Source: an uncultured Verrucomicrobiae bacterium
GTDB taxonomy: Bacteria > Verrucomicrobiota > Verrucomicrobiia > Limisphaerales > Palsa-1400
NCBI GenBank assembly: GCA_963707025.1
Contig: CAVPOM010000012.1
Span: forward strand, 64,001 to 128,000
Reading direction: 5' to 3'
DNA length: 64,000 bases
Part shown: in pieces, positions 1 through 64,000 of the stretch
Layout: each line of letters starts with the position of its first letter
How positions within the stretch are numbered: position 1 is the first letter of the stretch
The notes under the pieces: generated by a model
Database searches by the model: none
Told to the model about the DNA's origin: nothing
Seen by the model: the letters and a program-made list of their open reading frames with translations, nothing else
Program-made: the position numbers and the translations under genes

Positions 1-162
1 TTTTTTTGTTTTTCATGCCTGCCTTGTGGCAGGTTCAAATGGTCAAGCCAACACTTTTTTCCAATTTCCTGTGGGATGGCTGTGAAAGCAATTCATGTCT
101 GACAAAACCGCCCTCGTCAAAGCCTGCGCATTGTGAAATTGATTTGACAGGCATATGCCGCG

Positions 163-699
163 TTACACCGACTGGCCCGGTTCGGCGATCCCGCGCCGCT
201 CGCTTCCGGAATGCAACGGAGGCTTCATCGCGGGATTCGCTGCAGACGGTTTGTTGAACCCTTTCCCAGGATGCAGTATCAAAGGCGAGATGGCCAGGCC
301 AAATGACAAACCACAACCACCCATCCACAAGCAAATCAATGCCACACCAACGTCCTCAGCGGATGACTCTCCGAGAGACAACATCTTCTCCATGTAGTGG
401 TTGACGGGGCGCAGCTCGCCAAGGAGCCCCATGAACTGCTCCAGAGCGAACAAGCAGGCCACAATGGACGCGATAATCCAGAACACACGAACCACCCGCC
501 GATTCACAAGGTGGGCCAGCAAAGCAATAATCCAGAATAGCAGCGCAATGGCGGCCACCATAATGCTCACACCATCAGGACCTCCTTCGTTGTGTGCCCA
601 ATATTCCGTATGACTCCAGACAAGCCAAACGCCCAGCATCAAAGAACAGATGGCGACCTCAGCAAGGCACAGAAATCTCAAATCTCTTAGAATCTTCAT
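163..699 (-). CDS. hypothetical membrane protein
   Basis: 178-aa ORF with about 4 hydrophobic segments; lower GC than neighbours. Confidence 0.6.
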   Translation of the reverse strand: MKILRDLRFLCLAEVAICSLMLGVWLVWSHTEYWAHNEGGPDGVSIMVAAIALLFWIIALLAHLVNRRVVRVFWIIASIVACLFALEQFMGLLGELRPVNHYMEKMLSLGESSAEDVGVALICLWMGGCGLSFGLAISPLILHPGKGFNKPSAANPAMKPPLHSGSERRGIAEPGQSV

Positions 700-875
700 T
701 TGTTCACCGAGGCTTTAACAGTGTAGCTGCCGAGCCCTGGATTGCAAGCCCTCACATTTAGCCAAGCCGTGCGCGGGTCGCGGTGCGAAAGAAGCAATTC
801 ATGGCTCGCTAAACCGGATTCAAGGCGGTATTCTGGTTGAAAAGTGGAGGGGCAAAGGGGACACGCGCCAAAAAC

Positions 876-2287
876 ATGCCGGATCAAAAACAGGAATTGC
901 TGCGAGAGCTGCCAGCCATCACGAATTTGCTGAAAAGCGAAACCGCCGCCCGCTGGCTCCGGCAACATCCGCAGCCGCTCGTGACCGAATGTCTGCGCCG
1001 CGCGCTGGCCGGATTGCGCGAGCAAATCCTCCACGGCGGGGCCGCCGCCGGCGGCGCGCCCCCCATCACCGCTGAGGCGGCGCTGGCGCAGGCGGACAAA
1101 TTGCTCCAGCACGCCACCGAGCCGCATGTGCGCGAAGCCATCAACGCCACCGGCATCATCCTGCACACCGGCCTGGGCCGCGCCGTTCTGCCGGAAGGCG
1201 TGGTGGACTCGATGATGGGCGGGTTGAAGGGTTATTGCACGCTGGCGGTGGACCGGGAATCGGGCGAACGCGCCGAGCGCGATGAATTGGTGGAATACAT
1301 TCTGACGGAGCTGACCGGGGCGGAGGCGGCCACAGTCGTCAACAACAACGCCGCCGCCACTCTGCTCGTCCTCGCCGCGCTGGCCGCGCCCAGGGAAGTC
1401 ATCGTCTCCCGCGGACAGCTCATTGAAATCGGCGGTTCCTTCCGCCTGCCGGAAGTGATGGCGCAGAGCGGCGCGCGGCTCGTCGAAGTGGGCGCGACCA
1501 ACCGCACCCATCTAAAGGATTACCAAAAAGCCGTCACGGAAAACACCGCCGCCATCCTGCGGGTCCATCCCAGCAATTATCGCGTCGTCGGTTTCACCAG
1601 CGAAGTCGCCCTGCGCCAACTGGCCGAACTGGCCCACGAGCCGCCATTTGATTTTGATGGATGATCTCGGCGCGGGCGCGCTGGTGGATTTGCAACCATT
1701 CGGCCTGCCCCACGAGCCGACCGTGCGCGAATCCATCCAGGCCGGCGCGGACGTCGTCCTGTTCAGCGGCGACAAACTCATCGGGGCCGGCCAGTGCGGC
1801 GTGATCGTGGGACGAAAGGCCTTGATTGAAAAGCTCCGCAAACATCCCCTCATGCGCGCCGTCCGCGTGGACAAGACCTGCCTGATGGTTCTGGAGCGGA
1901 CGTTGCAATTGTTCCGCGACCCGGCACGGCTGCCGCGCGAACATCCGACCTACCGCATGATCTGCACGCCGCCGGACGCCCTGAAAGCGCGGGCCAAAAA
2001 ACTCGCGCGCCTGATTTCCGCCGCGGCCCCCGCCGCCACAACTGAAATCGCCCAAAGCCAGGCCTTTCTCGGCAGCGGCTCGCTGCCGACGGAGGCGCTT
2101 GCCAGTTTTGTCGTGACGGTTTCCCTGCCGGAAATGAGCGCCTCCGATCTGGCGCGCAAGCTGCGGCTGGATCGCGCCTGCGTTTTTGGCCGCATCGAAA
2201 ACGACCGCGTCTGCCTGGATGTCCGCACTTTGGCCGACGAACAAGTGCCGGCGGTCGCCGCCGCGTTTGGCCGGCGTCGCCCCATGA
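876..2287 (+). CDS. selA: L-seryl-tRNA(Sec) selenium transferase (frameshifts near 1640 and 2266, probably sequencing errors)
   Basis: [49 protein letters not shown] (PLP lysine) across ORFs 837-1664 and 1648-2532; removing one T near 2266 gives ...ALAGVAP-TGA overlapping the selB ATG. Confidence 0.93.
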
Positions 2288-4236
2288 CTGCGCTGCGCCG
2301 CAACATCATGCTCGGCACCGCCGGGCACGTGGACCACGGCAAAAGCGCGCTGGTGAAACTGCTCACCGGTTGCGAAACCGACACGCTGGCCGAGGAAAAA
2401 CAGCGCGGCCTGACCATTGACCTCGGCTTCGCGCCCTTGCCAACTGGCCGACAAACGCGTGGTCGGCGTGGTGGATGTGCCCGGCCACGTGGATTTCATC
2501 CGCAACATGGTCGCCGGCGCGCACGGCATTGACGTGGTCATTTTTGTCGTCGCGGCCGACGACGGCATCATGCCGCAAACGCACGAGCACCTGCACATTC
2601 TCACCCTGATGGGCCTGCGCCACGGGCTGGTGGCGCTGACGAAAATGGATCTGGTGGACGCCGCCCGGCGGGATTTTGTGGTCCAGGATTTGCGCCGGCT
2701 GCTGGCGGAAACGTTTCTGGCGGACGCGCCCATTTGTCCGGTCTCCAACATCACCTGCGAAGGGTTCGACGATTTTTTTGAGGCGCTGAACCGGGCAGTG
2801 GATGCGTGCGGGGACCGGCCTTGCGCCGGGCCTTTCCGGTTGTGGGTGGAGGATGCCTTCTCCATCCGCGGCACGGGCACGGTCGTCACCGGCATTCCCA
2901 CGCATGGCCGGGTGCGCCCCGGCGACGAACTGCATCTGTTGCCCGCCGGCCTGGCCGGGCACGTCCGCCGGATGCAGGTTTACGGCGAGGACGCCGCGGA
3001 AGGAAGCGCCGGGCGAATGCGTCGCGCTGAACCTTCCGGAACTGGACCACGAAGCCGTGCGCCGCGGCATGGCTGCTCTGTCAAACCAACTTGTTCGAGC
3101 CGGCCACGCTGGCCGAGGCGGAATTGCAAATTCTCAAATCCATCCCGGGCAAAATCGAGGACTACCTCGAAGTCCAGCTCCATGTTGGAACCGCCTCGGT
3201 GTCGGCGCGCTTGGCCATGCTGGAAAACCCCGCCATGACCGGCGGGCAACGGCAATTTGTCCAGCTTCGCCTCGCCGCGCCGCTGCCGCTCGTGCCCGGG
3301 GACCGGTTTGTGGTGCGGGCCAATGTCGCCGCGGCGGGCGGCGGCGGGCTGACGACCATCGGCGGCGGACAAATTCTCGGCTTGAGCAATGTGCGCTTGC
3401 GCCGGAAAAAGCCATGGACGCTCGACCTGCTCGCCTCCCGCCGCGAAGCCGTCCAGGACCCGCTGCGCTGGTGTGAACAGATGGTGTGCGAAAGCCAGCC
3501 GCCCGCCACCGTGGCCAGCCTCCAAAAAAAATGCTGGAGCCGCCCCGAGGAAATCGCCGGAGCGCTCGAACAACTGCGCGCCGAAAACCACCTGGTCCAG
3601 GCGCCCGGCGGCGGCTGGCTTCATCGGGCGGTCGTGCAAAAGATGGCGGAGAACATTCTCGCCGCCGTCCAGACTTTTCACGCGGCCAACCCGCAGCGCG
3701 CCGGCCTCAGCCGCGAAGAACTGCAGGCCGCCCTCCCATCCCATCCCGTTTTGCTGGAGGCGGCGGCGGAATCGCTGCTGGACTCCAAACAACTCGAACG
3801 CCACGGCGCCCTGCTGGCGCGGGCCGGTTGGAACGCGCGGATTCCAGACCGCGACCAGCGCCTGTGCGACCAGCTCGCCGCCCAATTGCAGCAAGGCGGC
3901 TGCTCCCCTCCGGGTTTGGCCGAACTGGCCGCCTCCGCCAACGAGCCGCTGCCGCGCGTCCTCGCCATGGCGCGATTGCTGGCGGAACGCGGCCTGGTGG
4001 CGCGGCTGGATGAGCAGATGTGGATGCACCGCGACGCCGTGGAAGCCGGCAAGCAAACCGCCCTGAAGCTTTTCACCCGCGCCCCGGCCTTTTCCACGAT
4101 GGAATTCCGCGACGCCCTCGGCGTCAGCCGCAAATTCGCCGTGCCGCTGGTGGATTACCTGGACAAAATCCGCTTCACCGTCCGCTCCGGCAACAACCGC
4201 ACTCCGGGAGCGGAGGCCAAAAAACTTTTGCCATGA
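2284..4236 (+). CDS. selB: selenocysteine-specific elongation factor (frameshifts near 2436, 3008, 3080)
   Basis: [29 protein letters not shown] GTPase motifs; C-terminal winged helix [20 protein letters not shown]. Confidence 0.93.
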
Positions 4237-5850
4237 AGATTGATTTTGCCAAACGCCGCCGCGTCATGGAGCGCTCCCAGCTTCTCGGACACTGCATCTG
4301 CGACGTGCGACGTCCCTGCCCCTGCGATCTTCTTCGCGAACAGAACCTTTGTCCCTGCGCCGGAGAGCGGCCGGAGGCCCTGGAGACGGCCGAGGTGAAA
4401 TTGACCCAACTGGTGCGCAACGCCGGCTGCGCCTCCAAGATCGCGCCCGCCGACCTGGACGCGGTGCTGGCCCGGCTGCCGGCGGTGGATGATCCGGCCG
4501 TGATTTCCGGACTGGCCGCCGCCGATGACGCGGCCATTTACCGCATTGCCGGTGATCTTTGCCTGGTGCAGACGGTGGACGTTTTCACCCCTTGCGTGGA
4601 TGACGCGCGGCTTTTCGGCAAAATCTGCGCGGCCAATTGTCTGTCGGACATCTACGCCATGGGCGGCGAACCGCGCACGGCCTTGAGCGTGCTGGCGTTC
4701 CCTTCGGAAAAACTGCCGGGCGAAATCATTTTCCAGATGCTCGACGGGGCGATGGAGGTTTTCAAGGAAGCCGGGCGTCGCCCTCGTTGGCGGACACAGC
4801 GTCAAGGATGATGAAATCAAACTCGGCTTTGCCATCACCGGCTTGATCAATCCCGCCGTGGCTGCCGCGCTGGAGAATCCCAAGGCCGGCGACGCGCTGG
4901 TCCTGACCAAGCCGCTCGGCACGGGTGTGCTGGCCTTTTGCCGCCAAATCGGGCGCGATTTTCCGGCCGGCATGGCCGCGGCTGAACTTTCCATGGCCGC
5001 GCTGAACCGGGCGGCCGCGGAGGCGATGAAGGAAGCGGGCGCGTCGGCCTGCACGGACATCACCGGCTTCGGCCTCTTCGCGCATCTGCTGCGCCTGCTG
5101 CGGGCGGGCGGACTCGGCGCGGAAGTTTTCGCCGATGCGCTGCCGGCCTTCGACGGTGCGCTGGAGGCCCTGCGGCAGGGCGTGATTCCGGGCGCGATTG
5201 AGCGCAACCGCGAGTATGTCGGCGACGCGCTGCGCCTGGCCCCGGGCGTGGAGGAGGCGGCGGTGAACCTGGGGTTCGACGCGCAGACTTCCGGCGGATT
5301 GCTCATCGCCGTTCCCAGGGAGCGGCTGGAAAGCTTGCGGCAATCCCTGGCCCGGCGCGGCGCCGGCCGTGCTGTCATCGGCCAAATCGTGGCTGGCGCC
5401 GCCGGCCAAATTTTCCTTTCCCCGGCCGGCCTAAACGCGGCGCCCATGGCCAAATCCAATTCAGCCATTGAACCACAGCAAATTGAATCCATGAAAACAC
5501 CCGCAAAAAATTCTCCGGCCCAGCACGAGGCTTGCTGCGCGGACGTGTTCCAAAACCAAAGCGCGGCCGGTTCCGCCGCCGAATCGCAAAAGGCTTTTGG
5601 CGGCCTGATGCGGTCGGTGCAATCGGCCGGCGCGCTGGATGAAAAGACCAAGGAACTCATTCTGTTCAGTCTGGTCGTGGCCAGCCGCTGCCAGCCGTGT
5701 TTTGAGGCGCACGCGCGCAAGGCGCGCGAGTTGGGCATCCCCCAGTCGGAACTGGACGAGGCGGCCTGGTGCGCCATCGCCCTGGGCGGCGCGCCCGTCA
5801 AGATGTTCTATCAGGAAAACCGGGAGCGGATTCAATCCGGCGCATCCTGA
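4233..5850 (+). CDS. selD: selenide, water dikinase (Cys form) with N-terminal Cys-rich extension and C-terminal AhpD/CMD-like domain (frameshift near 4772)
   Basis: GCASK, DDAAIY, QTVDVFTP, AANCLSDIYAMGG, GGHS, LTKPLGTG, TDITGFGL, DAQTSGGLL; C-terminal LDEKTKELILFSLVVASRCQPCFEAH. Confidence 0.9.
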
Positions 5851-5914
5851 CATTTTTCCTGCATTCGGGGAGCGCGCGCCCCCCGGCAAGGCTGTTATGC
5901 TTAAGATCAGGCTC

Positions 5915-7426
5915 TTAAGCAGCCCAGCCGCGGCGGTTGGCCCGGCGGACATATTGGGCGGCTTCCGGGTGGCTGGGGGAAATCATCTTCGGGCCGTCCC
6001 ATTCCATTTTCTTGCCGGGGCCGACGCGCAGGGCGACGCAGCCCAGCAAAATGATTTCGGTCAGATAGGCGGCGATGTCGAAGTTGGAGTAGGCCGGAGG
6101 GCCTCCCCGCATCATGCGAATCCACTCTTCCTTGTGGCCCGGCGAATGCGGGAATTTCGTTGGCACGGCCTTGGCCGCCGGATGGTTGCGCATGTCGGTA
6201 TATTCTTTTTCCTCCTTGAGCATGATATAGGATTCGGTGCCGTAATCGTCGGGTGAGAACAGCATGCCCTTGTCGCCCACGAGCAGGGCGCCGGCCGAGG
6301 GCAAACTCTTTGGTTTGCCTCTTTCCGGCGGTTTGACGTCCCAAGTCTCCTTGGTCAGGGCGGGAGGAGGGCGCAACGGGGTGGTGTTGCGGTGGTCGGG
6401 ATTGCCGTCGTACCACCAGAACTTCAACGGCACCATGCCTTCCCGCTCTGGAAATTCAAAGCGGATGCGGGAGGTTTCGGGGAAAGTCTCCGGAAACATT
6501 TCCGACGATTCTTCCAGTTCGACCACGGTGGGGTAGCCGAGTTTGAGGGCGCGGGAGGGCATGTTGACCGTATGGCAGGCCATGTCGCCCAAGGCGCCGC
6601 AGCCGAAGTCATACCAACCGCGCCAGGCAAAGCCATGATAAGTGCCGCTCTTGAAAGGACGCAGTTTGGCGGGGCCGATCCAAAGGTCCCAATCCAGCGT
6701 GGCCGGCCAGACATCGGCGCGGGTCGGACGGTTGAGGCCCTGATCCCAGACCGGGCGGTTGGTCCAGACATGCAGTTCGCTGACATTGCCAATGACGCCC
6801 GCCTGCACCACCTCGACGGCGCGGCGCAATCCGTTGCTGGCACTGCCCTGGTTGCCCATTTGCGTGGCCAGATTCTTCGCCTTGGCCAAGTCCCGCACCT
6901 GGCGGGCTTCATAGACGGTCTGGGTGAGCGGCTTTTGGCAAAAGACATGCTTGCCCATATTGAGGGCGAACAGGGTGGCGATGGCATGGTTATGGTCGGG
7001 AATGGTCACCGTCACCGCGTCAATGGATTTATCCATTTCCGTCAGCATGGTGCGGAAATCACTGTACTTCCTGGCCTCGGGAACTCTCGCGGCCATTTTG
7101 TCCACATGCTCCTTGTCCACGTCGCAAAGGGCGACGAGGTTGACGTTGCTGTTGGTCTTCTGGCTGATGCCGATAATATCCCCCGTGTCGCTCTCCCCCT
7201 GGCCGCCGACGCCGATGCAGGCGACGTTAATTCTATCATTCGCCCCCCTGACGTTGCCGATGTAGGGAGCGGCGACCGGGGCGGCCGGGGCCTTGGGCTT
7301 GGTCACACAGGAGGCAAACGACGCGGCCGCCACCGCCAGGGCGCTGGCGCGCAAAAATTCGCGGCGGGATTGAGGCGGCAAGACGCTGGATTTATTTTCC
7401 TTGGAACCAGTTTTCTTTGTTTTCAT
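5915..7426 (-). CDS. Gfo/Idh/MocA-family oxidoreductase, Tat-exported
   Basis: SRREFL twin-arginine signal; IGVGGQG; PDHNH, HVFCQKPL, GALGDMACH. Confidence 0.9.
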   Translation of the reverse strand: MKTKKTGSKENKSSVLPPQSRREFLRASALAVAAASFASCVTKPKAPAAPVAAPYIGNVRGANDRINVACIGVGGQGESDTGDIIGISQKTNSNVNLVALCDVDKEHVDKMAARVPEARKYSDFRTMLTEMDKSIDAVTVTIPDHNHAIATLFALNMGKHVFCQKPLTQTVYEARQVRDLAKAKNLATQMGNQGSASNGLRRAVEVVQAGVIGNVSELHVWTNRPVWDQGLNRPTRADVWPATLDWDLWIGPAKLRPFKSGTYHGFAWRGWYDFGCGALGDMACHTVNMPSRALKLGYPTVVELEESSEMFPETFPETSRIRFEFPEREGMVPLKFWWYDGNPDHRNTTPLRPPPALTKETWDVKPPERGKPKSLPSAGALLVGDKGMLFSPDDYGTESYIMLKEEKEYTDMRNHPAAKAVPTKFPHSPGHKEEWIRMMRGGPPAYSNFDIAAYLTEIILLGCVALRVGPGKKMEWDGPKMISPSHPEAAQYVRRANRRGWAA

Positions 7427-7514
7427 AAGCACATCTTAGGGAAGACCAAATCGAAATCAAAGTTTTTTTAACGGGAAATGCCATTGGGCGCGTGGCCCCC
7501 CCCAGGGGCCGGAA

Positions 7515-7574
7515 GTGAAACTAGGTGAAATTAGGCGAAACCAGGTGAAACTAGGTGAAATTAACTGAAATTGA
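7515..7574. repeat. six imperfect 10-bp tandem repeats (consensus GTGAAAYTAG)
   Basis: gtgaaactag gtgaaattag gcgaaaccag gtgaaactag gtgaaattaa ctgaaattga. Confidence 0.85.
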
Positions 7575-7767
7575 CCGGTGGAACCTCCGCCTGAGCACGG
7601 CGGGTTGGAAGGCGGCCCCGCCTTCGCCAAGACAAGGCTGCGGCAGCCAGGGGAAACCCCGTTTGCCTCCTGGCGCAGTCTGACTTTTTTTGTCTGGCCC
7701 ATGCCCCTCTTCACTATGGAAAGATAACAGTTGCATAGAAATTGTCAACGGGAATTTTGCAAAAAGA

Positions 7768-7822
7768 GACCTCTGCAAACGCCTGTAGCGGCGGTCTGTG
7801 ACCGTCGCCATGCCGTTATTTC
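7768..7822. repeat. half copy of GTAG-type REP doublet family G1
   Basis: gacctctgcaaa...tgtagcggcggtctgtgaccg matches 13583-13703 and 40285-40401. Confidence 0.75.
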
Positions 7823-7913
7823 GGCAGGGCTTTAATTTCATTGTTGTAGTGTCGGCGCTGTGCGCCGAAGTCGAGCCACAGGCTCGACTCTACACCAAAA
7901 TAAGGCACTGCCG
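7822..7913. repeat. GTAG-type REP doublet/MITE family G2
   Basis: tgtagtgtcggcgctgtgcgccgaagtcgagccacaggctcgactctaca with terminal IR cggcag../..aaggcactgccg; inverted copy at 27768-27853, partial copy at 47089-47140. Confidence 0.75.
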
Positions 7914-8069
7914 AAATCCGGGCTAGTGTAAATGTTTCGTACGGAAGTCATGTAAAGCGTCCCAAACCAAGGCGTCCTGCTTTTTCGCAAAATGCGAAAG
8001 TCAGGGCATTCCTCCTCGTAGAACAAGGCGGATAAAGGAAGTGGCAACACATCTGCTAGAAGCGCAGCC

Positions 8070-11000
8070 ATGACACGAATCGTTAGGAGGCTATTGCTGC
8101 TGTTTCTAATAATGGGCGCCAGCACCCAACTCAAAGGACAATCAGTGACTCTCGCGTGGAACGCGGACTCCGATCCGGCTGCGACCGGCTACACCATTTA
8201 CTGGGGCACGGTGTCGGGAAACTACGTGGATTCTGAAGACACCGGAACAAATACCACCGTCACGATCACTAACCTCACTGCCGGGACCACCTACTATTTT
8301 GCCGTGACAGCTTACGATGGAGTGGGAGACGAAAGCAGCGACTCGACAGAGGTTGCCTATACAGTGCCGGCAGGGACAGGAACGACTTTCACCTTCGCGA
8401 GCTTGAACCAAACCTACAACGGAGCGCCAGAGAGCGTCGCGGTGACAACAATTCCGGCGAACGTGCCGGTGACGGTAACCTACAACGGTAGCAGCACCGC
8501 GCCGGTCAACGCGGGCGCCTACACGGTGGTGGCGACGGCGCAAAGCCCGGGATCAGGCAGCGCCACCAACACACTCATCATCAGCCCGGCGGCAGCCACC
8601 GTCAGGTTGAGCAACCTATTCGCCACCTACAACGGCAGCGCCCAAGCGGTCACAGTGACCACCAGCCCGGCCGGGCTGGCCACCACCACCACCTACAACG
8701 GCAGCGCCTCCTTCCCCATCAACGTCGGAAGCTACGCGGTGCTCAGCACCATCAACAACTCCAATTACACCGGCAGCGCCACCACCACGCTGGTCATCAC
8801 CCCGGGGGCAGCCACCGTCACCTTGAGCGGCCTGTCCGCCGCCTACAACGGCAGCGCCCACGCGGTCACAGTGACCACAAGCCCGGCCGGGCTGGCTACC
8901 ACCACCACCTACAACGGCAGCGCCTCCGCCCCCATCAACGTCGGAAGCTACGCGGTGCTCAGCACCATCAACAACTCCAATTACACCGGCAGCGCCAGCG
9001 GAACCCTGGTGATCTCGGGCACCAACGCCACCGTGGTCCTGGGCAACCTGGCGCAGATTTACACCGGGAGCGCATGCCCGGTTACCGCCACCACAACGCC
9101 CAGCGGGCTGGCCGTCAATCTCCAGTACAACGGGAGCGGCAGCGCGCCCACCAACTGCGGGAACTACACCGTGGTGGGGACCATCAGCAGCACGAACTAC
9201 TCCGGCAGCGCCAGCGCCACGCTGGTCATCACTCCGGCGGCAGCCACCGTCACCTTGAGCGGCCTGTCCGCCGCCTACAACGGCAGCGCCCACGCGGTCA
9301 CGGTGACCACAAGCCCGGCCGGGCTGGCTACCACCACCACCTACAACGGCAGCGCCTCCGCCCCCATCAATGTCGGGAGCTACGCAGTGCTCAGCACCAT
9401 CAACAACTCCAATTACACCGGCAGCGCCAGCGGAACCCTGGTGATCTCGGGCACCACCGCCAGCGTGGTCCTGGGTAACCTGGCGCAGATTTACACCGGG
9501 AGCGCATGCCCGGTTACCGCCACAACAACGCCCAGCGGGCTGGCCGTCAACCTCCAGTACAACGGGAGCAGTAGCACGCCCACCAATTGTGGGAACTACA
9601 CCGTGGTGGGGACCATCAGCAGCACGAACTACTCCGGCAGCGCCAGCGCCACGCTGGTCATCACTCCGGCGGCAGCCACCGTCACCTTGAGCGGCCTGTC
9701 CGCCGCCTACAACGGCAGCGCCCACGCGGTCACGGTGACCACAAGCCCGGCCGGGCTGGCTACCACCACCACCTACAACGGCAGCGCCTCCGCCCCCATC
9801 AACGTCGGAAGCTACGCGGTGCTCAGCACCATCAACAACTTCAATTACACCGGCAGCGCCAGCGGAACCCTGGTGATCTCGGGCACCAACGCCACCGTGG
9901 CCCTGGGTAACCTGGCGCAGATTTACACCGGGAGCGCATGCCCGGTCACCGCCACCACCACACCCAGCGGGCTGGCCGTCAATCTCCAGTACAACGGGAG
10001 CGGCAGCGCGCCCACCAACTGCGGGAACTACACCGTGGTGGGGACCATCAGCAGCACGAACTACTCCGGCAGCGCCAGCGCCACGCTGGTCATCAGCCCG
10101 GCGGCAGCCACCGTCATCTTGAGCAACCTATGCGCCACCTACAACGGCAGCGCCCAAGCGGTCACGGTGATCACCAGCCCGGCCGGTCTGGCCACCACCA
10201 CCACCTACAACGGCAGCGCCTCCGCCCCCATCAATGTCGGGAGCTACGCAGTGCTCAGCACCATCAACAACTCCAATTACACCGGCAGCGCCAGCGGAAC
10301 CCTGGTGATCTCGGGCACCACCGCCAGCGTGGTCCTGGGTAACCTGGCGCAGATTTACACCGGGAGCGCATGCCCGGTCACCGCCACCACAACGCCCAGC
10401 GGGCTGGCCGTCAATCTCCAGTACAACGGGAGCGGCAGCGCGCCCACCAACTGCGGGAACTACACCGTGGTGGGGACCATCGGCAGCACCAACTACTCCG
10501 GCAGCGCCAGCGCCACGCTGGTCATCAGCCCGGCGGCAGCCACCGTCATCTTGAGCAACCTATGCGCCACCTACAACGGCAGCGCCCAAGCGGTCACGGT
10601 GATCACCAGCCCGGCCGGACTGGCCACCACCACCACCTACAACGGCAGCGCCTCCTTCCCCATCAACGTCGGAAGCTACGCAGTGCTCAGCACCATCAAC
10701 AACTCCAATTACACCGGCAGCACCAACGGAACCCTGGTGATCTCGGGCACCACCGCCAGCGTGGTCCTGGGCAACCTGGCGCAGATCTACACCGGGAACG
10801 CATGCCCGGTCACCGCCACCACAACGCCCAGCGGGCTGGCCGTCAACCTCCAGTACAACGGGAGCGGCAGCGCGCCCACCAACTGCGGGAACTACACCGT
10901 GGTGGGGACCATCAGCAGCACCAGCTACTCCGGCAGCGCCACCAACACGCTGCTCATCAGCCCGGCCACGGCCACCGTCACCTTGGGCGGACTAAACCAG

Positions 11001-11831
11001 GTGTATGACGGCAGCGCCGAGCCTGTGTCAAGCACAACATCACCGCCGGGAATCGCGCTGAAGATCACTTACAACGGCAGCGCCAGCGCGCCGGTCAAAG
11101 TCGGGAGTTACACCGTTCGTGCGATGCCGGTCAGCGCCAATTACGCGGGCGGCGCCACCAATACACTGGTCATCGCCAAGGGCTACGGGACCGTCCTGCT
11201 TGGCAACCTGAATCAAACCTACACCGGATCGGCCATCGTGGTGCAAAGCAGCACGGTGCCAGCCGGCCTGAGCGTCCGCATCACCTACAACGGCAGCACG
11301 AAGGCGCCGAGCAGAATCGGCCAGTACACCGTGGTGGGCACGATCGTGAACCCCGACTACACAGGAAGCGCCACCAACACCCTCACCATCAGCGCCAGCA
11401 AACAAGATGCGGTGGCAATGGAAACCGGGACGGCACAAGTGATGCTTTTTGCCCTCAACCAAATATGCGATGGAACGCCCAAGAATGTGGGAGTCGTGAC
11501 CGTGCCGGGCGGGCTGGCAGTCACGCTGACCTATAATACCAACGGCCCACCGCTCAGCGCCGGCTCTTACACGGCCGTGGCAACGATCGTGGACCCCGAC
11601 TACGCAGGGGCGGCCACCAATACACTGACCCTCTACGACCCAACCAACGCACTGATCTTAACGTGGCCGAGCGGCGCCAGCAACACCACCATTTACACGA
11701 GCACCAACCTCACCGACTGGCTGCCGTTGGGGATCGCCATCGGACCGACCAACCAACTGGTGGTCCCAAAGCAAGCCGGGAGCCGGTTTTACCAAGGGAT
11801 CAACCTGCACATCGCGGCGCCGGCCCCCTAA
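8070..11831 (+). CDS. large secreted surface protein: FN3 domain followed by about 15 MBG-type repeats
   Basis: signal peptide; FN3 (VTLAW...NLTAGTTYYFAVTAYD); ~72-aa repeats TYNGSA..P.NVGSYAV..TI...NYTGSA. Confidence 0.85.
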   Translation: MTRIVRRLLLLFLIMGASTQLKGQSVTLAWNADSDPAATGYTIYWGTVSGNYVDSEDTGTNTTVTITNLTAGTTYYFAVTAYDGVGDESSDSTEVAYTVPAGTGTTFTFASLNQTYNGAPESVAVTTIPANVPVTVTYNGSSTAPVNAGAYTVVATAQSPGSGSATNTLIISPAAATVRLSNLFATYNGSAQAVTVTTSPAGLATTTTYNGSASFPINVGSYAVLSTINNSNYTGSATTTLVITPGAATVTLSGLSAAYNGSAHAVTVTTSPAGLATTTTYNGSASAPINVGSYAVLSTINNSNYTGSASGTLVISGTNATVVLGNLAQIYTGSACPVTATTTPSGLAVNLQYNGSGSAPTNCGNYTVVGTISSTNYSGSASATLVITPAAATVTLSGLSAAYNGSAHAVTVTTSPAGLATTTTYNGSASAPINVGSYAVLSTINNSNYTGSASGTLVISGTTASVVLGNLAQIYTGSACPVTATTTPSGLAVNLQYNGSSSTPTNCGNYTVVGTISSTNYSGSASATLVITPAAATVTLSGLSAAYNGSAHAVTVTTSPAGLATTTTYNGSASAPINVGSYAVLSTINNFNYTGSASGTLVISGTNATVALGNLAQIYTGSACPVTATTTPSGLAVNLQYNGSGSAPTNCGNYTVVGTISSTNYSGSASATLVISPAAATVILSNLCATYNGSAQAVTVITSPAGLATTTTYNGSASAPINVGSYAVLSTINNSNYTGSASGTLVISGTTASVVLGNLAQIYTGSACPVTATTTPSGLAVNLQYNGSGSAPTNCGNYTVVGTIGSTNYSGSASATLVISPAAATVILSNLCATYNGSAQAVTVITSPAGLATTTTYNGSASFPINVGSYAVLSTINNSNYTGSTNGTLVISGTTASVVLGNLAQIYTGNACPVTATTTPSGLAVNLQYNGSGSAPTNCGNYTVVGTISSTSYSGSATNTLLISPATATVTLGGLNQVYDGSAEPVSSTTSPPGIALKITYNGSASAPVKVGSYTVRAMPVSANYAGGATNTLVIAKGYGTVLLGNLNQTYTGSAIVVQSSTVPAGLSVRITYNGSTKAPSRIGQYTVVGTIVNPDYTGSATNTLTISASKQDAVAMETGTAQVMLFALNQICDGTPKNVGVVTVPGGLAVTLTYNTNGPPLSAGSYTAVATIVDPDYAGAATNTLTLYDPTNALILTWPSGASNTTIYTSTNLTDWLPLGIAIGPTNQLVVPKQAGSRFYQGINLHIAAPAP
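8580..10980 (+). repeat. near-identical intragenic tandem repeats, alternating A/B 216-nt units (432-nt period)
   Basis: ctggcgcagatttacaccgggagcgcatgcccggt recurs near 9048, 9480, 9912, 10344 and (variant) 10776. Confidence 0.9.
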
Positions 11832-12173
11832 CCGGGCCAATCCCGCCGGGAGGCCGAAGCGGCGCGGCCGGGTGAGTTTCTAGCCGCCCTGGTTTACGCC
11901 GGCATTCTTGCGGCCTTTTCTTGGCATGTTTCCGACAGAATTGGCTTGCGTCAGGCCCGAACCTCCCCAACTATCCGGTGCTTGAAACCTTCTTCACAGC
12001 GTGACGGCGGCCCGGGATTCACCCTGCCCGCGGGCGAAAGTCATGCGTCCTGTTTGGACAACCGGCCATTCGCAATGGCGGGCAAATCTGAAATCGGATT
12101 GGAAAGGGAGGCGCGGGAGGGCGGGCGAAACCCTGGCTTTGAAGGAAGGAAAAGAACTCATAACTAAAAAACA

Positions 12174-13499
12174 ATGAAAACTCATATCAAACACCTGTTG
12201 ATCACACTGGCGCTGCTGGCGGTCATCCCTCCGGCCGGGGCGCAAAGTGGCTTCACGTTTAGCAACCTGGTGACATTTAGCGGCGCGAACGGTCTTGGGC
12301 CGCAAAACCTGGTTCCGGGAGCCAATGGCGCTTTCTACGGGGCAACCTACGGTGGAGGGACCAATGGTTATGGAGAGGTGTTCCAGATAGCCAGCAACGG
12401 AACGTTCACGGAATTATTTGCCTTTAATGGAAACAATGGAGCTTATCCGGACTATCTTACAGCCGGCAATGATGGAAACATCTACGGCATCACGGGCGGA
12501 ACGGTCAATGAAGGCACCGGCGGTTCGGATTCCTGGGGGGAGTTGTTTCAGATGACCACCGGCGGAGCGCTGACGGTGTTGCATTCGTTGAACGGCCCCA
12601 GCGGCGAGGGCAGTCATCCGTCTGCCCCCTTGGTGGAAAGCAGCGATGGCAGTTTTTACGGCACCACTATGTTTTATGGCGCCGACTATGACGGCACCGT
12701 TTTTCGCTTCTTTAATGGCGCATTGGCTGTGCTGGCGCCCATCAGCAGCACCGGCGCCAACAACCCGACCTTCCTCGCCTTGAATGGCGGTGTTTACGGG
12801 GTAGAGGCGTACGGCGGCTCCGGTGACACAGGCGCGGTCGTCGAATTCAAAAGCGGCGCCTTGACAACGCTGTCTTCCTTCACTGGAGCCAATGGGGACT
12901 ATCCGCAATTATTGCTCAGCGGCAATGATGGGAATTTTTATAGCGTCACCGCCACTGGCGGAGCGGCCAGTGGCGGGAGTTTTTGCAGGATTACGACCGC
13001 CGGAGTAATAACGACGTTGTTCTCCTTCAGCGGAACCAATGGCAATTACCCCCTTTCTTTAATTCTGGGCAAAGACGGCAATTTCTACGGAACGACGGGA
13101 TACGGCGGCGCTAATTCCAACTCCAGCCCTTCCGGAGATGGAACGGTTTTTAAAATCACGCCCGGCGGGGCCGAGACCGTTTTATTTTCATTCGCGGGCA
13201 CCAATGGGGCGACTCCCAACTCGCTGATACAAGCCGGCGACGGCAGTTTTTATGGCACCACCACCTATGGCGACGGCTCGGTGTTTGCCTTGCGGGCCAG
13301 CCCGCCCACTTTGGGAATTGCCGAATCGGGCAACCAATCTGTGCTGTACTGGGCGGCTTCGGCTGCGAATTATGTGTTGCAGACGACCACCAATGTGGCT
13401 TCCGGCAACTGGGCGAACGTCACCAATGGCACGTCCATTACAGGCGCCATGGTGCCCAATACTTCGCCTGCCGGCTTCTTCCGGCTGCAAGAGCAATAA
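12174..13499 (+). CDS. secreted Gloeo_Verruco (GloVer) repeat beta-propeller protein
   Basis: signal peptide; repeats F.GTNG..P..L..G.DGNFYGTT..GG....GTVF. Confidence 0.85.
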   Translation: MKTHIKHLLITLALLAVIPPAGAQSGFTFSNLVTFSGANGLGPQNLVPGANGAFYGATYGGGTNGYGEVFQIASNGTFTELFAFNGNNGAYPDYLTAGNDGNIYGITGGTVNEGTGGSDSWGELFQMTTGGALTVLHSLNGPSGEGSHPSAPLVESSDGSFYGTTMFYGADYDGTVFRFFNGALAVLAPISSTGANNPTFLALNGGVYGVEAYGGSGDTGAVVEFKSGALTTLSSFTGANGDYPQLLLSGNDGNFYSVTATGGAASGGSFCRITTAGVITTLFSFSGTNGNYPLSLILGKDGNFYGTTGYGGANSNSSPSGDGTVFKITPGGAETVLFSFAGTNGATPNSLIQAGDGSFYGTTTYGDGSVFALRASPPTLGIAESGNQSVLYWAASAANYVLQTTTNVASGNWANVTNGTSITGAMVPNTSPAGFFRLQEQ

Positions 13500-13582
13500 T
13501 AGAGGGCGGAAACGAACCGGCGAGGGCGCCGGCTGGAACCCGCGGGGCGCGTGTCCCCGAAAGGCTTGGCCACCGCTCCGGC

Positions 13583-13703
13583 GACCTCTGCAAAACGCGC
13601 GTCCACGATTGTAGCGGCGGTCTATGGCCGCCACCCGCAAACCGAGGGAGATAACGGAATGGCGGCGGTCGCAGACCGCCGCTACAGGCTTTTGGCAGAG
13701 GAC
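13583..13703. repeat. GTAG-type REP doublet family G1, full copy
   Basis: inverted tgtagcggcggtct...agaccgccgctaca inside cctctgc/gcagagg ends. Confidence 0.8.
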
Positions 13704-13706
13704 CGC

Positions 13707-14366
13707 CTACGGGGTTGTCTTGGGCGCGGGCACCGCATCATCCGGCAGCACCTTGATGAGGATGTTGCGGAAACTGCAGGTGCCGTGATCGCCTTGCAAC
13801 ATGATGGGTCCCGGCGTCGTCACCCTGCTGTCCAGCTCGCTGCCGGTGGCCTTGTTGCACTCCACATTGTCATGCACCAGGACGCCGTTCAAGATGACGG
13901 TGATGCGGTTGCTGATGATGGTGGCCTCCACCGTCTGCCATTCGCCGGCCGGCTTGGTCACGAACTTGTCCGGCGCCTTGAACCCGTAAATGGAACCGTT
14001 GCAAGTGTTGTCGGGCAGGCGGTTGGGACGATAGTCGCCCAGAATCTGAATCTCGTGCCGGCCGCGGAGGAAGAAGCCGCTGTTGGCGTCTTGCGGGGTC
14101 ATGTATTCGTAGCGGACGGTGAAATTCCAGAATTTGTTGGTCGTCAAAAGGTCGCTGCCATTGTGTTCCTCCTCCTGGGCAGTGTTTTTAAGGATGCCGC
14201 CCGGCTCGAGCGACCAGGAGGGCTTGCTGCGATTGCGCAGCCTCCAGCCGGTGAGGTCCTTGCCGTTGAACAAGGGGATGAAATCCTTTTCATCATCGGC
14301 GGCCGGCGCGGTCATGGCCATGGCGGCGGCGAATGTCAATGCGAGTAATGCGGCTGATTTCGTCAT
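13707..14366 (-). CDS. DUF1080 / 3-keto-disaccharide hydrolase family protein
   Basis: LFNGKDLTGW, NSGFFLRG, EIQI, GPIMLQGDHG, FRNI; signal peptide. Confidence 0.9.
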   Translation of the reverse strand: MTKSAALLALTFAAAMAMTAPAADDEKDFIPLFNGKDLTGWRLRNRSKPSWSLEPGGILKNTAQEEEHNGSDLLTTNKFWNFTVRYEYMTPQDANSGFFLRGRHEIQILGDYRPNRLPDNTCNGSIYGFKAPDKFVTKPAGEWQTVEATIISNRITVILNGVLVHDNVECNKATGSELDSRVTTPGPIMLQGDHGTCSFRNILIKVLPDDAVPAPKTTP

Positions 14367-14489
14367 GCGTTCTCTTTTGAGGTGATGGTCAGGGCGTTAC
14401 CTTACGGAAGGTGCAATCGAAGTCAATGGAGATTGTTCCATTTTAATGGACAAGGCAAACAGGCCGGGCTAATTTCCAAGCTGAAACCT

Positions 14490-15621
14490 GTGAAAAAATT
14501 CCTGATGGTTCTTGGCGGCATGATTATTTTGACCGCCCCGGCCGCTCGCGCGCAAGAGGAAAGGCCGCCCGTCCGCATCGCCATTGTCGGGCTGACGCAC
14601 GATCATGCGCTCGGCTTCATCCCCAACACCCGGGACCGGAAGGATATTCAACTGGCCGGAATCGTGGAGTCCAACGCGCCCCTGGCGGCGCGTTACGCGG
14701 CGCGCTTTCACCTCGATACCAACCTCTTTTTCGCCAGCCTGGAGGATTTGCTGGCGCGAACCAACGTGCAGGCGGTGGCCACGTTTACCAGCACGTTCGA
14801 TCACCGGCGCGTGGTGGAAACTTGCGCGCGTCTGGGAATAAAAACGGTCATGATGGAGAAGCCGCTGGCGGTCAACATGGAACATGCCCGCGCCATGGCG
14901 GCGGCGGCAAAAAAAGGCGGGCTGCAACTGCTGGTCAATTATGAAACGACCTGGTATGCCGGCAACCAGGCCGCCTATGCGCTGGCCTGCGAGCAACACG
15001 CGCTGGGAGATTTGCGCAAAATCGTGGTGCATGACGGCCATCGCGGGCCAAAAGAGATCGGCTGCTCGGAGACTTTTCTCTCCTGGCTGACCGACCCGGT
15101 GCTCAACGGCGGGGGCGCGCTGAATGATTTTGGGTGCTACGGCGCCGACCTGGCCACCTGGCTGATGCAAGGACAACGGCCCCTTTCGGTTTTTGCCGTC
15201 ACCCAGCAAATCAAGCCGGAGATTTATCCCAAAGTGGAGGACGAGGCCACCATCGTGATCACTTATCCAAAGACTCAGGCCATTCTGCAAGCTTCCTGGA
15301 ACTGGCCGTTCGACCGGAAGGACATGGAAATCTATGGCCGCACCGGTTATGTGCTGGTGCCGCGCCCCAACGCGCTGCGGGTGCGTCTGAGCAACGCCGC
15401 GGAAAGCCAAACCAACGATCTTCCCAAGCTGACCGGGCCGTCGGCCGACTCGCTTTCTTATCTTGCCGCGGTGGTTCGCGGCGACATCCAGCCTTTCGGG
15501 GCTTTCCTCGCTCCCTGTCAATATGACCGTGGTGGAAATTCTGGACGCCGCCCACCAATCGGCCCGAACCGGCCGCCGGGTTGATCTTCCCGCCCAGGCC
15601 GACGGAGCCTCTCCGAAATAG
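14490..15621 (+). CDS. Gfo/Idh/MocA-family oxidoreductase, secreted (frameshift near 15500)
   Basis: IAIVGLTHDH, MEKPLA, GGGALNDFGCYG; C-terminus continues in another frame VVEILDAAHQSARTGRRVDL to TAG at 15621. Confidence 0.85.
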
Positions 15622-15631
15622 CGCCGCGGCA

Positions 15632-16798
15632 TCAGCGCTGGAAGAGGTAAGCCTGCCCGCTGATGTGGGTGAGATAGAAGGAATCGGTCTTGGGATCCCA
15701 AACTCCAAATTCAAACCGCCCGCTCCTCATACTGCGATCCTCTCCAAAAGGCGCCGCCAGATTCCACGTCTTGCCGCCGTCCTTGCTCTCGGAAAAACCG
15801 TCCCTCCCATACACCACGATATGCTTCTCGTCCTCGCCGAACATGACCGGCCCCAAAAGCCCCGCATAATCCCCGCCGGTCAAGGCCCAATGTTCGCCCT
15901 TGTCCTGACTCGTTAAAATCCCCTTGCGCGTGGTCAGATAGGCCGTGCCTTTGAACACGACGACATGGCCGAGATGGGAGGGAAATGAGCAATCGGCCAC
16001 CTTGGTCCAGTTTGATCCGCCATCGGTGCTGCGGAACAGCCCGCTGGTCTCGCCCGAGCCGGACATTCCTTTGAGCAAGACATCCGGCCCGATGACACCC
16101 AGCGCCTGGCACGACCCGCCCTTGCCCAGCGGCGTCCAGGTCTGCCCGCTGTCCCGGCTGAGGACCAAATCGCCGCTATGATGCTTCTGGGCAATCATCG
16201 TCATCTCCCCGCTGGCCGACCAATCCACCGCGCCCATGTTGTAGCCGAACGCCGCTGAATCGGTCGTCAGCGCGCGCCAGGTCTTTCCGCCGTCGCGCGT
16301 CAAGGCGCAGGTGGTGCTGGTTTTCCTGCCTTGAATGGAAAACAGGCAAAGCCCCCGGCCCGCCGGATCAATATCTGGCCCCGCCGTCTCCCAAAACGCG
16401 TCATAGGTGCCCCCGTCAACCCGTTGGAACGGGGCGGAGGCCGCGGCAGCGGGTTGCCAGATTCCCTGCCCCTCGATGATGATCAGAGGACTGGGCAAAG
16501 AGCGGTCGGCGAGAATGCCACAAACCCCGGCGCCGTTGGTGGAATCATAGGCGAATTTGATGACGGGCTTGATATCGCGTCTGGCGAAGTCGGCCAGCAA
16601 GCCTTCGGAGATATTCACCCAGGCGCCTTTTTTCCCGGCCAGCAGCGCCATGCCATCGGCTTCCTTGCCGGAAGGGCTTTCGTAAGCCCAGCCCATGCCC
16701 GGACGAAACACCAGCGGCGCCGGGGCCCTGAGGGCAAACAGAAACAGGGCCAGGCAAACCAGAAAAACACCCATAGACCATCGTTTCACAACCGTCAC
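15632..16798 (-). CDS. secreted BNR/Asp-box repeat beta-propeller protein
   Basis: Asp-boxes TRDGGKTW, SRDSGQTW, STDGGSNW, SQDKGEHW, SKDGGKTW. Confidence 0.8.
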   Translation of the reverse strand: MTVVKRWSMGVFLVCLALFLFALRAPAPLVFRPGMGWAYESPSGKEADGMALLAGKKGAWVNISEGLLADFARRDIKPVIKFAYDSTNGAGVCGILADRSLPSPLIIIEGQGIWQPAAAASAPFQRVDGGTYDAFWETAGPDIDPAGRGLCLFSIQGRKTSTTCALTRDGGKTWRALTTDSAAFGYNMGAVDWSASGEMTMIAQKHHSGDLVLSRDSGQTWTPLGKGGSCQALGVIGPDVLLKGMSGSGETSGLFRSTDGGSNWTKVADCSFPSHLGHVVVFKGTAYLTTRKGILTSQDKGEHWALTGGDYAGLLGPVMFGEDEKHIVVYGRDGFSESKDGGKTWNLAAPFGEDRSMRSGRFEFGVWDPKTDSFYLTHISGQAYLFQR

Positions 16799-17021
16799 CG
16801 TATCCCAAAGGCGACCGCCAAGTCAACGCGGCGTGGCGATTATGAATGAAAAAGGGCGCAGGACAAATCGGTGGCGCTTGCGCTGGCTTGATGGGTGCAA
16901 GAGCAACCCCGTTGTCCGCCGCGCAAAGAACCGCCGGTTTGAGAGCGGGAGTTTGTTCCCGCTTTCCGAAAGCGGCGCCGACCCGCCGGCACACTCCCCA
17001 GAGCACTGCGGTTGGGCCTGG

Positions 17022-19029
17022 TTAGAATTTTTCGGAGGCTTCCATGCCGACCAGGCAAACGTCGTCGGTGAATTCATGGCCTTCGGCGAATTCCGGGATT
17101 TCCTTGAGGAGCTCGTTGAAAAGCTCTTCGCAATGGAGATGGGCGTGTTTGCGCACTGCCGCCAGGAGCTGATCCTGGGTGAATTCGACGTGGCCCGGGC
17201 CTTCCACCTCATAAAGACCGTCGGTGAAGAGCATGACCAGGTCGCCGCCGGCCAGGGGACAGGAGGCGGCGGGGTAGGTGGTGTTCTCGAACAAGCCCAG
17301 GGCGGGGCGCGCCCGGCCGTCGGGATATTTGAGAATCTCCACTTCGCCGCGCGGGCGGTGGATGAGGAAGGGCCGGGGATGACCGGCATTGGCAAAGGTG
17401 ATCTGGCGGGTTGCCAAGTCGGCCACGAGGTAAAAGGCGGTGGTGAAAAGGGGGGTGCCGGATTGCTGCAAAATGGAGCGGATATCGCGGTTGATTCGTG
17501 TCAACAATTGGCCCGGATCGGCGGCGATGGGGCGCAATTCCTCCACCAGGGCGCGGACCATGGCGGTGACCAGGGCGGAACGGACGCCGTGGCCCATCAC
17601 GTCGCAGATGAACAAACCGGCCAGGTTGGGGGCGAGGGGCAGGACGTTGAAAAAGTCGCCGCCGACCTGGCCGGTGGGATGATAGCGGTGGCGGAATTGG
17701 AGCAGACTCTGGTCGGGTTGGGCGCCGAGGGGAAAGGCGGGATATTGCTGGGGCAGCATGGCCAGTTGGATTTCGCGGGCCATTTTCAGGTCCGCCTCCA
17801 TGATTTCGTTTTTTTTCTGCAACTCCGCCTGGCTGCGGGCCAGTTCGGCGTGCATGCGGTGCTCGCGTTCCTCGGCCTGCTTGCGCAGGGTGATGTCGCG
17901 GAAGACGCTGAGGAGGAGCGACCGGCCCTCTTCCAAATCAATGAAGGTGTTGGACAGTTCGAAGTCCACCGTCTTGCCGGAGCGGAGAGGGAGGTGGCGT
18001 TCCAGTTGCTTGTCAATGACGCGATCGGCAAAGCGCTTCTGGTAAGCGCGGGTCATGGCGGGCAAATCCCCGCTTTCGGCGTAGGCGACGGTGAAGGGGC
18101 GCCCCACCAATTCTTCGGTGGGCAGGCCGACCAGGCTGGCATAGGAGCGGTTGACCGCCAGGACAATGCCTTGTTCATCGGTCAGGCGCATGCCGTCGTT
18201 GGAATTCTGCCAGACCGAGCGGAAGCGGGTTTCGGAGAAGCGCAGTTTCTCCTCGGCCTCCTTGCGGGCGGTGATGTCCTCCACCATGCCTTCGTAATAC
18301 TCGATTTTGCCTTCCTGGTTGCGCACGGCCCGGGCGTTTTCCGCAATCCAGATCACCGTGCCGTCCTTGCGATGGATCTGCGATTCGAAATCCGCCACCA
18401 CCCCTTGCTCCTGCATGAGGCGGATGAACTCCGCCCGCCGGTTGGGATCCACGTAGAGCAGCCGGGCAATGTCGCTGATGCACGACATCAATTCCTCGGT
18501 GGAGCCATAGCCGTAAATGCGGGCCAGGGCGGGATTGACGTTGAGATAGCGGCCTTCGGGCGAGGTCTGGAAAATGCCGGAAACGGAATTTTCAAAAATG
18601 CTGCGGTATTTCTCCTGCGCCGTGAGCGTGGCCTTTTTGGCCTGGGTGCGCTCCATCGCATAAATGATGGCCCGCAGGACCAGGGGCGGGGAGAGCCGGT
18701 CTTTGACCAGGTAATCCTCGGCGCCGGCGTGGACCGCATTGACCGCGGTCGTTTCATCATCAATGCCGCTCAAGATAATGACCGGCACATCATGGGCCGC
18801 CGCCTGGACGGCCTTGAAAGTGTCCAGGCCGCTGCTGTCGTGCAGATTCAAGTCCGTGAGGACCAGATCGGCCGGCCCGCGGCCCAGGCAGGCCCGGGCC
18901 TCGGCCAGGCTGCCAGGCCACCTCCAGGTCGAAGCGTCCGCCGCCGGACTTCTGCAAGGCGTTCTGCAAGAGGGCGACATCCACCGGATTGTCCTCGATG
19001 AGCAGGATCTTGATTTTGCGTATTTCCAT
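17022..19029 (-). CDS. REC-PAS-PAS-SpoIIE (PP2C) phosphatase, RsbU-like (frameshift near 18910)
   Basis: ILLIEDN in ORF 18790-19029; VGGDFF, CDVMGHG, ANAGHP, FTDGL, DDVC. Confidence 0.88.
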
Positions 19030-19138
19030 GTAATCGGATGCGGCGCCGGAACAGGTCCGGGCGCAAAGGTACCACTACCACCCGCCCAGGCCGGTGTGAA
19101 GCAGAACTTGAGGGATTCGGCCACCCCCGGCAGCCGCC

Positions 19139-19999
19139 TTACCATTTCAACTCACGCAGATACTGCACGCTCTGGACAATCCCATGTTCAGGAGTGGCGG
19201 ATTCGTCTTCGATAAAATAGGAGGTGATGCCGATCTTCTGCGCCGTCCGCAGCACGGCTTCAATTTCAATCTGCCCCTGGCCTATGGGAACAAAATCGCC
19301 TTTGGGGGACTTGCTGTTGAAAAGGCCGGTGCGGGCGTCCTTTTTCATGTCTTTCAGATGCATGGAAACCCAGCGGGTATTGTAGCGGTCCAGGAGTTTG
19401 ACCGGGTCCACGCCGGCATGGACGATCCAAAAGACGTCCATTTGAAAGTGGACAAATTTGGGGTTGGTTTTCGCGACCAGCAGGTCAAAAAGTGTGCCCT
19501 CGCCGTAGGGTTTGAATTCGTATCCGTGCGGGTGATAGAAGAATTTAATGCCGTGCGCGGCCAGGATTTCCCCGGCGTGGTTGAAGACCGCGATGGCATC
19601 GCGGCAGCCTTGTTCGTCCAGCGCGTCTCTTTGTGGGATGCTGGGACAGCCGGCGTAAGTCAGCCCCAGGGCGGCGGCCTCAGTGGCGACGGCCTCGGGA
19701 TTGTCACGGAATTTTTCGTAAGTAAAATGCGCGCTCGTCGCGACCAGGCTGTGGGCTTGCAGTTCGGCTTTAAGCGACGCTGGAGAGAGATTGTAGTCGC
19801 CGACCAATTCGACGTATTTGAAACCAAAGTTACGCGCCTTCTCCAGGGTGCCGGACATGTCCTTCTGGATGGTTTTTGCGAGGCTCTCCAATTGGAGACC
19901 GATGTGTTCGCTGAAAGCGTCATCCGCTGCCAGAGACGAATAGACTCCGCCCGAAAATGCCAGGAGGGCGGCCAGAGAGGAAAGGGAAAGCCGGTTCAT
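19139..19999 (-). CDS. sugar phosphate isomerase/epimerase (TIM barrel), secreted
   Basis: YHPHGYEF, QMDVFW, HLKD, GQGQI, FIEDE. Confidence 0.85.
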   Translation of the reverse strand: MNRLSLSSLAALLAFSGGVYSSLAADDAFSEHIGLQLESLAKTIQKDMSGTLEKARNFGFKYVELVGDYNLSPASLKAELQAHSLVATSAHFTYEKFRDNPEAVATEAAALGLTYAGCPSIPQRDALDEQGCRDAIAVFNHAGEILAAHGIKFFYHPHGYEFKPYGEGTLFDLLVAKTNPKFVHFQMDVFWIVHAGVDPVKLLDRYNTRWVSMHLKDMKKDARTGLFNSKSPKGDFVPIGQGQIEIEAVLRTAQKIGITSYFIEDESATPEHGIVQSVQYLRELKW

Positions 20000-20334
20000 G
20001 GACCGAGATTAGCGGAATGGCGGTTGGGTTTAAAGTGCAATTCTGAGAGCCTCAGGCACCGAAGGCGTGGGACGTTTGGGACGATGGGACGGACACGCAG
20101 TTCACCAAACACCATCTGGCACTGACCTGCAAGCTTGTACCGGTAAAATTGGCGGCGTTACAAATGGCTCCCAGGCAGCGGTTTAGGCAGCCCTTCCTAT
20201 TTTCCCCGCGAGCGCGGCTTGAGCGATGACCAGGCATTGGCGCCAAAAACGACGACCGTGGCGGTCATCGAAAGCCAGAACAATATCAGTGGTATGTCCA
20301 CAAACTCTGTGTTTATATCGCCACAATACCACAA

Positions 20335-20374
20335 TGTCACAAGTTTGCAACACATTTGTCACACAATTGTCACA
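20335..20374. promoter_or_regulatory. four heptamer direct repeats at 11-bp spacing (OmpR/PhoB-type array)
   Basis: TGTCACA 20335, TGCAACA 20346, TGTCACA 20357, TGTCACA 20368. Confidence 0.55.
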
Positions 20375-20447
20375 TTGACCGCTCCGCGCCTGTAATTGTC
20401 GTGGCCGGGGACAGTGGCAGTCGTGCCAAATCCACTCAAGCAGTCCG

Positions 20448-20780
20448 CGGGCTGGTTGCTAAAGGCAGCGCCCGGTCCAGACCTGCCCGGCTGGGCAAGA
20501 TCAGGGCGCGTCCCTCCCAGCCAGCAGCCCGGCCGCGTAACCGTTGAAGACCAGTCTTGCATTGCCCGCGCCCGGTGCTATTATAGTACGTAATTCGTTG
20601 CAGTAGTGTCTGAGATTGGAGGTGAGCCAAGCACCGGGTTCGATCCGGCTGCTGCACAAGACGAGGTGGACGATGAGAATGAGCCAGGCATTTTGTGAAG
20701 CAGGCGGTCAGGTTGTCTCCCCGAACCAGAGCAGGCCCGAGCTACAATACTATCTCCCAACCGGCCGAAATTGCCGGCGT
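20448..20780 (+). repeat. copy 1 of duplicated promoter/leader and small ORF region
   Basis: aligns with 23343-23675; contains TTGCAT-16-TATTAT. Confidence 0.85.
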
Positions 20781-20787
20781 AACGCCT

Positions 20788-20954
20788 TTTTCGGTGTCTT
20801 CCAGCGGCTGGATGGGGCGGATGAATTTGAGGGCAAGGGCGTAGGTCTGGCGATGGTGCAACGCTTTATCCAGCGCCACGGCGAACAGGTCTGGGCGGAG
20901 GGCAAGCCCGCAGTGGGCGCGGCGTTTTATTTCACACTGGAAAGACCGGATTAA
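20788..20954 (+). pseudogene. C-terminal HATPase remnant of a histidine kinase
   Basis: FGVFQRL...[14 protein letters not shown]...FYFTL, paralogous to the 3' end of 23798-24919. Confidence 0.8.
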
Positions 20955-20961
20955 TACGAAC

Positions 20962-23280
20962 ATGACAACGGCGCTGAAAGTTTTGGTCGTCGAAGATTCG
21001 CAAGATGACACGGACTTGATCCTCAAGGAATTGCGCCGGGTCGGTTTCGAGCCGACATGGCGACGGGTGGAGGTGGAGGCCGATTTTCTGGCCGAAATAA
21101 AGAAGCGGCCGGACATCATCATTTCGGATAATTCCATGCCGCAGTTCAAAGGGCTGAGGGCGCTGGAACTTTTGCGCGAGCGAGGTTGGAACATCCCCTT
21201 CATTCTGGTTTCAGGAACGATCGGGGAAGAGATGGCCGTGGAAGCCATGAAGTGCGGCGCGACAGACTATCTGATGAAGGGGCAGATTGCGCGCCTGGGA
21301 AGTGTCGTGGAACGGTCGTTGGAAGAAAAGAAGCTTTGGGCGCAGCGCCAGCGTGCGGAAGAGCAAATACGCCGCACACAGCGGGCCTTGCGCCACATGC
21401 TGGCGCACAGCCCGGCCGTGTTCTATACGCTGCGAATTGAAGGCGGAAAAGCATTCCCGGTGCTGGTCAGTGACAATGTGGAGAGGTTGCTGGGTTTTTC
21501 CCCGGCAGAATGCATGAGCGCGGACTGGTGGCTGAGAGGATTACACCCCAAAGACCGGGATCGTGCTCTGGCCAAGCAAGCCCTGGGGATGGCGCATGGC
21601 GGCTATTCCATCGAATATCGCATCCGGCACAAGGACGGCACCTACCGATGGATAGAAGACCGCAACCATGTGTTGCGCGGCGCCTCCGGCGAACCCAGGG
21701 AGATCGTCGGGGTGTGGACCGACATAAGCGAGCGGAAACGGGCGGAGGCGGCGGCGCGGGCCAGCGAGGAAAAATTCCGCCAACTGGCCGAGGGCATCAA
21801 TGAAGTGTTCTGGATTACCGATGCCGCCACGCAGCAAATGCTCTACGTCAGCCCAGCTTACGAAAAGATCTGGGGACGCACCTGCGAGAGCATTTATAAA
21901 TCGCCGCAAAGCTGGCACCAAGCCATTCATCCTGATGACCACCAACGCGTCCTGACGGCCGCGCTGAACAAACAGGAACACGGCGATTACGACGAAACCT
22001 ACCGCATCCTCCGGCCGGATGGCTCGGTGCGCTGGATTCGTGACAAGGGTTTTCCTGTGCGCAATGCGGCCGGGGAAGTTTACAGGATCGTCGGCACGGC
22101 GGAGGACATCACCGAGCACAAGGCCACCGAGGAGCAGCTCAGCCAGGCCCAGAAAATGGAAGGCATTGGCTTGATGGCAGGCGGGGTGGCCCATGATTTC
22201 AACAACATTCTCACCATCATCCAGGTCAATCTGGAACTCATCTTAATGGCCGAGAGCAATCTTCAGGCGGAGGGCAAGGAATGTCTGGCCGCAATCGCCA
22301 AGGCCACCGGCCAGGCCGCCGACTTGAACCGGCAATTGCTCACCTTCAGCCGCCGCGAGGCCATGCAGAAAGAGCCGCTGGATTTGAACGACCTGACCGC
22401 CGACTTCACCAAGATGCTCCGGCGCATCGTCGGCGAGCATATCCAGGTGCAAAACCATTTTGCCCCCGCGATGCCTCTCCTCATAGGGGATCCCGGCATG
22501 ATTGAACAAGTGCTGATGAACCTGGCCGTCAACGCCCGCGACGCCATGCCCAATGGCGGTCAACTCATCATCGGCACGGAGGTGGCCGTAATTGACAAGG
22601 CCCGCGCAAAGTCTGATCCCCGGACTCATGCCGGCCGGTTCGCCTGTTTAAGCGTGCGCGACACCGGCACGGGCATCGCTCCTGAGAACATGTCCCGCAT
22701 TTTTGAGCCGTTTTTTACCACCAAGGGCGTTGGCAAAGGCACCGGCTTGGGGCTGGCGACCGTTTTTAGCATCGCTCAACAACACCACGGCTGGGTTGAC
22801 GTTGCCAGCGAGGTTGGAGCCGGCACGACCTTTCGCGTGTTTCTGCCCCTCAGCTCAAAAAAACTCCCCGCCCCGCAACGGAGCGTCGCCCAGGAAGTCC
22901 GGGGCGGCGCGGAAAGAATCCTTCTCGTCGAAGATGATGAAACCGTGCGCCACGTCGTTCTTCACATTTTGGAAAACTACGGCTACACGGTCATGGAAGC
23001 CGATTCTGGCATTGCCGCGCAAAAGGCCTGGACCGAACAGGACGGGCAATTTGATTTGCTCATCACCAACATGGTCATGCCCGGAGGCTTGACCGGATTG
23101 GAATTGATCGAACTGCTGCGAGGCGCAAAGCCTGGATTAAAGGTCATGCTGGTGAGCGGCTACAGCCCGGAGCCGGGGCGCGGCGGCAATGCCTGCGCCA
23201 AGGACATCACCTTCTTGCGCAAGCCCCTCTCGACCCGCCTTTTAGCCGAAACCGTCCGCCAGTGTCTGGACGCGGATTAG
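20962..23280 (+). CDS. hybrid histidine kinase REC-PAS-PAS-HisKA-HATPase-REC
   Basis: [11 protein letters not shown]-box, [25 protein letters not shown]; receiver domains at both ends. Confidence 0.92.
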
Positions 23281-23342
23281 AGCAACTACTTGAGAACTGT
23301 GGCCGCACGGGAGGCCGGCCAAACGGCCTCCTCTCCCCGGCA

Positions 23343-23675
23343 CGGGCTGGTTGCCAAATGCAGCCCCCGGTCCAGCCCTGGCCGGCTGGGCAGATCAGGG
23401 CGCGTCACACCCAGCCAGCAGGCCGGTCGCGTAACCGTTGAAGACCAGTCTTGCATTGCCCGCGCCCGGTGCTACTATAGTACGCAATTCGTTGCAGTAG
23501 TGTCTGAAATTGGAGGGAGGCAAGCACCGGGTTCGATCTCGCTGCAGAATAAGACAAGGACGAGTATGAGAATGAGCAAGGCATTTTGCACGGCAGGCAA
23601 TGAGCCGGTCCAATTGATGGAGAGCACCCCCGAACTCCAAAATCTTGTCCCAACCGGCCCAAAAAGCCGGCGCGA
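23343..23675 (+). repeat. copy 2 of duplicated promoter/leader region
   Basis: near-identical ~90-bp core cgtaaccgttgaagaccagtcttgcattgcccgcgcccggtgcta...ttggagg. Confidence 0.85.
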
Positions 23676-23772
23676 CCGCCTGATTTTCCGCAGGCGCCCG
23701 CGAAGAAACAAGGAGCAACCCGCAACCATCCGCGCGGCCGGCGGGTGGGTTCAAACGGGAGGCGGCGAGTGA
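23566..23772 (+). CDS. small hypothetical protein (68 aa)
   Basis: MRMSKAFCTAG...PELQ...PTG is conserved in frame in the other copy as [11 protein letters not shown]...PELQ...PTG. Confidence 0.4.
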   Translation: MRMSKAFCTAGNEPVQLMESTPELQNLVPTGPKSRRDRLIFRRRPRRNKEQPATIRAAGGWVQTGGGE

Positions 23773-23797
23773 TTGCGGCCATGAAGCCATCCGACTT

Positions 23798-24919
23798 ATG
23801 CAGTCTGACCAGCAACTAAAAGCTTCGCTGCGGGAAATCGAGGATCTGAAGGCGGCGCTGGACGAGCACGCCATCGTGGCCATCACCGACCCGGCGGGGA
23901 AAATCACCTACGTGAACGATAAGTTCTGCGCGATCTCCAAGTACCTCCGCCAGGAGTTGCTCGGCCAGGATCATCGCCTCATTAATTCGGGCCATCATCC
24001 CAAGGAATTCATGCGGGAGATGTGGGCGACCATTGGAAGGGGCAAAGTCTGGAAGGGGGAAATCAAAAACAAGGCCAAGGACGGTTCGTATTACTGGGTG
24101 GACGCCACCATCGTGCCGTTTCTCAACGAAGAGGGCAAGCCGCGTCAATACGTCGCCATCCGCGCCGACATCACCGAACGCAAGGCGGCGGAGGAAAAAA
24201 TCCGCCAACTCAACGCCGAACTGGAACAGCGCGTGGCCGAGCGCACCGTCGAATTGGAAGCCTTTTCCTACTCCGTCTCGCACGACCTGCGCGCGCCGGT
24301 GCGGGCCATCGGCGGTTTCGCCCGCATGGTGGAGGAGGATTTTGCCGCGCAACTGCCGCCGGAAGCCCGCCAGAAGCTCAACCGCATCCAGGAGAATGCG
24401 GTGAAGATGGGGCAATTGATTGACGGACTGCTGGGGTTTTCGCGGTTAAGCGGGCAACCGCTCAGCAAACAAAAGGTCTCGCCCACGGCCATGGTCAAGC
24501 GCGTGCTGGAGGAACTTCAGGCCGAGCAAGCCGGCCGCAGTCTGGACATTTCCGTGGCTGATCTGCCGGAATGCCAGGCCGACCCGGCCTTGTTGCAGCA
24601 GGTCTATACGAATCTGCTTTCCAATGCGCTCAAATACTCGCGGCGGCGCGACCCGGCCGTCATCGAAATCGGCGCCCGGCCGGAAGAGGGCCGGTGCGTT
24701 TATTTCATCAAGGATAACGGCGCCGGTTTTGACATGCAATACGCGCATAAACTCTTCGGTGTTTTCCAGCGGCTGCACCGGGCCGATGAATTCGAAGGCA
24801 CGGGCGTCGGCCTGGCCATTGTGCAACGCATCATTCACCGTCACGGCGGGCGCGTCTGGGCGGAGGGCGAGCCGGACAAGGGCGCCACGTTTTATTTCAC
24901 CCTGGAAGGGGCGGCTTAA
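23798..24919 (+). CDS. PAS-domain sensor histidine kinase
   Basis: PAS (NSGHHP, WKGEIKN), SYSVSHDLRAP, NALKY, DNGAGF, GTGVGL. Confidence 0.92.
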   Translation: MQSDQQLKASLREIEDLKAALDEHAIVAITDPAGKITYVNDKFCAISKYLRQELLGQDHRLINSGHHPKEFMREMWATIGRGKVWKGEIKNKAKDGSYYWVDATIVPFLNEEGKPRQYVAIRADITERKAAEEKIRQLNAELEQRVAERTVELEAFSYSVSHDLRAPVRAIGGFARMVEEDFAAQLPPEARQKLNRIQENAVKMGQLIDGLLGFSRLSGQPLSKQKVSPTAMVKRVLEELQAEQAGRSLDISVADLPECQADPALLQQVYTNLLSNALKYSRRRDPAVIEIGARPEEGRCVYFIKDNGAGFDMQYAHKLFGVFQRLHRADEFEGTGVGLAIVQRIIHRHGGRVWAEGEPDKGATFYFTLEGAA

Positions 24920-24923
24920 TAAT

Positions 24924-25079
24924 ATGACTGAGGAAGCGGCAGAAATCTTGCTGGTCGAGGACAGCGCCGGGGACGCCGGGTTCTTCGTCCACACGTTTAA
25001 CAAGGCGGAACTGGCGGCGCGCCGGCAAATCATGCCCGGCCAGTACGGGCTGCCATTCAACCACCCGCCCAAACCCTGA
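24924..25079 (+). pseudogene. truncated response regulator receiver
   Basis: MTEEAAEILLVEDSAGDA, then similarity is lost. Confidence 0.55.
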
Positions 25080-25088
25080 CCCGGCTGT

Positions 25089-27020
25089 ATGGCTACGCCC
25101 CTCAATCTTTTGGTGGTCGAAGACTCGCCCGACGACACCGATTTGCTCGTCCGCCAATTGCGCCGCGCCGGTTTTGACCCGCACTGGAAACGTGTGGAAC
25201 TGGAAGCAGATTTTCTGGCTGAAATCAGAAAACTGCCGGACATCATTCTCTCCGATTATTCCATGCCGCGATTCAACGGGCTGCGGGCGGCGCAGCTTTT
25301 ACGCCAGAGCGGCTTGAACATCCCGCTGATTCTGGTTTCCGGAACGCTGGGCGAGGAGGCCGCCGTCGAAGCCATGAAAGAGGGCGCGGCGGATTATGTG
25401 CTGAAAGACCGGATGGCGCGCCTGGGCAACGCCGTGCAACGCGTCCTGGAAGAAAAGCAGCTTCGCCAGAAGCGGCGGCAGGCGGAGGAAGCCTTGCGCG
25501 CCAGCGAAGAAAAATTCCGGCAACTGGCTGAGAACATCAACGAAGTTTCCTGGATTACCTCGGCGGATCTGTCCGAGCTGCTCTATCTCAGTCCGTCTTA
25601 CGAAAAGGTTTGGGGGCGCGCCGGCCGGAGTTTGTGCCAAAACTCGGTCGCCTTCCTCCAGGCCGTTCTCCCGGAGGACCGCGGCAGCGTGCTGGCGGCG
25701 CTGGAGGAATTGAAGCGCGGGGAAAAGATTGATTTGGAATTCCGGCTGGTTCGCCCGGATGGACAAATCCGCTGGGTTCATTCCAGCGGAACGGCCATCC
25801 GCAATGAGAGTGGAGTCATTTACCGCCTGGCCGGCATTGCCGAGGACATCACCCAGCGCATGCAAACGGAGCTGCAGTTCCGCCAGGCCCAGAAAATGGA
25901 AGGCATCGGCCAACTGGCGGGCGGCGTGGCTCATGACTTCAACAATATTCTCCTGATCATGCGGGTGAATCTGGAACTGGTCTTAACCACCGATGGCACG
26001 CTCGGCCCGACGACCCGGAACCGCCTCACCGAGATCGCCCAGGCGGCCGAACGGGCCGCCACCTTGAACCGCCAACTGCTCACTTTCAGCCGCAGCGAAG
26101 CCATGCAAATGCGGTTCCTGGATTTGAACGACCTGACCGCCGGCTTTACCAAAATGCTCCGGCGCATCGTCGGCGAGCATATCCGGGTGCAAAACGATTT
26201 TGCGCCGACGCTGCCAGCCATCAAAGCCGATCCTGGCATGATTGAACAAGTGCTGATGAATCTGGCCGTCAACGCCCGCGACGCCATGCCCAACGGCGGT
26301 CAACTCATCATCGGCACCGAGTTGGCCGGGATTGACCCGGCCCGGGCCAAACTGGATCCCCGCACGCGCGCCGGCCATTTCGCCTGTTTAAGCGTGCGCG
26401 ACACCGGCACCGGGATTGCCCCGGAAATCATGCCCCGCATTTTCGAGCCTTTCTTTACCACCAAGGGCGTTGGCCAAGGCACCGGTTTGGGGCTGGCCAC
26501 TGTTTTTGGCATCGCCCAACAACACAACGGATGGGTGGATGTCTCCAGCCAAGTTGGCGTCGGCACGACCTTTCGCGTCTTCTTGCCCCTGAGTTCGGAA
26601 GAAATGGCCGCCTCGGGCCAGACTGTCGCCCAGGATGTCCGCGGCGGCACCGAAAAAGTCCTTCTCGTCGAAGACGATCGGGGCGTGCGCGACGCCGTCC
26701 TTCAGATACTGGAAAACTACGGCTACGCGGTCGTGGAAGCCGATTCTGGAATCGCCGCCCAAAAAGTCTGGGCCGAACAGGGCGGGCAATTTGATTTGCT
26801 CATCACCAACATGGTCATGCCTGGAGGATTGACCGGTTTGCAACTGAGCGAGAGGTTGCGAGTCCAAAAGCCCGGATTGAAGGTCCTGCTGATGACTGGC
26901 TACAGGACGGAACTGGCGCGCGGCGCCACCGCCGGCGCCAATGGCATCACCCTTTTGCACAAGCCATTCTCGACCCGGGTTTTTGCGGAAACCATCCGCA
27001 AGTGTTTGGATGCGGCTTAG
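25089..27020 (+). CDS. hybrid histidine kinase REC-PAS-HisKA-HATPase-REC, paralogue of 20962-23280
   Basis: same motifs and high similarity to 20962-23280, with one PAS fewer. Confidence 0.92.
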
Positions 27021-27097
27021 TTGGAAGCGAGGCCGGGGCTGGGGCAAGATGGATTGGCTGCCGGCTGTCCTGGCGGCCACCATTCCAAGGGGCCAAG

Positions 27098-27664
27098 TCA
27101 CGCCGATTCCTTGCCCGCGTATTTCTTCCCGGTCGTGTCCACCCGGACGGTTTCGCCTTTGGCGATGAACAACGGCACCATGATTTGCAGGCCGGTTTCG
27201 AGCCTGGCTTCCTTCCAGGTCGCATCCGAGCCGCCCCGGACGGGGGGGGCGGTGTCCAGGACCTTGAGCGGAATTTGCGGCGGGAGGACGATATCCAGCA
27301 AGCTGCCATCGAGCAGCATGGCTTTGTATTCCTCGTTCTCCTTGAGGAACCAGCGGCGCTCGCCCAGTTGCTCGTCACTGATGTCCAGTTCATCGAAGGT
27401 TTCCGCATCCAAAAAGGTGTGCAACCCGCCTTTGCTGTAGCTGTAGGTGATGCGCCGGGTCTCCAATGGCGCCGCCGGCACGCGCTCGTTGTCGGCAAAA
27501 ACCCGTTCGATAACGTGGCCGGTCTTGAGATGACGCAGGCGGGTGTGCAGCTTGTGGCGGGTTTGCGCGGTGCCGCTGACGTGGAACTCCTCGATGACAT
27601 GCGGGCCACTTTCCAGCATGAGCACCATCATGCGTTTGAACTCGGACGGCAGAACCGTTTGCAT
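27098..27664 (-). CDS. efp: elongation factor P family protein (atypical, EfpL-like loop)
   Basis: FLDAETFDE, KEARLETGLQIMVPLFIAKGETVRVDT; start MQTVLPSEF. Confidence 0.85.
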   Translation of the reverse strand: MQTVLPSEFKRMMVLMLESGPHVIEEFHVSGTAQTRHKLHTRLRHLKTGHVIERVFADNERVPAAPLETRRITYSYSKGGLHTFLDAETFDELDISDEQLGERRWFLKENEEYKAMLLDGSLLDIVLPPQIPLKVLDTAPPVRGGSDATWKEARLETGLQIMVPLFIAKGETVRVDTTGKKYAGKESA

Positions 27665-27767
27665 AATGACCTCCAGCCTGAGCCGGGTTGGTCGGGATTC
27701 ACCCGGCGATTGTCTATCGAACGTGTAACGCCATCCCGGCGCCGCGTCAAGTGCCGCGCGGCCGCAA

Positions 27768-27853
27768 CAGTGCCTTAATTTGGTGTAGAGTCGAGGCTGT
27801 GGCTCGGCTTCGGCCCAGAGCGCCGACCCTACAACCATGAAATCAAGGCACTG
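27768..27853. repeat. REP doublet/MITE family G2
   Basis: cagtgcctt...aaggcactg terminal IR with internal GTAG palindromes. Confidence 0.75.
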
Positions 27854-28050
27854 CCGCGGCCGCAACCTGGTTCCAGGCCCTGGCCGCGCCGCCGAGGGCG
27901 CCTGCCGGCGTGACCCGCCCCTGGCCGGACGCTGGCCCGGCATGTAGCGACAACCATGAATTTCCCTGAATAATTTGGAGCCTGAACCGTCCAATCTATG
28001 CCGGATTGGCAGGATAACTCTTGCGAGGTTGGCTTGCGGCGGCAGGCGCG

Positions 28051-28193
28051 CATGAAATTGAGCAAATGGAAAATATGAACAGATGGCCAGACAGAGGAAG
28101 TGCTCCATCGGGACGATCCTGTCCCGGTTGTTCCAGACGCGGCGCGGCATGGCTTGGCTGCTGGCGGGAATGAAACGGGAGAATTCAGAATGA
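28051..28193 (+). pseudogene. degenerate ECF sigma factor region 4 remnant
   Basis: manual translation HEIEQME/YEQMARQRKCSIGTILSRLFQTRRGMAWLL; its TGA overlaps the anti-sigma ATG. Confidence 0.6.
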
Positions 28194-28711
28194 AAGACGA
28201 TTTAAAATTGAAATTGCAGGCCTGGCTTGACGCTGAACTGCCCGAGGCCGAGGCGGAGCAAATGCGCCGTCTGGCCGCCGCCGACCCGGAGGCGGCCGGC
28301 CTGCTGACCGAACTGCGGAACGTCAAAGCGGCCTTGCTCAACAACGAGCCAACGGTTGCCGTCCCGGAAACCCGCCCGTTTTATTGGAGCAAGATCGAGC
28401 GCCAGATTCAACACGCCGCGGCCGTCCGGCCTTCCCCCGGCCTTTCCTGGGCGGAACGGTTCCGGCGCTGGCTGGCCCCGCTGGCGGGCGTGGCCGCGCT
28501 GGCCGCCGTGCTCCTGCTGGCGCTGACCCAATCCGCGCCGCAAGTGCTCGACCAGGTTTCCGAAACGGCCGATGGATTCAAAGCGCGCACCTTCCGCGAT
28601 AATGCCGCCGGAATCAACTTTGTCGTTTTCCAGGGAAACGGGCAACTGGCTGCCGCGCTGCCCGCCCGCACCCGCAACGACGGCTCCAGTTTTATGATCG
28701 AGCTGGAATGA
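28190..28711 (+). CDS. anti-sigma factor family membrane protein
   Basis: KLQAWLDAELP N-terminus, YWSKIERQI, single transmembrane helix. Confidence 0.75.
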   Translation: MKDDLKLKLQAWLDAELPEAEAEQMRRLAAADPEAAGLLTELRNVKAALLNNEPTVAVPETRPFYWSKIERQIQHAAAVRPSPGLSWAERFRRWLAPLAGVAALAAVLLLALTQSAPQVLDQVSETADGFKARTFRDNAAGINFVVFQGNGQLAAALPARTRNDGSSFMIELE

Positions 28712-29169
28712 GTCAGTCCGCCCATCCAACCTCGCGCCGGCGTTTTCCCGCGCGGGTCTTCGTGTCCCTGGCCCTGAATCTGGCCGCCCTGGCCTGCCTG
28801 GCGGGCGACCTGAAGCTGGAGGCCAAATTGATCCGGGGCGCCAATGACGGTCCCACGCCGGTCAATCCTAATTTAGTAGGCCCGGCCCTGGCCGCCACCC
28901 TGCGCCACAACTTCAAGTGGACCAACTATTACCAAATCACCAACCTGACCACGCTGATCCCGCTCAACCAGAGCCGCGAGATGCGGCTGAGCGACCGCTG
29001 CACTCTTAAAATCAAGAACCTCGGCTCCTCCCTGGTCGCGTTGGACTATATTGGCCAGGGCAAACAAGTCAGCAAAGGCACCAACTCCCTGCCCTGCATT
29101 TACAGCGGCACCAACACGGACGACACCGCCTGGTTCATCTATCTTCGCGCGCTGGACGACAAGAAATAG
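28708..29169 (+). CDS. secreted hypothetical protein coupled to the anti-sigma gene
   Basis: ATGA overlap; signal peptide. Confidence 0.65.
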   Translation: MSQSAHPTSRRRFPARVFVSLALNLAALACLAGDLKLEAKLIRGANDGPTPVNPNLVGPALAATLRHNFKWTNYYQITNLTTLIPLNQSREMRLSDRCTLKIKNLGSSLVALDYIGQGKQVSKGTNSLPCIYSGTNTDDTAWFIYLRALDDKK

Positions 29170-29352
29170 CGCGCTGGGCCGGCTTCGGCGCGAGGTTGTT
29201 CAAGGCCGGCCGGTACGATCCCGGCCCCGCTGGTCCAATTGGTAAAGAGGTGGTTGCTCCCCGGCCCGCTCATGAAGGCCTGCGCCGCCACGTTGCTGTA
29301 GCGGCCGATCAACCCTTCGCCCGCCTGGCCCGGCGCGTGAGGAAAAGGGAGT

Positions 29353-30081
29353 TTACCGCCAAAGATTATACTTGAAAATGCACCGCAGCGCGCTGAACCC
29401 GTCCCGCCACCCGATCTTCTTTCCCTCGGCATAAGTGCGCCCGTAATAGGAAATGGAGACCTCGTAAATCCGCAGTCCCAGCCGGCTCACCTTGGCCACG
29501 ATCTCCGGCTCAAAACCAAACCGGTCCTCCTCAATTTGAATCTGCTGCATCACCTCGCGGCGGAAGACCTTGTAACCCGATTCCATGTCCGTCAGATTCA
29601 GGTTGGTCGCCATGTTGGAAAGCAGGGTCAGGGCTTTGTTGCCAACGTAATGCCAGAAATACAGCACCCGGTGCGCCCCGGACCCGGCAAAACGCGACCC
29701 GAACACCACGTCCGCCTTGCCAGCCAGGATCGGCCGGGTCAGAGTCCCGTAATCCGCCGGGTCATATTCCAGGTCCGCGTCCTGCACGATGACGATGGGG
29801 GCGGTCGCTTTGGCCAAGCCCGTGCGCAAGGCCGCGCCTTTGCCCCGGTTGAAGGTGTGCTGAAAAAGCCGGATGCGCCCATCGGCCTGCGCCAGCGGTT
29901 GGAGCACTTCCCAAGTCCCGTCGCGCGAGGCATCATCCACCACAATCACCTCCTGCACCAGCGGCTGGGCCAGGACGGTTTGCAGCACGGCGGCAATGGT
30001 GCCCGCCTCGTCGTAGGCCGGAATAATCACCGCCAGACAGGCGGGCTTTTGGGCTGGCGGCGGATTGATGGGCACTCGCAT
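29353..30081 (-). CDS. glycosyltransferase family 2 (polyprenol-phosphate glycosyltransferase-like)
   Basis: IPAYDE, VDDASRDGT, NRGKG, QDADLEY, GSRF, FEPE. Confidence 0.92.
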   Translation of the reverse strand: MRVPINPPPAQKPACLAVIIPAYDEAGTIAAVLQTVLAQPLVQEVIVVDDASRDGTWEVLQPLAQADGRIRLFQHTFNRGKGAALRTGLAKATAPIVIVQDADLEYDPADYGTLTRPILAGKADVVFGSRFAGSGAHRVLYFWHYVGNKALTLLSNMATNLNLTDMESGYKVFRREVMQQIQIEEDRFGFEPEIVAKVSRLGLRIYEVSISYYGRTYAEGKKIGWRDGFSALRCIFKYNLWR

Positions 30082-30273
30082 GAACAGTCTATCGGCTTGT
30101 CCGCATTCTCACCCCATTCGCCTGCGCAGGTCAATGCCGAACCGAAAACCGTCACGCCTTCCAGGCGGCCAATGCGGCCCGGTAGCGGGAGGGGTCAACC
30201 CGGGGAGGCGGGAGGGGTCAACCCACTGGTTCCTCGACCTTTTCCGTGGATCTGATCGGGCAACGACGGATTC

Positions 30274-30474
30274 GGGGAGCGCGTGCGTCTCGCACGCCGT
30301 GTTTGGCGTCCCGCCAAACACATCCCGGCTTGGCCTCTCCCGGAAGGCAGCCCATCCGAAAGTCAATTCATGCCAAGGAACGGCGCAGAGGTGGGTCGCG
30401 AGACGCGCCCCACGGCGACCGGGAAGTCAGAACAACAGTAGGCTGGCCCGCTGAGCGGGCTGGTCGCGCTCCCC
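30274..30474. repeat. palindromic intergenic element with terminal IR ggggagcgcg/cgcgctcccc
   Basis: terminal IR plus internal pairs gcgtctcgc/gcgagacgc and tgtttggcg/cgccaaaca. Confidence 0.55.
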
Positions 30475-30703
30475 AACCCTTTCAGTCTTCAGCGGGAATC
30501 CACTGAAATCGTCGAGGCAACTCCAGACTTTGGGTTGACCCATTTTCGAGTGTCCATAAGTCGTTGCACTTCAATCTATTGCATCCCAATTTGGGCAAAG
30601 CTATAGTTTGACCGCTTTCACTGGCAAAGGGAGGGTGAGGTGCGCCACACCCGTTACACCGTTACAGTTGTTGATTATCAAAGGCTTACGAAAACTGCCC
30701 CCG

Positions 30704-31080
30704 TTACACCCCGTTACATTTTGTTACATCCAGCTTGCCGCCCTTCATCAGATCGGTCAGGTCTTCGATGAGTTGCTCCCTGTCAATGGCCCCTTCGCTG
30801 CTTTCCATGAACTTTTCTACGGCTTGTGCCTCGTTTTGCCCATCAACCACCTCCTGAGCGGCCTTGGCGGCTGCCAGCGCCTCATTTTCCTTTGGCGCTT
30901 CGAGGGCGAGGTCGCTCATGGCGTGGAGTTCTGGGAGCTTCCTTTGCACTTCTTGCTTGAGCACGTAGTGGTCGAGGGCTTGGCGGAAGGCCGAGACTCC
31001 GTCGTCAAGGGACCTTCAGCGACTTCACGACCAGGCTGATACCAGGGGCTTCGGCGACTCTGACGTTTGAGGAGTAGTTC
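30704..31080 (-). pseudogene. degraded 3' fragment of an unknown gene
   Basis: helical protein-like ORF 30704-30964 that extends upstream through a frameshift; no start codon. Confidence 0.35.
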
Positions 31081-31162
31081 TGATAAGGGGAATCAAACGT
31101 CAGTCTCGCCGAAGGGGGAAAGCGAAGGTGCAGGACAGGGCAAATATATGGTCTGACCCCTT

Positions 31163-31401
31163 GCACACAAACTGACTCCAGCAGGAAAAACCCCGGCTAT
31201 GACGTTGGGCCTTCAAATCGGCGACGTGCCGCGCGAAGTCAGGGCGATGAAAAAGAGAAAGGATTTGACTAAAGAGGCTTCCGGTTCGAATCATAAGTTG
31301 TCTCCGTTGATGATGGGTTTGGGTTCATGTTTTCACCCTCATTCTCATCAAAGACGGAGACCCTTTCCACCCTTTTTAAAAAGCTAATTTGGACACTAGT
31401 G
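31163..31401 (-). mobile_element. IS4-family left end and truncated transposase N-terminus (DUF4372-like)
   Basis: MIRTGSLFSQILSLFHRPDF...GFSCWSQFV; putative end cactagtgtccaaa at 31401; cut at a GGTCTGACCCC motif. Confidence 0.7.
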
Positions 31402-31694
31402 AGTTCCACCGGCGGCCTGGACTCCGGCATTTCCACCTGCACGAAATCCGGCGCAGATTGGCCCCGGTCCCGGCGTTGCCGCCAGCCGCAAAAGGTGGTG
31501 TAAGGGACCCCTTGCTGACGGGCAAAATCGGCGGCGGACAACCCGCTGCGATCAAACGCCCTCAGAAGTTGAGCGCGCCGGGCGGCATCGGTGCGGGGTG
31601 CCCGGCGTCTCGGATAAACACGGTTTTGCTTCATGGCCGGGTTTTTACCACGGCCGGTTGACAACTAATAGGGGGACCCTCCTTTACCGCTTAC
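31402..31694 (-). mobile_element. tnpA: IS66-family left end and truncated tnpA
   Basis: GTAAGCGGT end at 31694; SGLSAADFARQQGVPYTTFCGWRQR...FVQV. Confidence 0.75.
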
Positions 31695-31825
31695 TACAGG
31701 ATGACCACGGGGTCAGACAACTGGCTTTGGGACATTGCTGGGCTCGGGTTGATAACGGCCATCACAAGCACTGCATTCGCTTTCATCAACCAACCGCGAG
31801 AAAACCGGCCTTTTTAAACGGGCTG

Positions 31826-32335
31826 CTAGTCACCAACCGGACGCACCAAACAATTCGGGCCCAATTTCAAGCTCCCGTTTTTGTTAGCGTCGCCCCAGCA
31901 GGGGTCAATCGGAATAGTCCTGCCTTTAAACTCTCCGGTTAGAATCACGCCATATAAGGTATAGCCGCTTCCGTTATCTGCAAACCAGCGTGTCAGCTTC
32001 GCGCTCCGAAAGGTAGTTCCCTTTGGTAGCAAATGCAAATCTTCCCAATATTTCCCAGGATTGGATTTGAACATCGCGACCGTTATACTACTGTGGAAAA
32101 TGGATTGAGAATCATACTCAGGCGTAGCCTTGGTCGCCGCCAATGTGAGCTCAACGCCATTCAGCAGCGTATCTTGCCTTAAGGATAAAATCTCGCCCTT
32201 GTGCAATTCACCCCACCATGACGGGTCTGAGGTCACGTCATACGTGCGCATTCCGAATCCGGTAAACATACAACCACTCAACAAAGAGACTAGTATTACC
32301 AATAAGCAAACAACGCGCAGATTCTTCATATTCAT
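31826..32335 (-). CDS. lipoprotein, putative Rhs immunity protein
   Basis: lipobox LLSG-C; 6 bp downstream of the Rhs stop; low GC. Confidence 0.7.
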   Translation of the reverse strand: MNMKNLRVVCLLVILVSLLSGCMFTGFGMRTYDVTSDPSWWGELHKGEILSLRQDTLLNGVELTLAATKATPEYDSQSIFHSSITVAMFKSNPGKYWEDLHLLPKGTTFRSAKLTRWFADNGSGYTLYGVILTGEFKGRTIPIDPCWGDANKNGSLKLGPNCLVRPVGD

Positions 32336-32341
32336 CTTAGC

Positions 32342-34504
32342 TCAATTGTTGCCGTGAGCTAGATCTAAATTCAGGAGATGCATGGCAATATTGCATCCCT
32401 GGCTGTGACAGACCCAAAGGTAGTCATAACCGCTCGTCGGAGCCATCGCATTCTGAATTACGGACTCCAATGATGGCATTGCCTTACCAAGCGCCACATA
32501 CGGATTCCAGATCAATCGCTCGCCACCTCGCGTCGGCGGTGGAGCAGGGTTTGGCATGAGAGGAGTGGGATGGCCAAAAAACCCTTCAAAATTGTGATTC
32601 CAGATGAAAAAACTGCCTGGGTATACCGCATACACCGTGCCGTAAGTCCTCCAGTACTGATAATCTCCCTGAGAACCAAAGAAACCCTGATTCGGAACGG
32701 CATCGTAAGGGCTCCAATACACATCTACGGTAACATTGTTCGCGCAACAAGAAGGGACCAGCGGGGGGGTGTGGGTTTTTGGCGCAACCAGCAAAATGAG
32801 GATGTGCTTACCGCACAAGCCTTGCGTAACATTCTCGCTTGCCATTCTCGTGGCTTCGCCATCTAATAGTGATTGCGACCATGGCAGGGCAATGCAGATT
32901 GCGGTTGGGTCTACTCCAGGCCAATAATGCGGCCCCCATCCGGCACGGCTTCTCAAACTTGTCGCGGGATGCTCATTCACATGAGCCAATTTTCGAATTG
33001 CAACATCCACATAATCTCCGTAAGTATTCGGCGCATATGGATCTGAGTTCCAATTTTCTATTCCAGAGAAGGTCCAGAGCGCAGTAAAGCCACGGCCGTC
33101 AATGGCTATCGTCGCTGCATTGTCGACAAAACCGTATATATTCAGACCACCTTGTTCACCGACCGGGTCCCGGCTCAACCATCTTCCGGTGGAGGGGTTG
33201 TAATATCTGCAACCGTAATAATAAAATCCGGATTCCGAATCGCGATATTTGGTTGAGAATAGGAATGGATTGTTCAGCGCCATCGGGCCTGTGGCGCGAA
33301 TGAGTTCGCCAAAGGCCCCGTACTCATATTGCGCCGCGATGCTTCCGTTCCCTGCATTCACCGACGCCGTGACGTTGCCGTTCCCGTCATAACAATAGAA
33401 ATACGTCCCCGCATTCGCCCCGCCATAAACCCTCATCGAAAGCAATCCTCCTACTCCGCCTGCCCCTTGCGGCGAACCGCTCAGGTCCAGCCCCCATACG
33501 AACGAATAGAGCAGGTTGTCCCCGCCGTCCAATATCGCCACCACATTCCAGCCGTCATAAACAAATCTGTTTGTGTAAGAATAAACCCACCCGCTTCCAT
33601 TGTTGGTCGAGACAATCTTCTGGATACGCCGGCCCATGTAATCATACGTGAAATTCAGTTCGAGCAAGGACGCGACCGGGCCGCTCAGGCTGGTCATGTT
33701 GGTCAGCCGGTTCTCGGCGTCCCAGCCATAGCTCCAGCGGCCGTCGGACAGCAGGTTGCCATCCGCGTCGTAACTGTAGCTTTCCGGCGTCTGCGGCACG
33801 AAAACATGGCCGATGTTGGTCGTGCCATATTCGGCGTTGGTCCCATACCCATTGGTCAACGCCGCCAAGGTCGTCACCGTTTGATAAACCGCGCCGGGGC
33901 CGTTGGTGATGGGCAGTTGCAGCCAGAAGTAATTGGTTTTTCGGTAGGTCGGGGTTTGGTCCACCCACACCGCTGCCGTATTGGTTGCGCTGCCGATCAC
34001 GTCCACCGCTCCCGGCACCGTGCGGCCCGTGTATTCGTTCAAATTGTTGGCAGTGTAGCCGGCCAGGCGCTGGTTGGCCCCGTTTTGATCGCCCCCGGCG
34101 AGCGTCATCCGCCGGTTGCCGATGGTGTCGAAGCCGTACCCAAACTGCTGCCCCGCCACCACCGAGTTGTCTCCCCACCGCTTCACCGCGTTGGTCACCT
34201 GGCCCAGCGAATCATACCCATACGTCCAATACGTATTGTCCACCGCCGTCACCGCCGTCCGCTGGTTGGCCGCGTTGTATTGATACTGATAATTCACCAC
34301 GGACATCCCGGAGGCCGCCGAGGAAATCGCCGTCAACCGGTTCAAATAATCGTAACTGTTGCTCGTCGTCATCACCGTCGTGGCGTTGCTCGCAAACGTA
34401 ATGTGGTCCACCAAAGGCGAATTGGCAAGATACGAATACGTGGCAGAATTGGTCCCGTCCGAGACGGTGGAAAGGCGACGGTTGATCGGAATCGTGTTCA
34501 TGCA
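32342..34504 (-). pseudogene. rhs: orphan Rhs module: partial YD-repeat core, Rhs-associated core and C-terminal toxin; 5' end cut at the REP repeat
   Basis: YD repeats; YEYGAFGE, FSTKYRDSESGFYYYGCRYYNPSTGRWLSRDP, IDGRG; toxin tip contains CHSQG. Confidence 0.88.
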
Positions 34505-35516
34505 GGTGTCAGTCCTTACTATTGACACAAGGTTATTTGGAGGGCTCTTTTTCATGCAACAAGTTGGACACGTAGGTCCAACGGCCCATGTGCAACCGCC
34601 GCGCAATCCATTGCAAGGTCCTGGTTGTTTCCTGACGCAAGCGTCGCGCCAGCTTCACCTTCTCTTTATCACCTTTGGGCCGCCCGGACAATTCCAGTTC
34701 TTTCCAACCCAGCTCCTGCAATCCTGCTCTCACGATCCTTTGCGCTTTTTCCTCGTCCCTTTCCTGCCGGTCGGCGCTGTAATGGCTCGGCCCCGCTCGC
34801 ACCCCGGCGCTCTGCCGCAGTTCCCGCCGAAATTCCTCGTCGCCCAGACACCAACCACGCCGGATGGGGCCGTAGTCCGCCTCGGCCTCCTCCCTTCCCC
34901 GTTGCTCCATCAACCGCCCAAACTCTCTCCGCCCTGCCAGGCTGTCCCGCGGTATCCTTTTCTCCCCAAGCAATCGGTCCACCCGCAACCAGGACGGACG
35001 TTGACGGGCAGGCCTCACATAGTCTGCGTAACTGCTCCAGCGAAAACCTTCCAGGGCCGCCCCGGCCTTGATCAACCCGGCCCGCCTTGGATTCAAATGC
35101 ACGTAGTCGCAAACCGCCGCCAAATAGCCCTTGCCGCTGCCGTCCACGATCAAAGCCTTGTAGCGCCCCCCAAAAAAGTGCCCGCAGACTTTATGGCGAA
35201 TGTTGAAACGCTTGGTGTAAACTCCCAGCAGCCATTTCATTCCCACCACCAGGTTGGGCTCTGGCGTCTCCATCACCAGATGAAAATGGTTGCGCATCAG
35301 ACAATAGGCATGAACCTGCCAGCCCGTCTTTTGACAGACCTCGCCCAGGGCGGCGAGAAATCGTTCCCGATCTTTCTCATCCCGAAAAATATCCTCCCGC
35401 CGATCCCCGCGATTCATCACATGATAAATCGCTCCAGCGTATTCCATGCGCAGAGGTCGTGGCATGACGGCATCCTACCACAGCCCGCGCTAGTGTCAAT
35501 AGTTAGGACTGACACC
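34505..35516 (-). mobile_element. REP-flanked HUH tyrosine transposase element with 24-bp inverted ends
   Basis: GGTGTCAGTCCTWACTATTGACAC at 34505-34528 and its reverse complement at 35493-35516; each end is itself palindromic (GTGTCA...TGACAC). Confidence 0.85.
34533..35465 (-). CDS. REP-associated tyrosine transposase (RAYT-like, Y1_Tnp) with C-terminal HTH
   Basis: MPRPLR, YHVMNRG, YCLMRNHFHL (HUH), YVHLNP, WSSY. Confidence 0.9.
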   Translation of the reverse strand: MPRPLRMEYAGAIYHVMNRGDRREDIFRDEKDRERFLAALGEVCQKTGWQVHAYCLMRNHFHLVMETPEPNLVVGMKWLLGVYTKRFNIRHKVCGHFFGGRYKALIVDGSGKGYLAAVCDYVHLNPRRAGLIKAGAALEGFRWSSYADYVRPARQRPSWLRVDRLLGEKRIPRDSLAGRREFGRLMEQRGREEAEADYGPIRRGWCLGDEEFRRELRQSAGVRAGPSHYSADRQERDEEKAQRIVRAGLQELGWKELELSGRPKGDKEKVKLARRLRQETTRTLQWIARRLHMGRWTYVSNLLHEKEPSK

Positions 35517-35518
35517 GG

Positions 35519-35634
35519 TATATTTGCATTATTGTGTCCATTCATTCGTGCTTTTTCTCTCTTGAGGGTTGGTGCTCAAAGTGTTCCGGGTTGCAAGTGC
35601 AAAAACGCGCAAATATATGGTTTGACCCCTTTGA
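35519..35634. repeat. REPIN/MITE-like element B, left-truncated copy
   Basis: nearly identical to 37936-38051. Confidence 0.85.
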
Positions 35635-36004
35635 CGATCAAAGCCTTGTAGCGCCCCCCAAAAAGGTGCCCGCAGACTTTATGGCGAATGTTGAAACGCT
35701 TGGTGTAAACTCCCAGCAGCCATTTCATTCCCACCACCAGGTTGGGCTCTGGCGTCTCCATCACCAGATGAAAATGGTTGCGCATCAGACAATAGGCATG
35801 AACCTGCCAGCCCGTCTTTTGACAGACCTCGCCCAGGGCGGCGAGAAATCGTTCCCGATCTTTCTCATCCCGAAAAATATCCTCCCGCCGATCCCCGCGA
35901 TTCATCACATGATAAATCGCTCCAGCGTATTCCATGCGCAGAGGTCGTGGCATGACGGCATCCTACCACAGCCCGCGCTAGTGTCAATAGTTAGGACTGA
36001 CACC
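35634..36004 (-). pseudogene. duplicate 5' part of the RAYT gene with its upstream REP end
   Basis: nearly identical to 35146-35516; REP at 35981-36004. Confidence 0.9.
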
Positions 36005-36200
36005 GCCACACCGGCACACATGACCGAGGGGAATCGTTCAACGGCTGGCCGATATGGGCGGTGCCCGCTTCGTTCGGCGAAGAGGTGGCTTCCACGCCAT
36101 TGAGTCCTGAAATTGTGCGCGAAGGTGAGGAAAGAGCGCGGGAATTGAGGTTGTACGCGGCCCGTCTCGAAGTGCTGGATGGCCGTAATTTGGACAGAAT

Positions 36201-37487
36201 CTATGGCGATTGATTCGGGGTTAATCGGGCCGCGAAATGCCCGGCGAAATACCAATTTTTGGCGGTTCGCGCCAGATGTTCGTGGCCATGCGAGGTACTG
36301 ATGCTGAGGGATTTGATCTGCTTCGTCGTGGCGTCCATCTCGGCGACAGCAATTTGCATTCCCTCTCCCTTTGGCCACCAGTTGAAAAAGTAGCGGGCAA
36401 AGTAATTTGTCCCGAATTTCTGCGGTGGAACAATCTCGGGAACTTTCCTTAACTCGGGCACAAATTGGGTCCAGCCAACGCTATTGACGGTCTTTGTGAC
36501 GACGGCCAAAGCTTCGTTGGCAGACATTGTGACTGGCCCAAAGAACTGCTCTGGAGGTTTGTCCCCCGGCGCTTCATTCGGGGCGGACCACCGTACCGCG
36601 TCATGCGCGTCGAATTCAGTGACGCGACCGTGGCTGTAAACAAAGCGATCACCCGTCTTGAGATAGAAAAACGCTTTCGGATCGCCCTCAATAAGGCCGC
36701 AAACGTAACTTTGAGCAACCACGTCATTCGTTGTAAGTGGTAACTGGACGTTAAGGCCAGCCTTCGTTACAAAATCAGACGCTTGTGGCAGGATGGCCTC
36801 GAGGAATGCAAGTGCATAAGCGGGGCTTACCGGCTCTAGCTTGGTGCCACCCACGGGTTGCGACTTGGGAGCCAATTCAACGATAGGGGGACGAACCGCG
36901 AGCTTGGGATCGGGGCGGCGGGCGCTCCGGGTTTGTATCCCCAACATAAGAATTTGGCCGGTGGTTGCGTCAACCTCAACAGCCGTTCGTTCGCGTGAGA
37001 ATCCTCCGGGCACGGTTGGCGCACCGGGGTCAAGCCACTCCACCAGATACCGAGCAACCTGCTTTCCCTCGCTACGCGGTGGGGGCGTTATCTTTGCTGG
37101 ATGGTCGAGATGCAATTCTGCGTCGGCATAGCCAAGCCTCCTGAGTGCCAGGTGCGCGATCTTTTCCGCCTGTTCCTTTTTGATTTTCACTTCGCCGTAG
37201 AATTCCCGAATGCGCTCGGGTTCTTGAAGCGAATAATAACTCGAGGGAGACCGATACAGAACGACAGCGCCTTGGTCGAAAGTGAATGAATAATCATTCG
37301 TCAGGATTACACGCCCGCCAACGTGATCCGATCTTGGTGAGCAACCAAAGCTTCCAACTTGGGAAATTGTAACTGGGTGTCCCGTCGGTAAATCCAGCGT
37401 TTTGGCGAAATCGGATATATGCGGGAGAATGGCGGCCAAAACCGCGTTGGAATAGGCCGCCGTGACTTGGAGAATTTCAAAGGGCAT
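36201..37487 (-). CDS. hypothetical protein with two internal homologous domains (possible frameshift near the C-terminus)
   Basis: AYSNAVLAAILPHISDFAKTLDLP vs AYALAFLEAILPQASDFVTKAGLN; EFYGEVKI vs QFFGPVTM; ARYLVEW vs ARYFFNW; AVEVDATT vs VAEMDATT. Confidence 0.65.
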   Translation of the reverse strand: MPFEILQVTAAYSNAVLAAILPHISDFAKTLDLPTGHPVTISQVGSFGCSPRSDHVGGRVILTNDYSFTFDQGAVVLYRSPSSYYSLQEPERIREFYGEVKIKKEQAEKIAHLALRRLGYADAELHLDHPAKITPPPRSEGKQVARYLVEWLDPGAPTVPGGFSRERTAVEVDATTGQILMLGIQTRSARRPDPKLAVRPPIVELAPKSQPVGGTKLEPVSPAYALAFLEAILPQASDFVTKAGLNVQLPLTTNDVVAQSYVCGLIEGDPKAFFYLKTGDRFVYSHGRVTEFDAHDAVRWSAPNEAPGDKPPEQFFGPVTMSANEALAVVTKTVNSVGWTQFVPELRKVPEIVPPQKFGTNYFARYFFNWWPKGEGMQIAVAEMDATTKQIKSLSISTSHGHEHLARTAKNWYFAGHFAARLTPNQSP

Positions 37488-37549
37488 AAAAATCAGGTGG
37501 GTCGCTAAATGCGCTGATAAACTCCGCGCGTTTGCCCACTTGGCACGGT

Positions 37550-37849
37550 TTACGGCCAATTGCCTCGGTAGTTATACTGATCAATGTGAAGATATGGGTA
37601 TCCGTACAGCTTCAACGCTGCACCGGGCTGCGAGGACATACTCCACCCGCTAATTAAGGGCAAGTCAAGCATCGCCTGAGCCATTGCAGAAGATACATCC
37701 CAGCCCATAGCGTTACTGTCCCAATAAAACAGGAAATTGTAGTAGAGATACGGAACTTGCCACGGAATCGTACCGTCGAATACTTCACCGTTCATTGTCA
37801 CCTGGCCTTCATTGGCAAAATAACTCTTCCCGTGGTTTCCCACAGTGCA
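37550..37849 (-). pseudogene. C-terminal gene fragment cut at a REP end (possible toxin tip)
   Basis: open frame from the REP junction to the stop at 37550; low GC; no native start. Confidence 0.45.
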
Positions 37850-37917
37850 GGTGTCAGTCCTAACTATTGACACAAGGTTATTTGGAGGGCTCTTTTTCAT
37901 GCAACAAGTTGGACACG
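37850..37917 (-). mobile_element. REP end plus the last codons of the RAYT gene
   Basis: matches 34505-34572. Confidence 0.85.
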
Positions 37918-37918
37918 A

Positions 37919-38051
37919 TCAAAGGGGTCAAACCATATATTTGCATTATTGTGTTCATTCATTCGTGCTTTTTCTCTCTTGAAGGTTGGTGCTCAAAGTG
38001 TTCCGGGTTGCAAGTGCAAAAACGCGCAAATATATGGTTTGACCCCTTTGA
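37919..38051. mobile_element. REPIN/MITE-like element B, full copy with 26-bp perfect terminal inverted repeats
   Basis: TCAAAGGGGTCAAACCATATATTTGC ... GCAAATATATGGTTTGACCCCTTTGA. Confidence 0.85.
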
Positions 38052-38068
38052 CTTTGACTCCCTTCGAC

Positions 38069-39337
38069 TCACGCCTTCCAGGCGGCCAGGGCGGCGCGGT
38101 AAATCTCAGCCAGGGGCAGGTTCTTTTCCGCGGCCAGTTTTTTGCAGGACTCAAATTCCGGCGCGACCTGCGCCACGCCGCCATCCAGAAATCCCAGTTT
38201 CACCGTCACTTCGCCGTGGGGCGTGCGCACGACGCGAAATTCCCGGCGCAGCTTGCGGCGCTCCGCCTGGCTGCGGCGCACGCCAAAGGCGCTGGTGTGG
38301 CGCAGGATCATCTCGCTGAATTTGTCCGCCTCGCCCTCCGCGCACAGGACGCTGAGCAGCACGCCGGGGCGGTTTTTTTTCATTTGGATCGGGGCGTGGA
38401 AAACATCCAGGGCGCCGGCCGCCAGCGCCGCCTCCATGAAAGCGCCCAGGATCTCCGGGCTGGCGTCGTCCAGGTTGGTTTCCAAAACGGCGATGGTATC
38501 GCTCTCCCAATCCTGCGCGCCGGCTCCGGCGCTCTGGCCCAGGATGGCGCGCAGGACGTTGGGGCGGGTCTGGTTTTCGCGCGAGCCTGCGCCCAGGCCG
38601 ATCCTTTCCGCCGCCAGCCCCCGCATCGGTCCGAATTCCACGGCAAATTCCGCCAGCAGCGCCGCGCCGGTGGGGGTGATCAATTCATGCGGTTCGGCGC
38701 ACTGGGTCAGAGGGATGCGGCGCGCCGCCAGGATTTCCAGCGTAGCCGGCGCCGGAATGGGCAAACGCCCGTGCGCGCAATCAATCCAGCCCGTGCCCTC
38801 CACGGCCTCCCCGGCCAGGACGCGCGGCCGGCCCAGGATGTCCAGGGCCGCGCAGCCGCCCACGATGTCCACGATGGAATCCACCGCGCCGACCTCGTGG
38901 AAATGGACTTCGCCGGGGGGCAGCCCGTGGATTTTCCCTTCGGCCACAGCCACGCGCTGGAAAACGGCGAGGGCTTTTTGCTTGACCCACCCGGAAAGGC
39001 CGCTGGCCGAAATCAACTCCCGGATTCCGGAATACTTTCGGCTGGGTTCCTCTCCGTGTTCGTGGGCGTGTTCGTGCCCATGTTCGTGCCCATGCTCGTG
39101 CTCGTGCTCGTGGCCATGCTCGTGCCCATGCTCGTGGCCATGCCCGAGATGAACCTCAAATTTCACCCCGTCCATCTGGCCGCGCCTGGCCCGATGGGCA
39201 TGCAGGTGGTAGCCGCCCAGGGAAAGTTTGGCCAGTTCCTCTTCCACCTGGCGCAGTTCCACGCCCAAATCCAGCATGGCCCCCAGGAACATGTCGCCGC
39301 TGATCCCGCTGAAAATATCCAGATAGAGTGTTTTCAA
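38069..39337 (-). CDS. larC: nickel pincer cofactor biosynthesis protein LarC
   Basis: [11 protein letters not shown], His/Glu-rich tract, [36 protein letters not shown]. Confidence 0.93.
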
Positions 39338-40107
39338 TCGTTGCGCCTCCGGGCCGGCCCAGCCAGTTCGTTAATCTGGCTGGCTGCATAACCCGCGCCA
39401 AAACCGTTGTCAATATTCACCACCGTCACGCCGCTGCCGCAACTGTTGAGCATGGCCAGCAAGGCGGCCAGCCCGCCAAAGCTGGCGCCATAGCCGACGC
39501 TGGTGGGCACGGCGATGACAGGCCGGCCGACCAGCCCGGCCACCACGCTGGGCAGCGCCCCTTCCATCCCCGCCACGACCACCAGCACCTGGGCGCGCTG
39601 GATCGCCTCCAGCCGTCCCAGCAACCGGTGCAAGCCCGCCACGCCCACATCATAAATCCTTTCCACCCGGTTGCCCATGATTTCCGCCGTCACCGCCGCC
39701 TCCTCCGCCACCGGAAAATCGCTCGTGCCGGCGCAGAGCACGGCGATCAGGCCCGGCCGCTTGGGGAGCGGATGTTTTTCCAGCGTGACGCACCGCGCCG
39801 CCTCATGGAAGACGGCCCGTTTGAATTTTTTGCGCACCGCCCCCGCCTGTTCGGGGGAGAGGCGCGTGATGAGAATCCGGCGCTCGCGTGCGGCCAGTTG
39901 GCCGGCGATTTGCACCACCTGCCGCGCCGTTTTTCCGGCCCCGTAAATGACTTCGGGGAATCCTTTGCGCAAGGCGCGGTGGGTGTCCACTCGGGCAAAG
40001 CCCAGATCGGCCACGGGCGCGGCCTGGAAAGCCCGCAGGGCGCGCCCGGCGCTGATCTTGCCCGCGCGAAAATCCTGCAAAAGCTGGCTGGCTTCGGCTG
40101 TCGTCAC
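39334..40107 (-). CDS. larB: nickel pincer cofactor biosynthesis protein LarB
   Basis: [54 protein letters not shown]. Confidence 0.93.
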
Positions 40108-40284
40108 AAGCAAGGAAATTACACCAACCCCCCGCCGGGTCACGCCCGAAAATCAGCCCGCCCCTTGTTCCCCGCTCCGTCTCAAGGGCCCAAACCACAA
40201 CTTTTCACCGTCGGTGGCGCGGCCCAATGGAGAGTTGCCCCGGTCGCGCCCTGCGAAATGTTATGGTTTGATAACTCAATATGA

Positions 40285-40401
40285 GACCTCTGCAAAACGC
40301 GCGTCCACGATTGTAGCGGCGGTCTGTGACCGCCGCAAACCAGCGGAAATAACGGTATGGCGACGGTCATAGACCGCCGCTACAGGCGTTTTGCTGAGGT
40401 C
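40285..40401. repeat. GTAG-type REP doublet family G1, full copy
   Basis: gacctc...tgtagcggcggtctgtgacc...agaccgccgctaca...gaggtc. Confidence 0.8.
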
Positions 40402-40596
40402 ACTATATGGTGGCGTTCATTTGGCGGCGCGGCAATCTGGCCCGGATTTGCTCGAGCATGGACGGCATGAAACGGAGTTTAGCAAACCAGACCGCACGAC
40501 GGCAAGCGCGCGTCCAACGGGGTTGTCCTCCAGGTTGCCATAAAGCTCGCCAACCGGGCTGGGATGGTCTATACCACTGAACGCCAGAGAATTTCC

Positions 40597-42876
40597 ATGA
40601 AAACCCTGTCGAAAATAAGAGTGCGCGGCCCGCTGGCCGCCTGGTTGCTGGCCGGTCTTTGTTCCTGCGCCACGCCGCAGCATTGGCAGCCCGCCCAAGG
40701 CCATTTAATGACGCAGTGGGCCAAAGAGGTCTCACCGGCCAATGCGCTGACCGAATATCCGCGTCCCCAGATGAGGCGCAAAGAATGGCAGAATCTCAAT
40801 GGACTTTGGGAATACGGCCTCACGGCAGCCGCCGAGACGGCGCCGCCGACGAATTTTGACGCCAGGATTCTGGTGCCCTTCCCCTACGAATCGGCCTTGT
40901 CGGGCGTGGGCAAAGCCAGCATCCCCAACCAGCGCCTTTGGTATCGCCGCACTTTCACCCTGCCCGCCGGCGCGAAGAACCAGCGGGTGCTGCTCCATTG
41001 CGGCGCGGTCAATTGGGATGCGACGGTCCTGGTCAATGGCCATGCCGTCGGCGCTCATCGGGGCGGCTACGATGCTTTCGATTTTGACATCACCGACAGC
41101 CTCAAGCCGGGCGCGAACGAATTGATGGTGTCGGCCTGGAATCCGGTGCGCAGCGATGTGGCGGACGCCCAAGTGCTGGGCAAGCAGCGCCTGCGTCCCG
41201 GCGGCATCTTCTACACCGCCGTCTCGGGCATCTGGCAGACGGTGTGGTTGGAAAGCGTGCCCGCGGAACATATTTCCGCATTGAAAATCACGCCGGACAT
41301 TGACGGCCAGACCCTCCGCCTGACCGTCGAGGCAGGCGGCGCCTTCCCGGTCGCGGTGACGGCAAAAGAGGGCGGGAAGACGGTCGCCAGCGCCGTGGGA
41401 AGCACGGGCGCGGAGATCAAGCTGGCCATGCCCAATCCGCATCTCTGGTCGCCGGATGATCCTCACCTTTACCAATTGGCGGTGGAAACGATGACGCGCG
41501 GGAAGCAGGCGGACCATGTGGAAAGCTATTTCGCGATGCGCAAAATCAGCCTGGGCAAGGACGAGCAGGGGCGCACGCGCATATTCCTCAACAATAAATT
41601 TGTGCTGGAAACCGGCCCGTTGGATCAAGGCTACTGGCCCGACGGCATCTACACCGCGCCCACCGACCAGGCCCTGCGGTTCGACATTGAGATGACCAAG
41701 AAGTTTGGCTGGAACACCATTCGCAAGCACGCCAAGGTCGAACCCGCCCGCTGGTATTACTGGGCCGACCATCTGGGCGTGCTGGTCTGGCAGGACATGC
41801 CCCAGATGTTTGGCGGCCGCAACGGCGCCCTGACCGAGGAAGCCAAACAACAATTTGAAACCGAATGGCGCCGCATCATCGCCGAATTTTACAACTCCCC
41901 CTCCATCGTCATCTGGACCACTTTTAACGAGGGCTGGGGCCAGCATGACACCGAGAGCGTGGTGGCGCTGACCAAAGAGCTGGATCCCACCCGCCTGGTC
42001 AACAACGCCAGCGGCTGGACCGATAAAAAAGTGGGCGACCTCTACGACACCCACGCCTACCCCGGCCCCGGCGCCCGGCCCCCGGAGGAAAACCGCGCCG
42101 CCGTCAACGGCGAATTCGGCGGCGTGACCATGAGCGTGGAGGGCCATCGCTGGACCAAGAGCAGCACCTATGGTTATGGCAGCGTGCTCAACAGCAGTTG
42201 GCTGGCGACCAAGCATTACCAGGCGTTGCTGAAAAAGGCTTATGAGCTGAAGGACCAACTGGGCGTCAGCGCCTTCATCTACACGCAACTGACCGACGTG
42301 GAGCAGGAGATCAACGGCCTGCTGACCTATGATCGCGCCGTCGTCAAGCTGGATCAAAAGATTGTCACCGCCGCCAACCAGGGCCAGTTTCCACCCCTGC
42401 CGCCCAATCCCAATCCCGAGTGGCTGCCGACCTCCGCCGACGAGCCGGTCACCTGGAGCTACACCACCACTGAGCCGCCCGGCAACTGGTTCGCGCCGGA
42501 TTTCGACGCCGCGGCCTGGAACACCGGCCCGGCTGTCTTCGGCCGCAACCTGTCCGGCACGCGGACGCGGTGGACGACCGCGGACATCTGGATTCGGCGG
42601 GAATTCCAAGTGTCCGGAGAAATTCCGGCCCGGCTGAGCCTGCTGGTCAAGCACCATGCGGATGCGGAGATTTACCTCAACGGAATTCTTGCCGGCAAGG
42701 TGGCAGGATCTGCGGATGATTACACCACGGTTGCGCTGAGCGCGGAAGCGCAGGCCAGTCTTAAGCCGGGGCGCAATGTCATCGCGGCGCACTGCCATGG
42801 CACCGGTGGCGGCCAGGGCATTGATGTGGGCATCGTCAAAGCCGGACCGTCCCAAGGGCCGCCCCCGGCCAAGTGA
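40597..42876 (+). CDS. glycoside hydrolase family 2, secreted, with C-terminal carbohydrate-binding-like domain
   Basis: YPRPQM, NLNGLW, SGIWQTVWLE, LDQGYWPDG, FNEGWG, GEFGG, YTQLTDVEQE. Confidence 0.88.
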   Translation: MKTLSKIRVRGPLAAWLLAGLCSCATPQHWQPAQGHLMTQWAKEVSPANALTEYPRPQMRRKEWQNLNGLWEYGLTAAAETAPPTNFDARILVPFPYESALSGVGKASIPNQRLWYRRTFTLPAGAKNQRVLLHCGAVNWDATVLVNGHAVGAHRGGYDAFDFDITDSLKPGANELMVSAWNPVRSDVADAQVLGKQRLRPGGIFYTAVSGIWQTVWLESVPAEHISALKITPDIDGQTLRLTVEAGGAFPVAVTAKEGGKTVASAVGSTGAEIKLAMPNPHLWSPDDPHLYQLAVETMTRGKQADHVESYFAMRKISLGKDEQGRTRIFLNNKFVLETGPLDQGYWPDGIYTAPTDQALRFDIEMTKKFGWNTIRKHAKVEPARWYYWADHLGVLVWQDMPQMFGGRNGALTEEAKQQFETEWRRIIAEFYNSPSIVIWTTFNEGWGQHDTESVVALTKELDPTRLVNNASGWTDKKVGDLYDTHAYPGPGARPPEENRAAVNGEFGGVTMSVEGHRWTKSSTYGYGSVLNSSWLATKHYQALLKKAYELKDQLGVSAFIYTQLTDVEQEINGLLTYDRAVVKLDQKIVTAANQGQFPPLPPNPNPEWLPTSADEPVTWSYTTTEPPGNWFAPDFDAAAWNTGPAVFGRNLSGTRTRWTTADIWIRREFQVSGEIPARLSLLVKHHADAEIYLNGILAGKVAGSADDYTTVALSAEAQASLKPGRNVIAAHCHGTGGGQGIDVGIVKAGPSQGPPPAK

Positions 42877-43196
42877 ACTTTGGCGCGATGCAGTGCAGCG
42901 TCAAAAGAATCGGCGGCTCGGTCCCGCCGGGTGGCTGCACACCGTTGAGCATGGCCGGTTCGCCGCAGCTTGCAGAGCGCCGGTGAAAGCCAGTGGCCGG
43001 ACTTAGAGCGGTTTCACAAATACTGTAGCCGCATTACAAGGCAGGGTCCCGGCAGGCCGGGATTGCCCGCCGCGGCGCGCACGGAGTGCGCGCCCTACCA
43101 CCCTCATTTAGGGCTACACAATTTCTTAAACCGCCCTAAACCGGCGACCGACGCGCTTTGATTTGCGGCGGTCACAGACCTCCGCTACAACAGCGC

Positions 43197-44576
43197 TCAG
43201 AGGGACTGGATGGGAAGGAGGACGGTGAATTCCGAGCCTTCGCCAACTTTGCTGTTGACTGTGGCTTTGCCTTTGTGGGCTTCGATCACGGCCTTGACGA
43301 CGCTCAAACCCAATCCGAGGCCGCGCTGGGAACGGCTCTTGTCGCCGCGATAGAGGCGCTCCCAGATTTTGTCCTGCTCGTTCTCCGGGATGCCAATGCC
43401 GGTGTCGCGGAAACGGACGACGGCGTCCTCGGCGCGGCAAGCGGCGGAGATGGTGACGGCGCCTCCTTCCGGGGTGTATTTGAGGGCGTTGTCAAGCAGA
43501 TTGGCAAAGGCCTGGCGGATGCGGTTGGCGTCCACGCTGGCCTGGCAGGAGGGCGGCAGTTCGGCCACGACGCGGATTTTCTTTTCCTCGGCGACGTATT
43601 CGTAAATGTCAATGACTTCGCGGAGGAGGCGGCAGAGGTCCACCGGCTGGCGCTGGAGACGGAGGGTGCCGGCTTCGGCTTCGGCGATGTCCATGAGGGT
43701 GGTGACCATGCTGAGCACGCGCTCGGATTCCTCGACGCAGTCGGCCAGGGCCTCGCGGGTGGCGGCGGGATCGAGGTTTTGCTGGAGGGCGGTTTCGGCC
43801 GCGCCGCGCAGCCGGGTCAGCGGGGTGCGCAAATCGTGGGCCACGTTGTCCATGGAGTCGCGCATGGCGCGGATGAGGGCCTGGTTTTTGTCGAGCATGG
43901 TGTTGAAAAGGCGGACCAGCTCGTCCAGTTCGTCGCGGGAGGGGCGGGTGGGAACGCGGGCGTCCAAGTTGCCGGTGCGGATGATGTTGCGCGCGGTGGC
44001 GACGATCTGGCGCACGGGGAGCAGGGCGCGATGGGCGAAAAAGGCGCCGCAGACCAGGCCAATGAGGGCGATGGCCAGGCCGGTGGGCAGGGCCGTCTGC
44101 CGGAACGGCTCCCAGAGCATGTCGCGGTTGCTGGTAATGCGCCCGACGACCAGGGTGGCGCCGTCGGACATTTTCACCCCGGCCCAGGCGAAGTCTTTTT
44201 CGGAATTTTTCGGGCTGCGATTGATCTCGAATTGGTTCCAGACCTGTTCGAGGTGGAATCCGGCCCAGCCATTGGGAGCTTCCTGGAGGGAGAGGGAGAC
44301 CTGGGGTGAAATGAGTTTGACATAGAAGGATTTTTCATCAGCGGGATCGTTTTCCTGCTTGGCGCGGGCCTGCAAGGCCCCGGCCCCGCCGGCCTGATAG
44401 ACGGTGGCATATTCCTTGAGTTGGGCCAGAATAACTTCCCGGTCTTTGCGCTGGAAGGCGACGCCCACCAGATAATAGACGAGGGCCAGCAGGACGGCGG
44501 TGCTCAAGGCAAAAATCAAGGCATACCAGAGGCTGAGGCGGAAGGCGAAATTGCGCAGCAAGTTATTTAAGAACAT
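43197..44576 (-). CDS. HAMP-domain sensor histidine kinase
   Basis: two transmembrane helices, [23 protein letters not shown]. Confidence 0.92.
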
Positions 44577-45240
44577 AGCCCACCCCGCGCATGGTTTGCA
44601 GCCGCGTCTTGTCCGGGTCCACTTTGGCCCGGAGCCGGTGCATGAGGACATCCACCACATTGGTCTGCGGATCAAAGCTGTAGTCAAAGATGTGCTCCAG
44701 GATCATGGTCTTGGTGACGGGACGGCCGGTGTGGCGCAGCAGGTATTCCAGGAGGGCGAATTCGCGGGCCTGCAGCTCAATCTTTTCGCCGCCGCGCCTG
44801 ACTTCGCGGGTGAAGAGGTCCATCTCCAAATCGCCGGCGCACAGGCGCCTCGGCTCGGCGGTTTGGGTGGCGCGGCGGATGAGCGCCTGGACGCGGGCCG
44901 ACAACTCGGAGAACGCAAAGGGCTTGGTCAAGTAATCATCGGCCCCGGCTTCCAGGCCTTTGACGCGGTCGTCCACCGCCGCCTTGGCGCTGAGAATGAT
45001 GACCGGGGTGCGGATTTTTTTGGCGCGGAGCCGTTGCACCAGGCTGAGGCCGTCGAGCTTGGGCAGCATGATGTCCACCACGGCGGCGTCGTAAGCCGTG
45101 GCTTCGGCAAAGACCAGGCCCTCTTCGCCGTCGGCGCAGCGGTCCACGGCGTAGCCGGCTTGTTTCAGCCCTTTGACGATGAAGGAAGCGATTTTGTTGT
45201 CGTCCTCAACGACCAGAATGCGCATGCCGTCGTCCATCAT
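44563..45240 (-). CDS. OmpR/CusR-family response regulator
   Basis: ILVVEDD, DIMLP, KPF, NVVDV, TMRGVGY. Confidence 0.93.
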
Positions 45241-45435
45241 AAATCAAAGCGGGTTGGGAGTCGAGAGGGGGAATTACTGATTGCGGATGGCGGGGGAGGC
45301 GGAGAGGAGGAGATTAGGATTAAGATTAAGATTAAGATTCAGAACGGTTTCCCCTGGCCGGGTTGGGAAAAAAGGCCCTCCCGGCTTCGCGGGAGCGAAA
45401 ACGGGAGGGTGCGTCACGTCAGGGAGCCGGCAGGA

Positions 45436-46944
45436 TCAGCCTGCTTTGCTTTCATCCACCACCAGATAATGGCTGCCGTTATTGCTCCAGACATGGAGGA
45501 GCGTGATCTTGTCCTTGACGCTTGAGGTCAGTCGAACGGCGTCGTCGGCGGATCGGACGGCGTGCTTGTTGATCTCCAGGATGACATCGCCCTCCTTCAA
45601 TCCGGCGTCCGCGGCCGCGGAGGCCGAATCCACCTGGGTGACGACCGCGCCCTGGATTCTGGGAGGCACGGAGTATTGCTGGCGGGTCTGCGCATTCAAG
45701 TCCGTCACGGCCACCCCGTTGAGGGTGTCGTTGGAATCCGACGCGCTGGAACCATTTTTAGCCAGTTGCGCCTCGCCGGGCACTTCCTTGACCTGGATGT
45801 CCACGGTCCTGGCCGCGCCCTCACGCCAGATGCGCACGGGGACTTTTTCGCCGGGCGCCACGTCCGCCACTTCCATCTGGAGGCGGCGGCCGTCGGCAAT
45901 GGGCTTGCTGTTGAACTGGAGGATGACGTCCCCGGTCTTCAAGCCGGCCTTGGCCGCCGGACTGTTGGGCACCACTTCATCAACCAGCGCGCCCTTGTCG
46001 GTCTTCAGATCGAACTCCTTGGCCAGGGCGGCGGTGAGGGGCTGGACGCCGACACCGATAAAGCCGCGGGTAACCTTGCCGTCCTTGACCAGGCTGACCA
46101 TGACCTCGCGGGCCAGGTCGGTGGGAATGGCCAGGCCAATGCCTTCGTTGCCGCCGCTGCGGCTGTAAATGGCGGTGTTGACGCCGATCAACCGGCCATC
46201 GGTGTCCACCAACGCCCCGCCGGAATTGCCGGGATTAATGGCCGCGTCGGTCTGAATGAAGTCCTGATACTTGAGGTCCAAGGCCACCCGCCCGGTGGCG
46301 CTGATGATGCCCATGGTCACGGTTTGCGCCAGGCCAAAGGGATTGCCCACGGCCAGCACCACGTCGCCCACCTCAATTTTGGAACTGTCCGCCAAGGTAA
46401 TGGCGGGAAGGTCGTGGGCGTCAATTTTGACCACGGCGACATCGGATTCCTTGTCCTTGCCGATGACTTTGGCGGTGAATTCGCGGCCATCCTGCAAGGT
46501 GATTTTCACCTTGTCGGCATCGTCCACCACATGATTGTTGGTGAGAATATAGCCGTCCTTGGTCACGATCACACCGGAGCCCAGTCCGTGTTCGGGCGGG
46601 GTGAGGATCCTTTGCCGTCCGCCTCCGAATTGGTTGCCAAAGAACTGGCGGAAAAACGGATCCATCTGACTGCCGGGCACCTCCACCGAGGATTCCTTGG
46701 CGGCGGTGGTGACCTCGACTTTGACCACGCTGGGCATGACTTTTTTGACAACTTCCGCGTAACTGACGCCCGATTTGGCGTCGCGCGCCAGCGGGTGGTC
46801 ATCTATCACCAGTCCCATGGACTTGGCTTTGGCCGGGGTTTGATCACTGGCGTGGGCGGTGAGAATCACGCTCACACCCGCGGCCAGCAGCAGGCCGCCG
46901 GTGAGGAGGGCGGCCGCGATTTTTGGAGTTCGAATCTTCATCAT
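45436..46944 (-). CDS. degP: HtrA/DegP (protease Do) serine endoprotease with two PDZ domains
   Basis: GLGSGVI, TNNHVV, GNPFGL, QTDAAINPGNSGG. Confidence 0.92.
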   Translation of the reverse strand: MMKIRTPKIAAALLTGGLLLAAGVSVILTAHASDQTPAKAKSMGLVIDDHPLARDAKSGVSYAEVVKKVMPSVVKVEVTTAAKESSVEVPGSQMDPFFRQFFGNQFGGGRQRILTPPEHGLGSGVIVTKDGYILTNNHVVDDADKVKITLQDGREFTAKVIGKDKESDVAVVKIDAHDLPAITLADSSKIEVGDVVLAVGNPFGLAQTVTMGIISATGRVALDLKYQDFIQTDAAINPGNSGGALVDTDGRLIGVNTAIYSRSGGNEGIGLAIPTDLAREVMVSLVKDGKVTRGFIGVGVQPLTAALAKEFDLKTDKGALVDEVVPNSPAAKAGLKTGDVILQFNSKPIADGRRLQMEVADVAPGEKVPVRIWREGAARTVDIQVKEVPGEAQLAKNGSSASDSNDTLNGVAVTDLNAQTRQQYSVPPRIQGAVVTQVDSASAAADAGLKEGDVILEINKHAVRSADDAVRLTSSVKDKITLLHVWSNNGSHYLVVDESKAG

Positions 46945-47031
46945 AATTGTCTTTTCGTTAAATGTTTCTGCAAACCGGCATCCGGTTGATGGAACAAGAG
47001 TGCCACAGCGAACTAACGGGAAACTTTCCCG

Positions 47032-47053
47032 AACATTACAAATTGGCAATGTT
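47032..47053. promoter_or_regulatory. imperfect palindrome upstream of degP-RR-HK, putative response regulator box
   Basis: AACATTAC-AAATTG-GCAATGTT. Confidence 0.4.
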
Positions 47054-47153
47054 AATTCCCCGGCGAGTTGGTGAGAGGGAAAGAGACTTGTGGCGCCGGC
47101 GCGGTGCGCCGATGTCGGGCCACAGGCTCGACGCTACAGCAATTAGCCCCAAG

Positions 47154-48428
47154 TCATCTCTGCGGTGACTCGGCGAGGATGGAAAGGGCGCGGAGGAGTT
47201 GTGGGTCGCCGCAGGTCTGCAGGCTGGCCGGGGTGAGGTTGGTCTCCAGGGCGGGAACGAGCGGCAGGGTGTTGTTGGGCAGCGCCACCGCGGCGTCGGG
47301 CTGGAGGCCCCTGTGCCAGAAGGAACGGCCGCCGGGAGTGAGCCATTCCCCGACGGCCAGCATCAGGGCCGAACCGTCCGACAACTGGAATTGGGCCAGA
47401 ACGGTTCCGGTGCCAAAGGTGGTCTGTCCAACCAGGACGGCCCGGTGCGCGTCGCGCAAGGCCCCGGCCACGATTTCCGAGGCGCTGGCGGTGCCGCCGT
47501 TGACCAGGACGACCAGGGACATGTTGGTGGCCACGCCGCCCGGCTTGACCGGTTCGGGGGTGATCTTTCCAGCGGCGTTTTTTGACAAATAGACGTTGCC
47601 GCCGGAAAGGAATTCGCTGGCCACCGCCACCGCCTCGTCCACCACCCCTCCCGGATCATTGCGCAAATCCAGGATGACGCTGGTCAGGCCCTGGCGCTGG
47701 ATTTGGAGCAAAGCGCCGTGGAAATCACGGGCCACGCCCTCGCTGAACAGGGCCACCCGCAGGTGCGCCACCTGGCCCCCAGGCAAGGCCTGCCAGGTCA
47801 CGTTGGGGATTTTGATGGAGGCGCGGACGATGTTGAATTCCTTGCGCCGCCCGTCGCCGGGGTCGAGCACGCCGAGCCGGACCGCGGCCCCGGCCGGCCC
47901 GGTGATAAGGTCATCCAGCTCGCTCAAGGGCAAGCCGGCGACGGAGCGGCCGTCCACTTCCAGAATGATGTCGCCCGCGCGCACCCCGGCGCGCCAGGCC
48001 GGGGAGCCGTCCAGCGCGGCGACGATGACGGCGCGGCGCTCCTGGGTTTTGATTTCGACGCCGATGCCGGTGAAATGGGAGCGCATGGCGGCGCTGGCAT
48101 GGCGGCGCATTTCCGGGTTGAGAAAGACGGTGTGGCCGGAGTCGCCCAGGGAATCGGTCATGCCGGCAATGGCGGCATGGGTGAGAACAGAAGATTGCAG
48201 GGAAGCGCGGTCCACGTAATCCTGGTGGATGATGTTCCAGGCCTGGGCCATGAGTTGGAAATTGTTTTCCGCGCCGCGAGGCATTCCGGTCAGGAACACC
48301 CACCGGTCGTAGAGAACCCCGGCGCAAACGGCCAGGACCAGGCTCAAGGCCCAGAGATAGGGGCGGCGGGGCGGCCGCCATGACCACAGCGACAATTTGT
48401 CTTGACTCTCACCATTCATACGAAGCAA
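47154..48428 (-). CDS. S41-family carboxyl-terminal processing protease
   Basis: GIGVEI PDZ, LDLRNDPGG, TASASEIVAG; has TFGTG where TFGKG is usual. Confidence 0.88.
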   Translation of the reverse strand: MLRMNGESQDKLSLWSWRPPRRPYLWALSLVLAVCAGVLYDRWVFLTGMPRGAENNFQLMAQAWNIIHQDYVDRASLQSSVLTHAAIAGMTDSLGDSGHTVFLNPEMRRHASAAMRSHFTGIGVEIKTQERRAVIVAALDGSPAWRAGVRAGDIILEVDGRSVAGLPLSELDDLITGPAGAAVRLGVLDPGDGRRKEFNIVRASIKIPNVTWQALPGGQVAHLRVALFSEGVARDFHGALLQIQRQGLTSVILDLRNDPGGVVDEAVAVASEFLSGGNVYLSKNAAGKITPEPVKPGGVATNMSLVVLVNGGTASASEIVAGALRDAHRAVLVGQTTFGTGTVLAQFQLSDGSALMLAVGEWLTPGGRSFWHRGLQPDAAVALPNNTLPLVPALETNLTPASLQTCGDPQLLRALSILAESPQR

Positions 48429-48657
48429 AGCCGGCCAAGCATGACCCGGACCCCCGCCCCGCGCCAGCGCTTTTTGCCGCGATCAATGCGATGGGGCGCA
48501 ACTGGACACCGGCGCCATAATTCAGACCGGGGGCAAGGATGCCCCCGGGACCGCCAGGCTGGAAGCCTGCCCTGCGGGGCGGGCGTCGAGTTGCGCCCAA
48601 TGCGATCATTCCTTGATTTGCTTGATGGGCGCGGCCCGCTCCCGTTATGATCGCGCG

Positions 48658-49695
48658 ATGCGGAAACCGGCTTTTATCCTGCCTGGCGCGCTCGTCATGC
48701 TGGCGCAGATGGGCGGTCACACTCTCGCGCCTGCCGCCGACACCCCGCCGCCACAGGCCTACACCCGCGTGGCCAATCCGGACACCAATACCGTCCAATT
48801 GCAAATCGCCCTGCGCAAGTTTGTCCCGGAGCCGAAGGCCGGCCCGGCCATCTGGCTGGCCGGGGTCATGCATGTGGGGGAACCGGAGTATTACCACGCG
48901 CTGCAACATTTTCTCGACGCCCAGACGGTCGTCCTCTACGAAGGGATCAATCCGGACGCCCACCCGCATCATGTTCACGATGCCGCCAACGCGGCTGCCA
49001 CCAATGAGGCCGTGCCCGCAGCGCCGCCCACGGACACCAACGCCGGTTATTCGATGCAATCCGCCTTCGCCCGTTGCCTCGGCCTGGTCTTTCAACTGGA
49101 GGCGATAGACTACGACCGCACCAATTTCTTGAACAGCGATCTTTCGATTCTTCAACTCCAGCGCATCATGGCCGAGGGACGGCCGGGCGCCGGGCCGGGT
49201 GAGGAAGGCGGGACCAACGTCTCTTTCGATGTTCTCCTGCGCATCATGGACGGCAGTTCGTTTCTTGGCTCGCTCTTCAAAATCGGGATGCAAGTGATTG
49301 CCAGCAGTCCCGAGTTGCAGGCGGTGGCCAAGCTGACCATGATCGAAGCGGTCGGGCGGCTCAAGGGCGATTTGTCAGATGTGCAAGGCTTGCCGCCGGA
49401 TTGGAAACACCTGATCCAGGTCCTCATCCACGCGCGCAACGAGCATCTCCTGGGCGACCTGAAGGCGGAACTGAAAAGAATCCCCCCCACCGGCTCGATC
49501 GCGGTGTTTTATGGCGCCGGGCACATGGACGACCTGGAAAAACGCATCACGGGCGATCTTCATTATCGCCCCGCCGACGAGATCTGGCTCTGCGCCTTTT
49601 CCGTGGATATGCGCAAAAGCGGGCTTTCTCCCGTGGCCGCGCAATGGATGCGCAGCCTGATCGAGGGAGAGATGGACCAGATGCAGCAGCACTGA
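48658..49695 (+). CDS. secreted hypothetical protein, TraB/GumN-like
   Basis: GVMHVG, VLYEG, ARN, FYGAGHM. Confidence 0.6.
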   Translation: MRKPAFILPGALVMLAQMGGHTLAPAADTPPPQAYTRVANPDTNTVQLQIALRKFVPEPKAGPAIWLAGVMHVGEPEYYHALQHFLDAQTVVLYEGINPDAHPHHVHDAANAAATNEAVPAAPPTDTNAGYSMQSAFARCLGLVFQLEAIDYDRTNFLNSDLSILQLQRIMAEGRPGAGPGEEGGTNVSFDVLLRIMDGSSFLGSLFKIGMQVIASSPELQAVAKLTMIEAVGRLKGDLSDVQGLPPDWKHLIQVLIHARNEHLLGDLKAELKRIPPTGSIAVFYGAGHMDDLEKRITGDLHYRPADEIWLCAFSVDMRKSGLSPVAAQWMRSLIEGEMDQMQQH

Positions 49696-49726
49696 ACGGG
49701 GCCGGCGCGGCAGGGAAGCCAATTCT

Positions 49727-49754
49727 TTGCGAAAATTTATTTTCGCGCTATATT
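49727..49754 (+). promoter_or_regulatory. putative sigma70 promoter with an overlapping perfect palindrome, directly before UBact
   Basis: TTGCGA-16-TATATT, 6 nt before the ATG; GCGAAAAT-TT-ATTTTCGC at 49729-49746. Confidence 0.5.
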
Positions 49755-49760
49755 ACCCCC

Positions 49761-49931
49761 ATGCCTGACCAAGCTCAGAAGAACCGGCCGGTCGCTCCGG
49801 GCAGCGGGGGCGGCGGCGACGGACCCAGCGCGCCCAAAGTGGAGAAGCCGAACACGGAGGAATTGCTCAAACGCATGCGCAAGGTTGATCCCGACCAGGC
49901 CAAGCGGTACCGCCAACGCACGGGTCAATGA
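49761..49931 (+). CDS. ubact: ubiquitin-like protein UBact
   Basis: 56 aa ending LLKRMRKVDPDQAKRYRQRTGQ (R[ST]G[EQ] terminus), directly before the proteasome beta gene. Confidence 0.9.
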   Translation: MPDQAQKNRPVAPGSGGGGDGPSAPKVEKPNTEELLKRMRKVDPDQAKRYRQRTGQ

Positions 49932-50698
49932 GCGACACCAAAATTGCCGGCGACTTCCTTTCCCTCCTGGCGGAGCAGAAGCTGTTGCCGGCCGAGGCGG
50001 CCCCGGCCCGCGGCGCGCCCGTGGAAACCCAGGCCACCACCGTCTTCGCCTTCCATTACGCCGGGGGCGTGCTCATGGCCGGGGACCGCCGGGCCACGGC
50101 GGGCAATGTCATCGTGACCGACCGGGTGGAAAAAATCATCGAAGTGGACTCAACGTCCCTCCTAGCGGTGGCGGGCGTGCCCGCGACGGCGTTTGAAATG
50201 GCGCGGGTGCTGCAAACCTCCTTTGAGTATTACCGGCGCAGCCAGTTGCAGCCGCTGAGCTTGCCGGCGCGGGTGCGCGCCCTGGCCCGCTTGTTGCGGG
50301 ACAATCTGCCGATGACCTTGCAAGGGATCGGGGTGGTCGTGCCCCTGTTCGCCGGGGTGGATCACGGCGTTGCGCCGCCCCAGCCGCGCATTTATTTTTA
50401 CGATCCGCTCGGGGCGCAATTCCAGGCCGTGGGCTATGCGGCCTCCGGCTCCGGCGCGGGCACCATCCGCAGCATCTTGAGCTTCCAGGAACGGCACGCC
50501 AGCGCCAAGCCCTCCCAAATGAATTTGCCGGACGCGGTGCGGTTTGCCCTCTCCCTCCTGATGACGGCGTCGGAATTCGATTCCGCCACCGGCGGGGTCA
50601 ACCCGGCCACCGAGACCTTCGCCACCATCAAAGTGCTCAAACCTTCCGGTGTGGAAACCGTCACCGACCAGCAACAAAAGGAGTTTTTGCATGACTGA
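49928..50698 (+). CDS. prcB: 20S proteasome beta subunit
   Basis: propeptide then QA|TTVFAF, AGDRRATAG, SGSG, DSATGG. Confidence 0.9.
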   Translation: MSDTKIAGDFLSLLAEQKLLPAEAAPARGAPVETQATTVFAFHYAGGVLMAGDRRATAGNVIVTDRVEKIIEVDSTSLLAVAGVPATAFEMARVLQTSFEYYRRSQLQPLSLPARVRALARLLRDNLPMTLQGIGVVVPLFAGVDHGVAPPQPRIYFYDPLGAQFQAVGYAASGSGAGTIRSILSFQERHASAKPSQMNLPDAVRFALSLLMTASEFDSATGGVNPATETFATIKVLKPSGVETVTDQQQKEFLHD

Positions 50699-51431
50699 GG
50701 AACCCTACCGCTGGCTGGAGGCGATGGCCAACCGCCGCGAATACGTGCGCGACCAGCTCAAGGGCGGTTCGCCCGTCTTTGCCGTCAGTTTGCCGGACGG
50801 AATTCTCTTGCTCGGCGTGGGCGGCGGCCAGTCCAAGGTTTTTGAACTGTTCGACCGTCACGCCCTGGCCGGGCTGGGGCATCCGGCCGACATCGAAAAA
50901 GTCCGGCAGGCCGCGATAGATGCCGCCCATTTGGAAGCTTTTACGCGCGCGGCGGAAGACGTCAGTCTGCGGCGGCTGATCGGTTTCGGGCTAAGCCCGC
51001 AATTGAAGACGCAGTTTGACCAGATCTTCAGCGCCCCCTTTTTGGTGGAATTGCTCCTGGCCGAATTGGGCGCCGAGCCGGGGCAGGATTTGCTGTTCCG
51101 ATTGCACTTCGACGGCGCTTTTCAAGTCCAGTCCGGCGGGGCGGTCATGGCCGCCAGCCAGCCGGAGGCGGAGTCGGCGGGACAAAGCTGGTTGAACGAA
51201 ACGCTGCGGGAGGAGACCCGGCGGCCGGAAACCGCGGACCTGCTTTTGCAGGCGTGGTGGTGCCAGGTGCAAAACAAATGGCTGGCCGAATCTGTCCCCG
51301 ACGCGGCCCAGCGCCAGGCCGGCTGGCGCGAGGCGGTCCGGGGCAAGACGGTTGAAATCGGCTGGCTGGCGCGCCACGGCCCCCGCCCCGCCCGCTACCA
51401 GCCCCTGACCCTGTCCGATCTGGGCCTGTGA
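50691..51431 (+). CDS. prcA: 20S proteasome alpha subunit
   Basis: EEPYRW..AMANRREY, GSPV, SKVFELFDR; located between prcB and pafA. Confidence 0.8.
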   Translation: MTEEPYRWLEAMANRREYVRDQLKGGSPVFAVSLPDGILLLGVGGGQSKVFELFDRHALAGLGHPADIEKVRQAAIDAAHLEAFTRAAEDVSLRRLIGFGLSPQLKTQFDQIFSAPFLVELLLAELGAEPGQDLLFRLHFDGAFQVQSGGAVMAASQPEAESAGQSWLNETLREETRRPETADLLLQAWWCQVQNKWLAESVPDAAQRQAGWREAVRGKTVEIGWLARHGPRPARYQPLTLSDLGL

Positions 51432-51476
51432 GCGCGTCCATCCGCAATCCGCAATCCGTAATCCGCAATTCCCAAA

Positions 51477-52905
51477 ATGAACCGCATCGTTGGCTTGGAG
51501 ACCGAGTATGGCTGCCTGTCGGCCGATGAGCCCGGCGTGTCCGCCGCCATCGCCCGGGTGCGCGACTGGATATTCCACGAGGAACGATTCGGATTGATTG
51601 ACGTGCATCAGCGCGATTGGGATGAACCGGCCGGCAACGGGGGCTTTCTTTTTAACGGCGGGCGGTGTTACATTGACATGGGCCACCTGGAGTATTGCAC
51701 GCCGGAGTGTTTGAGCCTGTTGGATGTGTTGCGCCACGACCAGGCGGGCGACGCCATTCTGCTGCGGGCGGTGCGGGCGATGGGGGTGGAGGACAAAGTC
51801 AGCTTCATCCGCAACAACGTGGACCACTATACCGGCGCCACCTTCGGCTGCCATGAGAATTACCTCGTCCGCCGCGCCGCGCCGCTGACGGAGCCAAACC
51901 TGCACTCTTTGCTCGCCTTTTTGACCTTGCGCATGCTCTACACCAGCGCCGGGCGGGTGGGCGGGACGACGGGGGCGGACGGGCGGGGCGACTTGCCCCG
52001 GCAGGCGGCGGGGCCCCTTCCAAATCAGCCAGCGGGCTGATTACATCAACAACGATCTGTTTGAATGGGTGCAATTCAACCGCGCCATTATCAACACCCG
52101 CGACGAACCGCTGGCCGACGCCCGCAAATACCGCCGCCTCCACCTCCTGCACGGCGACACCAACGTCCTGCCCGCCGCGCTGCTCCTCAAAGTGGGCACC
52201 ACTTCGCTGGTGCTCGATTTGCTGGAGATGAACTGCCTGCCAAAAATCATGCTGGACGACGCCGTGGCCGCCTTCCGCCATCTCTCCCACCAGGCCGACG
52301 GCCCCTGGCTGGCCCGGCTGGCCGACGGCCGCTGCGTGGATGCGGTCCTCCTGCTCCAGCAATTTGAGCGCGCGGCGCGGGCCGAACTGGCCGGGCGCGA
52401 TCCCGAAACCGACGTCCTGCTGGGCCTGTGGAGGGAAACGCTGGCGGCGCTGGCGGCCGATGCGGAGACGCTGACGGGCCGGGTGGATTGGATTACCAAG
52501 CGGTGGCTGCTGCAACAGTTTTGCGACCAGGAAAAAATCTCCTGGAACGATCCGTGGCTCAAGTCGCAGGACCTGGAATACCACCAGATTGATCCGGCGC
52601 GCAGCCTGGGTCTGGCCCTGGCCCGGACCCCGCCGCCGTGGCAACTTGCCGCTCAGGACGCCGCGCTCGCCATTTCCCAGGCCCCGGCCAACACCCGCGC
52701 CTGCGTCCGCTCACGGGTCATGCGCCTGCTCCAGAACGAACCCTGCTCCTATTACCTGGATTGGGAAATCGTCGGCGTCGAGGGCGGCCACGCCCTGCAC
52801 CTGCTCAACCCCTTCGACCCCGATCCCAAGGACGCCGAAAAATGGATGCAATTCCTGGCACAGCCCCTTCCCCGCCCGCCCGGCCCAGCCCGGAGAACGG
52901 CCTAA
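51477..52905 (+). CDS. pafA: Pup/UBact-protein ligase, PafA-like (frameshift near 52010)
   Basis: GLETEYG, FLFNGGRCYID, GCHENYL, QISQRAD, INTRDEP, RRLH, DWITK, DLEYH. Confidence 0.85.
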
Positions 52906-53034
52906 AACAGCCTGCCCAGCCGCTTTCGCCCATGGGCGGCACGGGAGGCCTTTACGCCAGCGGCAGGCATCCGCCGCCGCCGTTCCGCGATGGCTTCGTT
53001 GCGGCAAAACACCATTAAGCTTTGTCGCCGCCGG

Positions 53035-53772
53035 TTAATGGCCGCCCTGTTTCCCGCCCGATTCACTTGCGATTTCTGCGCGGGCGGCCTGGAGATTGAC
53101 ACCGAGAGTTTTCAAGACCAGCGCCGCCACGCCGCCGCCTTCCCGCAACAGGCCCAGCAAGATATGCTCGGCGCCGACGTGAGTTTGGTTCAGTGCCCGG
53201 GCTTCCGAGCTGGCAATCTCGAGCGCTTTTTTCACGCGAGGCGTATAGCGGAGGGCGTGACCGGCGGGCTGCACCGGCCCACAGCCGACGATTTTTTCGA
53301 TTTCGCTCCGAATGATTCTGTGATTCAAGCCCATTCTTTGCAGGACACCGGGAACAATGCCAGTCTTCGATTCGAGCAGACCCAGCAGCACATGTTCCGT
53401 GCCGATGAAATCGTGATGGAATCCAAGGGCTTCCTTCCCGCCCAGTTCCAGGCTCTCCCGCGCGGCGGCGTTGAGAGCACATGGAGAAAGTGTTGGGAAA
53501 CCCATGAATCTCAAGAGCACGGCTTTCAACTGTTGCAGCCTTGTTGCTTTCATTGCGCCCGCCTTGGCGAATTCTTGCTGGAGCGCCGCCGGTTGGCCGA
53601 TGCGCTGGGTGGCCATCGCGAACGCCTGTTCCGCGCCCGCTCCCGAGCGCGCCTGCCGCTCCACCTCCTCGCGCAAATGACTTTCCAATTCCTCCAGGAC
53701 GTTTCGATTTTTGACACCAGCGGCCAGCATCTGCCGCCGCCATGCTGCGATGGATTGTTCCAGATTGAACAT
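53035..53772 (-). CDS. permease-prefix (pp1/HAAS-like) domain fused to a Clp N-terminal repeat domain
   Basis: MFNLEQSIAAWRR..ELESHLREE..RIG; IGTEHVLLGLL and VGAEHILLGLL repeats. Confidence 0.8.
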   Translation of the reverse strand: MFNLEQSIAAWRRQMLAAGVKNRNVLEELESHLREEVERQARSGAGAEQAFAMATQRIGQPAALQQEFAKAGAMKATRLQQLKAVLLRFMGFPTLSPCALNAAARESLELGGKEALGFHHDFIGTEHVLLGLLESKTGIVPGVLQRMGLNHRIIRSEIEKIVGCGPVQPAGHALRYTPRVKKALEIASSEARALNQTHVGAEHILLGLLREGGGVAALVLKTLGVNLQAARAEIASESGGKQGGH

Positions 53773-53787
53773 CTTGTTCCTTTTATC

Positions 53788-54629
53788 TTACGATTCCGCC
53801 GCTGTTGGAGTGGGCGCCATGCCCATCACGAGAAAAATCAGGTGCAGAGCCAGAAAAAGCCCAAGCGGCCAATAGCTTGCCATTCCGTGACCATGCATTC
53901 CCTGACCGCTGGCCACAATACCAGCGCCGAACCAAGCGAGGCCGACAATGACATTGCCGCCGATACACATCAGCATCCTGGCGCGCTCACTCACCTGGCC
54001 GAATCGTTGCATCGCCGCCGAGGCGATGAGCCAGAGGGACGCGCACATCCCGCCCATTTCACGCCCGCCCCCTCGCAGCCACCCGCCTGAATGTTGCCTG
54101 CTCCAGAGCATCCCGAGAATCACTCCCACGGCCACCAATCCCGCCGCAAGTTCGCTGAACAGCAGAACGGCACGGGCCAGCGATTGCCGGCGGCTGGCGA
54201 CAACGCGTGAAACAACTGGTAAGAGACATAACAAATGCCGAAGCAGCCCGGCAATAAAGCCGCGACGAAACCAGCAGTCAGGCTAAAGATATGCGCAGAC
54301 AAGAGGAAGTTCCGCCCTTCCACAAACAAGTTCCATGAAAAGATCATCGCCAGCACAATCACCCCGTAAACCCATAGTCGCGAACCTACGACAACCGGCC
54401 AGCACCTCTTCCTCTTAAGCTTGTCGAACTCCGTCCGCAGGGGGATCGGGCTTCCCACGCGTGACAAAGCGCGTTGGAACGCCTGTTCCTCAAGCATTCC
54501 CGCCGACAAGAGGGCGCCAATGTCCTCGCGCAAATGGCTTTCCAGTTCGTCCAACACATTCGAGTTGTTCACACCGGCGGCCAGCATCCGCCGCCGCCAG
54601 TCCGCAATGGCCTGTTCCAGATCAAACAT
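53788..54629 (-). CDS. permease-prefix (pp1/HAAS-like) domain plus membrane domain (frameshift near 54195)
   Basis: MFDLEQAIADWRR..ELESHLRED; ORFs 54120-54629 and 53788-54234 join; several transmembrane helices. Confidence 0.7.
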
Positions 54630-54954
54630 GCTCGCCTTTCCACAGACCGCCGAGAACGGAGGAAATCACCGTCCATTGTTCGCGTTTATCCTTGAGGGCC
54701 TGGTGGCCGTCCTTTTTGATCGAGTAGTATTTGCGCTTGCGCCCGTTCTCCATCTCCACCCAGCGGGATTTGATCCAGCCGCTGTCCTCCATGCGGTGCA
54801 AGACCGGGTAAAGCATCCCGTCCGTCCAGGTGATCTTGTCCCCGGAGAGCCACTTGACCTCCTGAATCAGCTCGTATCCGTAGCTTTCGCCCTTGGCCAG
54901 CAGGGACAGAATGAGGGGTTCGGTCGAAGCGGCGATCAGTTCTTTTTCCATCAT
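54622..54954 (-). CDS. PadR-family transcriptional regulator
   Basis: ILSLL..ESYGYELI, GMLYPVLHRME, RKRKYYSI. Confidence 0.9.
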   Translation of the reverse strand: MMEKELIAASTEPLILSLLAKGESYGYELIQEVKWLSGDKITWTDGMLYPVLHRMEDSGWIKSRWVEMENGRKRKYYSIKKDGHQALKDKREQWTVISSVLGGLWKGEHV

Positions 54955-54960
54955 GCCGCC

Positions 54961-54989
54961 AAAATACATTGCCTCGCTATGTATGTCAA
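54961..54989 (-). promoter_or_regulatory. sigma70 promoter of padR with internal operator; leaderless start
   Basis: TTGACA-17-TATTTT, 6 nt before the ATG; ATACAT-N9-ATGTAT spans the spacer. Confidence 0.65.
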
Positions 54990-55092
54990 GCGCCAAAGTT
55001 CACGCTCTTTTTTACTGGTTTCCCCGGCGCGACCAGCTAGCATGGCCGGGACTGATGACCGAAATGCTTTGGCCAAACGGCCGACTACCGTT

Positions 55093-55446
55093 ATGTCCCT
55101 GAGATTGGAAAGGGTCCGTGAACTTCTGAAACGCGAGATCGGCGAGGTCATCCGCCGCGAACTTCCCGTTCAGGAAGCGGGCTTGATCAACGTCAACGAC
55201 CTGCAAGTGGCGGCCAACTTGAAAAACGCCACCGTCTTCATCGGCATCCTGGGCGGCAAGGCGCAAAAGGACAAAGGCATGGAAATGCTGAAAAAGAACC
55301 GCCAGCGCATCCAGGGCCTGGTCGCCAAGGGAGTGGTCTTGAAATACACGCCGCGGCTGCGCTTTGTGCTGGATGAGTCGGTCGAACGCGGCAACCGGGT
55401 CCTGAGAATCCTGGAAGAACTGGAAATGCCGCCGGCCTCCTCATGA
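55093..55446 (+). CDS. rbfA: 30S ribosome-binding factor A
   Basis: RLERVRELLKREI, LKYTPRLRFVLDES. Confidence 0.92.
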   Translation: MSLRLERVRELLKREIGEVIRRELPVQEAGLINVNDLQVAANLKNATVFIGILGGKAQKDKGMEMLKKNRQRIQGLVAKGVVLKYTPRLRFVLDESVERGNRVLRILEELEMPPASS

Positions 55447-56427
55447 AATCGCATCCCAAGATCATTGACCGGATTCTGGAAAAGATCCGGGCCAGCCAGA
55501 CCATCTGCGTGGCGGGGCACCTCCGGCCCGACGGGGATTGCATCGGCTCGCAACTGGCCCTGGCCCTGGCCCTGCGCCTGGCAAGGCAAGGAAGTGGTTT
55601 GCTGGAACGAAGATTCCCTGCCGCAAAAGTACGCCTTCCTCGACCCGGGCCATGTGGTGCAAAAACCCAAGGGCCGCCCGCCCTTGGACTTGGTCATCGC
55701 CCTGGATTGCGCCAGTCTGGAACGCCTGGGTTCGGTTGGCCCGGCCCTGACGCACCGCCGGCAGCTCGTCAATATTGATCACCACCAGAGCAACACCCGC
55801 TATGGCGATTTGAATTGGATCTCCGGCCGCGAAGCCTCCACCGGTGAACTGGTCTTCCGCCTCCTCCGCGTGGCCGGCTGGCCCATCACCCCGCCCATGG
55901 CCGATTGCCTCTTCACCGCCGTCTCCACCGACACGGGCAGCTTTCAATACTCCACCACCAAACCGGTCACCTATCACACCGCGGGCGAATTGGTCAAATT
56001 GGGCGCGAACCTGGAGACGGTCTGCCACCAACTCTATCAATCCTTTCCCCTCTCCCGCGTCCGCCTCCTCAAACACCTCTATAATCATTTCCATCTGACC
56101 GACCACGACCGCATCGCCTACCTCTGGCTGAAGAACGGCGATTTTGCGCGAACCGGGGCGGATCGCAACGATACCGAGGGGCTGATTGACCATCTGCGCG
56201 CCTTTGAGCCGGTGGTGGTCGCCTGCGTCTTTGAAGAGATGGAACCGGGCTTGAGCCGCATCAGCCTGCGCTCCAAATCCGACGCCGTGAACGTCAATGA
56301 CATCGCGGCCCAATTCGGCGGCGGCGGCCACCGCGCCGCCGCGGGCGCGCGCCTGGCCGGCAAGCCCCTGTCCGTCCAGCGCCGGGTCGTGGCCGCCATC
56401 AAAAAAGCCCTCGCCCCCTCCCACTGA
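55443..56427 (+). CDS. nrnA: DHH-family oligoribonuclease/PAP phosphatase (frameshift near 55580)
   Basis: HLRPDGDCIGS, NIDHH, TDTGSF, SLRS, GGGGH. Confidence 0.9.
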
Positions 56428-56434
56428 TTGTTGC

Positions 56435-57151
56435 ATGCACCCGTTTGATTCATGGGACGGCGCGGTCTTGATTGACAAACCGGCCGGCCCCACCTCGCAC
56501 GATGTGGTGGACGCCGTGCGCCGGCAGTTCGGCCTGAAAAAAGTCGGCCATTGCGGCACGCTCGATCCCGCCGCCACCGGCCTGCTCATCCTGGTTTTGG
56601 GCCGGGGCACCAAGCTCTCCGAAAAACTGATGAGCGACGACAAAGTTTATGAAGGCTCGGCCAAATTCGGCGAAACCACCGACAGTTACGACGCGGACGG
56701 GGAACTGGTCGCCTCCCTGCCGGTGCCGCCCATGACCCTGGAAGAACTCGACCAGGCCGCCGCCGCCTTTCAGGGCGATCAAATGCAGTTGCCGCCGATG
56801 GTCTCCGCCGTCAAGATCAAAGGCGTGCCCCTTTACAAACTGGCCCGCCGCGGCGTGGAAGTGGAGCGCAAACCCCGGCTCATCCACGTTTACAGCTTTC
56901 GTTTCACCAGCTATGCCGAGCCTCTGGGCTGGTTCCGCGTCGCCTGCACCAAGGGAACCTACGTCCGCGCACTGGTTCATGAACTGGGCCGCAAAACCGG
57001 CCCCGGCGCGCATCTCGCCTCCTTGCGCCGGGTCCGCTCCGGCAAATTCGAGGTCAAGGACGCCATCCCGTTTGAAGACCTCCTGAAAATGTCCCCCGCC
57101 CAACTGGAAAGGCGGGTCCTGCCATTTTTGCAGTTGACACAAGCGGGCTAA
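56435..57151 (+). CDS. truB: tRNA pseudouridine(55) synthase
   Basis: DKPAGPTSHD, KVGHCGTLDP, KGTYVR. Confidence 0.94.
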   Translation: MHPFDSWDGAVLIDKPAGPTSHDVVDAVRRQFGLKKVGHCGTLDPAATGLLILVLGRGTKLSEKLMSDDKVYEGSAKFGETTDSYDADGELVASLPVPPMTLEELDQAAAAFQGDQMQLPPMVSAVKIKGVPLYKLARRGVEVERKPRLIHVYSFRFTSYAEPLGWFRVACTKGTYVRALVHELGRKTGPGAHLASLRRVRSGKFEVKDAIPFEDLLKMSPAQLERRVLPFLQLTQAG

Positions 57152-57219
57152 ACCGGAACACCCGGCCAAAAACGAGTCTCCAGATGCTTTGCTGTTTTCA
57201 GTGGAATCGAAATGGTGTG

Positions 57220-57370
57220 TTCCTCAAACGGCTGCCCATAACCGCCTTGCAATCCCGAAGGGATTGGATCACTCAGCCCAAGGTTGGCCGATTCCGAGAG
57301 GCCTACCCTGGGTTACCGCCTTCGAGTTGCACAACCCTGAAAGGGTTGAATATCAAAGCCTTAGGAAACA
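57220..57370. repeat. palindrome-rich intergenic repeat element
   Basis: hairpins caatcccgaagggattg and caaccctgaaagggttg. Confidence 0.5.
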
Positions 57371-57562
57371 GTCTTGATCGTAAATGGAATCTGCGGGCGA
57401 GTATGGATGGGCCAATTGTTGCGCGGAAAAGCGCGACCAATCGCGCCCTTCCTTGGTCCCCGCCTGCCGCGCCAGCAATGCATTCACGTAATGCAACGCC
57501 TCCTGCTACAGTTCATCCGGCAGTTGGCGGGTATTTTCGAGAATCAATTCCGCTGTGCTCGT
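57370..57562 (-). pseudogene. decayed small antitoxin-like (DUF2281-like) gene
   Basis: manual translation (ACG)STAELILENTRQLPDEL*QEALHYVNALL.../WSRFSAQQLA...DSIYDQD. Confidence 0.4.
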
Positions 57563-57725
57563 TTCAACACCATAACACAACGCGCTCCTGGCTGGCAAGT
57601 GTTGTCCACACAACGACCTTTGTTGGACGGTTCAGACCTGCATAATCGCATCTCCCGGAGTCCGGGAGGAATGAAATTCAGAAAGTGCATTTTCAGAGCG
57701 GGGGTGCTATTGAAACTGCCGAAAA

Positions 57726-58658
57726 ATGAACGTCATCCACGCGACCGCTGAACTGGAGGCCGGTTCGCGCCCGGTTTGCCTGGCCATCGGCGTTTTCGAC
57801 GGCGTCCATCTGGGGCACCAGCAGGTCATTCTTCAGGCCGTCGGCGACGCCGCCCGGCACGACGGCCTTTCCGTGGTGATCACTTTTGACCGGCATCCCG
57901 CCGCCGTGCTGGCCCCCGCGCGGGTGCCGCCGCTTATCTATCCGCTGGCCAAAAAGCTGCGCGTCCTGGCCTCCCTGGGACCGGACACCGCCTGCGTGAT
58001 TCATTTTGACAAGGAATTCAGCGAATTGACCGGGGAGGAATTCATGCGCGGCCTGGCGCGCGACTGCGGCAAAATCCAGAGCCTCTCGGTGGGCCGGGCC
58101 TTTTCCTTTGGGCGCGGACGTTCCGGCAATGTCGCCCTGCTTGAGGCGCTGGGAAAGGAACTGAACTTTGCCGTCCATGCCCTGGCCGAAGTTGCCCTGG
58201 ATGGCCAGGCGGTCAGCAGCACCCGGGTGCGCGCGGCAGTGCGGGCGGGGCGCTTCGCCCAGGCCGGTCAAATGCTGGGCCGTCCCTACGCGCTTTGCGG
58301 ACGCATCATCACTGGAACCGGCCTGGGCCGTCAAATGGGTGTTCCGACCGCCAACCTTGACCTGGCCGGGTTGCTGACGCCGCCGCCGGGGGTTTATGCG
58401 GCGCGCGCCCTTGTCCGCGGCCGGAGCCATCTGGCCGCTGTCAACATTGGCTGCCGCCCCACCGTGCCCGGCGCCGCCCGGCCCATCCAGGTGGAAGCGC
58501 ACCTGCTGGATTTTGCCGGGGATATATACGGGGAGGAAATGGAATTGGGCTTTGTCAAGAAGTTGCGCGACGAACAAAAGTTCGCCTCACTGACCGCCCT
58601 CCGCGGACAAATCCTCCGCGACATCGCCCTCACCCGGGACCTGCCCGGCGATGCTTAG
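57726..58658 (+). CDS. ribF: bifunctional riboflavin kinase / FAD synthetase
   Basis: GVFDGVHLGH, VSSTRVR, GVPTANL, GVYA, EAHLLDF, LRDEQKF. Confidence 0.94.
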   Translation: MNVIHATAELEAGSRPVCLAIGVFDGVHLGHQQVILQAVGDAARHDGLSVVITFDRHPAAVLAPARVPPLIYPLAKKLRVLASLGPDTACVIHFDKEFSELTGEEFMRGLARDCGKIQSLSVGRAFSFGRGRSGNVALLEALGKELNFAVHALAEVALDGQAVSSTRVRAAVRAGRFAQAGQMLGRPYALCGRIITGTGLGRQMGVPTANLDLAGLLTPPPGVYAARALVRGRSHLAAVNIGCRPTVPGAARPIQVEAHLLDFAGDIYGEEMELGFVKKLRDEQKFASLTALRGQILRDIALTRDLPGDA

Positions 58659-59545
58659 CGGTGCCCGCCGCCGCCGCCGCCGCCGTGTGCGCCACCGCTA
58701 AAGCCGCCGCCGCCGACATGTGCGCCACCGCTAAAGCCGCCCACATGGCCGCCACCGCCAAACCCGCCCACATGGCCGCCGCCGCCAAACCCGCCCACAT
58801 GCCCGCCACCGCCAAATCCGCCAACCCGGCCGCCACCGCCAAACCCGCCAACCCGGCCGCCAAACCCGCCATGCCCGAATCCGCCATGCCCGAATCCGCC
58901 CCCATAATAACCACCATAACCAAAGAACAGCGACCCGCCGAATGGATACCAGGGGTAATAATAAGGATCGTAAGCGTAGTACGGCTCGTAAGCCGGGTAA
59001 GCTGGGGCCGCGACATAAGCGGAGGAAGCGTTGGCCGCGGCCGCCTGGGCTTGCAGGGCGGCATCATAGCTGGCCGCCGCGCTGTCCGCCGCGCTTTGCG
59101 CCGCATTGCCTGCCGCGTAGGAATAATACTGCGGCGCCGGGGCCTGACCCGGCACTTGCGCCTGCCCGCCGGCGGCCATGCCCGTTTGCCGCTGCAATTG
59201 GCCGTAACGATTGATCATGGCGTTGATCACCGGCATGGGCACGCCCTGTTGCTGAAATGAAATGATGTTGTCCGCGCTCAGATAAAACGTCAGCGGCGAA
59301 TTGTTGATGTAACTGACGATGATGTCAGCCGGGATGCCGCCCTTGTACATCTTCATCACTTCGGTCACCCCGGAGGGCAGGCCCGAGAGCGTCACGTTGG
59401 CCCCGCCGGGCGAAGGGCTGGCGGATGGCGCCGCCCCCGCATTGGGGTCGCTGCCCGCGCTGGCTTGCCCGGGCATGGTCAGAAAAAGCGCGGTCGCCAG
59501 AAAGGTCACGGTGGCCGCCCCAAGAATCATCGGCTTTGTTCTCAT
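58655..59545 (-). CDS. secreted protein with Tyr/Pro-rich segment and Gly-rich tail
   Basis: signal peptide; EVMKMYKGGI..DII..LSADNII domain; GGFGGGGHV repeats. Confidence 0.7.
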   Translation of the reverse strand: MRTKPMILGAATVTFLATALFLTMPGQASAGSDPNAGAAPSASPSPGGANVTLSGLPSGVTEVMKMYKGGIPADIIVSYINNSPLTFYLSADNIISFQQQGVPMPVINAMINRYGQLQRQTGMAAGGQAQVPGQAPAPQYYSYAAGNAAQSAADSAAASYDAALQAQAAAANASSAYVAAPAYPAYEPYYAYDPYYYPWYPFGGSLFFGYGGYYGGGFGHGGFGHGGFGGRVGGFGGGGRVGGFGGGGHVGGFGGGGHVGGFGGGGHVGGFSGGAHVGGGGFSGGAHGGGGGGGHR

Positions 59546-59770
59546 ATATTTCCTCTTTCGCTGGTCATTCCGTCCCGCCTTCATGACGCTTTAAAATACA
59601 CCGGGTTCCCGCCCTTGGCAAGCCCGCCGCGCCCGCCTGGTTCCACGCCGCCCTTTTTCGCGTGACGGACACTGCTCCCTATGCTATATAAAACTCCATA
59701 ATTGGAGATGCATTTTTTAAGTCCATTCTGTTGTCAGCATATTAGACTGCCCGCTCGCCCCATCCATTCA

Positions 59771-61360
59771 ATGAATTTCCACCAAATCACACCGGCCCGC
59801 CCGGCCCGCCCGCGCCGCCCATTTTTCCATTCCCTCGGCTTTGGCTGCCTGCTTCTGCTGCTCTTTGCGCCCAGGGCAGACGCGGACGGCACGCCGATCG
59901 TCCTGAGTTTTACCAACCCCGCTCCCATCACCATCGTGGATTTCCTTTCCGATGCTTCCCCGTTCCCATCCACCATCCCGGTTCCGGCTCTGCCCGGCGT
60001 GTTGCAAAGCGTGACCGTCACGATTTACGGACTGTCCGATCCATCCGCGGGGGGCATCGAAATTCTCCTCGCCGGCCCCACCGGCCAGGGCGTGGATTTG
60101 ATGAACCTGGCCGGCAACGGATTGGTCACCAACGCCACCATTACCTTTGCAGATAACGCCACTCCTTTCTCCGGCGGCACGATCATCTCCGGCACCTTCC
60201 AGCCCAGCGGCACGGATTTCCCGTTCGGCACTCCTTTGTATCAAGAGAACACCACCAACCAATTGGCCGGCTTCATCGGAACGACCCTGGAGGGAACTTG
60301 GAACCTGTCGGAGTATTACAACGACTTTGCCGGGGCCAACGGCGCGATCAGCGGAGGCTGGAGCCTGACTTTTACCTTGCTGCCCATCGCCCCCGCCGTC
60401 ACAAACCTGGCCGCCACCGGCGTCACCTTCACCTCGGCCACCTTGAATGCCAATGTCAACCCCGGAGGCGCCGCCACGACGGTTTATTTCGAATATGGCC
60501 CCACCACGGCCTATGGCAGCTTCAGCGCCAGCAACACTTTGGCGGTGGACGTCACCGATACGCAAGCGGTGGCGCTGCCCATCACCGGCTTGCAGCCCGG
60601 CACCACCTACCATTTCCAAGCCCTCGCCCAAAACAGCGTCGGAACCAATGCCGGCGGCGACTTGACCTTCGTCACGCCAACTCTTCCTGCTCCCACGCTC
60701 CAGGCGTCCCTGACCAACGGCTCCAACCTTGTCCTGATTCTCTCCGGCGACCTGGGCTCCAACTACACCATCCTGTCCACCACCAACCTTTCGCCCCCGG
60801 TCAACTGGACCACGCTCGCCTACCTGACCTTGACCAACCCGGTCCAATTCATCTACCCCGGTCCTCTGACCAACCGGATGGAATTCTTTGCTTTGCTGGC
60901 CGGCGCTCCCCCCGCTCCGCCCCGGCTGGACATCTCCCTGACCAACGGCCTCATCCCGGTTCTGATTCTCCACGGCAACCCCGGCGCCAACTATACCATT
61001 CTGTCCACCACCAGCCTTTCCCCTCCGATCACCTGGATCGGGTTGACCAACCTGACCCTGACCAGCGCGGTCCAATTCATCTACCCCGGGCCTCCCGCCA
61101 ACCGGATGGAATTCTTTGCTTTGCTCAACGGCGCTGCCACCCCTCCGCCCAGGATTGAGGTGTCCTTCAACGGCTCCTCCCTTGTGGCGACGCTTTTCGG
61201 CACCCCCGGCTTGATGTACACCATCCAGTCCACCTCCAGCTTTTCGCCTCCGATCATCTGGACCCCGATCACCAACCTCACCTTGACCAGCCCTGTCCAG
61301 TCCATCAACCTCGGTCCGCCCCCCAACCAGCCAGAATTCTACCGGGCCGTCCAACCCTGA
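59771..61360 (+). CDS. secreted protein: proprotein-convertase P-like domain, FN3 and three C-terminal repeats
   Basis: VTVTI..L...ILLAGPTG..GTWNL..GGWSLTF; GLQPGTTYHFQ; three copies of YTI.ST..LS...W...EFF/EFYR. Confidence 0.75.
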   Translation: MNFHQITPARPARPRRPFFHSLGFGCLLLLLFAPRADADGTPIVLSFTNPAPITIVDFLSDASPFPSTIPVPALPGVLQSVTVTIYGLSDPSAGGIEILLAGPTGQGVDLMNLAGNGLVTNATITFADNATPFSGGTIISGTFQPSGTDFPFGTPLYQENTTNQLAGFIGTTLEGTWNLSEYYNDFAGANGAISGGWSLTFTLLPIAPAVTNLAATGVTFTSATLNANVNPGGAATTVYFEYGPTTAYGSFSASNTLAVDVTDTQAVALPITGLQPGTTYHFQALAQNSVGTNAGGDLTFVTPTLPAPTLQASLTNGSNLVLILSGDLGSNYTILSTTNLSPPVNWTTLAYLTLTNPVQFIYPGPLTNRMEFFALLAGAPPAPPRLDISLTNGLIPVLILHGNPGANYTILSTTSLSPPITWIGLTNLTLTSAVQFIYPGPPANRMEFFALLNGAATPPPRIEVSFNGSSLVATLFGTPGLMYTIQSTSSFSPPIIWTPITNLTLTSPVQSINLGPPPNQPEFYRAVQP

Positions 61361-61671
61361 GCGCCCGGCGGGAATGGAAAATGGCAAATAACTTCAACTA
61401 ATCCGTTTGACATCCTGATGGGTTTTTGTTACGTTCCTAATGCAAGGGACAAACGAAAACAGGAAGCGTTCATTCTGAACTAAGTTCTTTTCGCGAGCCA
61501 GGGCCTTGCCGGTCCATGAAACTGGCGCAGGCAACAGGTGGAGCAGGGAGCAACGGAATTCGAAGCATTTTAGAATCTGCCGCTGCACGGGAGGAGTGTG
61601 CTTTTGTTTCCACAACTTCATGGCTCGCTGACCGCATTACCCAAAACTCCGATTGTGGAAAGGACCCCTCC

Positions 61672-63513
61672 ATGAGGAACTTCACGCGTATGAAAACAAC
61701 CACCGCCACAGGCAGTAACTCGATGTCCACGCGCCGCCGCCGCCGCCTCGCCCCGGTGCCGTTGACGTTTCTGGCTGCGCTGGCTTTGGCCCTCATTGTG
61801 CCCGCCCGCGCGCAGACCTTCAGCGATGCCGACTGGGGCAGCTTGGGCTCGGGGGTGAACGGCGTGGTCGAGGCATTGACGATGAGCGGGACCAATCTCT
61901 ACGTTGGAGGAGAGTTCACCACGGCGGGCGGCGTGGCGGTGAACGAGATCGCCAAATGGAACGGTAGCGCTTGGTCGGCCTTGGGCTCGGGCCTGGCTCC
62001 GGGGGGCACTGGTACTGTAGTCCGTGCGCTGGCGGTGATCGGGACCAATCTCTACGCCGGGGGAGCGTTCAGCGGGTCAGTAGGCAGCGTCGCCAAATGG
62101 AACGGCAGCTCTTGGTCGGCCTTGGGCTCGGGGATGAACGGCTGTCTCTACGCGCTGGCGGTGATCGGGACCGATCTCTACGCCGGAGGGACTTTCACCT
62201 CGGCTGGCGGGGTACCGGCCAACTACATCGCCAAATGGGACGGCAGCGCCTGGTCGGCCTTGGGCTCGGGGACGGGTGGCAACGATCCTTATGTCAATGC
62301 GTTGGCGGTGATCGGGACCGATCTCTACGCCGGGGGAAGCTTCAGCACGGCTGGCGGTGTTACGGTCAACGGGATTGCCAAATGGGACGGCAACGCGTGG
62401 ACGGCCTTGGGCTCGGGAATGGGTGCTTACTCCGCTTATCCTAGTGTCTATGCACTGGCCGTGAGCGGGACCAATCTCTACGCTGGGGGAGACTTCACAA
62501 ATGCGGGTGGGGTACCGGCCAACTACATCGCCAAATGGCACGGCACAGCTTGGTCGGCCTTGGGATTGGGGGTCTGCCCCTTTAGCCTGGCGGTGAGCGG
62601 AACCGATCTCTATGCCGGGGGAGCGTTCACCACGGCGGGTGGAGTTTCGGCCAACTACATCGCCAAATGGGACGGCAGCGCGTGGTCGGCCTTGGGATCG
62701 GGAGTGACTGGAGGTGCCTGGGTTCTTGCGCTGGCTGCTGACGGGGCGGGGCATCTGTTCGTCGGGGGAGGCTTCACCAATGCGGGCGGGGTGCCGGCCA
62801 ACAACATTGCCCAGGCATATATACCCTTCGCCCCAACCATCTTAACGAGCCCGCAACCTCAAACGGCGGAGGCAGGGGCCGCGGCGTACCTGGCACTGGA
62901 GGCCACAGGCAGACCGCTACCGGCCTATCAATGGTACTTTAACGACACCAATACGCTCAGTTGCACAAACTACCACCTGGTCTTGACCAATATCCCGTAT
63001 GCGCGTTCCGGCACTTACACCGTGGTCGTCACCAATGTTGCCGGGGCCGTGACCAGCGCGCCGGTCACGCTCAACGTCATCGCACCGGTGACTCGAAGGT
63101 CGGTGCCGGGCGTCAACTTGACGGCGCAGGCGGGAAACTTTCTCGGCCTTGATTACAGGGACAATCTCGGACCCGCAACGAACTGGCAAACAATGGCCAC
63201 GATGACCCTTTCCAATGCTTCGCAATTCTACTTCGATGTTTCTCAACCACTCCCGCCGCAACGGTTCTATCGCGCGTGGCAAATGGGAACGCCTGCCGTT
63301 GTTCCGTCGCTCGACATGAAGCTGGTCCCGGCGCTCACGGTGACGGGCAACGTGGGCGACTCTTTGCGCCTGGATTACATCAACCAGTTTGGCCCGACAG
63401 ACGCCTGGGTCACGCTGGCCACGGTGAAGTTGACCAACACGTCGCAGCTTTACTTTGACACGTCCAGCATAGGCCAGCCGCCGCGGCTCTGGCGGATTGT
63501 GCCGGTGCCTTGA
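61672..63513 (+). CDS. secreted beta-propeller repeat protein with Ig domain and two C-terminal repeats (start uncertain)
   Basis: repeats ALAVIGTDLYAGG.FT.AGGV.ANYIAKWDGSAWSALGSG; Ig domain YQWYFN..SGTYTVVVTN. Confidence 0.8.
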   Translation: MRNFTRMKTTTATGSNSMSTRRRRRLAPVPLTFLAALALALIVPARAQTFSDADWGSLGSGVNGVVEALTMSGTNLYVGGEFTTAGGVAVNEIAKWNGSAWSALGSGLAPGGTGTVVRALAVIGTNLYAGGAFSGSVGSVAKWNGSSWSALGSGMNGCLYALAVIGTDLYAGGTFTSAGGVPANYIAKWDGSAWSALGSGTGGNDPYVNALAVIGTDLYAGGSFSTAGGVTVNGIAKWDGNAWTALGSGMGAYSAYPSVYALAVSGTNLYAGGDFTNAGGVPANYIAKWHGTAWSALGLGVCPFSLAVSGTDLYAGGAFTTAGGVSANYIAKWDGSAWSALGSGVTGGAWVLALAADGAGHLFVGGGFTNAGGVPANNIAQAYIPFAPTILTSPQPQTAEAGAAAYLALEATGRPLPAYQWYFNDTNTLSCTNYHLVLTNIPYARSGTYTVVVTNVAGAVTSAPVTLNVIAPVTRRSVPGVNLTAQAGNFLGLDYRDNLGPATNWQTMATMTLSNASQFYFDVSQPLPPQRFYRAWQMGTPAVVPSLDMKLVPALTVTGNVGDSLRLDYINQFGPTDAWVTLATVKLTNTSQLYFDTSSIGQPPRLWRIVPVP

Positions 63514-63542
63514 ACCCGCAACCATCCACTCTCAACCACTTT

Positions 63543-64000
63543 ATGAACCCAAAATCTGAATTCAAAAACGGATGGTGGATACGATTCAAAGGACCCCTGG
63601 CCGCGCGGGCCGGTGTGCTGTTGCTGTGCCTGGCCGCCGCCGACAGCCTGGCGCAAACTCAAACGGTGACGAGCTGCACAGAGGCGGCCCTTCGCTCGGC
63701 CATGGCGGGAGGAGGAACGGTCACCTTTGCCTGCGACGGCACGATCACGCTGGCCAATACGATTACGAATGCTTTGGACACCGTGCTCGACGGCGAGGGG
63801 CATCAAATAATCATCAGCGGCAACAGCGCCTGTCGGGTTTTTTTCGTGAACAGCAACGTCAATTTCACCGTGTTGAACCTGACGATTGCCAATGGTCAAA
63901 GCGATAATGGAGCAGGCATCTACAATGCCGGCGGCTGCTTCACCGTGCGGAACTGCGTATTTACCGGCAACACTGCTGTGGGTCAGGCTGGAGTGTCCGG
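63543..64000 (+). CDS. secreted parallel beta-helix (pectin-lyase/Pmp-like) protein, runs off the window
   Basis: manual translation MNPKSEF...AQTQTVTSCTEAALRSAMAGGGTVTFACDGTITL...RVFFV...LTIANG..GAGIYN. Confidence 0.75.
   Translation, partial: MNPKSEFKNGWWIRFKGPLAARAGVLLLCLAAADSLAQTQTVTSCTEAALRSAMAGGGTVTFACDGTITLANTITNALDTVLDGEGHQIIISGNSACRVFFVNSNVNFTVLNLTIANGQSDNGAGIYNAGGCFTVRNCVFTGNTAVGQAGVS

Follow-up and report, generated by a model that had tools for sequence, protein, structure and literature searches.

TIRYT transposase ends at the seams and borders of a 7.9-kb island with an Rhs module in an uncultured Verrucomicrobiae bacterium

The TIRtron/TIRYT transposases (Di Nocera et al. 2013, PMC3733652) are identical with TnpA-Y1 subclass 2.1 (Quentin et al. 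2018, PMC6006769) and with RAYT group 1 (Bertels et al. 2017, PMC5581495). According to the excerpts of these papers available to us, subclass 2.1 is the second-largest group of Y1 transposases, present in 14.9% of strains (PMC6006769), and RAYT group 1 holds the most duplicates among groups 1-5 (PMC5581495). The excerpts depict Y1 HUH enzymes that share the motifs NH[YF]H, Y[IV]HLNP and SS and possess a long tail, together with inverted repeats of a GGGG[AT][CG]A[CG]-like start that are not REPs and form dispersed families of ends, all of which resembles the present locus. For catalogued TIRYT they describe no cut site, one-ended units, cargo or link to Rhs, and mobility is deduced only from duplicates. 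The literature searched contained no activity test or biochemistry for subclass 2.1, and in the open literature we found no link of these transposases to Rhs or polymorphic toxins (the mentions in PMC6329079 are unrelated). A TnpA-REP of the same subclass does occur beside prochlorosin genes, in full and truncated copies, and as at our locus it clusters with a diversifying family of antagonistic genes in a fixed relative orientation (Laurenceau et al., 10.1101/2020.03.09.984088).

For TnpA-REP of groups 2 and 3, which are other groups, the available part of PMC8266576 reports HUH cleavage at C|T and strand transfer. From these REPtron RAYTs, which share the HUH/Y chemistry, we borrow the model of a cut near the repeat followed by strand transfer to a 3'-OH. 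The accounts of Rhs C-terminal displacement and T6SS orphan arrays (PMC2935791, PMC5361080) likewise resemble what is seen here, with truncated cores that carry a tip and an immunity gene, a displaced gene tail, and one homologous and one illegitimate joint. As excerpted, these accounts name no enzyme for the illegitimate joint, whereas here that joint coincides with a transposase end.

The window, i.e. the whole stretch of DNA that was analysed, comprises 64,000 nt, and all coordinates are positions within it. Its relevant features are the following (strand in brackets where assigned).

30152..30184 (-): final 33 bp of larC in a displaced copy, with the native spacer and the glycosyltransferase gene behind it
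30185..30225 (+): left island border, a stuttered, truncated, inward-facing B-family end, read by eye and under the profile threshold
30245..31166 (-): 922-bp unit with a B-family end at its head (31140-31166) and a second end inside (30595-30616)
31269..31664 (-): IS66 tnpA fragment (NF047593, E 7e-12)
31826..32335 (-): predicted lipoprotein of 169 aa right behind the Rhs tip, lipobox read by eye
32342..34500 (-): 5'-truncated Rhs gene, core of ~470 aa and 240-aa tip with an HSQG motif
34501..34528 (+): family-A 3' end (TGCA + 24-mer)
34533..35465 (-): intact TIRYT transposase, 310 aa, with NHFH, YVHLNP, SS motif and long C-terminal tail
35493..35520 (-): family-A 5' end, whose junction with B copy 1 falls in the left terminus of the latter
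35519..35635: B copy 1, lacking its first 17 bp
35636..36016 (-): 5' part of a transposase gene (~107 codons) with 5' end (35981-36008) and 8-bp stutter
36066..36191: dispersed-repeat piece at an inner seam of the cargo, 80-84% copies on contigs C4, C5 and C9
36201..37487 (-): PepSY-like partner gene, 428 aa
37550..37844 (-): 3'-terminal 96 codons of the gene for a secreted protein (~690 aa) in which a caspase/gingipain-like domain is predicted
37846..37917 (+): family-A 3' end (37846-37873), followed by a stub of 44 bp from the 3' part of the element
37918..38052: B copy 2, complete, with 26-bp inverted ends (37919-37944 and 38026-38051)
38053..38068 (-): right island border, an end stutter and a second end-like start, read by eye, directly behind the larC stop codon
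38069..39337 (-): working copy of what we take to be larC (Pfam Ni_insertion)

The 310-residue protein matches the Y1_Tnp core (PF01797, E 3.8e-13) and carries RWSSY, the proximal SS motif, as well as a tail of approximately 170 residues behind this core. As judged by its motifs and ends it is a TIRYT transposase (TnpA-Y1 subclass 2.1, RAYT group 1), and the intact HUH enzyme between inverted ends that a preliminary description had recognized is confirmed. The same description had called it a RAYT with REPs; an identity as a REP-type RAYT (groups 2 and 3) had to be given up. There is no GTAG foot, a 6-bp stem is found in just 9 of 109 distinct ends and a 4-bp stem in 41, and NCBIfam REP_Tyr_transpos reached 44 bits against a cut-off of 80. 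As a conserved hairpin is thus not a family trait and GTAG is missing, the ends are TIRs rather than REPs. Further differences from REPtron RAYTs are that the repeats number in the tens and not the hundreds, that a genome has several copies of the gene, and that a purine instead of C precedes the inferred cut; cleavage of the REP type is at C|T or C|A, with the foot as guide. IS200/IS605 (subclass 1.1), with its short TnpA bearing DH[VI]H and Y[IV]ENQ and its dissimilar subterminal hairpin ends, was rejected on the length of the protein, its other motifs, the inverted ends and an NF033573 score of 19 bits against 55. None of the six transposase tails scanned matched an HTH family, a PDB sequence search with the transposase gave no match, and a single-sequence structure model (pLDDT 38) was unusable.

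The ends are inverted repeats of ~28 bp, composed of TGCA and a 24-mer in family A. Both terminal inverted ends could be located at 61 of 80 relatives, with a consensus start of NG[GT]GTC[AG]GT; the start of the element itself is the GGTGTCAG variant of this consensus, while family B starts with GGGGTCA. The two end profiles matched the genome 22 and 64 times but a shuffled genome only 0 and 1 times, so that the ends are not a product of chance. Forty of 238 ends are stuttered. A cut 0-2 nt outside the 24-mer fits none of these 40, a cut at 4 nt fits 19 and one at 5 nt fits 10, and 21 stutters misfit a 4-nt cut; B-family stutters are present in just 6 of 67 ends, too few to be informative. Together with these fits, the start of the 72-bp repeat at TGCA and the phenylalanine that 7/7 homologues of the cargo gene have where the window reads threonine across TGCA indicate that the tetranucleotide most likely belongs to the element and travels with the end. 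TGCA does precede both 3' ends, as originally noted, but a role as target motif is not supported. Inferred joints mostly follow a purine, and at some sites (L164, L036 unit 1) TGC is common to end and target.

Around the transposase, every seam of the nest at 34501-38068 coincides with an end terminus; one seam inside the cargo, at the dispersed-repeat piece, is without a TIRYT end. A second copy of the element, described before as permuted and facing outward around the cargo, is indeed present as a 372-bp copy of the transposase 5' part and end (35634-36005) and a 72-bp copy of the 3' end (37846-37917), with one difference each. B is a direct repeat (35519-35635 and 37936-38052, 2 differences) but hardly a passive one: it constitutes a mini-element of 133 bp, its inverted ends of 26 bp are perfect, and it is similar to both ends of a second TIRYT family. 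A complete element of the second family was found at two loci, 96% identical. The proposal that both halves meet B at ACGATCAAAG holds for the left junction, the only one where this is transposase sequence; at the stub the intact gene reads ACGTAGG, and the TCAAAG found there is B's own terminus.

The unit from B to B measures 2417 bp and corresponds exactly to a deleted, B-containing element in circularly permuted order, and the ACGATCAAAG that flanks it on either side allows a reading as a duplication of 3 bp (CGA) or 10 bp. This would suit a dedicated system that excises element and cargo as a circle and integrates it via B at a fixed motif, stacking modules in integron-like fashion. Both modules are co-oriented behind a 3' end, a permuted layout recurs at locus L037, and the excerpted part of PMC2935791 proposes that rhs tips pass through a circular intermediate. 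We nevertheless regard such a system as improbable, as TGCA is carried by the end, the cargo is mixed, cassette borders are not fixed but cut at differing codons, and tandem units elsewhere need no B. An integron-like cassette array was rejected on the same cuts inside genes and on the inner seams of the cargo. Target-site duplications showed no clear excess in 60 full elements at offsets 0-8 and lengths 2-8 (largest counts 11 versus 7.0, 6 versus 2.3 and 2 versus 0.2), a null result that does not equal absence since flanks may have been rearranged.

The nest is part of a 7.9-kb island without counterpart in 5/5 congeners. In these relatives larC is directly followed by the glycosyltransferase gene and the flanks join cleanly, an empty site that supports the island being an insertion. 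It is bounded by TIRYT ends and by the 33-bp duplicate of the larC tail, which deviates from the working copy at three positions, 3/3 of them synonymous. Five other loci were checked for empty sites; clear ones were seen in G005 alone, for the Rhs island of C6 and the LRR island of C12, and at C5, C13 and C7 short contigs prevented a decision. The 922-bp end-headed unit has a 99.9% identical copy on contig C13, again downstream of an Rhs tip, and at L036, C7 and C11 tandem units begin anew at an end and include differing lengths of the gene. Nine outward end pairs enclose 0.8-6.6 kb, while 0/7 inward pairs are wider than 1.2 kb. The first suggestion of mobile ends that become joined to foreign DNA is supported.

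With repeats that are 98-99.7% alike and a nest spanned by no read or contig, an artefact of assembly has to be weighed. A short-read contig, probably from the same sample, bridges the seam between cargo and end (37773-37923) with no difference; contigs of three sequencing runs, two of which held only relatives, included none across the whole nest. Misassembly is very improbable in view of this bridge, the 1-2 differences per copy, the repeat length below 400 bp in an 18-contig genome, the clean flanks in relatives and similar structures in other genomes.

The Rhs gene in the island combines a truncated core (TIGR03696, E 6e-20), a variable, low-GC tip and a small downstream gene, as in orphan tip-immunity modules, and the tip is thus a putative toxin. 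The HSQG motif of the tip is a weak lead to alpha/beta hydrolases. Homology to sister Rhs copies ends at 34477, 23 bp before the end, and 34478-34500 is filler without Rhs homology. The 169-aa lipoprotein gene, which has two homologues elsewhere in the genome and no Pfam or NCBIfam match, is likely the immunity gene of the tip. Both Atlas queries scored under 0.9 and serve as leads only.

The association with Rhs extends beyond this locus. In four relatives, 5 of 33 TIRYT loci have an Rhs core at a distance of at most 5 kb (0.73 expected), compared to 3 of 151 DDE/rve insertion sequences (2.2 expected; Fisher P 0.005), and within 3 kb the counts are 4 versus 0. In the source genome an end lies no more than 3 kb from 4/6 Rhs loci, with a P of 0.0002 that holds under a low-GC null as well. 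Co-orientation was found in 16/17 distinct TIRYT-Rhs pairs but in 82/138 ordinary neighbours (P 0.002), for which replication direction could be a partial explanation; genomes and loci are not independent here, as 6 of 13 end-bearing unselected Rhs loci come from G020. A proximity count at 100 bp is partly circular because queries were cut at ends, and its non-self matches lie at ~27, 3 and 47 bp. Truncated Rhs genes are abutted by ends at two further loci of the genome and in relatives, and outward end pairs around a tip and its downstream gene were found at L159, L164 and L169.

These data also bear on a purely passive pile-up, in which TIRYT settle in islands at a low cost of insertion and erode them inward through adjacent deletions, so that ends trim modules that arrived by other routes but import nothing. 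An IS4-like element is within 3 kb of 3/6 Rhs loci of the source genome (3/55 copies, 0.45 expected), so that mobile DNA of any kind tends to gather at these loci, and the enrichment near Rhs, for which a genome-wide test was suggested earlier, is in this genome not peculiar to TIRYT ends. Ends also cut tips off (L155 = L066, L046) and truncate Rhs genes on either side, the cargo of most TIRYT loci is mixed and not toxin, and classical orphans without ends exist, at C5:466261 and at 23/40 Rhs loci. Against pile-up as the whole explanation, which we consider unlikely, stand the two island borders formed by ends at a site empty in all five congeners, the lack of DDE/rve enrichment at Rhs cores of the four relatives, the co-orientation, and the same 922-bp end-headed unit behind two different Rhs tips. 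Given the ends at the island seams and their proximity to Rhs in four relatives, we regard the ends as likely break-and-join points that import toxin-immunity modules. A specificity for toxins is not supported, as no Rhs is near 28/33 TIRYT loci, 32/36 end clusters and 75/80 GTDB loci. The system is likely biased towards toxin-immunity and enzyme-inhibitor modules without being dedicated to them.

The cargo between the two halves of the second copy looks, from structure models, like an enzyme tail with its inhibitor. The catalytic His and Cys are absent from the 96-codon fragment, but its parent is predicted to be a clan CD (caspase/gingipain-like) peptidase with a His-Cys dyad. A model (pLDDT 85.6) of the homologue P0132, not of the fragment itself, superimposes with CHAT (Z 12.2, rmsd 3.5, 171 aligned) and with gingipain RgpB (Z 11.5, rmsd 3.4, 196 aligned), and G521, H522 and C553 are at least 90% conserved in 107 sequences. 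Note that in a Foldseek search with the whole model Ig-like folds dominate, the top match being PorU with a low TM-score. The partner family is predicted to bind the peptidase over its catalytic residues: the model of the pair scored 0.86, with 0.00 for the best control, contact agreement of at least 84% and partner pLDDT of at least 88, to be read against a score mark that 116 of 157 solved pairs and 2 of 215 mismatched ones attain. In this copy the partner gene is frameshifted near its 3' end, with the conserved C-terminal motif in another frame. The peptidase family is conserved along its length among the matches examined, and a polymorphic toxin with a variable tip is only a candidate role.

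On balance we favour a nest of TIRYT elements in which single ends mark the seams of 34501-38068 and both island borders, and in which the HUH transposase likely made these seams. The enzyme would cut one strand 4-5 nt outside the 24-mer of an end, on the strand reading TGCAGGTGTC, and remain on the 5' base of the end until the 3'-OH of a cut in other DNA, mostly after purines, attacks and is joined to it. Such one-ended transfer would produce adjacent deletions, tandem repeats restarting at the end, and end-headed pieces of variable length. The anatomy, the empty site, the end-headed tandem units and the stutters are seen directly, and from them we infer that each event was one-ended. The 2417-bp unit may be a repeat of this kind, begun at the right end of B, trimmed by the 5' end of the intact element, and formed via a single-stranded circle or by unequal sister-strand exchange. 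Under the one-ended model, a CACG match at the stub is a coincidence. The island likely entered by two different joints, one of them made at an end and the other, on the opposite side, by homologous recombination, which displaced the larC tail. IS91/ISCR elements transpose in a one-ended manner, by single-strand HUH transfer from one end that takes along a variable length of DNA. From these and from the peel-and-paste transposition of the IS608 type (excerpted in PMC8266576) the present system differs in that both ends are the same inverted sequence, either seemingly able to start, with no ori/ter asymmetry and no guide-selected tetranucleotide shown.

Rhs tip-immunity and enzyme-inhibitor modules would be added in the same two steps, and the protection that they confer would then tend to keep them. 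More tentatively, and with less confidence than we place in the nest itself, TIRYT ends possibly supply the enzyme-made joint that has been missing from accounts of how polymorphic toxins diversify in Verrucomicrobia. DNA that enters the cell would pair via the conserved Rhs core or a neighbouring gene and its far side would be ligated to a resident end, strand-specific repeats would build and swap tip-immunity arrays, and a 'domesticated' HUH enzyme would be kept as a cassette-free capture device. The locus offers an intact enzyme together with a concrete substrate for it, namely a 28-bp end with an inferred cut 4-5 nt outside, as well as an empty site, and if the ends do supply the illegitimate joint, the old question of how Rhs arrays grow becomes directly testable.

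The window corresponds to G000:C12:64001-128000. The arrangement of the nest (34501-38068) proposed in the preliminary description was re-derived from the sequence and is as described there. Along the window the transposase is followed by B (a 133-bp mini-element), a 372-bp copy, the cargo, a 72-bp copy and B again.

34533-35465, minus strand: intact Y1 transposase gene, 310 aa, Pfam Y1_Tnp match
35519-35635: first copy of B
Between the first B and the cargo: 372-bp copy of the 5' part of the transposase gene, including its end
Between the cargo and the second B: 72-bp copy of the 3' end of the element
Left island border: B-family end with a stutter, abutting a 33-bp duplicate of the larC tail
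Right island border: end-like start joined behind the larC stop

The repeat copies differ at two positions in B and at one each in the 372-bp and 72-bp copies. No reads spanning the nest were found; a short-read contig bridges 37773-37923 without differences, and misassembly is in our estimate highly improbable. At the 3' stub, where the intact gene reads ACGTAGG, the sequence ATCAAAG can be the terminus of B itself; alternatively, B may have inserted with a CGA duplication into an element already deleted.

The transposase motifs NHFH, YVHLNP and RWSSY, together with the long tail, form the pattern of subclass 2.1 (Table 1, PMC6006769), a subclass treated there as the same as RAYT group 1 and as probably identical to the TIRYTs of PMC3733652. 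A REP-transposase identity was rejected, the model score being 44 bits against a cut-off of 80. As both ends are present at 61 of 80 GTDB relatives of the transposase, the nearest mostly titled Verrucomicrobia, and the 6-bp hairpin of the window copy occurs in only 9 of 109 distinct ends, the ends previously taken for REPs are terminal inverted repeats. Two end families, A (that of the intact transposase) and B, gave 22 and 64 profile matches in the genome; in shuffled DNA the numbers were 0 and 1. The mini-element B, whose inverted ends are perfect over 26 bp and resemble both ends, 3' and 5', of second-family genes on contigs C6 and C16, is itself a deleted element. Other hairpin repeats of the window (40307-40389, 43159-43190, 31049-31114, 27758-27863) include a GTAG-footed REP-like family unrelated to TIRYT ends.

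A short stutter accompanies 40 of the 238 distinct family-A ends in the DNA collected, and fits a cut 3 nt outside the 24-mer in 7 cases, 4 nt in 19, 5 nt in 10 and 0-2 nt in none. At the cargo seam a Thr of the window stands in place of a Phe found in 7/7 homologues, so that about 5 nt adjoining the end are foreign to the cargo gene. Both observations indicate that TGCA, earlier regarded as a target junction motif, most likely belongs to an end of about 28 bp. The base preceding it is a purine in most cases. Since some targets carry TGC like the end, sites that resemble it may be preferred; 60 full elements showed no conspicuous target duplication. Many TIRYT ends (L055, L063, L069, L075, L104, L107, L112, L126, L047) adjoin one and the same conserved flank, a repeat containing TTAACTAAG, which suggests a preferred target repeat.

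In 5/5 same-genus genomes a glycosyltransferase gene lies directly behind larC, while here the two are separated by the island 30185-38068 (54.5% GC versus 65.7% for larC). The 33-bp larC-tail copy (30152-30184) has three synonymous differences from the working copy (38069-38101), which agrees at these sites with genome G003. With the inner repeats only 0.3-2% apart, three silent differences over 33 bp suggest a second allele and not decay. A border pattern of this kind is described in PMC5361080 as the mark of two joints, one homologous and the other illegitimate; here the illegitimate joint is a transposase end.

Units headed by an end were observed directly. A tandem array in genome G020 (C2:2546163-2548452) contains five, which all start at a 5' end and break off at different points within the transposase gene, hence with different lengths, where the next end follows. 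On C7 a 274-bp unit is repeated together with its mini-element, on C11 three family-A 5' ends have just 7 bp of inner sequence, C13 carries a second copy of the 922-bp unit 30245-31166 (99.9% identity), and an entire second-family element is found at two loci (96%). The 2417-bp B-to-B stretch fits this pattern, starting and restarting at the right end of B; a circle opened at an end or unequal sister-strand exchange would give it, either route being sufficient. A dedicated circular cassette system we consider unlikely. Among 40 neighbouring end pairs up to 10 kb apart, 9 are outward, 7 inward and 24 direct; outward pairs enclose 0.8-6.6 kb, inward pairs never more than 1.2 kb.

Locus L037 (G011:C285) has the same kind of permuted halves around another 1.9-kb cargo, by eye including a PIN-domain toxin-antitoxin-like pair. 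A 670-bp unit with a B-family end at its head (C9:358225-358891, C12:342505-343177, C18:315961-316627; 95-96% identity) falls in a 14-member end subfamily to which no transposase gene is assigned. Dispersed-repeat pieces at 30628-30979 and 36066-36191 may form one unannotated element, as both are found again, separated by about 1 kb, at C5:81.6-82.8 kb and C9:283.5-284.6 kb.

The proposed enrichment of ends beside Rhs genes held in part. In this genome four of six Rhs loci have an end at most 3 kb away (expected 0.3, or 0.5 with a low-GC null; P 0.0002); at three of them the distance from an end to the truncated core is about 50 bp or less. Among the four relatives with the most contiguous assemblies, an Rhs core is found within 5 kb of 5/33 TIRYT loci but of 3/151 DDE/rve loci (P 0.005; 4 versus 0 at 3 kb, 5 versus 5 at 10 kb, P 0.018). 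On the other hand, only 4/36 end clusters of this genome have Rhs nearby, and 3/6 of its Rhs loci have an IS4-like element close by (3/55 copies; 0.45 expected). Ends were present at 17/40 fetched Rhs loci, from 150 matches listed, with 0 matches in shuffled DNA; without the five chosen for a nearby transposase the figure is 13/35, a raw count, with six of the 13 from G020 and a transposase noticed near three further loci among the 35. No end was present at the four loci whose Rhs genes are nearly full-length (L142, L143, L147, L154). Outward ends surround a tip and downstream gene in L159, L164 and L169, and ends cut off the tip in L155 and L046. Transposase and Rhs pieces within 5 kb are co-oriented at 16/17 distinct loci, compared to 82/138 ordinary neighbours, which were called with a simple coding score. 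Rhs is nearby in 5/80 GTDB loci picked by transposase similarity. The nine outward pairs comprise three with Rhs, one with the peptidase module and, by eye, an IS fragment, secreted proteins, a prepilin-type fragment, a leucine-rich-repeat gene and a sigma-factor cluster. Passive pile-up with trimming seems to us rather improbable.

Of the truncated Rhs cores (C5:466261, C5:468668, C13:134888, window 34477), three start within about 20 bp of each other beside a small perfect core hairpin, possibly a break hot spot; the C13 copy is about 60 codons longer and stops near a GTAG-type repeat. At 32342-32420 the Rhs tip stops about 20 residues past its HSQG motif, a short remainder for an alpha/beta hydrolase, and may be truncated or circularly permuted. 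The 169-aa immunity-like lipoprotein has two homologues (56-61%; C12:245637, C15:42642), neither with an Rhs core near.

The cargo segment 37550-37844 encodes the final 96 residues of a secreted protein of about 690 aa, whose gene is upstream of the partner gene in 3/3 informative metagenome loci. In its homologue P0132 (predicted fold, pLDDT 85.6) the C-terminal domain has a conserved His-Cys pair and matches CHAT (Z 12.2), gingipain (Z 11.5), separase and caspases; PepSY matches were found in 2/3 partner homologues scanned. The cognate pair P0132/P0002 reached a predicted-complex score of 0.86 (best control 0.00), to which resemblance to solved protease-inhibitor complexes may contribute; 116/157 solved and 2/215 mismatched pairs reached the mark. 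Contact agreement is at least 84% and partner pLDDT at least 88, with His522 and Cys553 in the interface. The models support a predicted enzyme-inhibitor pair. The window retains the inhibitor-like gene, its last conserved motif out of frame, without the catalytic part of the peptidase. This conserved two-gene module of Verrucomicrobia (36201-37487 plus 37550-37844; P0132/P0002; L001-L003) is without Pfam annotation and joins a secreted Ig-like and caspase/gingipain-fold protein (at least 193 homologues) to a PepSY-like partner (at least 115) predicted over the active site.

The anatomy, the insertion, the end-headed units, the stutters and the enrichment are observations. According to PMC8266576, proteins of the TnpA-REP type cleave single strands, keep the 5' side bound to a tyrosine and join it to a 3'-OH; we infer the same chemistry for TIRYT. 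The transposase would cut 4-5 nt outside either end, a single end per event, homologous recombination would close the other side, and immunity and inhibitor genes would be retained through protection, which may explain the bias towards such modules. We hold this one-ended scheme to be moderately probable.

The TIRYT family is already in print. Our literature search found nothing on its activity, cut site or cargo in the texts accessible, and the supplements of PMC6006769 and PMC3733652 may list such elements. The nearest precedent is the prochlorosin preprint (Laurenceau et al., 10.1101/2020.03.09.984088), whose authors moved the causal claim back to undecided. What this locus newly contributes is an empty site together with a displaced allele, an Rhs enrichment tested against controls, a strand bias and the nature of the cargo.
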